Assembly (NCBI GenBank): GCA_951406725.2
Contig: OX597838.1
Location: 7,502,001 to 7,566,000, forward strand
Length of the DNA stretch: 64,000 nucleotides
Reading direction: 5' to 3'
From: Octopus vulgaris
Lineage: Eukaryota
Shown: positions 1 through 64,000 of the stretch, piece after piece
Position numbering within the stretch: the first letter of the stretch is position 1
Layout: each line of letters begins with the position of its first letter
Made by a program: the position numbers and the translations under genes
The notes under the pieces: model-generated
What the model was told of the DNA's origin: nothing
What the model saw: only the letters and a program-made list of their open reading frames with translations
Databases searched by the model: none

Positions 1-339
1 AACATTGAATTTGAAGTACTTTTAATATTTATGATTATAGATAACAACTCGGGCTGTAACTTCTGAGCCCGAGGTAGGCGCGTGGGAACGATGTCGAAAG
101 AACGAATACTACGAATGATAATTTTAGACACAGGGCACTTCTAAGACGACCGCCAGACGCTGAACGAAATTAAATGAACTGCGACCAGGTTCAATAAAAG
201 GAACCCGAATTAATGCGTGAAATTACATACTTGAAGTCAGTGTTGGCAGAAAGTAAATCATCTTGCAGATACACGTTCATTTTTACTAAATTTATATTCA
301 CGCTAAGACAGAACATCCCGAGTACCAGAGTAGTCATTG

Positions 340-427
<88 letters not shown>

Positions 428-429
428 CT

Positions 430-603
430 CTTCGACCGGTATTGGTGTGTTTACGTCTCCGTAACTTAGTGGTTTGTCAAAAGAAGCTGGTATATTAAGT
501 ACTCAGCAGAATAAAAATATATCGCTCTAGTCAACTCATTCGACTAACATTCCTCAAGGCAGTGCTCCAGTATGGCTGTAGTCGAATGACTGAAACAAGT
601 AAG
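430..603 (+). mobile_element. SINE family A, 3' half
   Basis: GGTGTGTTTACGTC.CCGTAACTTAG...GGCAGTGCTCCAGTATGG...GACTGAAACAAGT. Confidence 0.75.
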
Positions 604-902
604 ATGTACCAAAGAATTTACAAATTCCTGGTCATCGAGTGTATTACATCATATATATATATTTCGGTTTGGGTTTAGCTGTTTTATATTTAATTTAAAA
701 ACCAGCAGCAATGTCATATTGCTTGTGAGTAATTTTGAATCAATATCACATGTGAGATAAATCATGTAATTGTATGTTACCAAATATCCTGTTTTCCAAG
801 ACAATTGCCGTGTTACTAACAGAAAATATTAATTCGACAGCTTTATTCGAAACATTAATTTCTTTATATATGTGTGTGTGTAATTATATATGTATGTATA
901 TT

Positions 903-967
<65 letters not shown>

Positions 968-1207
968 ATAGCTATATATATTAATACGTACATGCATACA
1001 TGCAGAATTACATACATATGTGTGCGACTCTGTGTATGTGTGTGAAAGTGTTTGCATGTATAAATACCTCAGTACATATATACGTATATATTTATGTATA
1101 TATACACATATGTATATATATATATATACATATATACATACATATATATATGCATATGTATACATATATACATACATATATATATATATATATATGCATA
1201 TGTATAA

Positions 1208-1269
<62 letters not shown>

Positions 1270-1272
<3 letters not shown>

Positions 1273-1347
1273 TAATCCAAACATGAAAACACCATGAGAA
1301 AACACAACAACGCGAGGACGTGGAACAGATATAGTATTATTGGACGC
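1270..1347 (-). mobile_element. Truncated H1 element (3' part, no ribozyme core)
   Basis: GTTAATCCAAACATGAAAAC...CAACAACGCGAGGACGTGG...TATTGGACGCT matches 38470-38548; follows (TA)n. Confidence 0.7.
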
Positions 1348-2938
1348 TGTGACGCCTATTGAAAAGTTTGCAAGAATATGTTAGAAAAAATAAGTAAATG
1401 AGTTGAAATCGAACCAGTGAGTGTTAATTAATGAGGCATTAAAACACACACACACATGAACACAAGCACACACACACACGAACACAAACACACACGCGAA
1501 CACAAACACATACACACATGAACACAAACACACACACACATATATATATATATACACCCATATATATATACACACATAACCTGTATAAGTATCGATTAAT
1601 TAAAGTTGCGTTCATTACTGGTATCGATGATTCCAGCTTACCGCCGCCTTCCAAAATTTCTCTGTTTTTGCCTAAATTACAAATGATTACATTGTCAAAA
1701 ACATATTTGTGAAGTATCCGTTTGCGAAAACAGCAAGGAATTAACCATTGATTCGGAATTGATTTGATAAAAGACTTGCGAATCAATTCTCATTGCCTCC
1801 GTCCAACAAACTCACCAACAAACAAGGTTAGATGTCTGCAGATTTTCTTGTCATTTCCTCGTTGGTTGATTTGGTTCGTTTCTCGGCTTCCAGCTCTATT
1901 ATTTAAGAAACTATTGGTGCATGCTTGTTTGAATTATATTATCAATGTTTACTAAAGCTAAACAGTTTTTACTTAAATCATCACATATTTATTTAGCAAA
2001 TTTTCACTCTGTATTTAAACATTCGGTGCAGACTTATTCAACTTACTGGGCGTCCTGCTGGTTATAACTAAAATACAATTAGATCAGAGAATTTGAAAAG
2101 AATTGGAAATATAATGACTCTTATACGAAAACAGCAACATTATTTTTTCTTGATAATGGATACTACAATTGTAATATAGAAAATACACAAAAAGTTTGAT
2201 TATATATTTATAAAGTATTTTCTCTATTCTCCTTATTGATATTTTTAGCATTTTGACTAATAGGCTGTAAAATCTCCGACATTATGTAAATATAGAGGTT
2301 GGAGAATATTTTAAGGTAATTTCATTTAAGTTTATTATATTTCTGAAATGGATTTCAATGAATGAGAAATGCGAAACTTCTAGGAAAGCTGGAAGTAGCC
2401 TTTATAATTTAGTAAAGAAACATGATCTGAATTTTAGTTCCGACTGGTTCTACGTTGCAAGACCGCAGATGCTTATCACAGAGACAGTTTCTGAATAGAA
2501 TATATCTACTGAGAATACGCAACTATTGCACAACGGAAAGAGGTTGTATTTTACTCAGGGTCATTCTCTTATACTTGAAAACGGAGATCTTCAGAAAAAT
2601 ATCCCCATGCAGCTTTCGTCTTACTGGAAAGTTCGATCATTACTGGGAGAAACATTTAGAAATCTATTGATTATTTTGTCTTAGATCACTCACAATGTTC
2701 TCTAATTTTTGTCATTTCCTCTACCTGGAAGTGAACCTATTCATTTTATCAGACCTTCAGGGGTTCACATATATATATATATGTATACATATTAAAAATT
2801 TTTATGTATTGATTAAGTCTTTCCTTGTTTGTTTTGCAAAATAGTGGTTTTGTCTCGAATTAATATTATATAATATTTTACTATAAAATTGGATTTAATC
2901 CTAAATCTGATTTTTTCCCTAATATTTATTATGTATAC

Positions 2939-2999
<61 letters not shown>

Positions 3000-3006
3000 C
3001 CTATAT

Positions 3007-3051
<45 letters not shown>

Positions 3052-3063
3052 GTGTGTGTGCGT

Positions 3064-3103
<40 letters not shown>

Positions 3104-3110
3104 ATGCGAA

Positions 3111-3230
3111 AGAGGGCTGCGTCGTATGTAGCTTGCTTTCTAACCACATGCTTCAGGGTTCAGCCCCACTACGTAGCATTGTCGGCATGTGTCGTCTAGT
3201 ATAGCTTGGGCTGACCAAAGCTTTGTCAGT

Positions 3231-3288
<58 letters not shown>

Positions 3289-3510
3289 GTATGTATATGC
3301 ATGTGTGTGTATATGTTTGTGTGTCTGTGTTTGTACCCCCAACATCATTTGACAGCCGATGCTAGAGTGTTTACGAACACGTAACATAGCGACTCGGCAA
3401 AAGCGATCCGATAGAATAAGTACTAGGCTTAAAATGAACTTAATTCTGGGGCGATTTGCTCGACTAAAAGCCGTTGCTCCAGCATGACCGCAGTCAAATA
3501 ACAGAATAAA
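3111..3510 (+). mobile_element. SINE family A (diverged)
   Basis: Collinear with 19880-20260. Confidence 0.8.
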
Positions 3511-5117
3511 TGAATAATACTGGTCAGTAGAACATTTGTAAAGAATACAGAAAGGTGAAACGGCATTATTTTGCCTGCAATGGAACTTCTCCGAGAGACT
3601 TATGATCTAATTACATTTCGGAAAGAAAGCTTAGGACTACCCAGCCAGAATATGTTCACCACGTTTTCGAAGTAGCTTATCCGAAATTTAGTAAAATCCC
3701 CTGATCATATTTTAGAGATGAAACACTGACAGACCGGATATTGGATCTGCTTGTTTTTATATATATTCATATAAAATAAACAACATTTCTGACGTGTGTC
3801 CAAAGAAATTGCACTGGTGTGTTCGTTGTGTTGTTTTTTAAAGCAAGTGTATCGCATATTTTGTATTTCATAGATTAGAGAAAATGCTCAAGATAGAAAT
3901 GAAACGAAGTTTGTACATTAATATGTTAGAGACGTTTTATATTTTAGGATTTCTCGTTTGCATGCTAAAGTCCCACTGCAGTTGAATAATCATACTTCCA
4001 AATTCCATAAATAACAAATTTTATAGCCCAGTCCCTAGACTACTCATTCTTTCTTTTTGCTTATTCGTTAAATCTATATTTTATATACTCGTAAGAGAAT
4101 TTCAAAATGGTAATGTTTCATAGCATCGTGCGAAATAGCATTACGCTATTATATGGCATAATCTATGTATTTCCTGACAAATAAAATGAATCATAAGTTT
4201 TTGAGAAGATGATACATACAAAGCTTTCGTGAAGAGAGTTTAGAAATGTAAAACGTTGGCAAGATTAGGCTTTATTTAGCAAAATTGTCAGAGTATCATT
4301 TCTTTCCTTTCGGTAAGGAAATATTCGAAAATGCTCAAAGGATTTATGCTTGCCAAAACGAAACAAAGAGAATATTAACGAAGAACATAGCAAACTGGTT
4401 AAAATGGTTTAAAAGGGAGGCATTACTCGGCAGTTAAATATACATTAGTAAATATATAGCTCTATACTATCCACTAAACACAATTTTCTCTCAGAGAATT
4501 ATCTTTCAAAGCCTCATAAATCCACTTTAGCGGGAATTGTTAGAATGCATCATTGCTAGAATAAGGCAATAAAACACTATACAAGTCTCAGAATTGGTTT
4601 TCCTTTTCCTTCTTTTTACTTCGACAAATGTTTATGTTTATGGGTCATTCGAGAGTGTTGCCGGAATAGTTAAATCTACGGTTTTTATTTCGCATCAGTC
4701 GATGTCAGAGAAGGGAATTCCATCATATGTTCACTGATCGATAAAATATTTCTAAGGTGCAAAACAGACCAGCTGGATTGAACTTTCCGCCATGCGTATT
4801 TTCATGTCTTCATCCGAGCGGGATGGGAATGGAAAAATGTTTTGCGTTGTTATCACGCTTAATGTGAGTCTTTAAAGTATGGAATATTTACAGGAATGAT
4901 AGCAGAAAGAAGTTAATGCAAAGGTCACACGGATGTAAAATATATATTTGATTTACATGTGTGCAGTTCTCATTTGCATTATAGCTCGAGTACTTTCAAA
5001 TATCCAAGCTATTAACTTCATTTTTCATATATATCGTCATCATTTTCTGCTCTCAGTACCCGAGTCCCTTTATTGGCAATTTTCTACAGATACTAATGCG
5101 TCAATCACAATTACAAT

Positions 5118-5168
<51 letters not shown>

Positions 5169-5215
5169 AGAGGAGTTATGTGTATATCATATATAGTTAT
5201 GTGTATATGTATATT

Positions 5216-5247
<32 letters not shown>

Positions 5248-5427
5248 CACATATACGCATATATATAATATATATTTATATATATATACATGTATATATA
5301 TATGTATATATATATAAATATAAATATATATGTATGCATTTTGTATGTATGTGTGTATGTATATTACACACACATATATATATATAAATATACGTATATA
5401 TGTATGCATATATGTCTATATATATAA

Positions 5428-5481
<54 letters not shown>

Positions 5482-5489
5482 TTTTCCAC

Positions 5490-5660
5490 CTACTTGTTTC
5501 AGTCATCGGACTGAGGTCATGCTGGGGCACCGCCTTGAATGGTTTAGTCGAAGTAATTGACAGTAGTATTTCATTTTTAAACGTGGTAATATTATGTCGG
5601 TCTCTTTTGCCGAAGCGCCAGCTTACGGGGACGCAAACAAACCAATACCGGCCGTCAAGA
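5490..5660 (-). mobile_element. SINE family A, 3' half
   Basis: TTTCAGTCATCGGACTGAGGTCATGCTGGGGCACCGCC...TTACGGGGACG. Confidence 0.75.
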
Positions 5661-6639
5661 CACGACCAGCCATGTTCGTGTTTGCGCACGTGACATTTAA
5701 TCGATTTACATCGAAATTAATTGGCGAAATAGCAGCTAAGGTTTGATAACGATAGCGAAATATTGACCTCTATCATGCTTGTACACCTCGATCGAGTTTT
5801 TGTTGCTTTCTCAAGAGGCTATCCCACAAAAGTTGGCGTATTTTCACTACAAAACTAACCTCAAAAGCGATATCGGGTCGCACAATTTTGATGTCTTTAG
5901 CTAAAGGAGACAACTCTGGCTGAAACATTTTAATGTCTTACATAGAGCATAATAAGAAAGGGATTCCAATATATGGAGTGTTACCAGGCAATTAAACTTC
6001 GAAGATGAACCGTCGACTTTATTAGTATTATTTAGCAGATAATCATTTAATGGGAAGTATGTTTGCCTCTGATGTAACAATCATCGCGTAATGTTTTGTT
6101 TTCCTGAAATACACTAAATCTGTAACTTTCTTTTGATGAAAGGGTGTGTTTTAAGACAGATCTGGCTGCTATTTCTAGTGGTTCAAGTCACCAGAGAGAC
6201 CTCTTTCTTACTGCTAACCTATCAAATTCAAATTACAATTGTTAATGGTTGGAAGTGAAGTAGACTTAGACTGATAACATTGTTGTTAGTAATCCATCAC
6301 ATTATATTTGAAGCCATTATGTCTTTAAACAGTATTTTACTGCCGCCATACTGGCCTCAGTCCGTATTTATAGATCTCTGCTTCAAGTTTGAGACATAGT
6401 GGGACACAACACGCAATTTAACACAAATGTAAATACACACAAACACACACACACATATTAGGTGCAAAACTGAATTTGAGAACTTTGCTTCCCAGCCATA
6501 TGATCCCTCTTTCGGTCCCTCTGTATGTTACATGGGGCAAGTGTTTTCTGCTAGAGCCCTAAGCCAACCACAGACTTGTGACTGAATTTGCTTGACGGAA
6601 ACTGTAGCGTTGTTCATCTGAAAAATAACCTGAACATAT

Positions 6640-6850
6640 GTTTCTTAAGAAGAGCTATTTGCTTCATACTCCTCGTGTGCCGTTGCGTTCCCAGTTCAAA
6701 TTCCGCAGAGGTCGACTTTGCCTTTCATCTTTCCGGGGTCGATAAATTAAGTACCAGTTACGCACTGGGGTTGATGTAATCGACTTAATCCCTTTGTCTG
6801 TCCTTGTTTGTCTCCTCTGTGTTTAGCCCCTTGTGGGTAGTAAAGAAATA
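6640..6850 (+). mobile_element. SINE family B with tail 1 (Tx1-like)
   Basis: GTTCAAATTCCGC.GAGGTCGACTTTGCCTTTCATC.TT.CGGGGTCGATAAATTAAGTACCAG...AGCCCCTTGTGGGTAGTAAAGAAATA. Confidence 0.8.
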
Positions 6851-7017
6851 TATATATACAGATGTGTGTGTATATATAGATGTGTGTGTGTATATAGATG
6901 TGTGTGTGTTTTTTGTGTGTGTATAAAATTACATATTCATAAATTTAAATATTTATACATTTTTATGTGTGCATGTGTAAATGCATTATATATATACATA
7001 CATATATACATACACAT

Positions 7018-7050
<33 letters not shown>

Positions 7051-7277
7051 CATAAACGCACACATATATACAGTGTTAGTGGTAGTAGTTGCAGTAGCGA
7101 TAAAATGAGTACAGTGAACATGCCTTTGAGAATGGCCCATGGAAAGGTTACGAACAGAATCCTTCTTCAGGGAAAAGTTAAACGGAGAAAAACTAATGGG
7201 ACACAGAAGAATTTTTGCATTAACTGCACTATACTTATCGATTTTACTAAATACCAACAAAGACCAACTTCTTTTGA

Positions 7278-7371
7278 TGTCTATATGGTTATACACGCAG
7301 GCATAATCGCACTCACCCACTCACACACAAACACACACGCTACACATAGGAACAAACGCACACATACACGG

Positions 7372-7446
<75 letters not shown>

Positions 7447-7695
7447 ATATGGGTGGCTTTATATTAATTTAACAATCTAACGAGAAATTTTAGACGCCAC
7501 TAAAGTAGCAGAGGGTACGAAGTGGTAACTGCATTGCTAGAAATAAGAGTCAAGCTGACACATTGGCCACAAGAACACTATCTGACAAATCACCGGTAAT
7601 TTGTCTATATGGTTATACACGCAGGCATAATCGCACTCACCCACTCACACACAGACACACACGCTAGACATAGGAACAAAGGCACACGTACACGG

Positions 7696-7766
<71 letters not shown>

Positions 7767-7922
7767 ATATGGGTGGCTTGGTATTAATTTAACAATCTAA
7801 CGACAAATTTTAGACGCCACTAAAGTAGCAGAGGGGACGAAGTGGTAACTGCATTGCTAGAAATAAGAGTCAGGCTGACACATTGGCCACAAGAACACTA
7901 TCTGACAAATCACCGGTAATTT
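7278..7922. repeat. Direct tandem duplication, 2 x ~322 bp
   Basis: Units 7278-7601 and 7602-7922 both run TGTCTATATGGTTATACACGCAGG...CAAATCACCGGTAATT. Confidence 0.92.
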
Positions 7923-8302
7923 CGAAATTTGATGCAAAGCATCTTAATTCTCATCAATGGCTAATAAGACACCCATATTATTTATAGTCTTCGCTTTCAC
8001 CGCTTTTGTATCAGCACATGCTTTCAAAATTCTTTCTTATAAGCTGACGAGGGGACTTGAGCTTAACTCTAGGTGACGTAAGAGCTACTCATAAGAATTA
8101 AGAGGCTCTCCGTCAAAATTTGAAACCACTGGTGATATGGCTCTATATGCGACCATAGTCAGCTCCTTCAGATAGTGGTCCTGTGGTTAATGAATCGGTT
8201 TGACTCATATTTCTTGCAAAGCCGTTACCACTTTGCACCCTCCGACAGTTTGGTGATGTGTATATATATCTATATCTATCTATATATATATATCTATGTC
8301 TG

Positions 8303-8375
<73 letters not shown>

Positions 8376-8559
8376 ATATATATATATATATATATATATT
8401 TACATATATTTATATATATATTTATATATATATATTTCTTTTAACTAGCTTATCTCCTCTGCCTAAACCGCTTGTCTTAACTCCTCTCTGTAATTTTTTA
8501 AATCATATTTCTTACAAACATATTGTGTGTAGTTTTTTTCTCTTCAAGTCGAAATTTTA

Positions 8560-9300
8560 TTTAACTCAAAATTATTCATATCTTATCTTCGTGCAATACA
8601 CAATGTTTTTATATCTAATTTGATATTCCAACATATTATATATAGAGAGAGATGTAATTGTACTGTAGTGTGTGTTGTACATTTGTAGAAGCATTTTAAA
8701 GATATTTTAAACTTCACCTCCTTTGTGGACTCGGTAATCGAGTTTGGCTGCGAGTGGGGCACATAGGTTTGGTTCATTCTGGTCTCTATTTGTTTGGTAT
8801 TCTAGCTTTTGGCAGGTCTAGTTCAGAAATATCATCCATATCAATTTTCTTTTTTTGTCAGGAATATATTTGGTTTCACGAATATCTTCTCTGTTTGGAA
8901 TATCTGGAAAAAGATTGCAAGTTTAACTAACCTATGTTTTTCAACAAATGAATCGCATTTGAAATATTTTTTTGTCATCTAAGACGAAAATTGGTTTGTC
9001 TTCGGGGCAGACATCGGTGGTATTTTTTTGTCGGAACACAAATCACTATGGGATCATATTCACGCATATCAGATAAAAGCAAAAGATGAATATCGGTAAA
9101 ACTAATTTCATCATCAGGTATGCAAACAAAACTGTTGAAGAATTTTCGGATTTTGCTTGGCATTGTTCAAGTAACAATTACAATTCAACAAGACAAATAT
9201 ATGAATTCCAAGAATCAATCATTAAATTACATAATATCAATAAGGATTTGATTTTCACGTCAACTGGATAGCCAAGGGAAGTGAAATATTTCTTTGTTTC
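8560..9300 (-). mobile_element. Possible highly decayed Penelope-like RT / GIY-YIG remnant
   Basis: Weak peptide resemblance (FNSF...ISFTDI...CLPRRQTNFRLR; FKISLKCFYKCTT); hammerhead-like motif nearby at 8044. Confidence 0.25.
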
Positions 9301-9689
9301 CCACTATGGGCTGAAAAAGATGAGGACAACACAACCTGATTTGGGGTCAGGTGTTCGATATGTAATTACAACAAAAATGAAGTTAAAGATTACATCATAT
9401 ATAAAAGAATGATCATGCATTACAAAAGGACAATACAAAGGGAAGGGACAAGGGAAAATATTCAATTGGCATTCACTGCTCTGCCATAATCCTCTCGCTA
9501 ATTATTACATAATTAATCAAGAAGGTGGACGAATGCTTTGCTATTTATGTTTCGATTCTTTGCTCACTGAGTTGAACTCCTGCCGAAGCCAATTTTGTCT
9601 TTTTTATGAATTCAGGATCGATAAATAAAGTAATCGTCTGGATAGTGATATATGTTTATTTTAAACTTTCTATCTATATTCTGACTGGC

Positions 9690-10130
9690 TATCGGTGGTG
9701 CAGTGCTGTGAAATGGAGTAGCGCTGTTTGGGTCCGAAAATTGCTTCAAAGGTGTATGTGTCGGGAAGAAAGGGGCATTGATTTTGGGCCCATTGCCTTC
9801 GCTTCTCATTCTGGACTGGATTGACTACATGCAGTTGAGTTTCCACTTGAACCTTTAACGGGTCAAATTTTGCAAAAAGACAGGAGCATCGAGAAAGTTC
9901 CAGAGGGCTGAGACTTCGACAAGACGCGTGCGTAGTGAATGGTGCGAAAGCTAAAGGCAGATACATAACAAGCGGAGTCGGAGGAGGAAAAACAATGCGT
10001 GAAATGTAGCGACTCAAGCTCAATTAGTTCTGAGTAAAAGCAAATGCAGTAACGGTAGAATATGCAGAGAGGGTACACGGCACGTCTGTGGAGTACAGAA
10101 GAGGAAGAGTCTGTCTGATTTTTTTCTGCA
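9690..10130 (-). mobile_element. Decayed 3' end of a different CR1/Zenon-like LINE
   Basis: Minus-strand peptides LCIFYRYCICFYSELIEL, SFRTIHYAR, then LWN and DPLKVQV resemble the Zenon-type RT C-terminus; frameshifted. Confidence 0.5.
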
Positions 10131-10323
10131 GCCAGTCTGGTGCCCGACTGCAGGGGGTGACTAGACTACCCAGGTGCTCGTGGAAACGGACGAAGATTCA
10201 TTTACATTTTTGGGAGTTTGTGATTATATCTATGTGTTGTTATGTGAGTAAAAACATATCAGTATCTCTTTAGGAATTTTCGGGTATATAACCAAGTGTG
10301 TATATGTATATATGTATGTCTAT

Positions 10324-10377
<54 letters not shown>

Positions 10378-10428
10378 ATATACATATGTATATATATATA
10401 TGTATATATATATACACATACAGATGTA

Positions 10429-10459
<31 letters not shown>

Positions 10460-10661
10460 ATATATATACACAGACCCACATATCTAGTAAGTATGTATCT
10501 CTGTGTCAATACTGGCGGTTCCTGACGTGGATATACGTTCTAGGCAGATGTATATATGTATATATATACACTCATATATATGATTGATTGATTCTAGTTT
10601 CAGCTTATGAGCTGTGGCCATGCTGGGGCACCGCCATTTGGTGTTGCTACTTGGTTTCACT

Positions 10662-13661
10662 TCATGGAGGTTTTCTAGCAACTGCTATTTGGTGCATGAG
10701 AGAGTTCGATGCAGCTGCCCTCATCTGCCCCTCCTGCCGTGAAGTTGGTTCATCTGGGACACCTGACAGGAAGAGATCCAGCTTCATTTTAAAGACATCT
10801 GTATCCACCCCATGCAGGTCTCTCAGGTTCTTCGGGAGGATATTGAAGAGCTGTGGGCCTCGGAAGCCCAGGCTATCACAGTATCTTGTCCTACATCTTG
10901 ATGGCAGGTTTGGAGTCCTAGGCACCACGCAGTGGCGCCCAGTTCTGGCATTTGTGTAACTCTCGATGCCAAAGTTCAGGACACTTCCCTCCAGGATCTT
11001 CCAGATGTATATTATGGCATATCTTTCCCGCCTACGCTCCAGGGAATATAATTTTAATCTCTTGAGTCTTTCCCAGTAGCTTACATTCTGCATAGAGGCT
11101 ATCTTCTTTGTGTAGCTTCGTTGGATCGCCTCAAGTTCTGTGATCAACTTGACACTGGATGGTGACCATAGCTGAGAGCAATAGTCAAAGTGGCTTAGGA
11201 CAAGTGTCTTCCAGAGGACCATCATGGTTTCTTGTTCTCTTGTTCTAAAGGTTCTAAGAATCCATCCAGCCAGCCGTCTACATTTCATTGTCAGTTTAGC
11301 AACATGTACATGAAAGGTCGCGTCATCACTCATATGAATACCCAGGTCACGCACTGATTGTGCCTCTGGGATTGCAATCCCTCCGGGTCCAGTGTATTCA
11401 TTGGGTATTGCATTCAGTTTTGCATGCTGATAGTATAAAGCTTGAAACTTTCCAGCATTGAACTGCATGCTATTCTTTTCAGCCCACTTGTATATTTCGT
11501 CCAGCTCACATTGCAGGTGTTTAGTGTCCTCAGGGTTCTGTATTGCCTGTGAAACTTTTGTATCATCTGCATAACTTGTGATCGTGGCTCTCTGCGTGGC
11601 TGAGGGCATGTCTGAGAGGGCCATTATGAACAGTAGTGGTCCCAGAACAGTGCCCTGCGGAACACCGCTCACTATTTGTGTGTTAATGGAGGTGGCCCCA
11701 TTGGCTACTACCACCTGACTTCTATCCTTCAGAAAGTCATGAAGCCATTCTCCCAGTTTTCCAACTATGTTGAGATCACGCAGTTTGTGACATATCATTC
11801 CATGATCGACTTTATCAAAGGCCTTTGCAAAGTCGAGATATATCACTTCCACATTTGAGTGGTTGAGCAGCCGTTTCAGCACCCAGTCATAGTGTTGTAG
11901 GAGCTGAGTTAAACAGCTTCTCCCTGGTCGGAAACCATGTTGGGTGTCGGGCAGCCAGTCATTCTCTTCAAGGAAGGTGATCAGCTTCCTTCTGACTATT
12001 CGTTCCATGACCTTGCTGATGTGTGAGGTCAGAGAGATAGGTCTATAGTTCTTGGCTTCCGCTCTGCTACCTCCTTTATGAATGGGGCATATTTTACCTT
12101 CCTTCAGTTTTCCTGGAAGTTTGCCAGCTGCAAGGAAGCTCTGAAAGAGGAACTGCAGTGGTCTTGCTAGGACTCTCTTACATGCTTTTAGGAGGATTGC
12201 CGGGAATCCATCGGGGCCAGTAGCTGAGTCTGTTTTCATTTCATCTATAGCCTTGGTTACATCGTCTTCATTTATATCGATGTAATCTATCGTCGCCGCC
12301 TCTGATTTTATATCTGCAGTGGTAAAAAAGTCAGTTGGATTGGTGATTTGGAGATGCCCAAGGGGTGGAGTGAAAACACTCTTGAATTGCTCATTCAGTA
12401 TTTCACTTACCCTCATTGGTTTTCCTGTAAGTGTGCCATCCTTTTCGAGGAGTGGCCCTATTCTACAGTGCACTGTAGCTGTTTCTTTGGCATACCTGTA
12501 GAAAGCTCTGGGGTTAGATTTTATGTTTTCTATAGCCCAGGCTTCTTTGTCTGCTCTTTCTTTTTCATGGGAGAGTTGCAGACATTTTTCGATTTCCAAC
12601 AGTTTTATTTTTAGGCGGGACTTTTCACTGCTTTCAATCTGTTTGTTTAGGCGATTTGAAAATTTCGTACGCCGTCTCATTAAAATTTTCCTCTCTCTGG
12701 GGATTTTGTTCTTGTGTACAGTGGCCTTTCTCTCTGGGACACATTTGTAGCATATGGCTTGCATTACAGACATGAATTGTTGAAGTTTCACGTCGATGTC
12801 TGGCGAGGAGAGACATTCAGGCCAGTTTTGTTTGAGGATCTCTTTCTCAATTTGTTTCCAGTTTGCCTTATGGTAGTTCAAGCTGGAAAGATTTTGAGGG
12901 TTTCTTGTAGGCTGCATGTCCGTGCTCTCTTTTGGCCCGTACATGGTCAGCTCTACCATGTTGTGATCCGAGAGTAGTGTCGGTGTCACTTTCACATTAT
13001 GGATGAGATCCATGTCATTTGTGAAGCAGAGATCCAGTGTGTTACCTGCCCTGGTTGGTTGGAGTATTACCTGCTCCATGTACAGGGTGTTGATGAGGTT
13101 CAGGAGAGACCTCGCCTGTCCTCGTTCACATCTTGTCATTCCTGGGAGAGAAAGGCCCTCGGGCCATCTGACATTGGGCAGATTGAAGTCTCCCATAAGA
13201 AGCACACCTATGTGTTGTTCTAATGTGGTTAGAATTTCTTCTATTTTTATAAGGCAGTCTTCGAACTTGCCCACATGGCTTGGGGCATCTGGAGGGCGAT
13301 ATGTAGCACACACAACTACATCAAGTTGCCTAATATGTACAATTAGTGTGTCACACACCGAGTTTGAGTATGACAGGAGGACCTGGGGTGTGAGGTCCTC
13401 ACGGATGTACATAGCAACACCTCCATGACTCCTTTCTTTCCTGTCGGTCCGTAGTACAGCATACTGTGGTATGTGTAACTCCGCATCTGCTATGTCCGGT
13501 TTCAGGTGCGTTTCTGTAAGTGCTATGCATAAGGCTTGATTGCATGCAACAAAGTCTCTCAGGAACGGGATCTTTGTCCTGTTACTGAGTGTTTGCAGTC
13601 CTCTGATGTTCAGTAGGAGTATCGAGGTGAGGTGTACGTTGTTGTTGCCGGCGGTGTCCAT
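10662..13661 (-). CDS. LINE ORF2: apurinic-like endonuclease plus reverse transcriptase (~999 aa from the first ATG at 13661; the track start at 13769 is GTG)
   Basis: APE motifs LLNIRGL, LTETHL, GGVAMY, YRPP, MGDFNLP, TLDLCF, SDH; RT motifs GPDG, NYRPISLTS, QHGFRPGRSC, YLDFAKAFDKVDH, SGVPQGTVLGPLLF, YADDTK; CR1-like C-terminus YWERLKRLKLYSLERRR; no stops. Confidence 0.95.
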   Translation of the reverse strand: MDTAGNNNVHLTSILLLNIRGLQTLSNRTKIPFLRDFVACNQALCIALTETHLKPDIADAELHIPQYAVLRTDRKERSHGGVAMYIREDLTPQVLLSYSNSVCDTLIVHIRQLDVVVCATYRPPDAPSHVGKFEDCLIKIEEILTTLEQHIGVLLMGDFNLPNVRWPEGLSLPGMTRCERGQARSLLNLINTLYMEQVILQPTRAGNTLDLCFTNDMDLIHNVKVTPTLLSDHNMVELTMYGPKESTDMQPTRNPQNLSSLNYHKANWKQIEKEILKQNWPECLSSPDIDVKLQQFMSVMQAICYKCVPERKATVHKNKIPRERKILMRRRTKFSNRLNKQIESSEKSRLKIKLLEIEKCLQLSHEKERADKEAWAIENIKSNPRAFYRYAKETATVHCRIGPLLEKDGTLTGKPMRVSEILNEQFKSVFTPPLGHLQITNPTDFFTTADIKSEAATIDYIDINEDDVTKAIDEMKTDSATGPDGFPAILLKACKRVLARPLQFLFQSFLAAGKLPGKLKEGKICPIHKGGSRAEAKNYRPISLTSHISKVMERIVRRKLITFLEENDWLPDTQHGFRPGRSCLTQLLQHYDWVLKRLLNHSNVEVIYLDFAKAFDKVDHGMICHKLRDLNIVGKLGEWLHDFLKDRSQVVVANGATSINTQIVSGVPQGTVLGPLLFIMALSDMPSATQRATITSYADDTKVSQAIQNPEDTKHLQCELDEIYKWAEKNSMQFNAGKFQALYYQHAKLNAIPNEYTGPGGIAIPEAQSVRDLGIHMSDDATFHVHVAKLTMKCRRLAGWILRTFRTREQETMMVLWKTLVLSHFDYCSQLWSPSSVKLITELEAIQRSYTKKIASMQNVSYWERLKRLKLYSLERRRERYAIIYIWKILEGSVLNFGIESYTNARTGRHCVVPRTPNLPSRCRTRYCDSLGFRGPQLFNILPKNLRDLHGVDTDVFKMKLDLFLSGVPDEPTSRQEGQMRAAASNSLMHQIAVARKPP

Positions 13662-14524
13662 CCTGTGTCTGTTTGCTGTGGTGGTCTGGTATATAGTGGG
13701 TAGTCCCACCTGCGGGCTTGGGTTTGATGAAGCCAGGTCAGCTGCTGTACGATCTTTTGTGCCATGCACAAAAAAGATTGTTGCTCAGCAGCTGCTCTTT
13801 CGACAACATCATGTTGGCTGTTTGTGGCGCGCACAACATCTGCGTACCTCCGCTTTGGGGCAGGTGGTGCGTAGTCCATCCCTTTTCTTTGTGTTGATGG
13901 TTTGTCCATCTGCCTCGTGTCTCTGTGGCAGGGTCCCCGATGTGCAAAGCGGCAGCCTGCACCTTCCTTTCCGTGCCAGCAGGAACCTCTCAGGTAGAAC
14001 ATACACACCCGTGTGCGCTGTTTGGTTCCATCCTTTGCGGTTCCACTTCTACTCCTGGTTGTGTCTCTCTTTGGTCCTGCTTGAGCTTTTTCTTTTCCTT
14101 TAGCTCTTCCAGTCCTTCTTTTAGTTCTTCTTCCTCCCTCTACCTCTTCACCGGGTTCTCCGTCTCTATGGCCCTTGCTGCCGGTTGGAGAACTTGCACC
14201 TGGGTTCACTTCCCGGGCAGGTTTCTCATTCAAAACCTCCTCCTGGGCGTCCACCAGGTGGGGGTGACTTCTTTCATCGTCTCCATTCTTGCCATCTTTG
14301 CTCCGCTCGTTCTCAAAGATGGCATCAAGTGCGCCAATGTGCGACCGTACAAGCGCATATGAGCGCACGAATTCCTGTCTCTTTCGCTCCATCTGAGCCG
14401 CTGTCCTCTTGTAGCCTCTGCTCTTCAGCGCAGCCGCAATCACCTCGCTAGGGCTATCTCCGCCGGCGCACTCCCATGCTCGTACAAATAAATCCAGCTC
14501 GTCACGTCTCCATGCTCTGGACAT
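13610..14524 (-). CDS. LINE ORF1 (304 aa): N-terminal Myb/SANT trihelix-like domain, basic linker, CCCH zinc finger
   Basis: W..DE..LF..AW...IAAALKSRGYKRTAAQMERKRQEF..SY fits the Myb/SANT-like (Myb_DNA-bind_4 type) pattern; CMFYLRGSCWHGKEGAGCRFAH is C-x7-C-x8-C-x3-H; lies directly upstream of ORF2 and overlaps it. Confidence 0.8.
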   Translation of the reverse strand: MSRAWRRDELDLFVRAWECAGGDSPSEVIAAALKSRGYKRTAAQMERKRQEFVRSYALVRSHIGALDAIFENERSKDGKNGDDERSHPHLVDAQEEVLNEKPAREVNPGASSPTGSKGHRDGEPGEEVEGGRRTKRRTGRAKGKEKAQAGPKRDTTRSRSGTAKDGTKQRTRVCMFYLRGSCWHGKEGAGCRFAHRGPCHRDTRQMDKPSTQRKGMDYAPPAPKRRYADVVRATNSQHDVVERAAAEQQSFLCMAQKIVQQLTWLHQTQARRWDYPLYTRPPQQTDTGWTPPATTTYTSPRYSY

Positions 14525-14579
14525 GCTGGATAATCCGTCTATCCGTTTATCTATCTAATTATGTTCGAGAGAAGACAGG

Positions 14580-15605
14580 AAGATATTAAGGCTAATTAGA
14601 AGATAGAGTACTTGAAAAAGAAATATTAACAATATTAAAGTTTGTGTAAAGACGTTATTTGGGTAAAAACGTTATTTAATCTTAAGGCTAATTAGGAGAT
14701 AGAGTATCTGAAAATATATTAGCAATATTAATATTATATTAGAGTGTGGGTAAAAAAAACGTTATTTAATCTTAAGGCTAATTTGGAGATAGAGTATCTG
14801 AAAATATATTAGCAGTATTAATATTATATTAGAGTGTGGGTAATATTAAACGTTATTTAATTTAATCTTAAGGCTAATTAGAAGACAGAGTATCTGAAAA
14901 ATTATATATACAATATTAAGCAATATTAACCGTTATTTAATTTAATCTTAAGGCTAATTAGACGTTATTAATATTAAACGTTATTTAATTTAATCTTAAG
15001 GCTAATTAGAAGATAGAGTATCTGAAAATATATTAGCAATATTAATATTATATTAGAGTGTGGATAAAAACGTTATTTAATCTTAAGGCTAATCAGGAGA
15101 TAGAGTATGTGAAAATATATTAGCAATGTTAATATTATATTAGAGTGTGGGTAATATTAAACGTTATTTAATTTAATCTTAAGGCTAATTAGAAGATAGA
15201 GTATCTGAAGAAGTATTAACAATATTAAAACAATATTAAACGTTATTTAATTTAATCTTAAGGCTAATTAACAGTAATTATTAACAATATTAAACAATAT
15301 TAAACGTTATTTAATTTAATCCTAAGGCTAATTAACAATAATTATTAACAATATTAAACGTTATTTAATTTAATCCTAAGGCTAATTAGACGTTATTAAT
15401 ATTAAACGTTATTTAATTTAATCTTAAGGCTAATTAGAAGATAGAGTATCTGAAAAATTATTAACAATATTAAAACAATATTAAACGTTATTTAATTTAA
15501 TCTTAAGGCTAATTAACAATAATTATTAACAATATTAAACTATATTAAACGTTATTTAATTTAATCCTAAGGCTAATTTGACGGTATCAATATTAAACGT
15601 TATTT

Positions 15606-15610
<5 letters not shown>
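14580..15610 (-). repeat. Modular tandem-repeat array at the LINE 5' end (putative 5' UTR or promoter monomers)
   Basis: 14 copies of AAGGCTAAT inside the block AAACGTTATTTAAT(TTAAT)CTTAAGGCTAATT, spaced about 48-96 bp, separated by recurring sub-modules (GAAGATAGAGTATCTGAAAA, CAATATTAA, TATTAGAGTGTGGGTA). Confidence 0.9.
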
Positions 15611-15641
<31 letters not shown>

Positions 15642-15799
15642 TATATAGATATATATGTATATATTTATATCTATATATTTATATATATATGCATATATAT
15701 ATAAATATATATGTATGTATGTATATATATATACATATGTATAAATATATATATTTATATGTAGATATATATCTATATACACACACACATATATATATA

Positions 15800-15872
<73 letters not shown>

Positions 15873-16332
15873 CTGTGCATGTATTTATATAGAACGAAAG
15901 TAATGTAGATATAATTGAATATATAACAAACTAATATAATATTATATATGGTAATATGTGTTACGACATGCATATAAAATTGTATCGATTGCTAATTATA
16001 TTTTTCTTTCGTTTAATACATTTCCTTAAAATGTTTTATGTTACCTCGCGCGCTTATTTAACAATTACATCCTGTTCTTTTTGTCTTTTGTGTGTGTTTG
16101 TGTTTGTGTTTTTTGTGCTCTGCTGTTTCTTTCTTGTTTTTGTTTTGCTTCTTTATTTTAGTGTGTGTGTTTTTTTTTATCTCTCTCTGCTGCAGAGAAT
16201 ATTTACCAATATTTCATTCCTTCCAATGTTTTCTTTTATTTCATTCCAAGTGACTTATGAATACCATGGGGAAGCACGAGCATATCACGCATAAAAACAA
16301 CTGCATTGCCTTTCCTGCATGCATATATAATC

Positions 16333-16391
<59 letters not shown>

Positions 16392-16410
16392 TGTCTGTGT
16401 ACATATACGA

Positions 16411-16451
<41 letters not shown>

Positions 16452-16462
16452 TATGTATCTAT

Positions 16463-16494
<32 letters not shown>

Positions 16495-17088
16495 TGTATG
16501 TACGGGAATTTTTCTCATATGAAGTGTATATACATATATAAATATGTGGGAGTTTGTGCGCCTATACATGCATATATACGTGTGTATGTACATGTAGTAT
16601 ATCTATAAGTATTCTATATATATATATATATATATATTTATTTACATATATAAAATATTTTTATGTAACTTTTGAATTTTGCGGAAATACGCATTAAATA
16701 GTACTTTGAAAAACTCTGAAGAGTAAACCTGAGGCATGCTTGCAAGTAATTTCAGATTTAATATATTTGTATATGTCTGTATATAAATATATATATATAT
16801 ATCTATATTTGTGTATATATGTGTATTTGCACGTGCATATATGAGTGGCGCTCTGTATGTGTCTGTCTGTGTATGTATTTGCGCGTGTGTTTATATACGT
16901 ATGAACATACATATAAGCGTACATGAAGATATCTAGAAGAATAAAGGCATGTGTGTGTGTTAAGCATGTATATGCGCGTTTCAGTATATATATACTAATA
17001 TGTTTCTGCATGTATGTATAGTATATATATATATATATGCATATATTTATATATATATATATATACGTACATACACATATATCTATCT

Positions 17089-17137
<49 letters not shown>

Positions 17138-17304
17138 TATATGTATATATATAGATGTGTGTATATATGTGTATATATTAATGTATGCATATATGTATAT
17201 ATAAATGTGTGTATATATATGTATATATATGTGTATATATAAATGTGTATAAATACATATTCATATACACACACATATATATATATATATATGTGTGTAT
17301 ACAT

Positions 17305-17352
<48 letters not shown>

Positions 17353-17855
17353 GCAAACACATATAGCTATGTGTATTGATATACACGGCAAAAAGTAAAT
17401 TGCCAGCAAAAACAAAAAAGATTAAGAGAACAAAATGCAAACACAATAATTATGGAAATCAATAGAGTTGTCATTTTAGAAACAAAAGAAGAGAATATCT
17501 TTGATGCTAGCCTCCAGATATTTGAAACAGTTTGGCAAATAATTTAATTAAGATAAACTAGCAATAACGTCAAACAACAATAAACAAAGAGAAGGCACCA
17601 TTTTTCAAAATGCTTCAATAATGATATGGTATCGATTCTTTGGCAGGAAGTCTTCATGCACCGCACAGGCAACACAGCTTTACAAAGACACACTGCCAGA
17701 TATATCCGTGTGTTTGTTTGCGTGGCTGTGTATGTGAGTATGATGGTTTGGGTGTTGAATATATATGTGTATGTTCTTCAGCTTGAGAATGCGCGTATGC
17801 CTTTTTTGAGTTTGTGCTTCGCTATTTACTGCATGAAAACCTGATTCCGCATGCA

Positions 17856-17932
<77 letters not shown>

Positions 17933-17973
17933 GTATGTATATGTATATATATATATATATATATGTACGTATG

Positions 17974-18004
<31 letters not shown>

Positions 18005-18097
18005 TTTATGCATGCATATATGTACATATATACATATATATGTCAATGGATATATATATCAATAAATATAAGCACACACACACACACACACTTACAT

Positions 18098-18166
<69 letters not shown>

Positions 18167-18869
18167 TATGTGTTGTGTATGCATATTTTTATATTTACTT
18201 ATACACCTACGTTTAAAATGTATATTGATGTACAGGATTTTGTTTATTAATGTATTGAGAGATGCATATTTTCCAAAGATCGGAACGTAAAAATATATTA
18301 ATAAAGAATATTTATTGTATAATGTAAGACAATGCAACAAATAGACAGGCCACAGTAAAGCCCAACAATATCCCTTATACTCGTATATTGTTTATCTGCG
18401 AATGTAAATTATAATATATAAAATACGTATATGTATATGTCTTTGTAATGCATATATAGATATAAACATATGTATTTATATATTTGTATATATACATATA
18501 TATATGTATATGTATATGTACATATATTTGTATAAGTGTGTCTGTGTGATATGGTCGTAGTGTGAATGTAGAAACATTATACCTGTGTTATTTTCTCGTG
18601 GAATATTGATAAATATTGAATGACAGGTAATATCGAACATCTATCCTCAGCATTCTCAAAGATCGCTCACTGAATTCCAGTCTGGCTGCTTTAAACATTA
18701 CTTGTAAAATTTATGCTTTTTCTGTCATGTACAATTTTCGCTGTATGATCAATTTTATATATCGATACATGCAAACATATGTTTCCTGGGTGTATGCATA
18801 TATATATATACAAACATACATTCAAAAGTTCTAACTCCTTCATGCACATATGCTTCAATACACACACGC

Positions 18870-19630
18870 GCTTACTGGGGTCGTTGTAATCGACTGTCCC
18901 CTGCCCTCAAATTTCAGGCCTAGTGCTTACAGTAGAAATGATTATTATGCTTAGTTCTAAGGCGGCGAGCTGGCAGAAACGTTAGCAAGCCGGGCGAAAT
19001 GCTTAGTGGTTTTTTCGTGTGCAGCTACGTTCTGAGTTCAAATTCCGCCGAGGTCGACTTTGCTTTTCATCCTTTCGGGGTCGATTAAATAAGTACCAGT
19101 TACGCCATGGGGTCGATGTAATCGACCAGCCCCATTCCCCAAGGCATTGGGTCTAGAGTAGAAATTAATGTTATTGTTAGTTCTAGGTGGTGAGCTGGCA
19201 GAATCGTTAGCACGCCGGGTGAAATGCTTAGCGCTATTTCGTCTGCCGCTACATTTTGAGTCCAAATTCTGCCGAGGTTGACTTTGCCTTTCATCGTTTC
19301 TAGGTCGATAAATTAATTACCATTAGAGTTATGGGGGTCAATGTCATCGACTTGCACGCTTCCCACAAAATTTCAGGACTTGTGCCTATAGTATAAAGGA
19401 TTATTATTGCTTCCAGAACGAGCGAGTTTAGAAGAACTCTTCGTGCGTTGGAAAAAGCTTAGCGTTATTCGGACATTTCACGTTCTGAGTTCAACTACTC
19501 CCGAGTTCCACTTTCTTTTTAGTCATTTCTGAATGGTTAAAAGAAGTCGCATTCAAGAACTATGATCGTTGTAATCAGGTAAAGACGCCTCTAAAACCGG
19601 AGGCCCTGCACTGAAAATTTGAAATCGCTA
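18870..19630 (+). mobile_element. Tandem cluster of 3-4 SINE family B copies (tail 2, ending in ATT repeats)
   Basis: Heads GGCGGCGAGCTGGCAGAA at ~18961 and ~19187; repeated GCCTTTCATC body; tails CAGGCCT.GTGC...TAGAAA.GATTATTAT. Confidence 0.8.
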
Positions 19631-19879
19631 TTCTTCTCACGCTATGAAATAAATTTAGCCACTTCACTCATTTGAGGAAGTTGAAAACGGACCATACTGT
19701 ACATTTGAAAACTATGAAAATGCGACGATGCGCATTCTGACCAGAAATCTGTAACATCTTATTGTCTGGGCGATACAACGAAATATATATATATACACAC
19801 ACGTGTGTATATATGAAGTTATACACACGTGTGTATAACGAAATATATATACACACACACGTTAATCTTTCTCTTTACT

Positions 19880-20260
19880 CTCTTTACTTGTTTCAGTCAC
19901 TTGACTGCGGCCATGCTGGAGCATCGCTTTTTAGTCGAGCAAATCGACCCCAGGACTTATTCTTTGTAAGCCCAGTACTTATTCAACCGGTCACTTGTGC
20001 CGCACCGCTAAGTTACGGGGACGTAAACATACCAGCATCGGTTGTCAAGCGATGTTGGGAGGACAAACGCAGACACACAAACATACACATACATATATAC
20101 GACGGGCTTCTTTCAGTTTCCGTCTATCAAATCCACTCACAAGGCTTTGGTCGGCCCGAGGCTATAGTAGAAGACACTTGCCCAAGGTGCCACGCAGTAG
20201 GACTGAACCCGGGACGATGTGGTTGGTAAGCAAGCTACCTACCACACAGCCACTCCTACA
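19880..20260 (-). mobile_element. SINE family A, full copy (tRNA-like head, CORE-like segment, internal microsatellite, LINE-like tail)
   Basis: Head AGGAGTGGCTGTGTGG...GGTTCAGTCC (A/B boxes), GGCACCTTGGGCAAGTGT, tail GCTCCAGCATGGCCGCAGTCAAGTGACTGAAAC; many copies in window. Confidence 0.85.
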
Positions 20261-20929
20261 CCTATATATATACAAAATGTATATAAATATACACACACAA
20301 AATGTATATATACACACGTACATACATACCTATGTACATATATTGTTATGAATGATGTCTCATATACAAGAAAAACACGGTAAAATAGAAGCTTATTTCC
20401 TACGTAACGAAATGCATTTGTAATATTTAAAAGAAGAAAACGTAAAATTAAATGGAACACAAAACTTCTCCTTTGGCTTAACAGTGAATCAGCGAAGTTC
20501 ATGACTTAGCAGAAATAAAATTACTTTCTCTTTCACAGATTTATATTCATCTATATTTATAAACGCGCTTCTTTGTGTGTCTGCGTGCTCGCCTGATTGT
20601 ATATGTGTGTGTATGTATGTTCGTATAAAGTTGTGTATATACATATGTATAAACCATTGTGTCAGGTCATTAAACCCACGCTTTGCTTTCGGGCGACTTC
20701 GTCTTTAGTGTATCTCATGTTAAATAATACTTTTCTTATTTCTAAATATTATAAGATATGGTAACATAGATCAACACGATATAAAAACTTTTCTTCGCCG
20801 TCTTATTGATGCAAATTGATATTCTCACAGAAATTATTACTTGTACAAAAACTATATTGCTTTTCCACCTGTATATACCTGCGTCTTTATATTTTAGATT
20901 GATTTTTTTTTATCGCGGAAACGTAAATA

Positions 20930-21661
20930 CGATGTGCGTTCAAAAAGTAAACGGCTGCACTTTCTCCTGCCAAATCGGATGCCGCGTAGTAAAATGCTTT
21001 ACATGGGGGGTGACGGGAACCTTCCTGCCCATACTTGAAAACCTTCGCGCCCGTCGACTATCTCGGTTCACGGCTGTTACCTTTGGAAACATACGTGTAG
21101 TGCGCGCTCGTCGGATTTTCGTCTCTAAACAAGATGATGAATACATCTTGCAGAGACCTTAAAACCAAGTCACACAACTAATGTCTGGGTCAGGGTTTGC
21201 GCAGTCCGTCGTGCCCTGAGTGATTTCCATATGAAGTTGTTTTGCTGTTCAGCTGAGGCTCTCTGAATGCACAAATCATCCGTTAAAATAGAATACCCCT
21301 ATCTTGTACCGATCCGCACTTTGCGGGCATTTCCCTGGATTGTTCCACGGGAGTCTTCCCATGATTATCCGCCGAAACTTCTCAGCCACTTTTTCGTTTG
21401 GTTTACGTATGGTCTGCCTGAGCGTGCCTCGCTACCCACAGAGGTCCGGCCATGTTTTGAGTCTTGCCCATGGCATCATTGCAAAAGGAAATCTTCTGAA
21501 TGGTTTAAGTATGAAGATGACCAATCTTTTAGCAAAACTTGATGAAATATTTCTACCGATGAACATGAAGTATGTCTCCACCTCCAACATGAAATATTTT
21601 CGGCCACACGGTATTAGTTTTGCGAAGAAAATAATGTCAGATAGTTTTTGAACGTACTTCG
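20930..21661. mobile_element. Internally deleted and rearranged mariner element with TIRs and TA target sites
   Basis: TA|CGATGTGCGTTCAAAAAGTA ... TAGTTTTTGAACGTACTTCG|TA; transposase HTH remnant (DAMGKTQ, GRTSVGSEARSGRP, SILTDDL) on minus at ~21170-21490. Confidence 0.8.
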
Positions 21662-21941
21662 TATATATTCTTTGAGATTATATACGCCAATTCCCACACT
21701 GAAATACATGAACTGTTGTAGTATTCAAATGAACCATGAGATTGGCCTCGTCAACAAGGTTCGGTAAAAAATAAAATAATAGTAAAGGTATTTTCAACCG
21801 AGGACGTATCTTGTCAGAGGTCTTCTGAGGTGAAATGGCCATACCCCTACTTCTCTTCCATATTTCGCTGCTTGCTTGCTCACCCATTCTCCTTCCACTC
21901 CTATTCTATAACATCAATAACATATATATATATATATTATG

Positions 21942-22066
<125 letters not shown>

Positions 22067-22297
22067 ATGTATATGAACGTATATATATATATACACATAT
22101 ATATAAACATACATATATATGCATACATATTCATGCATATGTATGTGTGCGTATATATATATATAAACATCTCTGCCACTCTCTCTCTCTCTCTCTCTGT
22201 CTATCTATCTCTCAATAAATGTGTGCGCGCGTGGATCTGTGTGTGTATCTGTGTGTATGATCCTTGATTTACATTCTATTTTATCCTGCATCTATAT

Positions 22298-22401
<104 letters not shown>

Positions 22402-22911
22402 TCATACAGGGACACACATGCGTATGTACCTGCATACATACTCACACACATAACTTCTGAACGCAGGGAACAAAACACAAAATGAAAGGATAAAACAGGA
22501 CGGATGACACCCCCTCCAATACTTTCATATAATTATCCTTCTCCATTCTCACAACGGACACTGTTTGAAATCTAATATCTCTCAATGTTAGATTTATTCC
22601 TTCACATTCTGCCATCTCTGTTGCTTCATTGATTGTATTTCCTTCTTTACCATTCAATTCTGAGATACTGTGTCATTATTATTCATCGTGTGGAAACATA
22701 TACACTCACCACGCATATGAATATATACACAAACAATCATTTTCACAGATATACATGTAAATACATCAATACATATGTATGTATATATACATATATATAT
22801 AAATATATATATATATATGTGTGTGTGTGTGTATGTGTGTATGCATATACGTATATGAACATCTACATATATATACGTATGTATATACTTTGAAGTATAT
22901 ATATATATATG

Positions 22912-22944
<33 letters not shown>

Positions 22945-23448
22945 TATGTATGTATGCATGTACGTCCATATAAATGTATCAATATAATGTGCATACATGC
23001 ATACGTATATATATATATATACATACATATGTATATATATATATATGAGTGAGTGTGTGTGTGTGAGTGTGTTAGTGTGCGTGTGTGTGTCTGTATGTAT
23101 ATGCATATGTATGTATGCATGTACGTCCATATAAATTTTATCAATATAAGGTATTCAACATTTGTGCGTAGCTGAAAGCCAGAAGCTTCAGTTTTGGTTC
23201 CGTAAAAAATCTTTTTATAGACAGATTATATAAGAAAATCACAATATACTTCATAAATATGTGAAGAGTAATCGCCGAAGAAGTGAGCTCCAAATCGACA
23301 GATACGTGTCTCAACGTTCCTTCAGCTTGTCAGTGACATGTACTTTTGTCAATTCCATAACGAGAATGAACCAGCCAGTCTCCAGTATTTAGACACAGTT
23401 TATAAAGAATACAGTGCTTTGCAAAGGAGACGCAGGGCAGATTAGAAT

Positions 23449-23868
23449 TGATTGATTGATTGATTCTAGTTTCAGCTCATGAGCTGTGGCCATGCTGGGG
23501 CACCGCCATTTGGTGTTGCTACTTGGTTTTACTTCACGAAAGCTTTTTAGCAACTGCCATTTGGTGCATGAGAGAGTTCGATGCAGCTGCCCTCATCTGC
23601 ACCTCCTGCCGTGAAGTTGGTTCATCTGGGACACCTGACAGGAAGAGATCCAGTTTCATTTTAAAGACATCTGCATCCACCTCATGCAGGTCTCTCAGGT
23701 TCTTCGGGAGGATATTGAAGAGTTGTGGGCCTCGGAAGCCCAGGCTATCACAGTATCTTGTCCTACATCTTGATGGCAAATTTGGAGTCCTAGGCACCAC
23801 GCAGTGGCGCCCAGTTCTGGCATTTGTGTAACTCTCGATGCCAAAGTTTGGGACACGCCCCTCCAGAA
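23449..23868 (-). mobile_element. 5'-truncated copy of the 10581-15610 LINE (last ~420 bp)
   Basis: Near-identical to 10581-10995, same peptide VPRTPNLPSRCRTRYCDSLGFRGPQLFN, same (TGAT)n end on plus. Confidence 0.95.
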
Positions 23869-25885
23869 TATGGAACAGAAATATTGCTATAATTCATGGA
23901 ATATAATATGGAACAGAAATATTGCTATAATTCAAAAAGAGAAAAAAAAAACAGTTTTCGATGCAACATAAGGTACGCGTGTAATTTGAAAAGGAACAAG
24001 CCTATGGTTTCGTCTGGGAAAATCCTTTTATAGTGGTATTATATAAAAAGCACTATATGATTTAGAGTTAGGCGAAAAGAAATTGCTCCTGGAATGACAG
24101 TGAGAGACGCAGATATGTTTTTTGCCGATTTCGTGCGTCGTTGAAGTCGTATTTAATGGATTGTGATTTTAGTTTCGACAAATTTTCGGGGCCAATCTAA
24201 GTTCTATCCAGATTAATATTATTATTAGTAATATACCGTTGTGTTTAGGAGTATTATTAACGCGAGCAGTGTTCTTCTCTACAATGCATGCTATTAAAAG
24301 TCAATGGTAGATTATTGAGAAAAAAGAAATAAATGGATTTTATAAACATGAAAAGGGAGATGACTGTCTCGGGTATATTCGCATCCTGTATACAACATAA
24401 ATCGTGACATCATTGGCCAACGAGGGTTTTCTACGGGATGTATGACAGCCCTTCATTAAACGCATTTGTCATTTTTACTCACAGTATATCTGGCTTAGGA
24501 TGAAGGAGTAAACACAAGCGACTAAAGCATTTGAAGGAACGGTTGATTTCGTTCATCACTCCGCGTACCTTGCGCAGATTTGCTACATCCCATAAACCTC
24601 AAGATGTGAAAGAGAAAATTCGCAGCTTTGGGATTTTATCAGAAGCACTTTCAAGCCACTCAAAGTATCACCCAGTATAATTCATCACAACACAAGAGAA
24701 GTTTAGTTAACCCAAGATGCATAGATAAGAATACCAGTTTCATCAACGGTGGATGCAATAACTCCATATGTGAAGAGCTTAACAAGACGGCTTATAATGA
24801 GTCTCAGAATTAAAATCTTTACACATAGAATGCTGGAATAAACTATTCAGACAATAATTATCGTTTGATGAGAGAAAAAAGAGATATTTTTCCAGTATCT
24901 AAGTGTATTTCTAACGATGAGTCAAACTGGCCCCCAAGGCGACCCTAATGGGATCGTTCTTCCGTGGTACCATGACACGGCTAAGTTTCTTAGCCACCCT
25001 CGCAAACTAGTCGAAATTTTAATGTGAAATTCTTCATTCTCTGGGACCGATATATAAACCACGACCAAAATATTGTTGTCCACCCGTCTCCCACTTTTTT
25101 CTAAGCCCTTCTTTCAAAGGTAAAAAGGTACGTGACTCTGTAGTACTGGTACACATATTTAAAAAGTATCAAAAAACACACAGCAGGTTGATTAAACATG
25201 AATGATACAACTAAAAGAAAAATGATGAAGATAATGTAATGCAAGCCATTGCGATAGCACGTGGCCCAGTGGTTAGAGTGTTGCACTCACGATCGCCAGA
25301 CCGTTGGTTCGATTCCGCAACCGGCGTTCTTCAGCAAATTACTTCCTTTCCCGCTCTACTAGTGCTGCGTGAGAACCGGCTTACCAAAGAATACAACCTT
25401 TCGTTTATATGAGTTACGGTTTGTACTGTGACATCGTAAAAACCTCACCACCAACGACTACCCAGAAAAGGACCCATGGAGAGGAGGGCTAGCGCCTAAG
25501 CGGTTATAAAGATGTCTTTCTTCGGATGTAGTAGGAAATCACCAACGATTGTTTGATGTGATAACACGTTGTTACAACGCTTGTCCGCAATGTTATTATT
25601 GTTGTAGAAAGCTACTTGATATGATATTCAGCATATGAGTTAACGAGAAACACCTGTCACATACGAAGGTGTAGGTAGCTCTTGAAGCATCTGTTCGGTG
25701 ATGAAAATGTTCATCATTTAAATTCTACGCGGTAGCACGAACTCTTAGAAACGGAAAGCAGATCACCCTCAAATATATAAATTACTGTAATTTAGAAAGA
25801 GGACATTAAAATTGTGGATGCTCATGGCAGGAACGCTGTTGACTGGCCGATCCAATTCTTAAAGTAAATACGGGGGCAGAGAAGC

Positions 25886-26039
25886 TGATGATTGTGATGA
25901 TGATGATGATCATGATCATGATTATGATCCTGATCATGATGATGACGACGATGATGATCATGATGTGGACGAGGCGGAGGCGCGCAAGAAGAAAAATAAG
26001 AAAGAAGAAGAAGAAGAAGAAGAAGAAGAAGAAGAAGAA

Positions 26040-26078
<39 letters not shown>

Positions 26079-26118
26079 TGATGATGATGATGATGATGAA
26101 TAAGGAGAGGAAGAAGAA

Positions 26119-26151
<33 letters not shown>

Positions 26152-26410
26152 TAAGGAGAGGAAGAAGAAGAAGAAGAAGAAGAAGAAGAAGAAGAAGAAG
26201 ACGAAGAAGAGGAAGAAGAAGAAGGTGAAGAAGGTGAATAAGGTGAAGAAGGTGAAGAAGTAGCAGGAAAGAAAGCAGAAGAGTTTTTAAAAAAAAAGCA
26301 GCAACAACAAACACTACCACCAGCAACAACAACAACACCAACAACAACCACAGCCTCGACACCAAGCATCAACATCATCATCAACAGCAACAACAACATC
26401 AACATCATAA
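25886..26410. repeat. Compound trinucleotide microsatellite (GAT/GAA/CAA)
   Basis: Direct reading. Confidence 0.95.
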
Positions 26411-26429
26411 CTGGTGCATGCTTCGACTC

Positions 26430-26960
26430 CAATGTCGCAGTATTACATTTCGATACCTCTAATCTACCTGTCCTGGTTTATTAAGAACAGTTTCACAATG
26501 AAGATTATACTAACATTTCCCAACGGTTCCTTTTTCTTTTCCTTCTCCTTTCTTCTTTTTCCTCTCCTTTTGGCATTGTATTGTGTTAGCAGGTGCCTCA
26601 TATTTTATCGGTATTATCTTCTTCTCTTTAATTCTTTCTGTTTTTAATTCAGGAAGACCAACGTAGAAGAAGACACGTTGGAGTTCCACAGTATATATAA
26701 TTTCCGTAATTCTCGGCTTTTACCATCTTTTCAATAGCACTGATTCTGCAGGAAGCTTCTTTCCTAAGACTTATGATATTTTCTTCTTCGTTTGTTTTGT
26801 TTTGTTATTTATTTTTTTTTTTTTTTGCTTTTTCGCTTTTCGTTTTTCCAGAATACCTATTTATATCCATTATTTTCTTTATTTTCTTTTTTTTTTGTGC
26901 CGATTCTTTTGCTTTGGTTACTTAACCATTGGAACGTTCATTGTTTCACGTATTCCTAGA
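26430..26960 (-). mobile_element. Possible highly decayed N-terminal part of an R4/Dong ORF
   Basis: Faint peptide similarity (NYIYCG..., KKKEP...) and position among trinucleotide tracts. Confidence 0.25.
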
Positions 26961-27048
26961 TTCCATTCATTCGACTTAATAATAAAATTATGAGGAGAAG
27001 AAGTTATATTGACAACACCACCACCGACACCAGCAACAACAGCAGCAG

Positions 27049-27049
27049 C

Positions 27050-27115
<66 letters not shown>

Positions 27116-27122
27116 TAATAAT

Positions 27123-27220
<98 letters not shown>

Positions 27221-27253
27221 AAATAATAATAATAATAATAATAAATAATAATA

Positions 27254-27352
<99 letters not shown>
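27049..27352. repeat. (AAT)n microsatellite
   Basis: Direct reading. Confidence 0.97.
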
Positions 27353-28200
27353 GCATTTCAAGATCAATGCCTACCAACAAGAAACTACCAGGCCATCATA
27401 TTAAAGATCAGAAGCAGTCCAACGTGTCGTGTATGCAAGCAACAAAATGAAACCATTGACCATGTGGTCTCCAAGTGCAGTCTTCTAGCGCCTACAGAGT
27501 ATCTCAACAGGCACGATAGAGCTGCACAATATATTCACTGGGTAATCTGTAAAAACCTGGATTTGCCCCATGAAAAAAACTGGTGGGAACACAAACCACC
27601 CCCAGTGCTTGAAAATGACCACATCTCACTCCTCTGGAACTTCGCCATTCAAACTGACAGAAAGATAGATGCAAATAGGCCAGACATCATATTGAAAGAC
27701 TTCAAACAAAGAACATGCCTCCTCATTGATATGACTGTCCCAATCGATATAAACGTATCTGTCAAGACCTACCAAAAACTGAGCAAATATAAAGATCTTG
27801 AAATAGAAATCAGTAAAATGTGGAAGCTGAAGACTAAAACAATACCTGTTGTCATAGGTGCCCTGGGAATGATAGCAAAAGGGGCAGATAGCTACCTAAC
27901 TCAGATACCAGGAAACCCAAAAATGGCAGAAATTCAAAAGATAGTGCTCATGGGAACTGCTCATATCCTACGCAAAATACTTTCTATGTAATCTCAAGGT
28001 TTAAAACAAACATAATTTTCGGTTTAAAAAAAAAAAAAAAAAAAAATTTTTAGACATTCATTAGTACAACACCCCCACCCCCCAAATATATGGCACACTA
28101 GGCATAACAACAACATGAACTTCCAACCCTGTTGTCTCTTGAGGTCTCTGGGTGAGACTTGGAGCCAACTTGTACAAATATAAAGCAAAAGTCAAACATA
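27353..28200 (+). mobile_element. 5'-truncated R4/Dong-clade retrotransposon (CCHC plus restriction-like endonuclease, 3' UTR) inserted in (TAA)n
   Basis: QDQCLPTRNY, CRVC...ETIDHVVSKC, RHD, NRPDIIL, LLIDMTVP, KLSKYKDL, PVVIGALG; stop at 27991; (TAA)n on both sides. Confidence 0.9.
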
Positions 28201-28232
28201 GAATAATAATAATACTGATGATGATGATGATG

Positions 28233-28264
<32 letters not shown>

Positions 28265-28287
28265 TATTATTATTATTATTATTATAA

Positions 28288-28500
28288 TCCGTTCTACTAT
28301 AGGCACAAGGCCTGGTTTTTTTTGTGTGGAAGGGGACCCTCGATCACATCGTCTCCAGTACGCAACTGGTACTTAATTCATCGACCCCGAAATGACGAGA
28401 GACAAAATCGACCTCGGTGAAATTTGAACTCAGAATGTAATGGAAGACGAAATACCGTCATACACTTCGCTCGGCGTGCTAAGGAGCCTGCCAGGTCAAC
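28288..28500 (-). mobile_element. SINE family B (tail 2)
   Basis: TTCTACTATAGGCACAAGGCC...ATCGACCCCGAAA...GACCTCGG.GAAATTTGAACTCAGAA. Confidence 0.75.
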
Positions 28501-28659
28501 TAAGAGATGTCAGTGTTCCCACTGATAAAAACCAAACTTATCTATAAAGGAATTCGACAAATTATGAAAATATATGGCTTTGGAAATTAAAATACAAAAG
28601 ACGTGGCATCTTAAACTGAGAAATGCTCCTGTTATTGTGGGTTACGTAGGTAAGATAAG

Positions 28660-28688
28660 AAATAGAAGAAGGAGAAGAAGAAGAAGTA

Positions 28689-28723
<35 letters not shown>

Positions 28724-29003
28724 AGAAGAAGAAGATAAAGAAGAAGATAAAGAAGAAGAAGAGGAAGAAAAAGAAGAAGAAGAAGAAGAAGAAGAAGAAG
28801 AAGAAGAAGAAGAAGAAGAGGAAGGAGTAGAAGAAGAAGAAGAAGACGTAGAAGAAGAAGAAAATGAAGAAGAAGAAGAAGAAGAAGAAGAAGAAGAAGA
28901 AAATGAAGAAGAAGAAGAAGAAGAAGAAGAAGAAGAAGAAGAAGAAGAAGAAGAAGAAGAAGAAGAAGAAGAAGAAGAAGAAGAAGAAGAAGAAGAAGAA
29001 GAA
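28660..29003. repeat. (GAA)n microsatellite
   Basis: Direct reading. Confidence 0.97.
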
Positions 29004-29009
29004 ACGCGG

Positions 29010-29305
29010 CATAAACAGTGTGGAAAATATGCATGAATTATTAGATCAACGCAACTAAGAAGAAATGACATGAACATCAGCCAACTACAGTCGCTAATAA
29101 AAATGCTACGACTTTGCACCGGGATATTTTCGTCCATATTGGCGGAGAGTTAAAGGTCAACAAATCTGACATCGTTATTAAGGACGGAAAGGACAAGAAG
29201 TGTATACTTATCGACACTGTTTATAACTTCTGAAGGAGACTTACACGAAAATCAAAGGCAAACTGACCAAGTACAAAGAGCCGAAGATTGAAATCATCAA
29301 ATGAA
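29010..29305 (+). mobile_element. Older decayed R4/Dong endonuclease fragment
   Basis: HEHQPTTV...KVNKSDIVIKDGKDKKCILID...KLTKYKEPKIEI is collinear with the 27353 copy; has stops and frameshifts. Confidence 0.65.
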
Positions 29306-29845
29306 TTTTAATTTTCGGTTAAATGCTCATCAATTTTACACACTTGCATTCACATATTTTATGTGCGTTTCTTTAACGCCAAGTGTATGTGTAATGGTTG
29401 CTGTTATGCAGATAAATATGATAATTATGTAGTTTTACTCATTCAGTGTATTCTAATATTTGCTGACTTCGCATTAATACATCCATTATACTTGATATTC
29501 TCATATCGTCGAAGATAATTGTAACTCTCACTAAGCTGTAGAGTTTTCATTGTGATACAGCAACTTGAAGGAGAAATTTATCTCCTTCGTTGCCTGGTAA
29601 AACAGGGTGTAATTAACGAATAAACGCTTGGCTGGAACTTACTTGCCTCTTGGCTTATTTTTCATAATCTTAGTGAGAAAAGCTTACGCTACACGTTTGC
29701 ACTTCGGTCCGGCTGAAATCGTTTATATTGGGTTGTATTTGACATAATTACAGAAACGCAATCGGGTTTATTTGATAAGACGTTTGATTCCCATCTACAT
29801 AGTTCCTCGTTCAGTCCTACAGCGTGTCATTTCGTTTTCTACAGT

Positions 29846-30229
29846 GGAAGCACTGCGTCGGTGACGACGACGAGGGTTCCGGTTGATCCGAATCAACGGA
29901 ACAGCCTGCTCGTGAAATTAACGTGTAAGTGGCTGAGCACTCCACAGACACGTGTACCCTTAACGTAGTTCTCGGGGATATTCAGCGTGACACAGAGAGT
30001 GACAAGGCCGGCACTTTGAAATACAGGTACAACAGAAACATGAAGTAAGAGTGAGAGAAAGTTGTGGTGAAAGAGTTCAGCAGGGATCACCACATTCCCC
30101 TGCCGGAGCCTCGTGGAGCTTTATGTGTTTTCGCTCAATAAACACTCACAACGCCCGGTCTGGGAATCGAAACCGTGATCCTATGACCGGGAGTTCGCAG
30201 CCCTAACCACTGGGCCATTGCGCCTCCAC
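29846..30229 (-). mobile_element. SINE family C (tRNA-derived, possibly the described octopus OR type) with 13-bp TSD, inserted in an old family A copy
   Basis: TSD CGTTTTCTACAGT at 29833-29845 and 30230-30242; head GTGGAGGCGCAATGGCCCAGTGGTTAGGGC...GGTTTCGATTCCC. Confidence 0.9.
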
Positions 30230-30424
30230 CGTTTTCTACAGTAACTTCGGGTAGACTAAAGTCTACTCAGTGGATTTAGTAGAGAAAAAAATAAGTCTGA
30301 TGTTGGTGTGTATACGTGCGCGTAACTTAACGGTTTGACAAATGTAACCGACAGAATAAGAACTAGGTTTAGAAGGAATAAACCCTGGGGTCGGTTTCTT
30401 TTGACTAAATCCCTTTAAGCGTTT

Positions 30425-30935
30425 GTCTATCTGTGTGAATGTGTATGTGTATGTGTGTGTGTGAATATATGTGTCTGTATGAATGTTTGTGTCTATGTCT
30501 GTGAGTCTGTGTGTGTCTGTTTGAATGTGTGTGTGTGTCACTGTCTGTCGGTGTGCATGTGTACGAATGTGTATATGTGTCTGTGTGTAAATGTGTGTGT
30601 GTATCTGTGCAAATATCTGGGTGTGTGTCTGTGTGTCTGTGAGTCTGTGTTAGTGTATTTGAATGTGTGTGTGTGTCACTGTCTGTCGGTGTGCATCTGT
30701 GTGAATGTGTATATGTGTATGCGTGTGAATGTGTGTGTCTGTCTATTTTTGTGAATGTATGTGTGTGTGTTTGTGCGAATCTCTGTGTCTGTATGTGTGA
30801 ATGCATGTGAGTCTCTTTGTGTCTGTTTCAATGTGTGTATGTCACTGTCTGTCGGTATGTCTGTATGTGAATGTCTGTGTGTGAATGTATGTGAGTATGT
30901 GTGTGTGTGTATTTGAATGTGTGTCTGTGTCTGTT
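30425..30935. repeat. GT-rich degenerate minisatellite (~140-165 bp period)
   Basis: GTCACTGTCTGTCGGT recurs at ~30537, ~30675 and ~30841. Confidence 0.8.
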
Positions 30936-32740
30936 TTCTTTCAGTTTCCCTCTTCCAAAACCAACTACATCGCTTTGGTCAACTCCGTGCTACTGTAGAA
31001 GACAGTCGGAGTGGGACTGAACCCGTACCTACACGCCTGGAGAGTAAACGACCAACCAAACATACAATTTTTATATAATAATTGTACAGGAATACCATTT
31101 CTTTTGTATATGAGTATATTTCGTTTTCATGTGAAGTGTACGTGGAGCAATGCATATTGTTTATTGATAAAAATTTCGATCGCTGGTTTGTTATTAAAAA
31201 ATGTTTTCGTTTTTTAAATATTGCAGACACGGAAACTCCGATGTTCAAAGCGAATTTTTTTAACGGCATCATAAAATTGTTAGTGAAGGTAATGAAAAAA
31301 AAATCATATTAAAATACTTACTGTTGATGATTGTATAACTTATTTCCTTTCCGTTCATACAATACATTTCTATGTTTCATTATCAATAACTATTAAAAGA
31401 ATATATAAACACACAACTAGAGATGTAATAATACTCTTTTTTCTACCCCTTCATCATATGAGCTAAGATACCAGGTACAATAGAAGTTTCAGCAACGGAA
31501 TATACAATCGAAAATATACAAACAATGTAGGGATGGAAAACAATATAGAAAGCAATAAGTAAACCCTTAAATTTGCTATGTTCGATTTAGAGATTGTAAA
31601 AGACGCTTGCAGGAAAGTAAAATTAGTCGACATTGAAAATCATATTTTCATAAAGGCAATATATAAAATTGGAATTTATAAGAATTTTCTAGACAATAGA
31701 GATATTGATAATTGTTTGCTTTCAGTAAATATTAGATAACTCTAACTAAATAATAAACAGCTTTTTGCTGTTTATTATTAAAATAGTAACAATAAAAGCG
31801 TCTAGCTTTAAATTATTCCTCATACTCGTTTTGTCGGTGTGTGTGTCAATATTTATGTGTATATATGGGACTGCGTCTGTGTGCGTAAAAATTCGACACA
31901 CGCAATGCTTACAAAATAAGTGTAATTTGGTTATTATCAGGATTATCACAGGCTGAGCCTAATCTACACCTGGAATTGGTAAACATAAAGTTAATCAGCC
32001 ACCAAGTAAGACATACGTGAATAAATATATATATGTGCGTGTGTTTGTGTGTGTGTGTGTGAGTGTGTCTGTGTGTGTGTAACTTTATATATAAAGATGT
32101 ATATATGATTATATATGTGTATGTGTATAATATACAAAAGTATATGGATAGAGTTTGAATGAGAGGGAGAGACAAAATATTCTTTGTATGCATGTATATA
32201 TATATATATGTGAGTGTGTGTATATGTATACATATATATATATATATATAAGTGTGTGTGGGTGTGTGTGTATGATGTACATGTATATATATATACATAT
32301 ATATATATGTATAAATATAAACGAAAAATTTCCTGTCTGCAGTAAATGTACGTATAAAGTGTTTAAAATGCATTGTGAATAATCATTTTCGAAATGGTAT
32401 TCTGAACCGCCTGCGTGTGAATGACATTTCAAAATTGTTCGTATATTCTGATATATAACAACAATGATTATATGCCTTCCGGGGAGTCTTACTAGTAAAC
32501 GCCATTTTTCTTGTCGTTTAAACAATAGGAAAACAACACAATATATAAAATCATGGCCCACAAAAACATCATCATATCACTTCAATAAACTCCAGAAACA
32601 CACACAACAGCTCTCTGTGTTGTTGACATTAGCAGAAATGTCAAGAAAAGAAAAGAAAAAAAACAATATAAGAAGCGGCAACTGAAGACATTACGCACAC
32701 ACACACACGCATACACGCACATATATATATATATATTTAT

Positions 32741-32807
<67 letters not shown>

Positions 32808-34034
32808 ATATATATATTTATATTCATATATATATATATATATATATATATAAATTAGCATTCTCCTTTTCTTCTCACGTATTTGCAAAACAAAATTGAA
32901 ATATAGAAACAATAATTAAATCAAAAATTTAAAATGGTAATATTTTTACTATAAGGAAGAGATATTATTTTTTTTATAATTTTTAGAATTTTTTTCCTGA
33001 AGAAAGGTGTTTTCTAAAAGTATGCCACAGGCCAAATTAATTAGTTTTCAATTTGAAAGTATCAAAATATCTTTAAAAAAATATATATATATATACATAT
33101 CCATACATATATAGATATATATACGTAGACAGACTAGAGAATAACATCTGTTTATTTTAATATATATCTCTGATTGTAAATACATACACGCAAGACATTT
33201 TGTCTATGTATATGTATTTTGTATATATATTTTTAGTATATAATTATTAACATACATATATACATGCATGCTTGCATATATTTATATGTATTTGTATTTA
33301 TCTACATGCACACACGCACACACATTCATATACACACACACATGTCCATGTGTATGTATGTATACGTATATAATGTCATATAAGATTATGTTAAAATGTC
33401 GTGCGAACTAACTTGTCGATTGCTTAAAAGTACCTCCTCTTCCAGAGAAAAGTACGACAGTCATTCTGTTAGCAATAGAACTAACCGCAGAATAACGGGG
33501 GAAATAATTGTAGTGGAGTCACATTGCATAAATGGAAAGAAATATTTCATTTGAGAAAAATGCTGTGAGGATGGGTTTCTACAATCAGACCAATATTTCA
33601 TCAGAGGCGGAATCCTGTATTGCGATGCAAGCTACTTAAAACCAGACTAAGCTTAAAATACGTCTTCGTTATATTTTACTTATCTTAACCCAAATCGTGA
33701 CATGAAACGTATCTAGATTTTCGTTGCTTATCTTTTTTTTCATATTTCTAGGCTTTCATCCATTCGGGGGTGATATAATAAGTACTAGTTTGAACCCTGA
33801 GGTCGAACAATGAGACCGTGTGCCAAAATGTGAAACCATCGTTATTATTATTGAAGTTGCTACTGTTTTGTTTTTTTTTGTTTGTTTTTTGAGCGAATCG
33901 GTCTTCGTGGGAGAAGTCCGAAACGTGGTCCTTTGCTATTCGTAAGACCCACAGATGAAAAACCAGGTCAAACCCTGACACCGGGAGCATCGACGGATGG
34001 ATGAAGGCGCATCCAGGCTCAGCGGTTGCGTAGG

Positions 34035-34320
34035 AAGTCGACCTCGGCACAATCTGAACTCAGAACGTAACGGCAGACGAAATAACTTTTTCTTTATTAC
34101 CCACAAGGGGCTAGACATAGAGGGGACAAACACGGACAGACATAGGTATTAAGTCGATTACATCGACCCCAGTGCGTAACTGGTACTTACTTTATCGACC
34201 CCGAAAGGATGAAAGGCTAAGTCGACCTCGGCGGAATTTGAACTCAGAACGTAGCGATGGGCGAAATACCGCTGAGCATTTCGCCCGGCGTCCTCACGAT
34301 TCTGCCAGCTCACCGCCTCT
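34035..34320 (-). mobile_element. SINE family B dimer (tail-1 unit joined to a partial second unit)
   Basis: Two GTCGACCTCGGC...GAACTCAGAACGTA segments; junction at ~34086. Confidence 0.8.
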
Positions 34321-34520
34321 AAGCCTTTTATCTAGGGTCTTACTAAATCTGTTACAGCTGTTTCTGAGCTCCATTTATTTGTCTGGGATATGAAGTTGAG
34401 ATAAAGAATATAGCCGTAGTAGCATAAACGATTTTATGTACGCTCGTGTACATTTTAGTGTGGTTTTTCACTGAATGAATTAGGACTGCCAAGCAGGATG
34501 GAAGCTTAATACAATAGCTA

Positions 34521-35017
34521 CAGGGTAAGACAGAAAGGACGGACATTTTTGAAATGGTTATTACTCAGCGCAAGGGAGGGGGCCATATGTCTGACAGGCA
34601 TTATTCGATCCGTGTTATTTTAGAATTTTTATTTTCTTTTTCAGGTGACTCCATGGCACTGTGGACCATAGAGCATCCCGTGTTCGCCTACTACAATTAC
34701 GTGAGGAATTACGTAAGTTCAGCCTAAGTTCCGGTGCCACTTCAACTTTCACCGAAATCAGGCTATACCCACCCGTAACACATTCTTGAGTTGACTGAAT
34801 GCACGAGATACCCCGGAAAATGTGGAACGCGTCAGACAAGCTTTCAGAAATACATCAATAAAAATGGACGCCACATGATGGATGTTGTTTTCCACGCTTG
34901 ATTTTGTCAAATGCTAATTCAGTACAAACACACTAATGTCAATAAAATCTGTTTGAAGCTAAAACTAATGATTTTGTGAATTTTTAACGAACGACCGACC
35001 CCTCTGCCCCGCCCCTG
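34521..35017 (+). mobile_element. Internally deleted Tc1/mariner-superfamily element (DUF4817-type HTH)
   Basis: MALWTIEHPVFAY..., VQPKFRCHFNFHRNQAIPTRNT, ENVERVRQA, C-terminal YINKNGRHMMDVVF; degenerate CAGGG...CCCTG TIRs with TA on the left. Confidence 0.7.
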
Positions 35018-35079
35018 TGTATCTCAGTTTTCTGTGTAGGCGTTTGTTTTTACGGTTTTATGCATTATTGTTTTATTCT

Positions 35080-35260
35080 CTTACTTGTTTCATTTATTTG
35101 AATGTGGCCGTGACGGAGCATTGCCTTTTAGTCGAAGAAATCGATTGTAGGCCAGGTACTTATTCTATCGCTCTCTTTTGCCGATCCGTTAAGTTATGGG
35201 GACTTAAACACAAACATCAGTTGTCAAGCGATGGTAGGGGACAAAGTTGGACACATATAT
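35080..35260 (-). mobile_element. SINE family A, 3' half
   Basis: TTTAGTCGA...GTACTTATTCTATCG...GTTGTCAAGCGATGG. Confidence 0.7.
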
Positions 35261-35304
35261 ACACACACACGCAGACACACACACACGTATATATATATAT
35301 ATTC

Positions 35305-35432
35305 GCCACCACCCCCTACAGGAGCATCGTGGAGCTTTAGGTGTTTTCTCTCAATAGACACAGACTACGCCCGGTTTTGGAATCGAAACCGTGAGTTCCT
35401 TGCCATAACCAATGGGCCATTCCGCCTCCACC
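35305..35432 (-). mobile_element. SINE family C head fragment
   Basis: CGTGGAGCTTTAGGTGTTTT...GAATCGAAACCG...TGGGCCATT.CGCCTCCAC. Confidence 0.75.
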
Positions 35433-35434
35433 GT

Positions 35435-35472
<38 letters not shown>

Positions 35473-36107
35473 GGGGGGTGCGTAATTATGAATGGAACAG
35501 GTACAACGACGACCGCAGTTTAATGACTGACAACAAATAACAGATAGAGGATGAAGGTTAGAATTTGTCACGTTAATGTGAACACGAGTTCAATTCAGTT
35601 ACTTATGGTAACAAGATATGACTGCTAAATCCGAGTTGAAATCTGTGTCGTGGTTATGTAAATATCTTACAGACGCGATGCAGAGTTAGAACACTGTATA
35701 TGCTTCGTGAAAGGAAAATGAACTTGAATCGCAGATCAACGGAAAATAAGAGATTCGGGTAGCAATGAAATGAGAAAAAATAATCATTCATGAGATGTAG
35801 AAAATTGTTGGAAATAAAATTCCATTAAATATTTTTTCCAACGGTTGAAGTCTTATAACTTTTGCAAATTAATTCCAGAAATGACGAAGATGTTACACAC
35901 TGGATGAGATGAAATTCAAATTAAAATGAGAAAAATTTATTCGGTGACAATTTAAAGCATGACACAGTGGAATGATGGCTTTCAGAATATTCAGAACAAG
36001 CAGAAGAAGAACATATATATATATACATAAATATTACGCACGCAATTACTAGCATACATGTATGCATGCTATACATATATACATACATACATAGATACAT
36101 ATATATG

Positions 36108-36209
<102 letters not shown>

Positions 36210-36249
36210 AATATGTGTATTTATATATATATATGTATACATATATTTT

Positions 36250-36280
36250 TTCTTCTTTCAGCTCAGAGCTGCGGCCATGC
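36250..36280 (-). mobile_element. Tiny 3'-terminal remnant of the same LINE group (stem-loop only) within (TA)n
   Basis: Minus strand GCATGGCCGCAGCTCTGAGCTGAAA matches the LINE terminus GCATGGCCACAGCTCATAAGCTGAAA. Confidence 0.55.
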
Positions 36281-36325
<45 letters not shown>

Positions 36326-36353
36326 TATAAATATATATGTATATATATATATT

Positions 36354-36405
<52 letters not shown>

Positions 36406-36739
36406 TATATATATGAATATATATATAAATATATGTATAATATGTGTGTGGCTTGTATGCACATAATTTATATATTTATATATATATTTATGTATATGTA
36501 CTTGTGGGACTTCTGGTAATTCCAGAGAACGAATAAGATTTCGTTCAGTTTAAGAATGAAAGGACTTGTGTTTTCCATCTTCTAAGTGATTTCACTTCCA
36601 GTTGCAATAATATATTGAAGGATTTTAAAATTCACCCCCCCCCCCAGCTAAGCCCTTTATATTTCTCTCTTTCTGTCTACCCCTTAAACATACGTTATAA
36701 CCATGCAATACCCCTCTTCATATCTTTAACATTTACTGT

Positions 36740-36952
36740 TAAAGCGGTGAGCTGGTAAAATGGTAATCACGCAGGAAAAATGCTTAGCGGCATTTCATTT
36801 CTCTTGACATTTCAGCGTTCAATTCCGCTGAGATCGACTTTACCTTTTATCCTTTCGGGATCAATAAAACAAGTAACAGTTGAACACTGGAGTCGATGCA
36901 ATTTTCTCACCACGTCCCCCAAAAATGCTGCCCTTGTGTCAAAATTTGAAAC

Positions 36953-36960
<8 letters not shown>
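36740..36960 (+). mobile_element. SINE family B (tail 2) followed by (ATT)n
   Basis: GCGGTGAGCTGG...TTCAATTCCGCTGAG.TCGACTTT.CCTTT.ATCCTTTCGGG. Confidence 0.75.
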
Positions 36961-37009
<49 letters not shown>

Positions 37010-37355
37010 TATTATTATTATTATTATTGATATTATTATTATTTTTTTAACTGCATTATTGAATCCAAATTTCAATGTATATGCTAATGTCTATATATAT
37101 ATATATGCACATACATACACGCACAACACACACACACACATATATATATGTATGTATATACAATTAAATATATGATTCTAGGCATATTTTATTGGTGTGT
37201 CTATATAATGCATGTGTGCATATATATGTATGTGTGTGCATGAGTGTGTGCTTGTATGTATGTGTGTATGGTTATGCATCTATATAAAGTTATATATATA
37301 TACATGAATATATATATATATACCTGCATACACACACATATATACGCATCTATAC

Positions 37356-37388
<33 letters not shown>

Positions 37389-38069
37389 CGTATATATACA
37401 TGTATGTATGTATATGTATATATATATATATATATATTTATATAGATACAAATATATTATATAATATGTGTGTGAGTGTCTACGACTCGCTCAAACAGTA
37501 ATTTGAATCTGTATTGTATGTTTATGTATACATTTATGATTTTTCTCCAAAATTGCTAAAGGGAATACACAAGAGAAAAAACAAACACCAAGAAAAATAT
37601 ATATGCAAAAATATATAAATCTAATAAGAAATAAAATCACAGTAAAATATATGATAAAATTTTATTTCATGGAGTAAAAGAAATTTTTTAAAAATTAATA
37701 TTCAGATATTGAGAAACAAACAAAATATAATTTTTAAGCATTTTTACTGCGTCACTATTAGTATATTATTGGAAAATTGTAGGCAATTCAATAATAATAC
37801 CTTTGCGATGGTTGGGTGGGACAGACTATTGTTATAGAACATGTGATTTATATATAAACAGGAAACATTTTAATATATACTCAAATATAAAGACGATATA
37901 TACAGTCACAAGTAAACACACACACACGGACGAGCAGATAAGTATATAAATATATATATATATATAGGTCTGTTTATATAACCTCTGTTTATACAACCTG
38001 TCGACAACCGATGTTATGCAAGGGAAAGGCCAATGACCATACAGCTTGGCACCACTGACGTCGCAACTC

Positions 38070-38200
38070 GTTTCTGCAAGTCAGTGAAACTGGAGCGACG
38101 TGAAATAAAGTGACTTGCTCAAGATCACAACACGCCACGCGGTCCAGGAATTGAACTCACAACCTCACGATCGTAAGCTAGACGCTCTAACCACTGAATC
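38070..38200 (-). mobile_element. SINE family D, 5' part
   Basis: CTGGAGC.ACGTGAAATAAAG...TTGCTCAAG...GAACTCACAACC...CTAACCACT matches 59919-60018. Confidence 0.7.
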
Positions 38201-38238
38201 TCATACACACACACACACACACATATATATATGTGCAC

Positions 38239-38321
<83 letters not shown>

Positions 38322-38410
38322 CGTACATACATATATATATACATATATATATTTATATATATATACATATATATACATATATCTATATACATACATATAT
38401 ATATATATAC

Positions 38411-38469
<59 letters not shown>

Positions 38470-38473
<4 letters not shown>

Positions 38474-38660
38474 ATCCAAGCATGAAAACACAAAGAGAAA
38501 ACACAACAACGCGAGGACATGGATCAAATATGTTATTATTGGACGCTCAGGAAGGAAGGGAAGAATGAGGGCTTAATGTTTCGAGCGGAGCTCTTCGTCA
38601 GAAACATAGGAAAAGGAAAGATCCAGAGAAGGGAAGACGCAGGAAAAAATCGCCAACGGT
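38470..38660 (-). mobile_element. ~190 bp TA-embedded element, family H1, with a minimal hammerhead-like core (Penelope pLTR-like)
   Basis: Minus strand GTTT-CTGACGA-A-GAGC-TCC-GCTC-GAAAC at 38605-38578; homologous copies at 60760-60964 and 1270-1347; all abut (TA)n. Confidence 0.7.
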
Positions 38661-38827
38661 ACATACATATATATATATATATATAACATATAGTGTACAG
38701 TTAAACACGTGAGGAATCCACTTGTGGGATTCAACACGCTAGAAAGAACAGTTAGATTCCCTAACCACAAAAATAGGGATAAAATTCGACAGGAACGAAA
38801 TAAAAAACTATAAATATTTTACCATCA

Positions 38828-38965
38828 AGTTTCAAATTCTGCTGAGGTTGACATTACCTTTCATCGTTTGATGTTGGTAAATTAAGTACCTTTTGCGTAA
38901 TGGGGTCGATCTAATCGACTGCACCCCTACCCAAATTTCGGCCTTGTGTCTAGAGTAGAAAAGAA
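38828..38965 (+). mobile_element. SINE family B, partial
   Basis: TTCAAATTCTGCTGAGGTTGAC...GGGGTCGATCTAATCGACT...GGGCCTTGTG. Confidence 0.7.
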
Positions 38966-39045
38966 AAGATTATTGAGATAGATAGACAGAGAGAGACAGA
39001 GAGACAGTCAGAAAAAGAGACGAAGATAGATAGATAGATATATAA

Positions 39046-39123
<78 letters not shown>

Positions 39124-39148
39124 TGATAGATAGATAGATAAATAGATA

Positions 39149-40340
39149 TGTTTCTTTATTAGCCACACAGGGCTGCACACAGATAGAACAAATTACAAGG
39201 TAGAGCTTTTCTTTTGGGGGTAAAAAAAAGGGACTGGTGGTTTTCGATCAAAAGGGATCGTAAAAGGAAAGAAAGAGGACAAAAAAAAGGGAGGGGTTAA
39301 TAAAAAAAAAAAAGGTGGGGGGAGAGCAAAAAAAATTGATCAATAGGGATCGTTATCACAGAAATGTCAATATGAAGTGTAAAGGGGAGAACAGGTGAGG
39401 CTTACCCGTGGAAAGAAAAGCCTACGGAAAAGACCACGGTAACCTCGGTCAATGAAGTCACATGTTATATTTCTTTCTTTTTTTTTTGCAAATAAGCAAC
39501 TCTCTGTATTTATTTTTACGGTTCATAGAATCATAGTCATGGTGGCTTCGTCATTCATACGTGCCATCCTTGCTACATTCACCCATCTTTTTTAAAACAT
39601 TCACTAGACAAAACTTGCCTCTCTACTCTCACTTTCCTCTTCAAGTGATACTTGAAGAAGTTGATGAGAGATTGACCAGAGAGGAAAGTGTTTGTCTGTA
39701 ATCCTTTCAGGCGCGTCCACCAGATACATTCTTTCGCCATAGCCACAAGTATGATAAAAATAGCTCTTCCTTCCTGTTTGAAGGAAGGAGGCGTGACGAT
39801 ATTAACGATAGACTCGGCTGATAAACCGACACGTCCCACACGTGACAGCAGTCGTTCGACATAAGCCCACAGGTCGGAAATTGCTGGACACTGCACGATT
39901 GCGTGCAGAGCGGTTTCGTCGCTCTGCCCGCATCTCGGGCAGGTCGGCCCCGTGTTTCTCGAGCCATGCCTATAGAGCTTATCCCGAACGGGTAGCGCTT
40001 CTCGGTAGCACCGCCAGGCCAGGGATCTCTGGAAGTTGTCCATAGGTCCCGGGCCGAAAGTCGTTTGAAACAGGCGGGTCAGGTATTCCTCGTCGACGCC
40101 CAGGTTTGCCCCGAGCTCGTCGTCGTACCTCCCCTCCACTAATCCCCTATAGAATGCTTTGGTTGTGTTGAAGTCACTCAAGGTCGACCCGGGACGGCAG
40201 AGTTGCTTGAGAGCAACGCGACACTCGCGGTGCCATTCGCCCTTCCTCGGCCTCTTTTTGATCCACGACTGTAGTTCGGTCATGGAGACGAGTTGCGGGA
40301 ATGCGTGCCTCACAAACGGCGACCACACCTGTTCACCGTC
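39149..40340 (-). mobile_element. 5'-truncated Tx1/L1-clade LINE (zf-RVT C-terminus plus 3' UTR with AATAAA) inside a (GATA)n tract
   Basis: LAWRCYREALPVRDKL...CPRCGQSDETALHAIVQCP...W, AKECIWWTR; a 1-nt frameshift near 39590 continues as KRWVNVARMA to a stop at ~39523; (TAGA)n at 39026-39147 and 40343-40600. Confidence 0.88.
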
Positions 40341-40363
40341 GTCTACATAGAGCCGGAGATTAA

Positions 40364-40415
<52 letters not shown>

Positions 40416-40518
40416 GTAGATAGATAGATAGATAGATAGACAGACAGATATAAGTAGATAGATAGATAGATACATACATAGATACATAGATAGATAGAGG
40501 GTTGATAGATAGACAGAC

Positions 40519-40601
<83 letters not shown>

Positions 40602-41162
40602 CCTGCTGTGTATTGGTGAATGAACTTCTACACATCAACGTCAGAACATACGTATATTAGCGTGTGCGTGCATTCGTGAAGTGTTTGTACGCTCACACAC
40701 ACACAAACACACTCACAGATTCGTTGACAGAGACGGATCAAGTGAATACAAATTAGAAAGATAAGATGGTGGGACATATTGTTCGATCATAGCAGAGCTG
40801 TCGATATGAAGTGGTTTTTTTAGGATGTGAAGGACTCTTGGATATCGTTGTCAATATCTTAGAAGTGGGCAGACCACACAACGCTTGTTGTGGCGCTCAG
40901 CCCCCGACCCAATCCTAATATGTAACATGGATATCTTTCACTCTTTTACTGTTTTCCTTATTCCAGAGAAAGACAGCGAGAGAGAGAGAGAGGAAGGCAG
41001 AGAGAGCAGACGAAAGAGAGAGCAGGTGAGAGTGCGGGGGAGTAAGTTATATGCACTGAGGGATTAGAAGAATTCACAGACACGCATACATACACAAACA
41101 GACACACACACACATGGGCAAACATACAGACAGACATATCTATGTAAATACATATACATACA

Positions 41163-41249
<87 letters not shown>

Positions 41250-41309
41250 GTACCATTAATAAATAAATGCATATATATACATACGCACATCCAAAGAAAC
41301 ATACAAACA

Positions 41310-41356
<47 letters not shown>

Positions 41357-41365
41357 ATCTCTTCA

Positions 41366-41416
<51 letters not shown>

Positions 41417-41441
41417 GTATCTATCTATCTATCTCTCTATA

Positions 41442-41546
<105 letters not shown>

Positions 41547-42007
41547 CAAGGATATGTTGTGTATAAATGCTTGACAGATCAAAACAAAAAGTAAGTATGT
41601 ACCTTGCAGTACCTTTGTATTACAAAAACATACATGTGATTCATGCATATTCTTTCTCTCTCACCCCCTCTCTCTTTCTCATTCAATCTCTTTGTCTTAC
41701 TCGCTTTCTCTCTCGTTCTTTCTTTCTCTCTCGCTGTGTCTCATTCTCTCTCTCTCTCTCTCTCTACTTGAGACCCTCTGCTGTTGTGTGCGCGTATAGT
41801 TGTATATACGTGTGTGAGGCGGGGCGGGGTTGCATTCCATTGTGTGTGTCCTTCTAATGGAAAAACCTGAAGTGACATCAATCTGCTTCTTATATTTCCA
41901 GATCTCCTGTGTTACAACTTGCTACTCTTCTTCGTTTCTCAAATCTTTCGCTGTATCCCATTAATGATACCCCCCCACACACACACACACATACATACAT
42001 GCATATA

Positions 42008-42170
42008 TTTTTCTCTTCTTGTTTCTCTCCTTGTTTTCTGTGTCCCTTTCTGTAGAAGAGCGTAGGCTCGAAACGTAAAAGACTTTTTCTATTCCTGAGC
42101 GTTATACTAATACATCTGATTGTTTTGTACACCACCTGTCTTCGTCTTTTTCTTTTTACGTAAACTCTCC

Positions 42171-42172
<2 letters not shown>
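42008..42172 (+). mobile_element. ~170 bp element, family H2, with a variant hammerhead-like core
   Basis: CTTT-CTGTAGA-A-GAGC-GTAG-GCTC-GAAAC-GTA-AAAG at 42046-42081, followed by TTCCTGAGCGT as in H1; ends in (TA)n. Confidence 0.6.
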
Positions 42173-42238
<66 letters not shown>

Positions 42239-42436
42239 GTGTGTGTAGACATTAAAACCAGGTACGAAACGGTCTGGGTGGGCTAGCGAAGAAGCCGATT
42301 GCTACTCTGCGAGGCAAGACGGGACTTAAACTCCATGTAAATAGGGGAGCATTATCTTGCAATAAGTATAGATTGAAGTATTATTTGTAACGATCTCACC
42401 ATTTGAATCAATGCCACATGTGTGTATGTATGTATG

Positions 42437-42467
<31 letters not shown>

Positions 42468-42477
42468 ATATGTATAC

Positions 42478-42643
42478 ACAGGCGCAGGAACTGCTGTGTG
42501 GTATGAAGGTTGCTTAACGGCCACATGGTTCCGGGTTCAGTCGCACTGCAAAACAACTTGCACAAGTGTCTTTTACTATAGCGTCGGGTCTACCAAAGCC
42601 CCGTGGCTGGATTTGGTAGATTGAAACTGAAAGAAGCCCGTCG

Positions 42644-42694
<51 letters not shown>

Positions 42695-42905
42695 TGTTTG
42701 TGCGTGTATCTATGTTTGTTCGCCCCCCACAACATCGCTTGACAAACGATGCTGGTGCGTTTATATCACCGTGCCATAGCGGTTGAGCAAAAGAGACAGA
42801 TAGAATAAGTACTAGGCTTGCAAAGAATTAGTCCTGGGGTCGAATTGTTCGACGAAAGGCAGTGCGGCAGCATTGCCGTAGTCATATGACTAAAACAAAT
42901 AAAAG
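42478..42905 (+). mobile_element. SINE family A, full copy
   Basis: Collinear with 19880-20260. Confidence 0.85.
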
Positions 42906-43020
42906 AATAAAGAATATATATATATATTCTTTTATTTTCTTACTTTTTTCACTGTTTTTAGGAAGCAAATACATTTTTCTAAGGAATTTTTGCGGCATTA
43001 ATGAACGAAACATGTAAAAC

Positions 43021-43163
<143 letters not shown>

Positions 43164-43744
43164 AGCGACTGAAGCAGTACGATCACTGTGTGTTCTCTTA
43201 TGTAGCAGTACCTCAATGAGAGGCTCTCTCAAAGCTGATAACGCAGTATTCGGTATTCTCATAATGAAACTGCGTTTAGCTGGATATGAAGAAATCATTT
43301 CGTGTAGAATTGAAAAGGAAGAAACGCTTAAATATCGTGTCAGAGTATCCCAAAGATCACGGTGCTGACGAAATTTCTACTTTGTTATGAGCGTCAACTA
43401 TTTCTTCCGAAATTATAAGCACATTTCAGAGCTTATATTTATTCAAACTTTCACTGCAGTCGAATTCATCAGAAATAGAGTACAATTCAAATTCACTCCA
43501 GTACAATTGCTTATTAATTGGCCCAGAAGAATGACGGATAGTTTGACTCAAGCGGAATATGAACTCACACTCCAAAGAACCGAAAGAGTGTGTGTACCGA
43601 TAAGTGCATAGATCAATAAATAGATAGATAGGTAGATAGACGTATAGATAGTAGATGAAACAGATAGGAAGATATACAAATGGAGAGATAGACAGCTCTT
43701 TGAATATCTATCTATTTATCTACCTACAAGTCTATCTATCTATA

Positions 43745-43781
<37 letters not shown>

Positions 43782-43834
43782 TCAATATATATATATATAT
43801 ACAGAAAGAGAGAGAGAGAGGGAGATTTCTTTTA

Positions 43835-44210
43835 TTCTTTTATTTATTTCAGTTAGTTGACTGCGGCCATATTGGAACGCCGACTTTAGTCGACCAATCG
43901 ACCCCGGAACTTATTCTTTGTGAGCCTAGTACTTATTCTATCGGTTTCTTATGGTGACGTAAACACATCAACATCCATTGTTAGGCGATTATGTGGGGGC
44001 AAACACCAAAACACACACACATATATATATATATATATGTATATATGACGGGCTTCCTTCAGTTTCCGTCTACCAAATCCACTAGCAAGGCTTTGGTCGG
44101 CCCGAGGCTATTGTAGAAGACACTTGTCCAAGGTGACACGCAGTGGGACTGAACCCGGTACTATGTGGTTGGTAAGCAAATTACTTAACACGCAGCCACT
44201 CCTGCACCTA
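43835..44210 (-). mobile_element. SINE family A, full copy
   Basis: Collinear with 19880-20260. Confidence 0.85.
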
Positions 44211-44510
44211 TGTATATATATATATTGAAACAAATTTATGTTTATATATGTGCGCATGTGTGGTCACGTGCGTGTTTGTCTACATGCATGTATCTGTGAC
44301 TCCACGTACACATACACACAGAGTCCATCGATCTACATGACGTATCATTTCGTATACATTGTAAGAACGAAAATGCAAATGCATGTGTCGCTCAGAGAGA
44401 TATTCCATATCCGATATTGCATATTTCCATATCCCATAACACACGTCACACATGTCATACGATAACTTGCGTTGAAGACAAATAATTCATCAACGTGTAC
44501 ACACACACAA

Positions 44511-44542
<32 letters not shown>

Positions 44543-44544
44543 AC

Positions 44545-44585
<41 letters not shown>

Positions 44586-44878
44586 ATGATATTGGTAAAG
44601 CACTCGGTTATATTTGAGGAGAGATCTCCACAATATCGACATCAGAGCTACTTGAGAGCCAATTGAGTTGACAAGAAGCGTTCCGTTTAAGTGGTCTCCC
44701 CTCTCATTCGTCACATTGGATAAGACCTTTGGCGAACGGCATTGAATTGTTCACCAATTCCTTATACCTCCGGTCATATTCTCCGCAGCAGTATAGCAGA
44801 AGCAGTTTCTCTCCCTGTCTTACTGTCTTCTTTCATTTTTTCTCCTCTTCTCTCTCACTCTTTCACATGCCCTCTCTC

Positions 44879-44917
<39 letters not shown>

Positions 44918-45060
44918 CACCGGAACACACAAATATGTGTTTATGCGTAAACCAAAAATATTCGCCTGCATATAATCAAGTTCATATTTACATACATACA
45001 TACAAACACACAAATATATATAGATATATATGTTTGTATGCATATATATATATGTGTTTG

Positions 45061-45106
<46 letters not shown>

Positions 45107-45124
45107 TTGATATATATATTTAAG

Positions 45125-45160
<36 letters not shown>

Positions 45161-45244
45161 GTATACACATATATACATGTATATATATATATATATATGT
45201 ATATGTTTGTATATGTATATATATATATATATAGATATATAGAT

Positions 45245-45306
<62 letters not shown>

Positions 45307-45310
45307 ACAC

Positions 45311-45367
<57 letters not shown>

Positions 45368-45724
45368 TATATATGTGTGTGTATGTATGTATATATATAT
45401 GCATATGTATATATAAAGATATATACGTAGGTATCGATTTCAAATAAGGCCGTTCGAGAGAACTTGAGAAACACTTATAACGACGTGTCTATAGAAACGT
45501 ACATATACACACCTACTTTTGTAGCGCGCACTCTCTCCCTCACTCTCTCTCTCTCTCTCTCTCTCTCCCTCTCTCTGTCCCTCTCTCTCCCACACACACA
45601 CGCAAACAAACGCACAGCTACAATTATGAGTGCGTCAGTATGTGCACACACACATATATATATACATACATACACACACACACATATATTTATGTATATA
45701 TGTATACATATATACGTACATACA

Positions 45725-45787
<63 letters not shown>

Positions 45788-46591
45788 CTTTATAGGTGTG
45801 TATACTGATGTTTTGAAGCATGCGTTTATATATACATACAGATATGCATACATATATACATATATATATATTTATATATATGTATGTATTGAAGAATAAA
45901 GGTTGTGTGCTTAAGGAATTCGTTTGCAGCCTCGTACAACGATGACACTGTTTCGAACCTAATGTGAGGTAATCCGAGACCAACATGTTTTACTACATGC
46001 TCGCATGTTCCCAAGTCATTTGCATAGCATTATGTTGCTAAATCAATAATAAATGGACCGACCAGATAACTCAAATGTCCCTCCTGTTGCATCGTCTTGT
46101 AGTGATCGTTTTACGAATTAGACTCACCATATTGCATTCTTCGGCCACTTTACGAGGTCACGTTTAAGGTCGAGGTTCTTACACCGCAGTTACATTTAGT
46201 GACAATTGTAATTCTCTATTTTGGTGAAACATGGTAAAATGCTGTTTATATTAACATTGTGTATACACGTTAGCAAATCGCTAAATCATCCATTAATTTG
46301 GATGTCGAAAACCAATATACCAATAGAGAAACACGTCCGAAAAAGCCGGACTTTCGAACCAGTTTTAACTGATGAGGCAACGGAAATTCCCGAAACTAAC
46401 GTCAGTATTAACTATTCTTGATTGGCGCGTTTTGGACGATTAAGATGCTGTTAGCTTATATGCTTACATTTATATGCCTTGACTACAACATCAGTGCACA
46501 CCAGCTCTTATTTCTATCAACGTATGTGTCTTCTATCACCCTAGTCACGTTTAGTGACAGTATGTATGTATAACCTAATCTATAGTACTAC

Positions 46592-46822
<231 letters not shown>

Positions 46823-46953
46823 TCCGATGGACAGGAATACTCCAGAAATATAGAGGAGTGTCTAATAGATATTTACAATTACAATCCATGAATGATATCT
46901 ATTTCATTATTCAATTCTTGTTTGTAAGTTTACGAGTATATGTGTAGATATAC

Positions 46954-47031
<78 letters not shown>

Positions 47032-47564
47032 ACATATATATGACCGTATGTATAAATACACAGATATATATATATATATATATATATGAGTATGTGTGTG
47101 TGTGTGTGTTTATATATACATATATATACATAATTATATATATGTACGTATATATGTATGTATGTATGTATATGTACCTACACCCGCCTTCATGTTTAAA
47201 TATATACCTATACACATTTGCACGTATATATGTATGTATGTGAGTAGGCACGTGTTTCAGGCATTGTTGATTAAATCACGTGAAAACATCAAAGATTTCA
47301 CCATAACCTGGTCCTCTGAGGAATATATCCTGGTTTTATTGAAGATTGTCCCCTTTGTTCTCTGGCCTTCGTACCTGCATGTTTGTTTTTTTTTGTTTTT
47401 TGCTTTGGTGTGTGTGTGTGTATATTTCCACATCTGTTTTTCTATCCTCCTTGCTCTACCTCTCCTTATCTCTTTCTTTATATACATAGATGTATTGAGA
47501 AATAAACAGATGAGTACGTCATGCATATGCTTATATATTAGTGGGCCTTCTGTATTGACATATA

Positions 47565-47600
<36 letters not shown>

Positions 47601-47765
47601 TGTATGTATGTATGTATGTATGTATGTATGAATGTATGTATGTATGTATGTATGTGTGTATGTATATATCCACTTTGTTTGTGTATGTATGTATACACAA
47701 TTACACATGTAGTCATGTCTCTCTATCTACCTACCTGTCCATCCATCTCTATATGTTATCACTTG

Positions 47766-47839
<74 letters not shown>

Positions 47840-47902
47840 GTGTATATATATATATATATATTATATATATAATATAATATATATATAATATATATATAAT
47901 AT

Positions 47903-47946
<44 letters not shown>

Positions 47947-49284
47947 GTATGTATGTATGTGTATATATATACATATACGCATATGCTCATATAATATATA
48001 TAATCTTATTTTTATTATATATGAACCTGTGTTGTTATGTGCCTGTGCATATGTATGTATGTGTGGTTATACGTTTGTGTGCGTAGTTGTAATTTTGTAC
48101 CAGCCATAAAGAGAATATCAAGTTATGTGGTGGTCCCTACAGAATAGGTTTTGATGTTCGTGAAATCAGAACTTTTATATCAAATCTGACAGATGACATA
48201 ATACAGAAGGATTACGTAAAAAATATCGCAGCAGGTTGTTTTCTTGCTGGTTGTGTCTTGATTTTACTTTCACCGAATGAATTGTGAATGGCGATAGAAC
48301 TTAGAAACAGAACAAAAAAAAAATCTCTATATTCGCTGGATTGACAAAGTACCAATGTTTTCATAAAAAAATAAATGTTCACCTTTCCTTATATGACAGT
48401 ATCACTTGACTAAGTTCCTTCGATGGGATACTTAATCAAAAGCTGTTAGATTTGATCAAAGTTTTTATGTATATTAAAGAAAAAAAGTTTAGAGGAAAAA
48501 ATAGCGAAATTGTTGGTTTTTATTACATGTTAGCTGATTAGCTGATTATTTCGACAGCGGTAAAATAACAATAACCAGAACAACAACATCAACTACGAAA
48601 ATATAAATCACATCAATTTGTATTTTTGTGAGGGTTTTGGGTTTTGTTTTTTCGTGGGGGTTGTAATTTGTTTTTCCCAGTCTCACGCTAGATCTGATTG
48701 AACACACATTATGATCAAAGATCTGAGTTAAAGTTGTTATTTCTAACATTTCTAGATGTACTATACTTCCATCGTGCTTCACATAATTATTAATAATAAC
48801 AAAGCGAGAATAATCGCACTAAACATTGCCTTTATTTCACACAACTTCGTTTCTGTGGCCGGAACATTTACTCGACAGTAATTCTTGCATAGGAATCAAA
48901 TGCTAGAATAGTGGCATTAAGAATCGTGTCGGCTCTGGTAAATAATATGAATCGTTGATTGTGAAATATGTTGATAGGGTGCCTGTAGGGTACGTTTTGA
49001 TCTTCATGAAAAGAGAACTTTATATCACTTGTAGCAGATAGTATAATATAACAGGATGTAATAAAAAAAAAAACACTATTGCAGTGTATTGTAGCAAATT
49101 GCATTTTTGTAGTCTCTTGCTTATATTTTGTCCGAATATATCGTAAGGAGGGTACTTACAGCTTCCAAAAAACTTATGAACATATTCATGGAATTACTAA
49201 TATCCAGTCCGTGCGTTCGGCTTCAGAACTATACGCTTACGACGCTAAATGCACTATGGTAACAGATTCTAATAACACAATAAG

Positions 49285-49790
49285 AGCGTGGTTTAAAAAA
49301 AACTCTTCCGTTAAATATATTTGCAAATGTTTTGACGCATCGAGTGCAACAATTTCGTATGAATCGTGGTTTAATATTTAACATACACTTAGTTGAACAA
49401 CAAGTGTGCATCAACATGCGGGCAATGTTATGGTTGCCCCTTAAACGCTGATGATACGTACGCAAACATTACGAGAGTCAAATTATCCATGAAGTCTCTA
49501 CGTTCTTGTACTATAAAGAAATGGAGGTCACAAGTTTGTACTTACCGTAATCAAAGGGGGTCAAATCAGGAGAGTAAGTTGGGTGGTTTACCAATTCGAA
49601 TCCAAAGTCGCGTATTTTTCGTGACGTTTCATGCGCTGTGTGTGCTGATGCTTTGTCCTGAAATAACAGGACACCTCGTCTCAGTTTTCTACTGCGTTTC
49701 TGCTCCAAAGTTCACGCAGTTCGTTAAAACAGAGACGTTGATGGTGCGATCATTTGGCAGGAATTTTATAAGACCTACTCCGCATAGATT
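49285..49790 (-). mobile_element. Decayed mariner transposase, catalytic C-terminal half
   Basis: RKLRRGVLLFQDKASAHTA...FELVNHPTYSPDLTPFDY matches the HDNA and YSPDLAP.D motifs. Confidence 0.8.
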
Positions 49791-51029
49791 CTAACCAGAA
49801 TAAGCAACAGCAAAGCTTGACATACCATACGCCGTAGTAATTATACCAACTGACCATACGCAAACACGGTATTCATTTATCGACCGTGAAGAAAAAGTAA
49901 AGCAGTTTGAAATCTGCGGAATTCGAAATCAGAACGCAGAGTATTGGATTAGTAGAAATACTGCAAATCCTTAAAATTCGCCGCCATTTCCATACGTATG
50001 AAATTTTAAATCACATTTGTTTTATTTCCGCCGGATGAGCAAAATATTGTTTGTAGAAATTTCAAAGACGAATAACTACGAGAACAAATGTTTTGAATTA
50101 GCCAAGGGCTATCCTGGTGTTAATGAGGGACCAGAAATGCCATCGCAATTGTTCATAAACGGCTATCATATTATCAGTTATAGCTGCTACCACATCATTA
50201 GTAGATATTGTATTGATTACATTAGACTGATGTTGTTGAAGTCTGTTAGTATTAGTTAGTGGCATTGCCTTGTAACAACCGTATTACTACAACTGTAATG
50301 GATGGATTTCGATTGGTATTCTACGTCTAATGTATCATATTATTGCAGGAAGGAGTTATAAAATGTGATAATGGAGGATTATAGAAGTTACATGAAATAG
50401 AAGAGATACTACATATTGAATATTTATCAATAAACCAGTCCATGTTTATCGCTACACAATCCTCACATCCTATTAATATGGCGTACTTTGCTAGGAATTC
50501 ATGAGTAATATCTCTTTGAGGACATTCATTTCATCTACTATTAGACTAAATTAACACTTCTATGCCACAGCAATGGTGCATATCTCGTGTTGGTGATTTT
50601 CTCAGAGTTATTTGCAGCTAATTCAATGTTATTGGTGACCTTATTTCAGATACTTTTGCATCATTAGGTAACCGATTTAAAGAGAAAATAATTTGGTGCT
50701 GCATGGACAGTAATATTATAATGATATAAAGCATTATAGTACAATGGATTTGATGTTAGTAATATAGAAGAAATAACAATGTGTCTTTGTTGTCGTATTA
50801 TGTTACTATTGACTACCTTTATTCGATTAGTGAGTGTTTGGAACCACTGAAATAAAAGAATGGATATACTCAACAAGTTAAATAATGGATACACTGTGTT
50901 TTCATAATTACACGCTCATAAAATATAACCTTACTGTCTGAAATCGAAGCTCATGAAACCAAGCTCTTGTAACAGACTAAGGGTGGATGGAATGGGCGAG
51001 GGTTGTTACGAAAGGCAAAACTTCGTTTT

Positions 51030-51691
51030 ACAGCGATATATCATTGTACAGAATCCACTTTACATCGCAATTTGACATAACGTCGAGAAATGGATCGGTC
51101 CGGTTACGGAGAAAAAGCGACGAGCAAATTTCATATCTGCGCATCTTTTGATTTTCATTCAAATCGTTTGGTACCGATTTGTCAAGTTTTTTCCATTCTC
51201 CGATCGCATGCAAATGATTGCAGGCAATTTCCTGGCTAACTTGAAGTTCTTTTGACAGTTCTTGGGTGGCTTTACATTGATCTTTCTTAATGATGATCTT
51301 TAATTGACCGTCATCGATGACAGATGGGCGTACACTACGCTCACGGTCTTCAAGGCTCAGAACTCCACTGCGAAATCGTTTAAACCATTTTCAAGCTGAC
51401 CACTCACTAGTCATTTCATTGATATCGTGAGGAGTTTCGGCTATTTTATGTCCTTTTTTTGGAGTTGAATAGAAAAATTGCTCGAATATTGCGCTTTGAC
51501 AGTTCCATTTCAGATGATTATAACAACGGTGAAAAAATATCATGGTTAAAATATTGGTGCTTTTGGGAAAGTCTGTGTCTGTATTATCAGGCAACTTCAA
51601 AAAATATGTTTTTAAAAAATTCAAACCTCTGCAAAAATCCGGTGCAATTTCTTTATCGTTGAAAACGTTGGTTGGTTTCGGCTCAACCTGA
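51030..51691 (-). mobile_element. Decayed mariner element, 5' TIR plus N-terminal transposase
   Basis: HLHAIGEWKKLDKSVPNDLNENQKMRRYEICSSLFLRNRTDPFLD..NCDVKWILYND (WVPHEL and TCDEKW motifs); TA|TCAGGTTGAGCCG TIR-like end at 51693. Confidence 0.85.
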
Positions 51692-52704
51692 TACATTGTA
51701 TCACTGAAACGTGTGATGTCTTATATTATTAGAATACCTATAAATATCGGTTTGAAAGCTTGGCACAATGCCAGCAATTTCAGCAGAGTGTTTAAGTCGC
51801 GTACATTAAGTCCAGTCCTCAACTGGTAATTTATCGAACAGTATACCATATAATAATGGCCGTTTGTTGCCCTTCGCTATTGGAATATATCATATAATAT
51901 ATTATAGAATTTTCTATAGTTTATATAATTTGAAATATCTGAATTATATTGCGTTATAATATTTAAATGTTTATCGCATTATGTTATTGCAATTATAATT
52001 AAATATTTTATTGTAATTTAACTAGACCGCCTTTTGTAATCCAGTCTTAAAGCCAACTTCATATATAATATTTAATACATTCCGTATATACATCAGGTTT
52101 AGCTTATAGTAGACTTCACCTAAATTACTGTTACTGCTGCGGAATGATATTTTCATATCGTGCGCAGTGCAGATTTCAATTAAAACACTATAACATTTAA
52201 CTACAGTATAATTGAATCGCCGTTACTGTTCCACTACAGTGACGTACATTTATTGTCAAGGAGGGATTTCTTAATGTTCATTCATTCTATTAATGCCTTT
52301 TCGAAGTTATTATACATTTTCTATATTAGTCTATCAGAGTTAATTAAAATACCTCATTTATTGTAATATTGATTCCAAATATTGACACAAGGCTAACACA
52401 TTTGGTGTAGGAGGCAGCTAATGAATTACACTGACTCTGGTGATCAACTGGTACTTATTTTATCGATACATTACCTACGACCCATAGCATAACTTTCAAG
52501 TTTGACTCAAAATTTCACGTTATTTCTTTGTTTCTGCCAATGAAAAAGTTGCAGTACTCGCTATTTAAGTTTAAATAAATATTTTCCTTCTTTTCTCTTT
52601 GGTTATTGTAGACGTCAGTGATAGGCGGATGAATTGTTGTAGGATCAGTGGATAGACAGACAGTCATATGTAGGTAGGTAGGTAAGTAGACAAGTAGGTA
52701 GGTA

Positions 52705-52852
<148 letters not shown>

Positions 52853-53534
52853 TATAGAGTTATCACTTCGTTCATGCCAACCCCACTCCCCAACTGCTAA
52901 TTATTTTACCGATTCCCGAAAGGATGAGAGGCAAAATCGCCTTCGGTCGAGTTTCAACTCACAACGTAACGATGGACGAGATGCCAATAAGCAACTTAGC
53001 AGGGCGTGCGAAGCATATTGGCCCTAGAATCTCACCGCATTCAAGCTTTAATGACATCCTTAAGGATTTCGATATCGGATACAATAACGCAACAACAGAA
53101 ACACAATTAATGAAAGAAATATGATAGCCTTCATTTGCCTTATCCTTATTACACTGAACAACAGCAATATAATGGTCACATTTGTTGATGAAGAGAGTTT
53201 TCAAAAACTACTTTATGATAATGAGTAATAGCAGGTGTCTCTCCATACTAATGATTTATATAAATTTGATAAATGGCATGCAAAAGAGAACTGTATTTTG
53301 ACATTTTCAATTATTTATGTAACATTATGAATAGCCTGACATCAACTTAAATTACAATTTTATGTTTTTTAATGAATATTTGTCGAAACAGGAACTGAAG
53401 TCTTTTTATATATTGTGTTCTTTTAAAAAATTTTTCATAGAAAAGAATTTGAATGGTTCTTGCCTGAAGGATTCAACGCAGGTTTATTACATTCAAATAT
53501 GAAGGTCTGCATATGATACATATACTCTTTGCTC

Positions 53535-53742
53535 TTTTACTTATTTACTTGTTTCAGTCATATGACTGCAGCCATGCTGGAGCACCAACTTTAGTCGATC
53601 AAATCGACCCCGGGACTTATTCTTTGTAAGCCCAGTACTTATTCTATCGGTCACTTATTGCCGAACCGCTAAGTGACGGTGATGTAAACACACCAGCATC
53701 GGTTGTCAAGCGATGGTGGGGGGGACAAACACAGACACACAA

Positions 53743-53773
<31 letters not shown>

Positions 53774-53945
53774 CATATATACGACAGGCTTCTTTCAGTT
53801 TCCGTCTACCAAATCCACTCACAAGGCATTGGTCGGCCCGGGGCTATAGCAGAAGACACCTGCCCAAGATGCCACGCAGTGGGACTGAATCCGGAACCGT
53901 GTGGTTGGTTAACAAGGTACTTACCACACAGCCACTCCTGCGTAT
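53535..53945 (-). mobile_element. SINE family A, full copy
   Basis: Collinear with 19880-20260. Confidence 0.88.
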
Positions 53946-54157
53946 ATACATATGTATATATGTATATACATGTGTGCGCGGGTGTGTGTGTGTATAAAAT
54001 GGTATTTATATAAACTTAAAGCTTATTGCGATAGCCGTGCGATGACTAAGGAAAATAGTCTAATAGCAGGGTTGAAAAATGTAGACTTTTCTACCCGTGT
54101 GGGACTCGAACCCACATCCTTTTGTTAACGCGACTTAACGTGTTATCATTCGCATCG

Positions 54158-54215
<58 letters not shown>

Positions 54216-54218
<3 letters not shown>

Positions 54219-54400
54219 GGTCTAGTGGTTAGGGCAGCGGACTGGCGGTCGCAGGATCGCGGTTTCGATTCCCAGACCGGGCGTTGTGAGTGTTTATTGA
54301 GCGAAAACACCTAAAAGCTCCACGAGGGTCCGGCAGGGGTTGGTGATCCCTGCTGTACTCTTTCACCACTCTTTCTCCCACTCTTTCTTCTGATGGTCTG
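54216..54400 (+). mobile_element. SINE family C, 5' half
   Basis: AATGG.C.AGTGGTTAGGGCAGCGGAC...GGTTTCGATTCCCAGACCGGGCGTTGTGAG. Confidence 0.8.
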
Positions 54401-54429
54401 GTCGGTCACGTGATCACGTGATATATATA

Positions 54430-54465
<36 letters not shown>

Positions 54466-54664
54466 TGTATGTATATTGACTATCATGTTGTTCAAGCGTT
54501 TGAAAGAGGAAAACAAGATATATCCGATCAAAATGTTATTACCACTGACTGAAATGGACGTTTATACAGAAACAGCTTTGAAAAACATCTCCAATTATGC
54601 TTCAAGAAGCTGAGATAACACCTCTTATATAGCGTGCAGAAGATCATTTTTACAGAATTTATTT

Positions 54665-54792
54665 TTCACAATGACATCGTTCTGGATTCAGTCCCATTGC
54701 GTGATACTTTGGGCAAGCATCTACTACAATATTTACTGCGAGACACCTTGAGAATAGAATTGGTAGACGAAAACTGAAAGAGCGCCCGTCCT
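54665..54792 (-). mobile_element. SINE family A, 5' part, with orientation unresolved across this degenerate fragment
   Basis: Plus-strand TTCAGTCCCATTGCGTG...TTGGGCAAG...TTGGTAGACGAAAACTGAAAG matches the family A head in sense, so the strand call is doubtful. Confidence 0.4.
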
Positions 54793-54808
54793 ATACATGT
54801 ATGTGTAT

Positions 54809-54946
<138 letters not shown>

Positions 54947-54991
54947 GTATGTGTATGTATATATATATATATTAAATATATATATATATAT

Positions 54992-55073
<82 letters not shown>

Positions 55074-55076
<3 letters not shown>

Positions 55077-55353
55077 ACTCCTGTACATTAAAAGAAAAAA
55101 CAACATTTTTTAGACCCTGGTACTTATTCTATCGATCTCTTTGCAAAACCGATAAATTCCGGGGACGTAAACACACCAGTATCGGCTGTCATATATCTAT
55201 TTTACTGTTTTTCTGTCTGTTTTTATCAGCCGCTTGACACCCGATATTGGTGTGTTTACGTCCCCGCAATTTATCGGTTTTGCAAAGAGATGGATAGAAT
55301 AAGTACCAGGGTCTAAAAAATGTTGTTTTTTTCTTTTAATGTACAAGGGTCAA
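55074..55353. repeat. Inverted repeat, ~118-bp arms, 43-nt spacer
   Basis: 55074-55191 vs 55235-55353; I count 6 substitutions and 1 indel. Confidence 0.92.
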
Positions 55354-55425
55354 TTCGTTCGACTAAAAATTCTGCAAGGCGGTGCCCCAGTATGGCCACA
55401 TTGCAATCACTGAAACAAATGAAAT
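55225..55425 (+). mobile_element. SINE family A, 3' half, preceded by an inverted copy of itself
   Basis: CGCTTGACA.CCGAT..TGGTGTGTTTACGTCCCCG...GGCGGTGCCCCAGTATGGCCAC. Confidence 0.8.
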
Positions 55426-56154
55426 AAGAACGATAAATGTCCTGTTTAATACGCAAGAATCAAATGCTTTCTTTCGCGGTGGCTATAAAAACCATTACTA
55501 CAAGAGATACTGAAAATGTATTGCACAAATAAAAAATACCAATTTTATTTATCTTTTCTCGTTGTTATTATTTCTTTTGCTTTATTTTTCTTTGTTTTTT
55601 TGTTTTCTGCGGGGTGGAGGATTGGATAATTAACATCATGAAGTGAATACCCATGAAATTTAATTACACAGTCAAAGTGTTAAATTAGGGTGTAATTGGT
55701 AATTGATTTTAGAGAAGAAAAAAAAATTAATTCCATTGTGTCTGTATAAAAAAAAAAAATGTCTGACATAGGTTTTCACGTAGACAGCTTTATAACTGTT
55801 ATATGAGTATTCCTTATTTATTGCTTGCCGTTATAAGACTGTAGCCATGCAGGGTATAGCCATCCTGAGTTCTAGACAATCAAATAAACACCTGTATTTT
55901 TTACAGTCTGGCAGATAATTCTCTTTAAGTGACAGTCTACTTATCTCAGTTCGAAATATTTTCTCTGTTTCTCTAAGTTACTGGTCATCAAGAGATACAT
56001 TGTAGGCAACAAATTCTATGGTTACATTATATAGTATAACAGCATTAATCCCACATTCTCAAATTCTCTTTTCCTTAAGAAATAGCTTAGTAGTATTCCC
56101 TCTAATAAAATATGTCAGCCCATGACGAATAAATGCGAACGCTTGTATGAGGAA

Positions 56155-56545
56155 ACTTGATACATATGCGGTACTATTTCGTATTCCAGAGGTTTGCGAT
56201 ATTTCCCAAAGAGATGAGAAGATTAGATTATTTCTTTAGCGGTATTTCTACAAATATTCTATAGAGACCAAAGCCAGCCTGAATGTTTGCTACAACGTTT
56301 CGAATCGAAACGTCTGATGTAAACATTATTTGTTTACATCTGACATCTCGATACTAAACTTTGTAGCAAAAATCAATGCTGGCGATGGTTTCTATGGAAG
56401 AAGATCTATAGAAAGAACATTCAGAAAATAATGTAAAAAGCATTGCTAACGCAGTAGAACATGGTGTTGACTTATAAAAAACATTTAAAATAATTTATAG
56501 AATGTCATGGTTGCGTAACGAAATACCACGTATCTACAAGTCATT
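56155..56545. repeat. Long imperfect palindrome centred on 56326-56330
   Basis: GATGTAAACA-TTATT-TGTTTACATC core; clear pairing 56260-56396, weaker beyond. Confidence 0.75.
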
Positions 56546-56947
56546 AGGGAAAATTAGAAGTCACCAAAAATCGAATTTCTCTCTATTGGATTAAAAAGGT
56601 ATTTAGCGGTTGAGAATTAATATTTGACATATAAATGGGTTTTCTCAAATGTTGGTGACCGATATATCGATTTTTATCGGGTCCATGTAGAGAGGTCGCT
56701 GTGCACAAAGACATATACACTGAACCCACCCAAGTCATTAAACATGCTACACACCTTCTTGAGCGGGACTTCGGAGTACGGAAATTGAGGTCCAGTAAAA
56801 ACTATGAACTAACAAATACTTATTGAAAGATACATGTTTATTTATAAATGTAAAAATACAAGAGTCGTAATAGTTGAAAATAATACGGAATGGCGCTCGA
56901 CCTGTAAATAAAATAGAAAACATGTTTATATAAGCATCAATAATCGT

Positions 56948-57350
56948 TTTCTACTAAATCCACAAGGCCCGAAATTTTTAGGGAAGAGGGACTAGTCGAT
57001 TACATCGACCCCAGTGTTTCACTGGTTCTTAATTTATCGACCCCGAAAGGATGAAAGACAAAGTGGGCCTCGGCGGAACTTAAACTCAGAACGTGGAGAC
57101 GGGCAAAATACCTGTTTTTTATTACCCACAAGGGGCTAAACATAGAGGGGACAAATAAGTACAGACAAACGCATTAAGTTAATTATATCGACCCCAGTGC
57201 GTAACCGGTACTTATTTAATCCACCCCGAAAGGATGAAAGGCAAAGTTGACCTCGGCGGAATTTGAACTCAGAACGTAACGGCAGACGAAAGACGAAATG
57301 CCGCTAAGCCTTTTGCCCGGTGTGCTAACGATTCTGCCAGCTTGACGCCC
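56948..57350 (-). mobile_element. SINE family B dimer (tail-1 unit plus tail-2 unit)
   Basis: Two CGACCCCGAAAGGATGAAAG.CAAAGT bodies; junction at ~57112 equivalent to the one at 34086. Confidence 0.85.
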
Positions 57351-58297
57351 TTTTAAGACGAAGAATTACCTATTTCTTTATGAATTCAGTCTAATTATAA
57401 CTTCATTCAAGGTGTATTACTTTTAAACAAGTTAGCAAACACAACAATATTGAGATATATTATTGTTATTAGTGATATTACAATATCGTTGCATGCATTT
57501 GAATATCAATGTCACTACTGTTGTAAAAGTGCAGACGATGTGGTATTAGAATAATATTACGTACTCTGTTCTGCTTACTGTGACTCATACCCTGAAATCA
57601 AAGCAAAAATGAAATTTAAGTAGTAAAATGTGATATCTAAACTCCAGTCGAAATTATATATCTACCATATTTTTCTAAATATTCTCATGCTATGCATACT
57701 GTAACAAGCAGAATTTGAATGTTGTCATAGAAAAGTTGGTGTAAAGATTTGCGAGAATATATCGCATGTATTACGATGCAAGGCTGAAAATGATTTTTCG
57801 GGCTGCTGAGGGTATGATTTCCGGTATTACAAACTACCATGATGAACAGGAAACATAGGCACTTGTTCGATTCATCAGTTCCATGTGCTTGCGTCTGAGG
57901 AGAGAAAATAATGTCGAAACATGTGTGCCAGAGTCTCCATACACCAATGAATCTAGTGTGTTCTAAGTATATGTTTGTCTGAAAAGAGTTGTTTTCCGAT
58001 GATGAAATTCAATCATCGTTTAACGTATTCGTGTTCTAATTTGGTAGAACGCATCAGAAAATCATTGCTCTTCACTCTGCATATGGCAATTTAAAATAGA
58101 TGTTGATGTTTTACTCTTACATGTTGTTTAAGAACTCCAGAAATAAAATTGCGGATACAAGAAATTTGCACGTAGAGATCCATAAATATATTACATTGAC
58201 TTTTCTCTTTGGTTCTTTTATTCGCATACGTGGAAATATATATGTATAGGCATACGTAGATACACACACAGCCAGTCACAGGCACATAGCTGAGAGT

Positions 58298-58331
<34 letters not shown>

Positions 58332-58820
58332 GTTTAGTGTCTCTGTGTGCGTGTGTATCTGAGTATGTATGTATATATATATATATAGATGTGTATATAT
58401 CACATATTTATACATATATGTGTGTGTGTTTATGTATGCAAAAATGTATGTAGTTTAATATATAGGTACGTATTGAAATTTACGCATTTTATCGCTTTGA
58501 AATGCAGCGCCAAAGACGAAGCGTCCTGTCAAGGAGAATTTAACTAAGAGAAATAAATTATTACCGGACACATCTTAGAAAACTTTTTGTGGTAATATTG
58601 GGAACATCGTATACTCGCTTGGTTAATACAAGTAGCAAATTTGCCGAAGTGTCTGGAATAAAACACAAAATATATTATCATTTGCAAATAATCGTCCGAA
58701 TTCTTAGTGTCATTTTCTTTTCATTTCGATTTCGTTTTCTTAGATTCGGTAGAGATCAAGTTATTTACATTTTTCGTAATCGAAATGCATAACATTAACA
58801 CCCTGTTATATTGTAAGTAT

Positions 58821-59104
58821 GGTCGAACCAATTCTACTATATGGCTCAGAAACCTGGACGTTATCAAAGAAGCTTGAGAGACGGTTGGATGGAACTTACA
58901 CTCGCCTCCTTATGAGAGCTCAAAATCTCTCGTGGAAGCGTCATCCAACCAAAGTACAAATATATGGGAAATTACCACCTGTATCATCTCTTGTGAAAAG
59001 TAGAAGAGTCCAGTTTGCTGGACATTGTTGTAGAACTGAAAGCGAGGTAATTGCGATACCAGAGGGCGCACACACTCCTACCTTGATGTAATCTCCAAGG
59101 ATAC
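58821..59104 (+). mobile_element. RTE-type LINE 3' fragment (host copy, first part)
   Basis: VEPILLYGSETWTLSKKLERRLDGTYTRLL...RRVQFAGHC is a typical RTE C-terminus. Confidence 0.9.
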
Positions 59105-59629
59105 ATCATCATCATCATCATCATCATTGTTCGACCGTGGTCGTGACAATGGAATTTACCATGCTACGCCAGACTTCACGGTTCATCATGGCATTACGGA
59201 GGTCCTGTTGCTAGATGCCTGTGTCCCTGGAGATTACATCAGGGTAGGAGAGTGTGCGCCCTCTGGTATTGCGAGTAGATGGCTTCCAGAGGAGAGAAGT
59301 AGAAATTACTTCTTTTTCAGCTCTACAACAATGTCCAGCAAACTGGACTCTCTTACCTTTCACAAGAGATGACACAGGTGGTAGTTTCCCATATATTTGC
59401 ATGTTGGTTGGATGGCGTTTCCACGAGAGATTTTGAGCTCTCATAAGGAGGCGAGTGTAGGTTCCATCCAACCGCCTCTCAAGCTTCTTTGATAACGTCC
59501 AGGTTTCTGAGCCATAGAGTAGAATTGGTTCGACTGTGGCTTTGACTATTTCAAGTTTGAAGTCTCTACTTAGATTTGATGACCAGATCTTATGCATGTC
59601 CTTACAGGCTGACCAGGCCATACCCTTTC
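59103..59629 (-). mobile_element. RTE-type LINE 3' fragment inserted antisense into the host copy, (TGA)n tail
   Basis: RKGMAWSAC..MHKIWSS...ATVEPILLYGSETW...; (CAT)n at 59103-59127 is its tail. Confidence 0.9.
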
Positions 59630-59722
59630 TAGCAACAGGACCTCCGTAATGATATGATGGACCGTGAGGTCTGGCGTAACAAAGTAAATTCCATTGTCTC
59701 GACCACGGTCGAACAATGATGA
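59629..59722 (+). mobile_element. RTE-type LINE 3' terminus (host copy, second part)
   Basis: CTAGCAACAGGACCTCCGTAATG...TCGACCACGGTCGAACAATGATGA continues the 58821-59104 copy. Confidence 0.85.
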
Positions 59723-60035
59723 CGGTTACGACGACGAGGGTCCCAGCTGATACGATCAACGGAACAGCTTGCTCGTGAGATTAACGTGCAAATGGCTGAG
59801 CATTCCACAGACACGTGTACCCTTAACGTAGTTCTCGGGGATAATCAGCGTGACACAGAGAGTGACAAGGCTGACCCTTTGAAATACAAGTACAACTCAT
59901 TTTTGCCAGCTGAGTGGACTGGAGCAACGTGAAATAAAGCGTCTTGCTCAAGGACACAACGCGTCGCCGGGAATCGAACTCACAACCTTACGATCATGAG
60001 CCGAATGCCCTAACCACTAAGCCACCCGCCCTCAC
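59723..60035 (-). mobile_element. SINE family D: different tRNA head plus CORE-like segment, 3' half shared with family C
   Basis: Minus head GTGGTTAGGGC...GAGTTCGATTCCCGG, GTGTCCTTGAGCAAGAC; shared CTTGTCACTCTCTGTGTCACGCTG...CCTCGTCGTCGTAACCG. Confidence 0.85.
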
Positions 60036-60526
60036 TCGACGGTGATGTAATTATCTTCTCAATCAGCCTTAAATTTGTTATACAGCTAATACCGTACTGC
60101 ATAGAGGAGCTGGTAAAGTGCCGCTAAAAAATATAGACATTTACGAGGTTACTTTAATGGTGTCGCTCAAAGTGTATAATAATGCATCGGAGAATTTTCG
60201 ATTCAGAGATTTTTTGGTCCTGCCTACTGTTATTCGTGCAGATATATTTTTACGTCAGCGTTGAACTGATTTATTTCATATCTCACGAAGGTTTTAAAAA
60301 TAATTTCTTTTCAAGTAAATGAAATAACGTATTGATATATATTTAGTTAGGTAAAATTTCTTTATGATATTTTCTATCGATACAGTATTGATTCGAGTAT
60401 TATGATAATAATTTTCCATAGTTCTCTGAAGTACATGAAGTACACTTAGATACTGAATCTAACATATTTTCTTAACCTTAATGCTTAGACCCTAAAATTT
60501 CGCATATATATATATATATATATATA

Positions 60527-60644
60527 TTTTATTTTATAGAAGGAGTTTACATGACTAGAACTGTTTCATTCAAAAGAAATCATCGATGATTTCTTTTGAA
60601 TGAAACAGTCCTATCCTGTAGAAGCTCCTTCTATAGAATAAATT
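60527..60644. repeat. Palindrome with a perfect 50-bp spacerless core (60560-60609)
   Basis: ACTGTTTCATTCAAAAGAAATCATC|GATGATTTCTTTTGAATGAAACAGT; imperfect extension TATAGAAGGAG/CTCCTTCTATA. Confidence 0.92.
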
Positions 60645-60708
60645 AATTTACTCTGCTATGTATTGAGTACCTTATTTACTGTGGTTAACCCCGACTCAAC
60701 CCGGGACC

Positions 60709-60757
<49 letters not shown>

Positions 60758-60759
60758 AA

Positions 60760-60962
60760 AGCTAATCCAAACATGAAAACGCAACAGAAAACACAACAAC
60801 GCGAGGACGTAGAATATGTATAGTGTTATTGGACGCTCAGGAAAAGAAGGAAAGAAGGAGAACTTAACGTTTCGCGGAGCTCTTCGTCAGAAACATAGGA
60901 AAAGGAAAGATCCAAGGAAGGGAAGACGGAGGGTAAAAAAATCGCCAACGGTACACACGCGG

Positions 60963-60964
<2 letters not shown>
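60760..60964 (-). mobile_element. H1 element copy with hammerhead-like core
   Basis: Aligns with 38470-38660; core CTGACGAAGAGCTCCGCGAAACGTTAA at 60890-60864. Confidence 0.7.
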
Positions 60965-61005
<41 letters not shown>

Positions 61006-61006
<1 letters not shown>

Positions 61007-61086
61007 CATGCATATATACCTGTATTATACACACATTCATACACACACACATATTTATATATGCATCGCATATATTTATTGTGTGC

Positions 61087-61174
<88 letters not shown>

Positions 61175-61288
61175 GCACAATAAATTTTCAAGGAGTATTT
61201 TACAATAAAGAAAGTGGGTATGCGTTACGATGCATATATAAATATGTGTGTGTGTGAATGTGTGTATAATACAGGTATATATGCATGT
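61006..61288. repeat. Fold-back centred on a (TA)n tract
   Basis: 61006-61068 is the reverse complement of 61228-61288; inner arms TTTATTGTGTGCGTATA and TATACGCACAATAAA. Confidence 0.85.
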
Positions 61289-61564
61289 GTGTATGCGCAT
61301 ATACTGATATTGTCCTACCTGCATATTCTAGTAGGTGATATCATTCGAAAGCTACAGCATTGCGCGTGAGTATTTCGGCCAGCGTTGTTGTACAACAACA
61401 TCAAATAGTTACAACGATACAATCCTCGTCATAAACTCTCGGAGTTTCTGTTCATTTACTGACCTTTCTCTTTCTCTATAAACATTTGCACACACAGACA
61501 CACTCACACACAATCATATATATAGTGAGAGAGAAAGAGAGAGAAAGATAGCTAGATATATTTA

Positions 61565-61611
<47 letters not shown>

Positions 61612-61654
61612 ACATAAGTATATACATATATGTATATATAATCCATATATAATG

Positions 61655-61703
<49 letters not shown>

Positions 61704-61711
61704 GTGGATCT

Positions 61712-61885
61712 CCATGTTTTCTAACTCCGTTTATTTCTGTTTTCCTCTCTGTTGAAGAGCGTAGGCTCGAAATGTAAAAGGCAATCTCAATTCCCGAGCG
61801 TTAAACTAATACAGCTGTTTGTTGTTTACACACCCGTCTTCGTTTTTGGGTTTTTTTGTCTTTTCTTTTTTTGTAAATTCTCACT
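61712..61885 (+). mobile_element. H2 element copy
   Basis: CTGTTGAAGAGCGTAGGCTCGAAATGTAAAAG...TTCCCGAGCGTTAAACTAATACA aligns with 42050-42115. Confidence 0.6.
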
Positions 61886-62505
61886 ATATCTATACACAAT
61901 CACATACGCATACTATAATATAACCTATCTGTACCTCTGTGTGTATGTGAATGTGCGTGCAACTATAAATATGATATCGTTTATAGAGATATGAATTGTA
62001 TTATAATGAACAGTAGTAAGATTATATACCTGCAGGGATATGCATGTTCATTAAACTCTTTAAAAGAGACAGGACAATTGGCATTTGCAATAAATCCGCA
62101 ATCGAATGTCGCAGCCACTCCTGCAAAACAAAATGTTTCTGTCAAGTATTTGAAGTGGTTTTTCGTAATGGATTGAATAATTGCTACAAAATATACCACA
62201 AACCATGTAAATATTTTCCGTGTCTGAAACGAAACTGAGGAAAGCTAGATTATTGTTTTCATACTGCCGAAATAATAACACTGTGCTAGAAGACTTTTAT
62301 TTTTATTTTCATTTTCCCTTTGGTCAGTGTTATTTCATATTCACTTCTATGTAGATATGAACGGACTACTATTCCCTTTAAACTTTGCTTTTGTTACATG
62401 TTTATCAATATTTTGAAACTAACCTATTTTCTATTTCATTTCAGACAGATTCAGCGCTGCGCCTGCTGAAGCTGGCATATTGTTATAGCAAATATTCTGC
62501 TCAAT

Positions 62506-62891
62506 CGTGGAGGCGCAATGGCCCAGTGGTTAGGGCAGCGGACTCGCGGTCGGAGGATCGCGGTTTCGATTCCCAGAGCGGGCGTTGTGAGTGTTTATTG
62601 AGCGAAAACACCTAAAGCCCCACGAGGCTCCGGCAGGGACGGTGGTGATCCCTGCTGTACTCTTTCACCACAACTTTCTCTCACTCTTACTTCCTGTTTC
62701 TGTTGTACATGTATTTCAAAGGACCGGCCTTGTCACTCTCTGTGTCACGCTGAATATCCCCGAGAACTACGTTAAGGGCACACGTGTATGTGGAGTGCTC
62801 AGCCACTTACATGTTAATTTCACGAGCAGGCTGTTCCGTTGATCGGATCAACCGGAACCCTCGTCGTCTTAACCGACGGAGTGCTTCCATC
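62506..62891 (+). mobile_element. SINE family C, full copy with 12-bp TSD
   Basis: TSD ATTCTGCTCAAT at 62494-62505 and 62892-62903; A and B boxes; highly similar to 29846-30229. Confidence 0.92.
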
Positions 62892-63389
62892 ATTCTGCTC
62901 AATATCAAAGATTTGCTTGTCAGTTGCTTGACCTTAACAACTTGACTATGTCCCTTGGTGACTGACAATATGTGCGACTCTTATCATGAGCAAGAGTAGT
63001 GGGGAACCATCATAATCATTTGTTTAGAGCGATTCTTTGGGATTTGAATAGATATAATAAATGCAAAGTTTGAAGGAAATATTAACCGATTTTCGTATTT
63101 TCTACGAATAACCAAACACGAAATAACAATTGCTACCCAAGTTCAGCAATCGTGTTGCACAGTGAAATGTGTCTGACGCTGGGATTTTATCTGTAAGCCT
63201 TTATAAATATAGTTTAATCCTCACTAATTGACAAAGTTTTAGAATTATATCAACTCCGTTATAGAACGCCAAAAACATTGTACATGTACACATGGAATAT
63301 TTTGATAGCGTTTTCACACATATTCAAGGAAACCAATTTTAAGGAGGGCAATGTGTTGTGTTTCATTTAACAACCCTTTTTATTATGGG

Positions 63390-63560
63390 GACAAAACCTG
63401 AAATATCTAAGTAGTTGGTTAATCGATAACGTCGCCTTCAAGTGCTCAACTGGTATTTATTTTACGGTTGCCGTAAGGATGAAAGACAATTTCGACTTCG
63501 GCGGGCCTTGAACTCGAAACGTAAAGACGGACAAAATGCTTAGCAGCATTTCGTCCGGGA
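63390..63560 (-). mobile_element. SINE family B, diverged
   Basis: AACTGGTA...AAGGATGAAAGAC...TCGAC.TCGGCGG...TTGAACTC. Confidence 0.6.
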
Positions 63561-63944
63561 TACTTCTTACTTGCCAATTTAAAATGTTTCTCTCTTCTAA
63601 AGTCACAAAACCTGAAATTTTGTGCAATCAAATGTTTTATAGACAACGAAAGGATGAAACATAAGAGTAACTTCGTTTCAATTTGAAATTAGAACCTAAA
63701 AGTGATGCTAACGATTGTGTCAGTTATCCACCGTATGTTTCGTTAAATAAAGTACGGGAAACTTTCAAACTTTGGAATACATTGGTATATAAGATAATGA
63801 TGGACGGATTTTAAAATAATATCATATAATTTAGTGTCAATGTGTCCTGAATAACAACTATCGTTTACAGTATTTAGTGACACAATTCAGCATGTTTGCA
63901 ATGAACATATGAAATGATTTATAATAATATGTTCTCTTCTACAG

Positions 63945-64000
63945 AGTAAGACTTTGCCTTTCATCCTTTCGGGGTGGATTAAATAAGTATCAGTTACGCA
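63945..64000 (+). mobile_element. SINE family B fragment running off the window end
   Basis: GACTTTGCCTTTCATCCTTTCGGGG...AAATAAGTA.CAGTTACGCA. Confidence 0.7.

Follow-up and report, generated by a model that had tools for sequence, protein, structure and literature searches.

The octopus DNA analysed here, a 64-kb stretch referred to as the window, carries on its minus strand a recently amplified CR1-like LINE whose ORF1 has a Myb/SANT-like domain in the N-terminal slot that its closest relatives fill with a PHD-like module. Judging from sequence, we propose, with a probability of about 0.45, that this domain tethers the particle to target DNA or chromatin and does not serve regulation of the element through the tandem array in its 5'UTR. 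The features of the element and its surroundings are as follows.

10582..10661, minus strand: short 3'UTR with two predicted hairpins at 10601-10636 (z = -2.0), an (AATC)n tail, then (TA)n
10662..13661, minus strand: ORF2, about 999 aa, with intact AP endonuclease and reverse transcriptase; 52-nt overlap with the end of ORF1
13610..14524, minus strand: ORF1, 304 aa, intact
13709..13804, minus strand: conserved C-terminal helix of ORF1 (FL-x-M motif), common to PHD-type relatives; 74% identity to family B
13940..14005, minus strand: single CCCH zinc finger, ORF1 residues 174-195; PF00642 E = 0.007, under the cut-off
14309..14524, minus strand: Myb/SANT (trihelix, PF13837-like) domain, ORF1 residues 1-72
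14525..14589, minus strand: leader, from the last array unit to the ORF1 start
14590..15608, minus strand: 5'UTR tandem array, 14 units of 48-96 nt each, 21% GC; the copy is 5'-truncated within the array
15608..15871, no strand: 5' junction, with an A run of 31 nt (element strand), then the (TA)n microsatellite target site

The element and the Myb/SANT-like domain of its ORF1

ORF1 (14524-13610) and ORF2 (13661-10662) form the coding part of a CR1-like LINE, in which ORF2 matches the Pfam profiles RVT_1 (7e-30) and Exo_endo_phos_2 (9e-12), with no Pfam match to RNase H at E<=1. In an RT tree the element fell within a group with support of 100, separate from esterase-type and PHD/RRM-type elements (references without names); the CR1 clade name is our assumption from motifs, as the tree contained no named Repbase CR1/CR1-Zenon references. 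The window element's family is designated A, and the other octopus LINE families with the domain A2, A3, B, C, D, E and G. Family A is very young, with 0.33% divergence between copies; both ORFs are intact in the window copy and in 6/20 other family A copies, 6/20 are truncated within the 5'UTR, and the (AATC)n tail has 4-7 units in 19/20. The 3' hairpin of the family is common to abundant short repeats, and family A may therefore drive a large part of octopus retroposition.

A Myb/SANT-like domain at the start of ORF1 had been claimed by a sequence-only reading of this DNA, and this claim was borne out: the motif W5-x3-E9-x3-F13-x3-W17, followed by IAAAL..RGYKRT..QM..K...F...Y56, is present as described, and the PF13837 profile, the family alignment, hhalign and the fold model agree beyond chance. 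Residues 3-61 match PF13837 with E = 5.1e-4 and 20.8 bits, under the curated 27-bit cut-off, and the homologous domain of family C reaches up to 42.9 bits (cut-off 27). The profile was matched by seven of the eight aligned family members (best E 1.5e-8); among the at least seven families beyond A one passes the Pfam cut-off, and hhalign of families A and B against five host PF13837 genes gave 84% with E = 8e-6. The AlphaFold model of residues 1-78 has three helices (7-19, 26-35 and a long third, 42-77) and a pLDDT of 85 (other four models 62-70). Its best fold matches, not significant by themselves, are Myb/GARP, with ARR1 first (Z 8.1, rmsd 1.7, 57 aligned) and homeodomains and TEAD nearly tied; GT-1 gave Z 6.5 and rmsd 5.3 with 70 aligned. 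Foldseek with the domain model returned Myb/SANT in eight of the top ten rows, at a best E of 0.16, and the ESM Atlas matches (best 0.86), treated as a lead only, include named Myb/SANT families. A full-length ORF1 model built from 4 sequences (pLDDT 40) was left out of the fold search. Searches with ORF1 found weak CCCH matches alone among PDB sequences (best E = 0.09), one match each in word-index protein searches and no match in viral contigs.

Among the three trihelix hallmark tryptophans, W5 is kept, while no aromatic residue stands at the second or third position in families A and B; the third is also missing in 2/5 host PF13837 genes. The eight domains tested range from neutral to basic (pI 8.0-9.7), and residues of the recognition helix are widely retained among 14 diverse ORF1s (R40 14/14, Q44 13/14, R47 11/14, K48 12/14, E51 10/14, R54 10/14). 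The domain is a Myb/SANT-like helix-turn-helix whose conserved helix would suit a DNA ligand and a protein partner equally well. Between families A and B the domain is 54% identical (dN 0.41, synonymous sites saturated) and the CCCH finger, which has the spacing claimed earlier (C174-x7-C182-x8-C191-x3-H195), 70% identical. Both are real and under purifying selection, and together with the C-terminal helix they make up three conserved ORF1 blocks, each under selection.

In L101, L102 and L110, the nearest metagenome relatives in which the start of ORF1 can be read (ORF2 35-36% identical), a Cys-rich, PHD-like N-terminus, assigned by PF00628 in L101 (E = 9e-7) and by motif only in L102 and L110, precedes CCCH fingers and the FL-x-M helix seen in the octopus element. 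Finding a PHD-like module in the same slot suggests that, as target tether, a chromatin reader most likely gave way to the Myb/SANT domain. CCCH fingers number one in families A and B, three in the PHD-type relatives and four in family C (relatives overall 2-4). The domain is found in two RT lineages which do not form a clade, and is thus a candidate for ORF1 module exchange inside one genome; in the RT tree, 24 relatives without labels fall between A/B and C/D. In a tree of the domain (79 columns), the LINE domains and host genes L183 and L184 separated from three other host genes at 99/99, with long branches and no inner resolution; a host trihelix gene or a PIF/Harbinger accessory gene is the probable source of the domain, and we claim no particular donor.

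The 5'UTR array and its distribution among families

The array had been described as lying directly upstream of ORF1. It does belong to the element, its end lying 66 nt ahead of the ORF1 ATG, but it is internal and not the 5' end. All 30 of the best family A copies carry it, which rules out an unrelated flanking satellite; the full-length family A copies (n=14) have 15-21 units, and older copies (4 full-length) have 7-8 unit cores, as against 15-21 in young ones. Unit length varies from 48 to 96 nt, with a core of about 30 nt that stays constant. Of the 20 family A copies fetched at length, 14 start 470-478 nt upstream of the first unit, and this fixed tip rules out the array as 5' promoter monomers. 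The motifs reported in the array are likewise present, GGCTAAT 14 times (vs 3 in the rest of the window) and GGGTAA(A/T) four times, but both had been given for the strand that does not carry the element. Plant GT-1/GT-2 boxes follow, according to the sequence-only reading, a GGTAA(A/T) consensus; the analogy drawn with them was rejected on finding four GGGTAA(A/T) sites in 14 units and none in the family B array or the C and D 5'UTRs examined.

The Myb/SANT domain occurs in at least eight octopus LINE families (A, A2, A3, B, C, D, E and G), whose 5'UTRs are unlike, and domain and array do not travel together, an array being found only in family A and in 13/30 copies of family B. The GGCTAA array is absent from A2, A3, C, D, E and G. 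In A2, whose helix 3 is identical to that of A at 22/24 residues (positions 40-63), four of seven copies reach the 5' tip and none of the seven has an array unit; GGCTAA was found in 0/16 full 5'UTRs of family C and 0/10 of family D. L303/L344 and L308, with few or no units, were left out of the array-less count, as their reach to the tip was not established. BLAST found no similarity between the A/B, C and D 5'UTRs. The unit of family B is another one, of 42 nt, single in 15/30 copies, and in the B tree arrayed and single-unit copies are separated by one change (97 SH-aLRT). The array may have arisen later, through amplification of a segment of the 5'UTR within single families, and would act through host factors or be neutral. 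A host-read promoter of the DPE type would set the transcription start at the 5' tip, which carries a DPE-like CGTG at about +20 to +28.

Possible functions of the domain

As the recognition helix is kept while the 5'UTRs of A/B, C and D are dissimilar, its ligand should be something that all families share. In the mechanism we favour, the Myb/SANT domain would grip DNA or nucleosomes at the insertion step, the CCCH finger would bind the element's own RNA, and the C-terminal FL-x-M helix, which likely oligomerises, would join ORF1 copies. A (TA)n tract was present at the insertion in family A (15/17, 3' flank) and, on the 5' flank, in B (22/30), C (8/16) and D (6/10), compared with 15/30 for an RTE-type LINE (3' flank) and 117/1280 background positions (9%). 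The difference between A, the sole family tested against RTE, and RTE gave p=0.012; C and D are at about the RTE level. To our knowledge, RTE LINEs have no ORF1 of this kind. The (TA)n preference is therefore not special to the Myb-domain families, which weakens the idea of Myb-driven (TA)n targeting and leaves a sequence-specific targeting role for the domain with little support.

The sequence-only reading proposed that ORF1 may recognise GGCTAA-type sites of the array in its own 5'UTR and so switch its own transcription up or down. Self-regulation of this kind is unlikely, as the domain persists in close sister families that have no such array: six lack both array and motif, including A2 despite its near-identical helix 3. 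Its viable form, in which the domain came first and a site that it already bound was then multiplied in the arrays of A and of some of B, draws on the constancy of the array in family A, on its separate origin in A and in a B subfamily, and on the word AGGCTAA, shared on opposite strands by the A unit and one B-unit variant (45/2000 shuffles; 7-mer chosen post hoc). The Harbinger3_DR Myb-like protein, as described in PMC9710019, binds a 9-bp motif in its own transposon. However, AGGCTAA is absent from all 15 single-unit and 3/13 arrayed B copies, and the longest word shared by A and B units is at chance level (p about 0.55). We consider this form very unlikely. The same low probability attaches to the wider scenario in which octopus CR1-group LINEs captured a trihelix transcription factor domain and passed it between two distant LINE lineages, and in which ORF1 would be a genuinely sequence-specific DNA binder whose site the youngest and most active family would have multiplied in the 5'UTR into a growing array, a feedback loop encoded by the LINE alone. 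ORF1 might instead regulate the element through the CGTG core of the 5' tip, near-universal among families, in competition with host TFIID; families A, C and D have AAGACGT as their sole common 7-mer within the first 60 nt (1/3000 shuffles). Against this, the flanks vary among A-type families with nearly the same helix (AGTCGTG and ACACGTG besides AGACGTG), which weakens AAGACGT as a universal ORF1 site, one family E copy has GGCGGTG at that position, and a CGTG-type DPE at such a position is, according to PMC4748587, a known host promoter motif of other non-LTR elements without such an ORF1. This is the least probable of the readings considered.

Two further explanations were considered. The domain could act as a protein-binding escort, gripping ORF2p, further ORF1 copies or a host factor so that the particle is carried into the nucleus. 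In Harbinger, the Myb-like protein binds to the transposase, and nuclear co-localisation depends on it (PMC9710019). The loss of tryptophans, the conserved acidic E46 and E51 on helix 3 and a basic patch at ORF1 residues 132-146 are consistent with this role, but the same domain precedes ORF2s whose endonucleases are only about 33% identical, and a specific ORF2 contact, which would be expected to drift with them, is thereby disfavoured; we regard the escort as rather unlikely. Alternatively, as a second RNA-binding or nucleic-acid chaperone unit with no target role, the basic domain would compensate for lost CCCH fingers, in keeping with the single finger of A and B against three in the PHD-type relatives. 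Family C, however, has four fingers and yet also the domain, which moreover sits in the PHD slot and not in a finger slot, and we hold this explanation to be quite unlikely. 

The tether reading bears on what ORF1 modules do, LINE ORF1 proteins being viewed as RNA chaperones with exchangeable add-on modules. A Myb/SANT domain in the relatives' PHD slot speaks for a slot that tethers the element to chromatin or DNA, and this idea is testable in a near-clonal family with intact copies and with A, which has the array, and A2, which lacks it, as a natural pair with almost identical domains.

Comparison with known systems

The non-LTR elements R2 and TRAS have Myb motifs in the RT-containing protein, used or proposed for target DNA recognition, and strict site specificity. 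Unlike these, the octopus element has its Myb-like domain in ORF1 and its insertion is merely biased to (TA)n. Host factors bind the 5' monomers of mouse L1 and the 5'UTR arrays of other retrotransposons. Such tandem units vary in number and change between subfamilies, and those of mouse L1 form the 5' end and contain the start site. The octopus array resembles them in its variable tandem units upstream of ORF1 and differs in lying about 475 nt inside a fixed tip. The Myb domain of TRF1 is the subject of PMC2868851. Within LINE ORF1s, an HTH_1 domain is reported for the Zepp-like L1 of Coccomyxa in Ivancevic 2016 (PMC5203782), but that element is of the L1 clade, its helix-turn-helix is LysR-type and its host is a green alga.

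A closer parallel is the PIF/Harbinger Myb-like (SANT/trihelix/MADF) accessory protein, which also has a transposon-encoded N-terminal trihelix domain and, as stated in PMC9710019, is in Harbinger a second protein of 300-400 aa that binds element DNA and escorts the catalytic protein. PIF/Harbinger is a DNA transposon with a subterminal family-specific site, whereas here the domain is part of the ORF1 of a retrotransposon, together with CCCH fingers, and its presence is not matched by any family-specific site. For the ORF1 architecture we found no catalogue entry: Table 1 of Metcalfe and Casane 2014 (PMC4120745) gives only PHD, RRM, CCHC, Tnp22, coiled coil, zf/lz and esterase for the CR1/L2-lineage ORF1 types I-V, and Myb, SANT, MADF and CCCH have no occurrence in its main text. 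The Myb/SANT plus CCCH ORF1, common to two RT lineages, is thus apparently an uncatalogued type, which nevertheless shares with types I-V two ORFs, APE and RT, and a modular ORF1 whose N-terminal module, often a PHD, is exchanged between lineages.

The element and its Myb/SANT-like ORF1 domain

The CR1-like LINE in the window comprises the following parts.

14524-13610, minus strand: ORF1, 304 aa
13661-10662, minus strand: ORF2, ~999 aa, with endonuclease and RT
80 nt after ORF2, minus strand: 3' end of the LINE; two hairpins are predicted here, and the tail is (AATC)n

The two reading frames overlap by 52 nt. In the octopus's own genome (G000) we found 669 candidates for the element's family (family A), and all 40 that were scored were 99-100% identical over 401 nt. 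Among 20 copies, hand-picked from the 30 best with long arrays favoured, the median pairwise difference was 0.33% (1.5 kb), and both ORFs were full length in 6. On the minus strand at 23458-23986, the window also has a 3' fragment that lacks its 5' part and comes from this family or a close one (93% identity at the tail).

The sequence-only reading had assigned ORF1 a Myb/SANT-like domain, and this assignment held, on PF13837 similarity, a three-helix model and a comparison with host genes. ORF1 residues 3-61 matched PF13837 with E=5.1e-4, a score short of the cut-off, and a joint profile of the domains of A and family B, a second octopus LINE family of this kind, gave an 84% match to five host PF13837 genes. 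The domains of A, B and two further families, C and D, can be aligned, with 7 of 8 members matching PF13837. In G000, 43 matches to PF13837 exceeded the cut-off; of the 30 loci fetched, 25 (L186-L210) were ORF1 starts of family C, which has four CCCH fingers and an endonuclease ~33% identical to that of family A. Identity between A and B is 54% in the domain and 29% in the linker, with dN of 0.41 and 0.94, respectively, synonymous sites being saturated in the domain. Helix 3 surface residues are conserved over 14 diverse ORF1s, and two of the three core tryptophans are absent in A and B.

The AlphaFold single-sequence model of residues 1-78 had three helices at pLDDT 85 (62-70 in the other four models). 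Myb/SANT domains made up 8 of the top 10 Foldseek rows, none at E<=0.001, and a wide fold search gave Z scores of 8.1 for ARR1, 7.4 for LUX, 7.1 for TEAD4, 7.0 for DUX4 and 6.5 for GT-1. As far as predicted structures go, such matches fix the superfamily, not the family, and the sequence evidence for the domain is stronger than the fold evidence.

Five host genes or exons carry PF13837 (L181-L185); L183 and L184, 18 kb apart, fall closest to the LINE domains. In family D ORF1 (L234-L252) the domain is directly followed by a variable poly-glutamine tract, and the family C tract is shorter.

The 5' array and its distribution

The array was present in 30 of the 30 best family A copies, with 2 to 22 units in a common order within 1.57 kb, which bears out its proposed linkage to the element. 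Its proposed position at the 5' end did not stand: a fixed tip lies 470-478 nt further upstream in 14 of 20 copies, so that the array is internal (15-21 units in the 14 copies reaching the tip), and the window copy is cut at its 5' end inside the array. GT-box-type GGGTAA(A/T) sites, also proposed, number only 4 in the 14-unit window array, which has 21% GC, 14 GGCTAAT and 41 TAAT[TC] on one strand; AT-richness alone may account for the richness in TAAT words. Because an older subfamily (ORF1 ~90% identical) has 7-8 unit cores in four full-length copies and young copies have 15-21 units, the array has likely grown.

Some A copies (L011, L012, L013, L015, L022, L024 and L027) have a higher-order repeat in the 5'UTR, formed by a 370-nt duplication that spans the unique segment and the two first units. 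Elsewhere in the window, three diverged ~230-nt units, probably SINE-derived, stand in tandem at 18876-19418, and a 320-nt tandem duplication (96% identical) at 7278-7922.

Domain and array had been expected to occur together, and six families with the domain (A2, A3, C, D, E, G) lack the array. Family B (ORF1 44-45% identical to A) has a homologous tip, but its 42-nt unit is another one: of 30 loci, 15 have it once, 13 have 2-22 copies and 2 lack it. Of the 15 copies with one unit, 9 extend to the ORF1 start, and arrayed and single-unit copies form separate subfamilies. In families C and D the 5'UTRs are ~450 nt long and free of tandem arrays, and GGCTAA was found in none of the copies reaching the tip (0/16 from 25 C loci; 0/10 from 20 D loci). 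Searches with three distant ORF1s yielded four more families. A2, with ORF1 63-65% identical to A (domain 52/71; helix 3 27/33 residues, 22/24 over residues 40-63), is the sharpest test of the domain-array link: 4 of its 7 copies reach the tip, and GGCTAA and the unit core occur in 0/7. The array was likewise absent from A3 (2 copies, one of which has the tip), G (5 copies, in none of which a tip was found, the upstream part possibly incomplete) and E (1 copy with tip, the upstream part of most copies possibly incomplete). The 5'UTRs of A2, A3, G and E are pyrimidine-rich, with other local duplications.

Tips, insertion sites and 3' hairpins

In contrast to the conserved helix 3 surface, the 5'UTRs of A/B, C and D cannot be aligned. 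At the tips, a common CGTG core lies around +20 to +28, in place and sequence like the DPE of other non-LTR elements (PMC4748587). CGTG was not seen in three PHD-type contigs, which may not include tips.

Family A lies in (TA)n at 15 of 19 3' ends and 15 of 20 5' ends, against 5.9% of the window. A looser rule gave 15/17 for A against 15/30 for an RTE-type control (p=0.012) and 117/1280 for background, with 22/30 for B, 8/16 for C and 6/10 for D; since the control and the other families are likewise biased, the preference is largely general in the octopus genome. At 5' junctions (copies L043, L037, L050, L243 and window 15608-15638), the first bases of the element often recur as short copies among TA repeats, or an A run is found, which suggests that the template jumped repeatedly or slipped as the element inserted. 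One type of 3' tail, unlike that of A/B and ending in CTAAGTT-type repeats, is common to families C and D (L214-L222, L217, L223).

Short SINE-like repeats at window 19905-19935, 53548-53586, 36250-36280, 55378-55400, 5511-5534 and 3463-3493 carry the LINE 3' hairpin sequence (77-96% identity over 23-40 nt), and both hairpins of the LINE recur in the fold of the repeat at 19870-19935. Families A/B likely mobilise SINE-like repeats with their 3' hairpin.

Relatives, possible function and precedents

With ORF2 as query, a metagenome scan yielded 80 loci, and upstream frames were read at 39. Among those listed, the nearest relatives whose ORF1 start is readable (L101, L102, L110) combine a PHD-like module with CCCH fingers and the FL-x-M helix, and Myb family matches were absent from the 5 metagenome relatives scanned. 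In the CR1-like L101, L102, L105 and L110, ORF1 joins a PHD-like module to three CCCH fingers, a type that Table 1 of PMC4120745 does not list either. When the A+B domain was run by HMMER against the full set of 1.84 billion representatives, 30 matches were returned, 28 of them of the Myb/SANT ORF1 type by inspection, five of these also with a CCCH finger; among 10 looked up, the 4 with names were all Octopus.

In an RT tree built by a quick method on 43 rows (A, B, C, D, outgroups and 30 in-group rows selected among 213), A and B fell far from C and D, which grouped with PHD-type elements at 92. A constraint that joined A, B, C and D with three close relatives was rejected (p-AU 0.0012), the group being defined by ORF1 type but after the first tree. 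This separation suggests that the module was exchanged between lineages, or is an old domain often lost.

The anatomy, selection and distribution of the element are shown by these analyses. As to function, we favour, at a probability of roughly 0.45, a joint reading in which the CCCH finger would bind RNA, the C-terminal helix would oligomerise ORF1, and the Myb/SANT domain, having taken the slot of a PHD-like reader, would hold target DNA or chromatin. By analogy with Harbinger the domain might instead escort a protein, which we consider rather unlikely, and a role as RNA chaperone seems less probable still. Binding of ORF1 to its array, which we rate lower again, could draw on AGGCTAA, common to the A unit and one B variant on opposite strands (45/2000 shuffles, post hoc); the longest word common to A and B units is otherwise at chance, and the families with domain and without array speak against it. 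Self-regulation through the array is unlikely; a family-specific amplification that works through host factors, or is neutral, accounts best for the array. Binding to the tip would be the least probable of these.

The main texts of PMC4120745 (Table 1 included) and PMC5203782 (2 of 3 supplements also searched) contain none of the words Myb, SANT, MADF and CCCH; Myb, SANT and CCCH are likewise missing from PMC13343379, Myb and CCCH from PMC11203168, and Myb from PMC13282606 and PMC10294476. Thirteen recently active CR1 families are reported in O. vulgaris, ORF1 not being described (PMC13282606). Searches of the open-access literature found no paper on a Myb/SANT LINE ORF1; a curator's note may exist in Repbase, Dfam, subscription papers or the PMC4120745 supplements. 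The Myb/SANT ORF1 is real and, by the literature searched, a new ORF1 variant in an element of a known kind. Among known elements, Myb motifs are found in R2 and TRAS.
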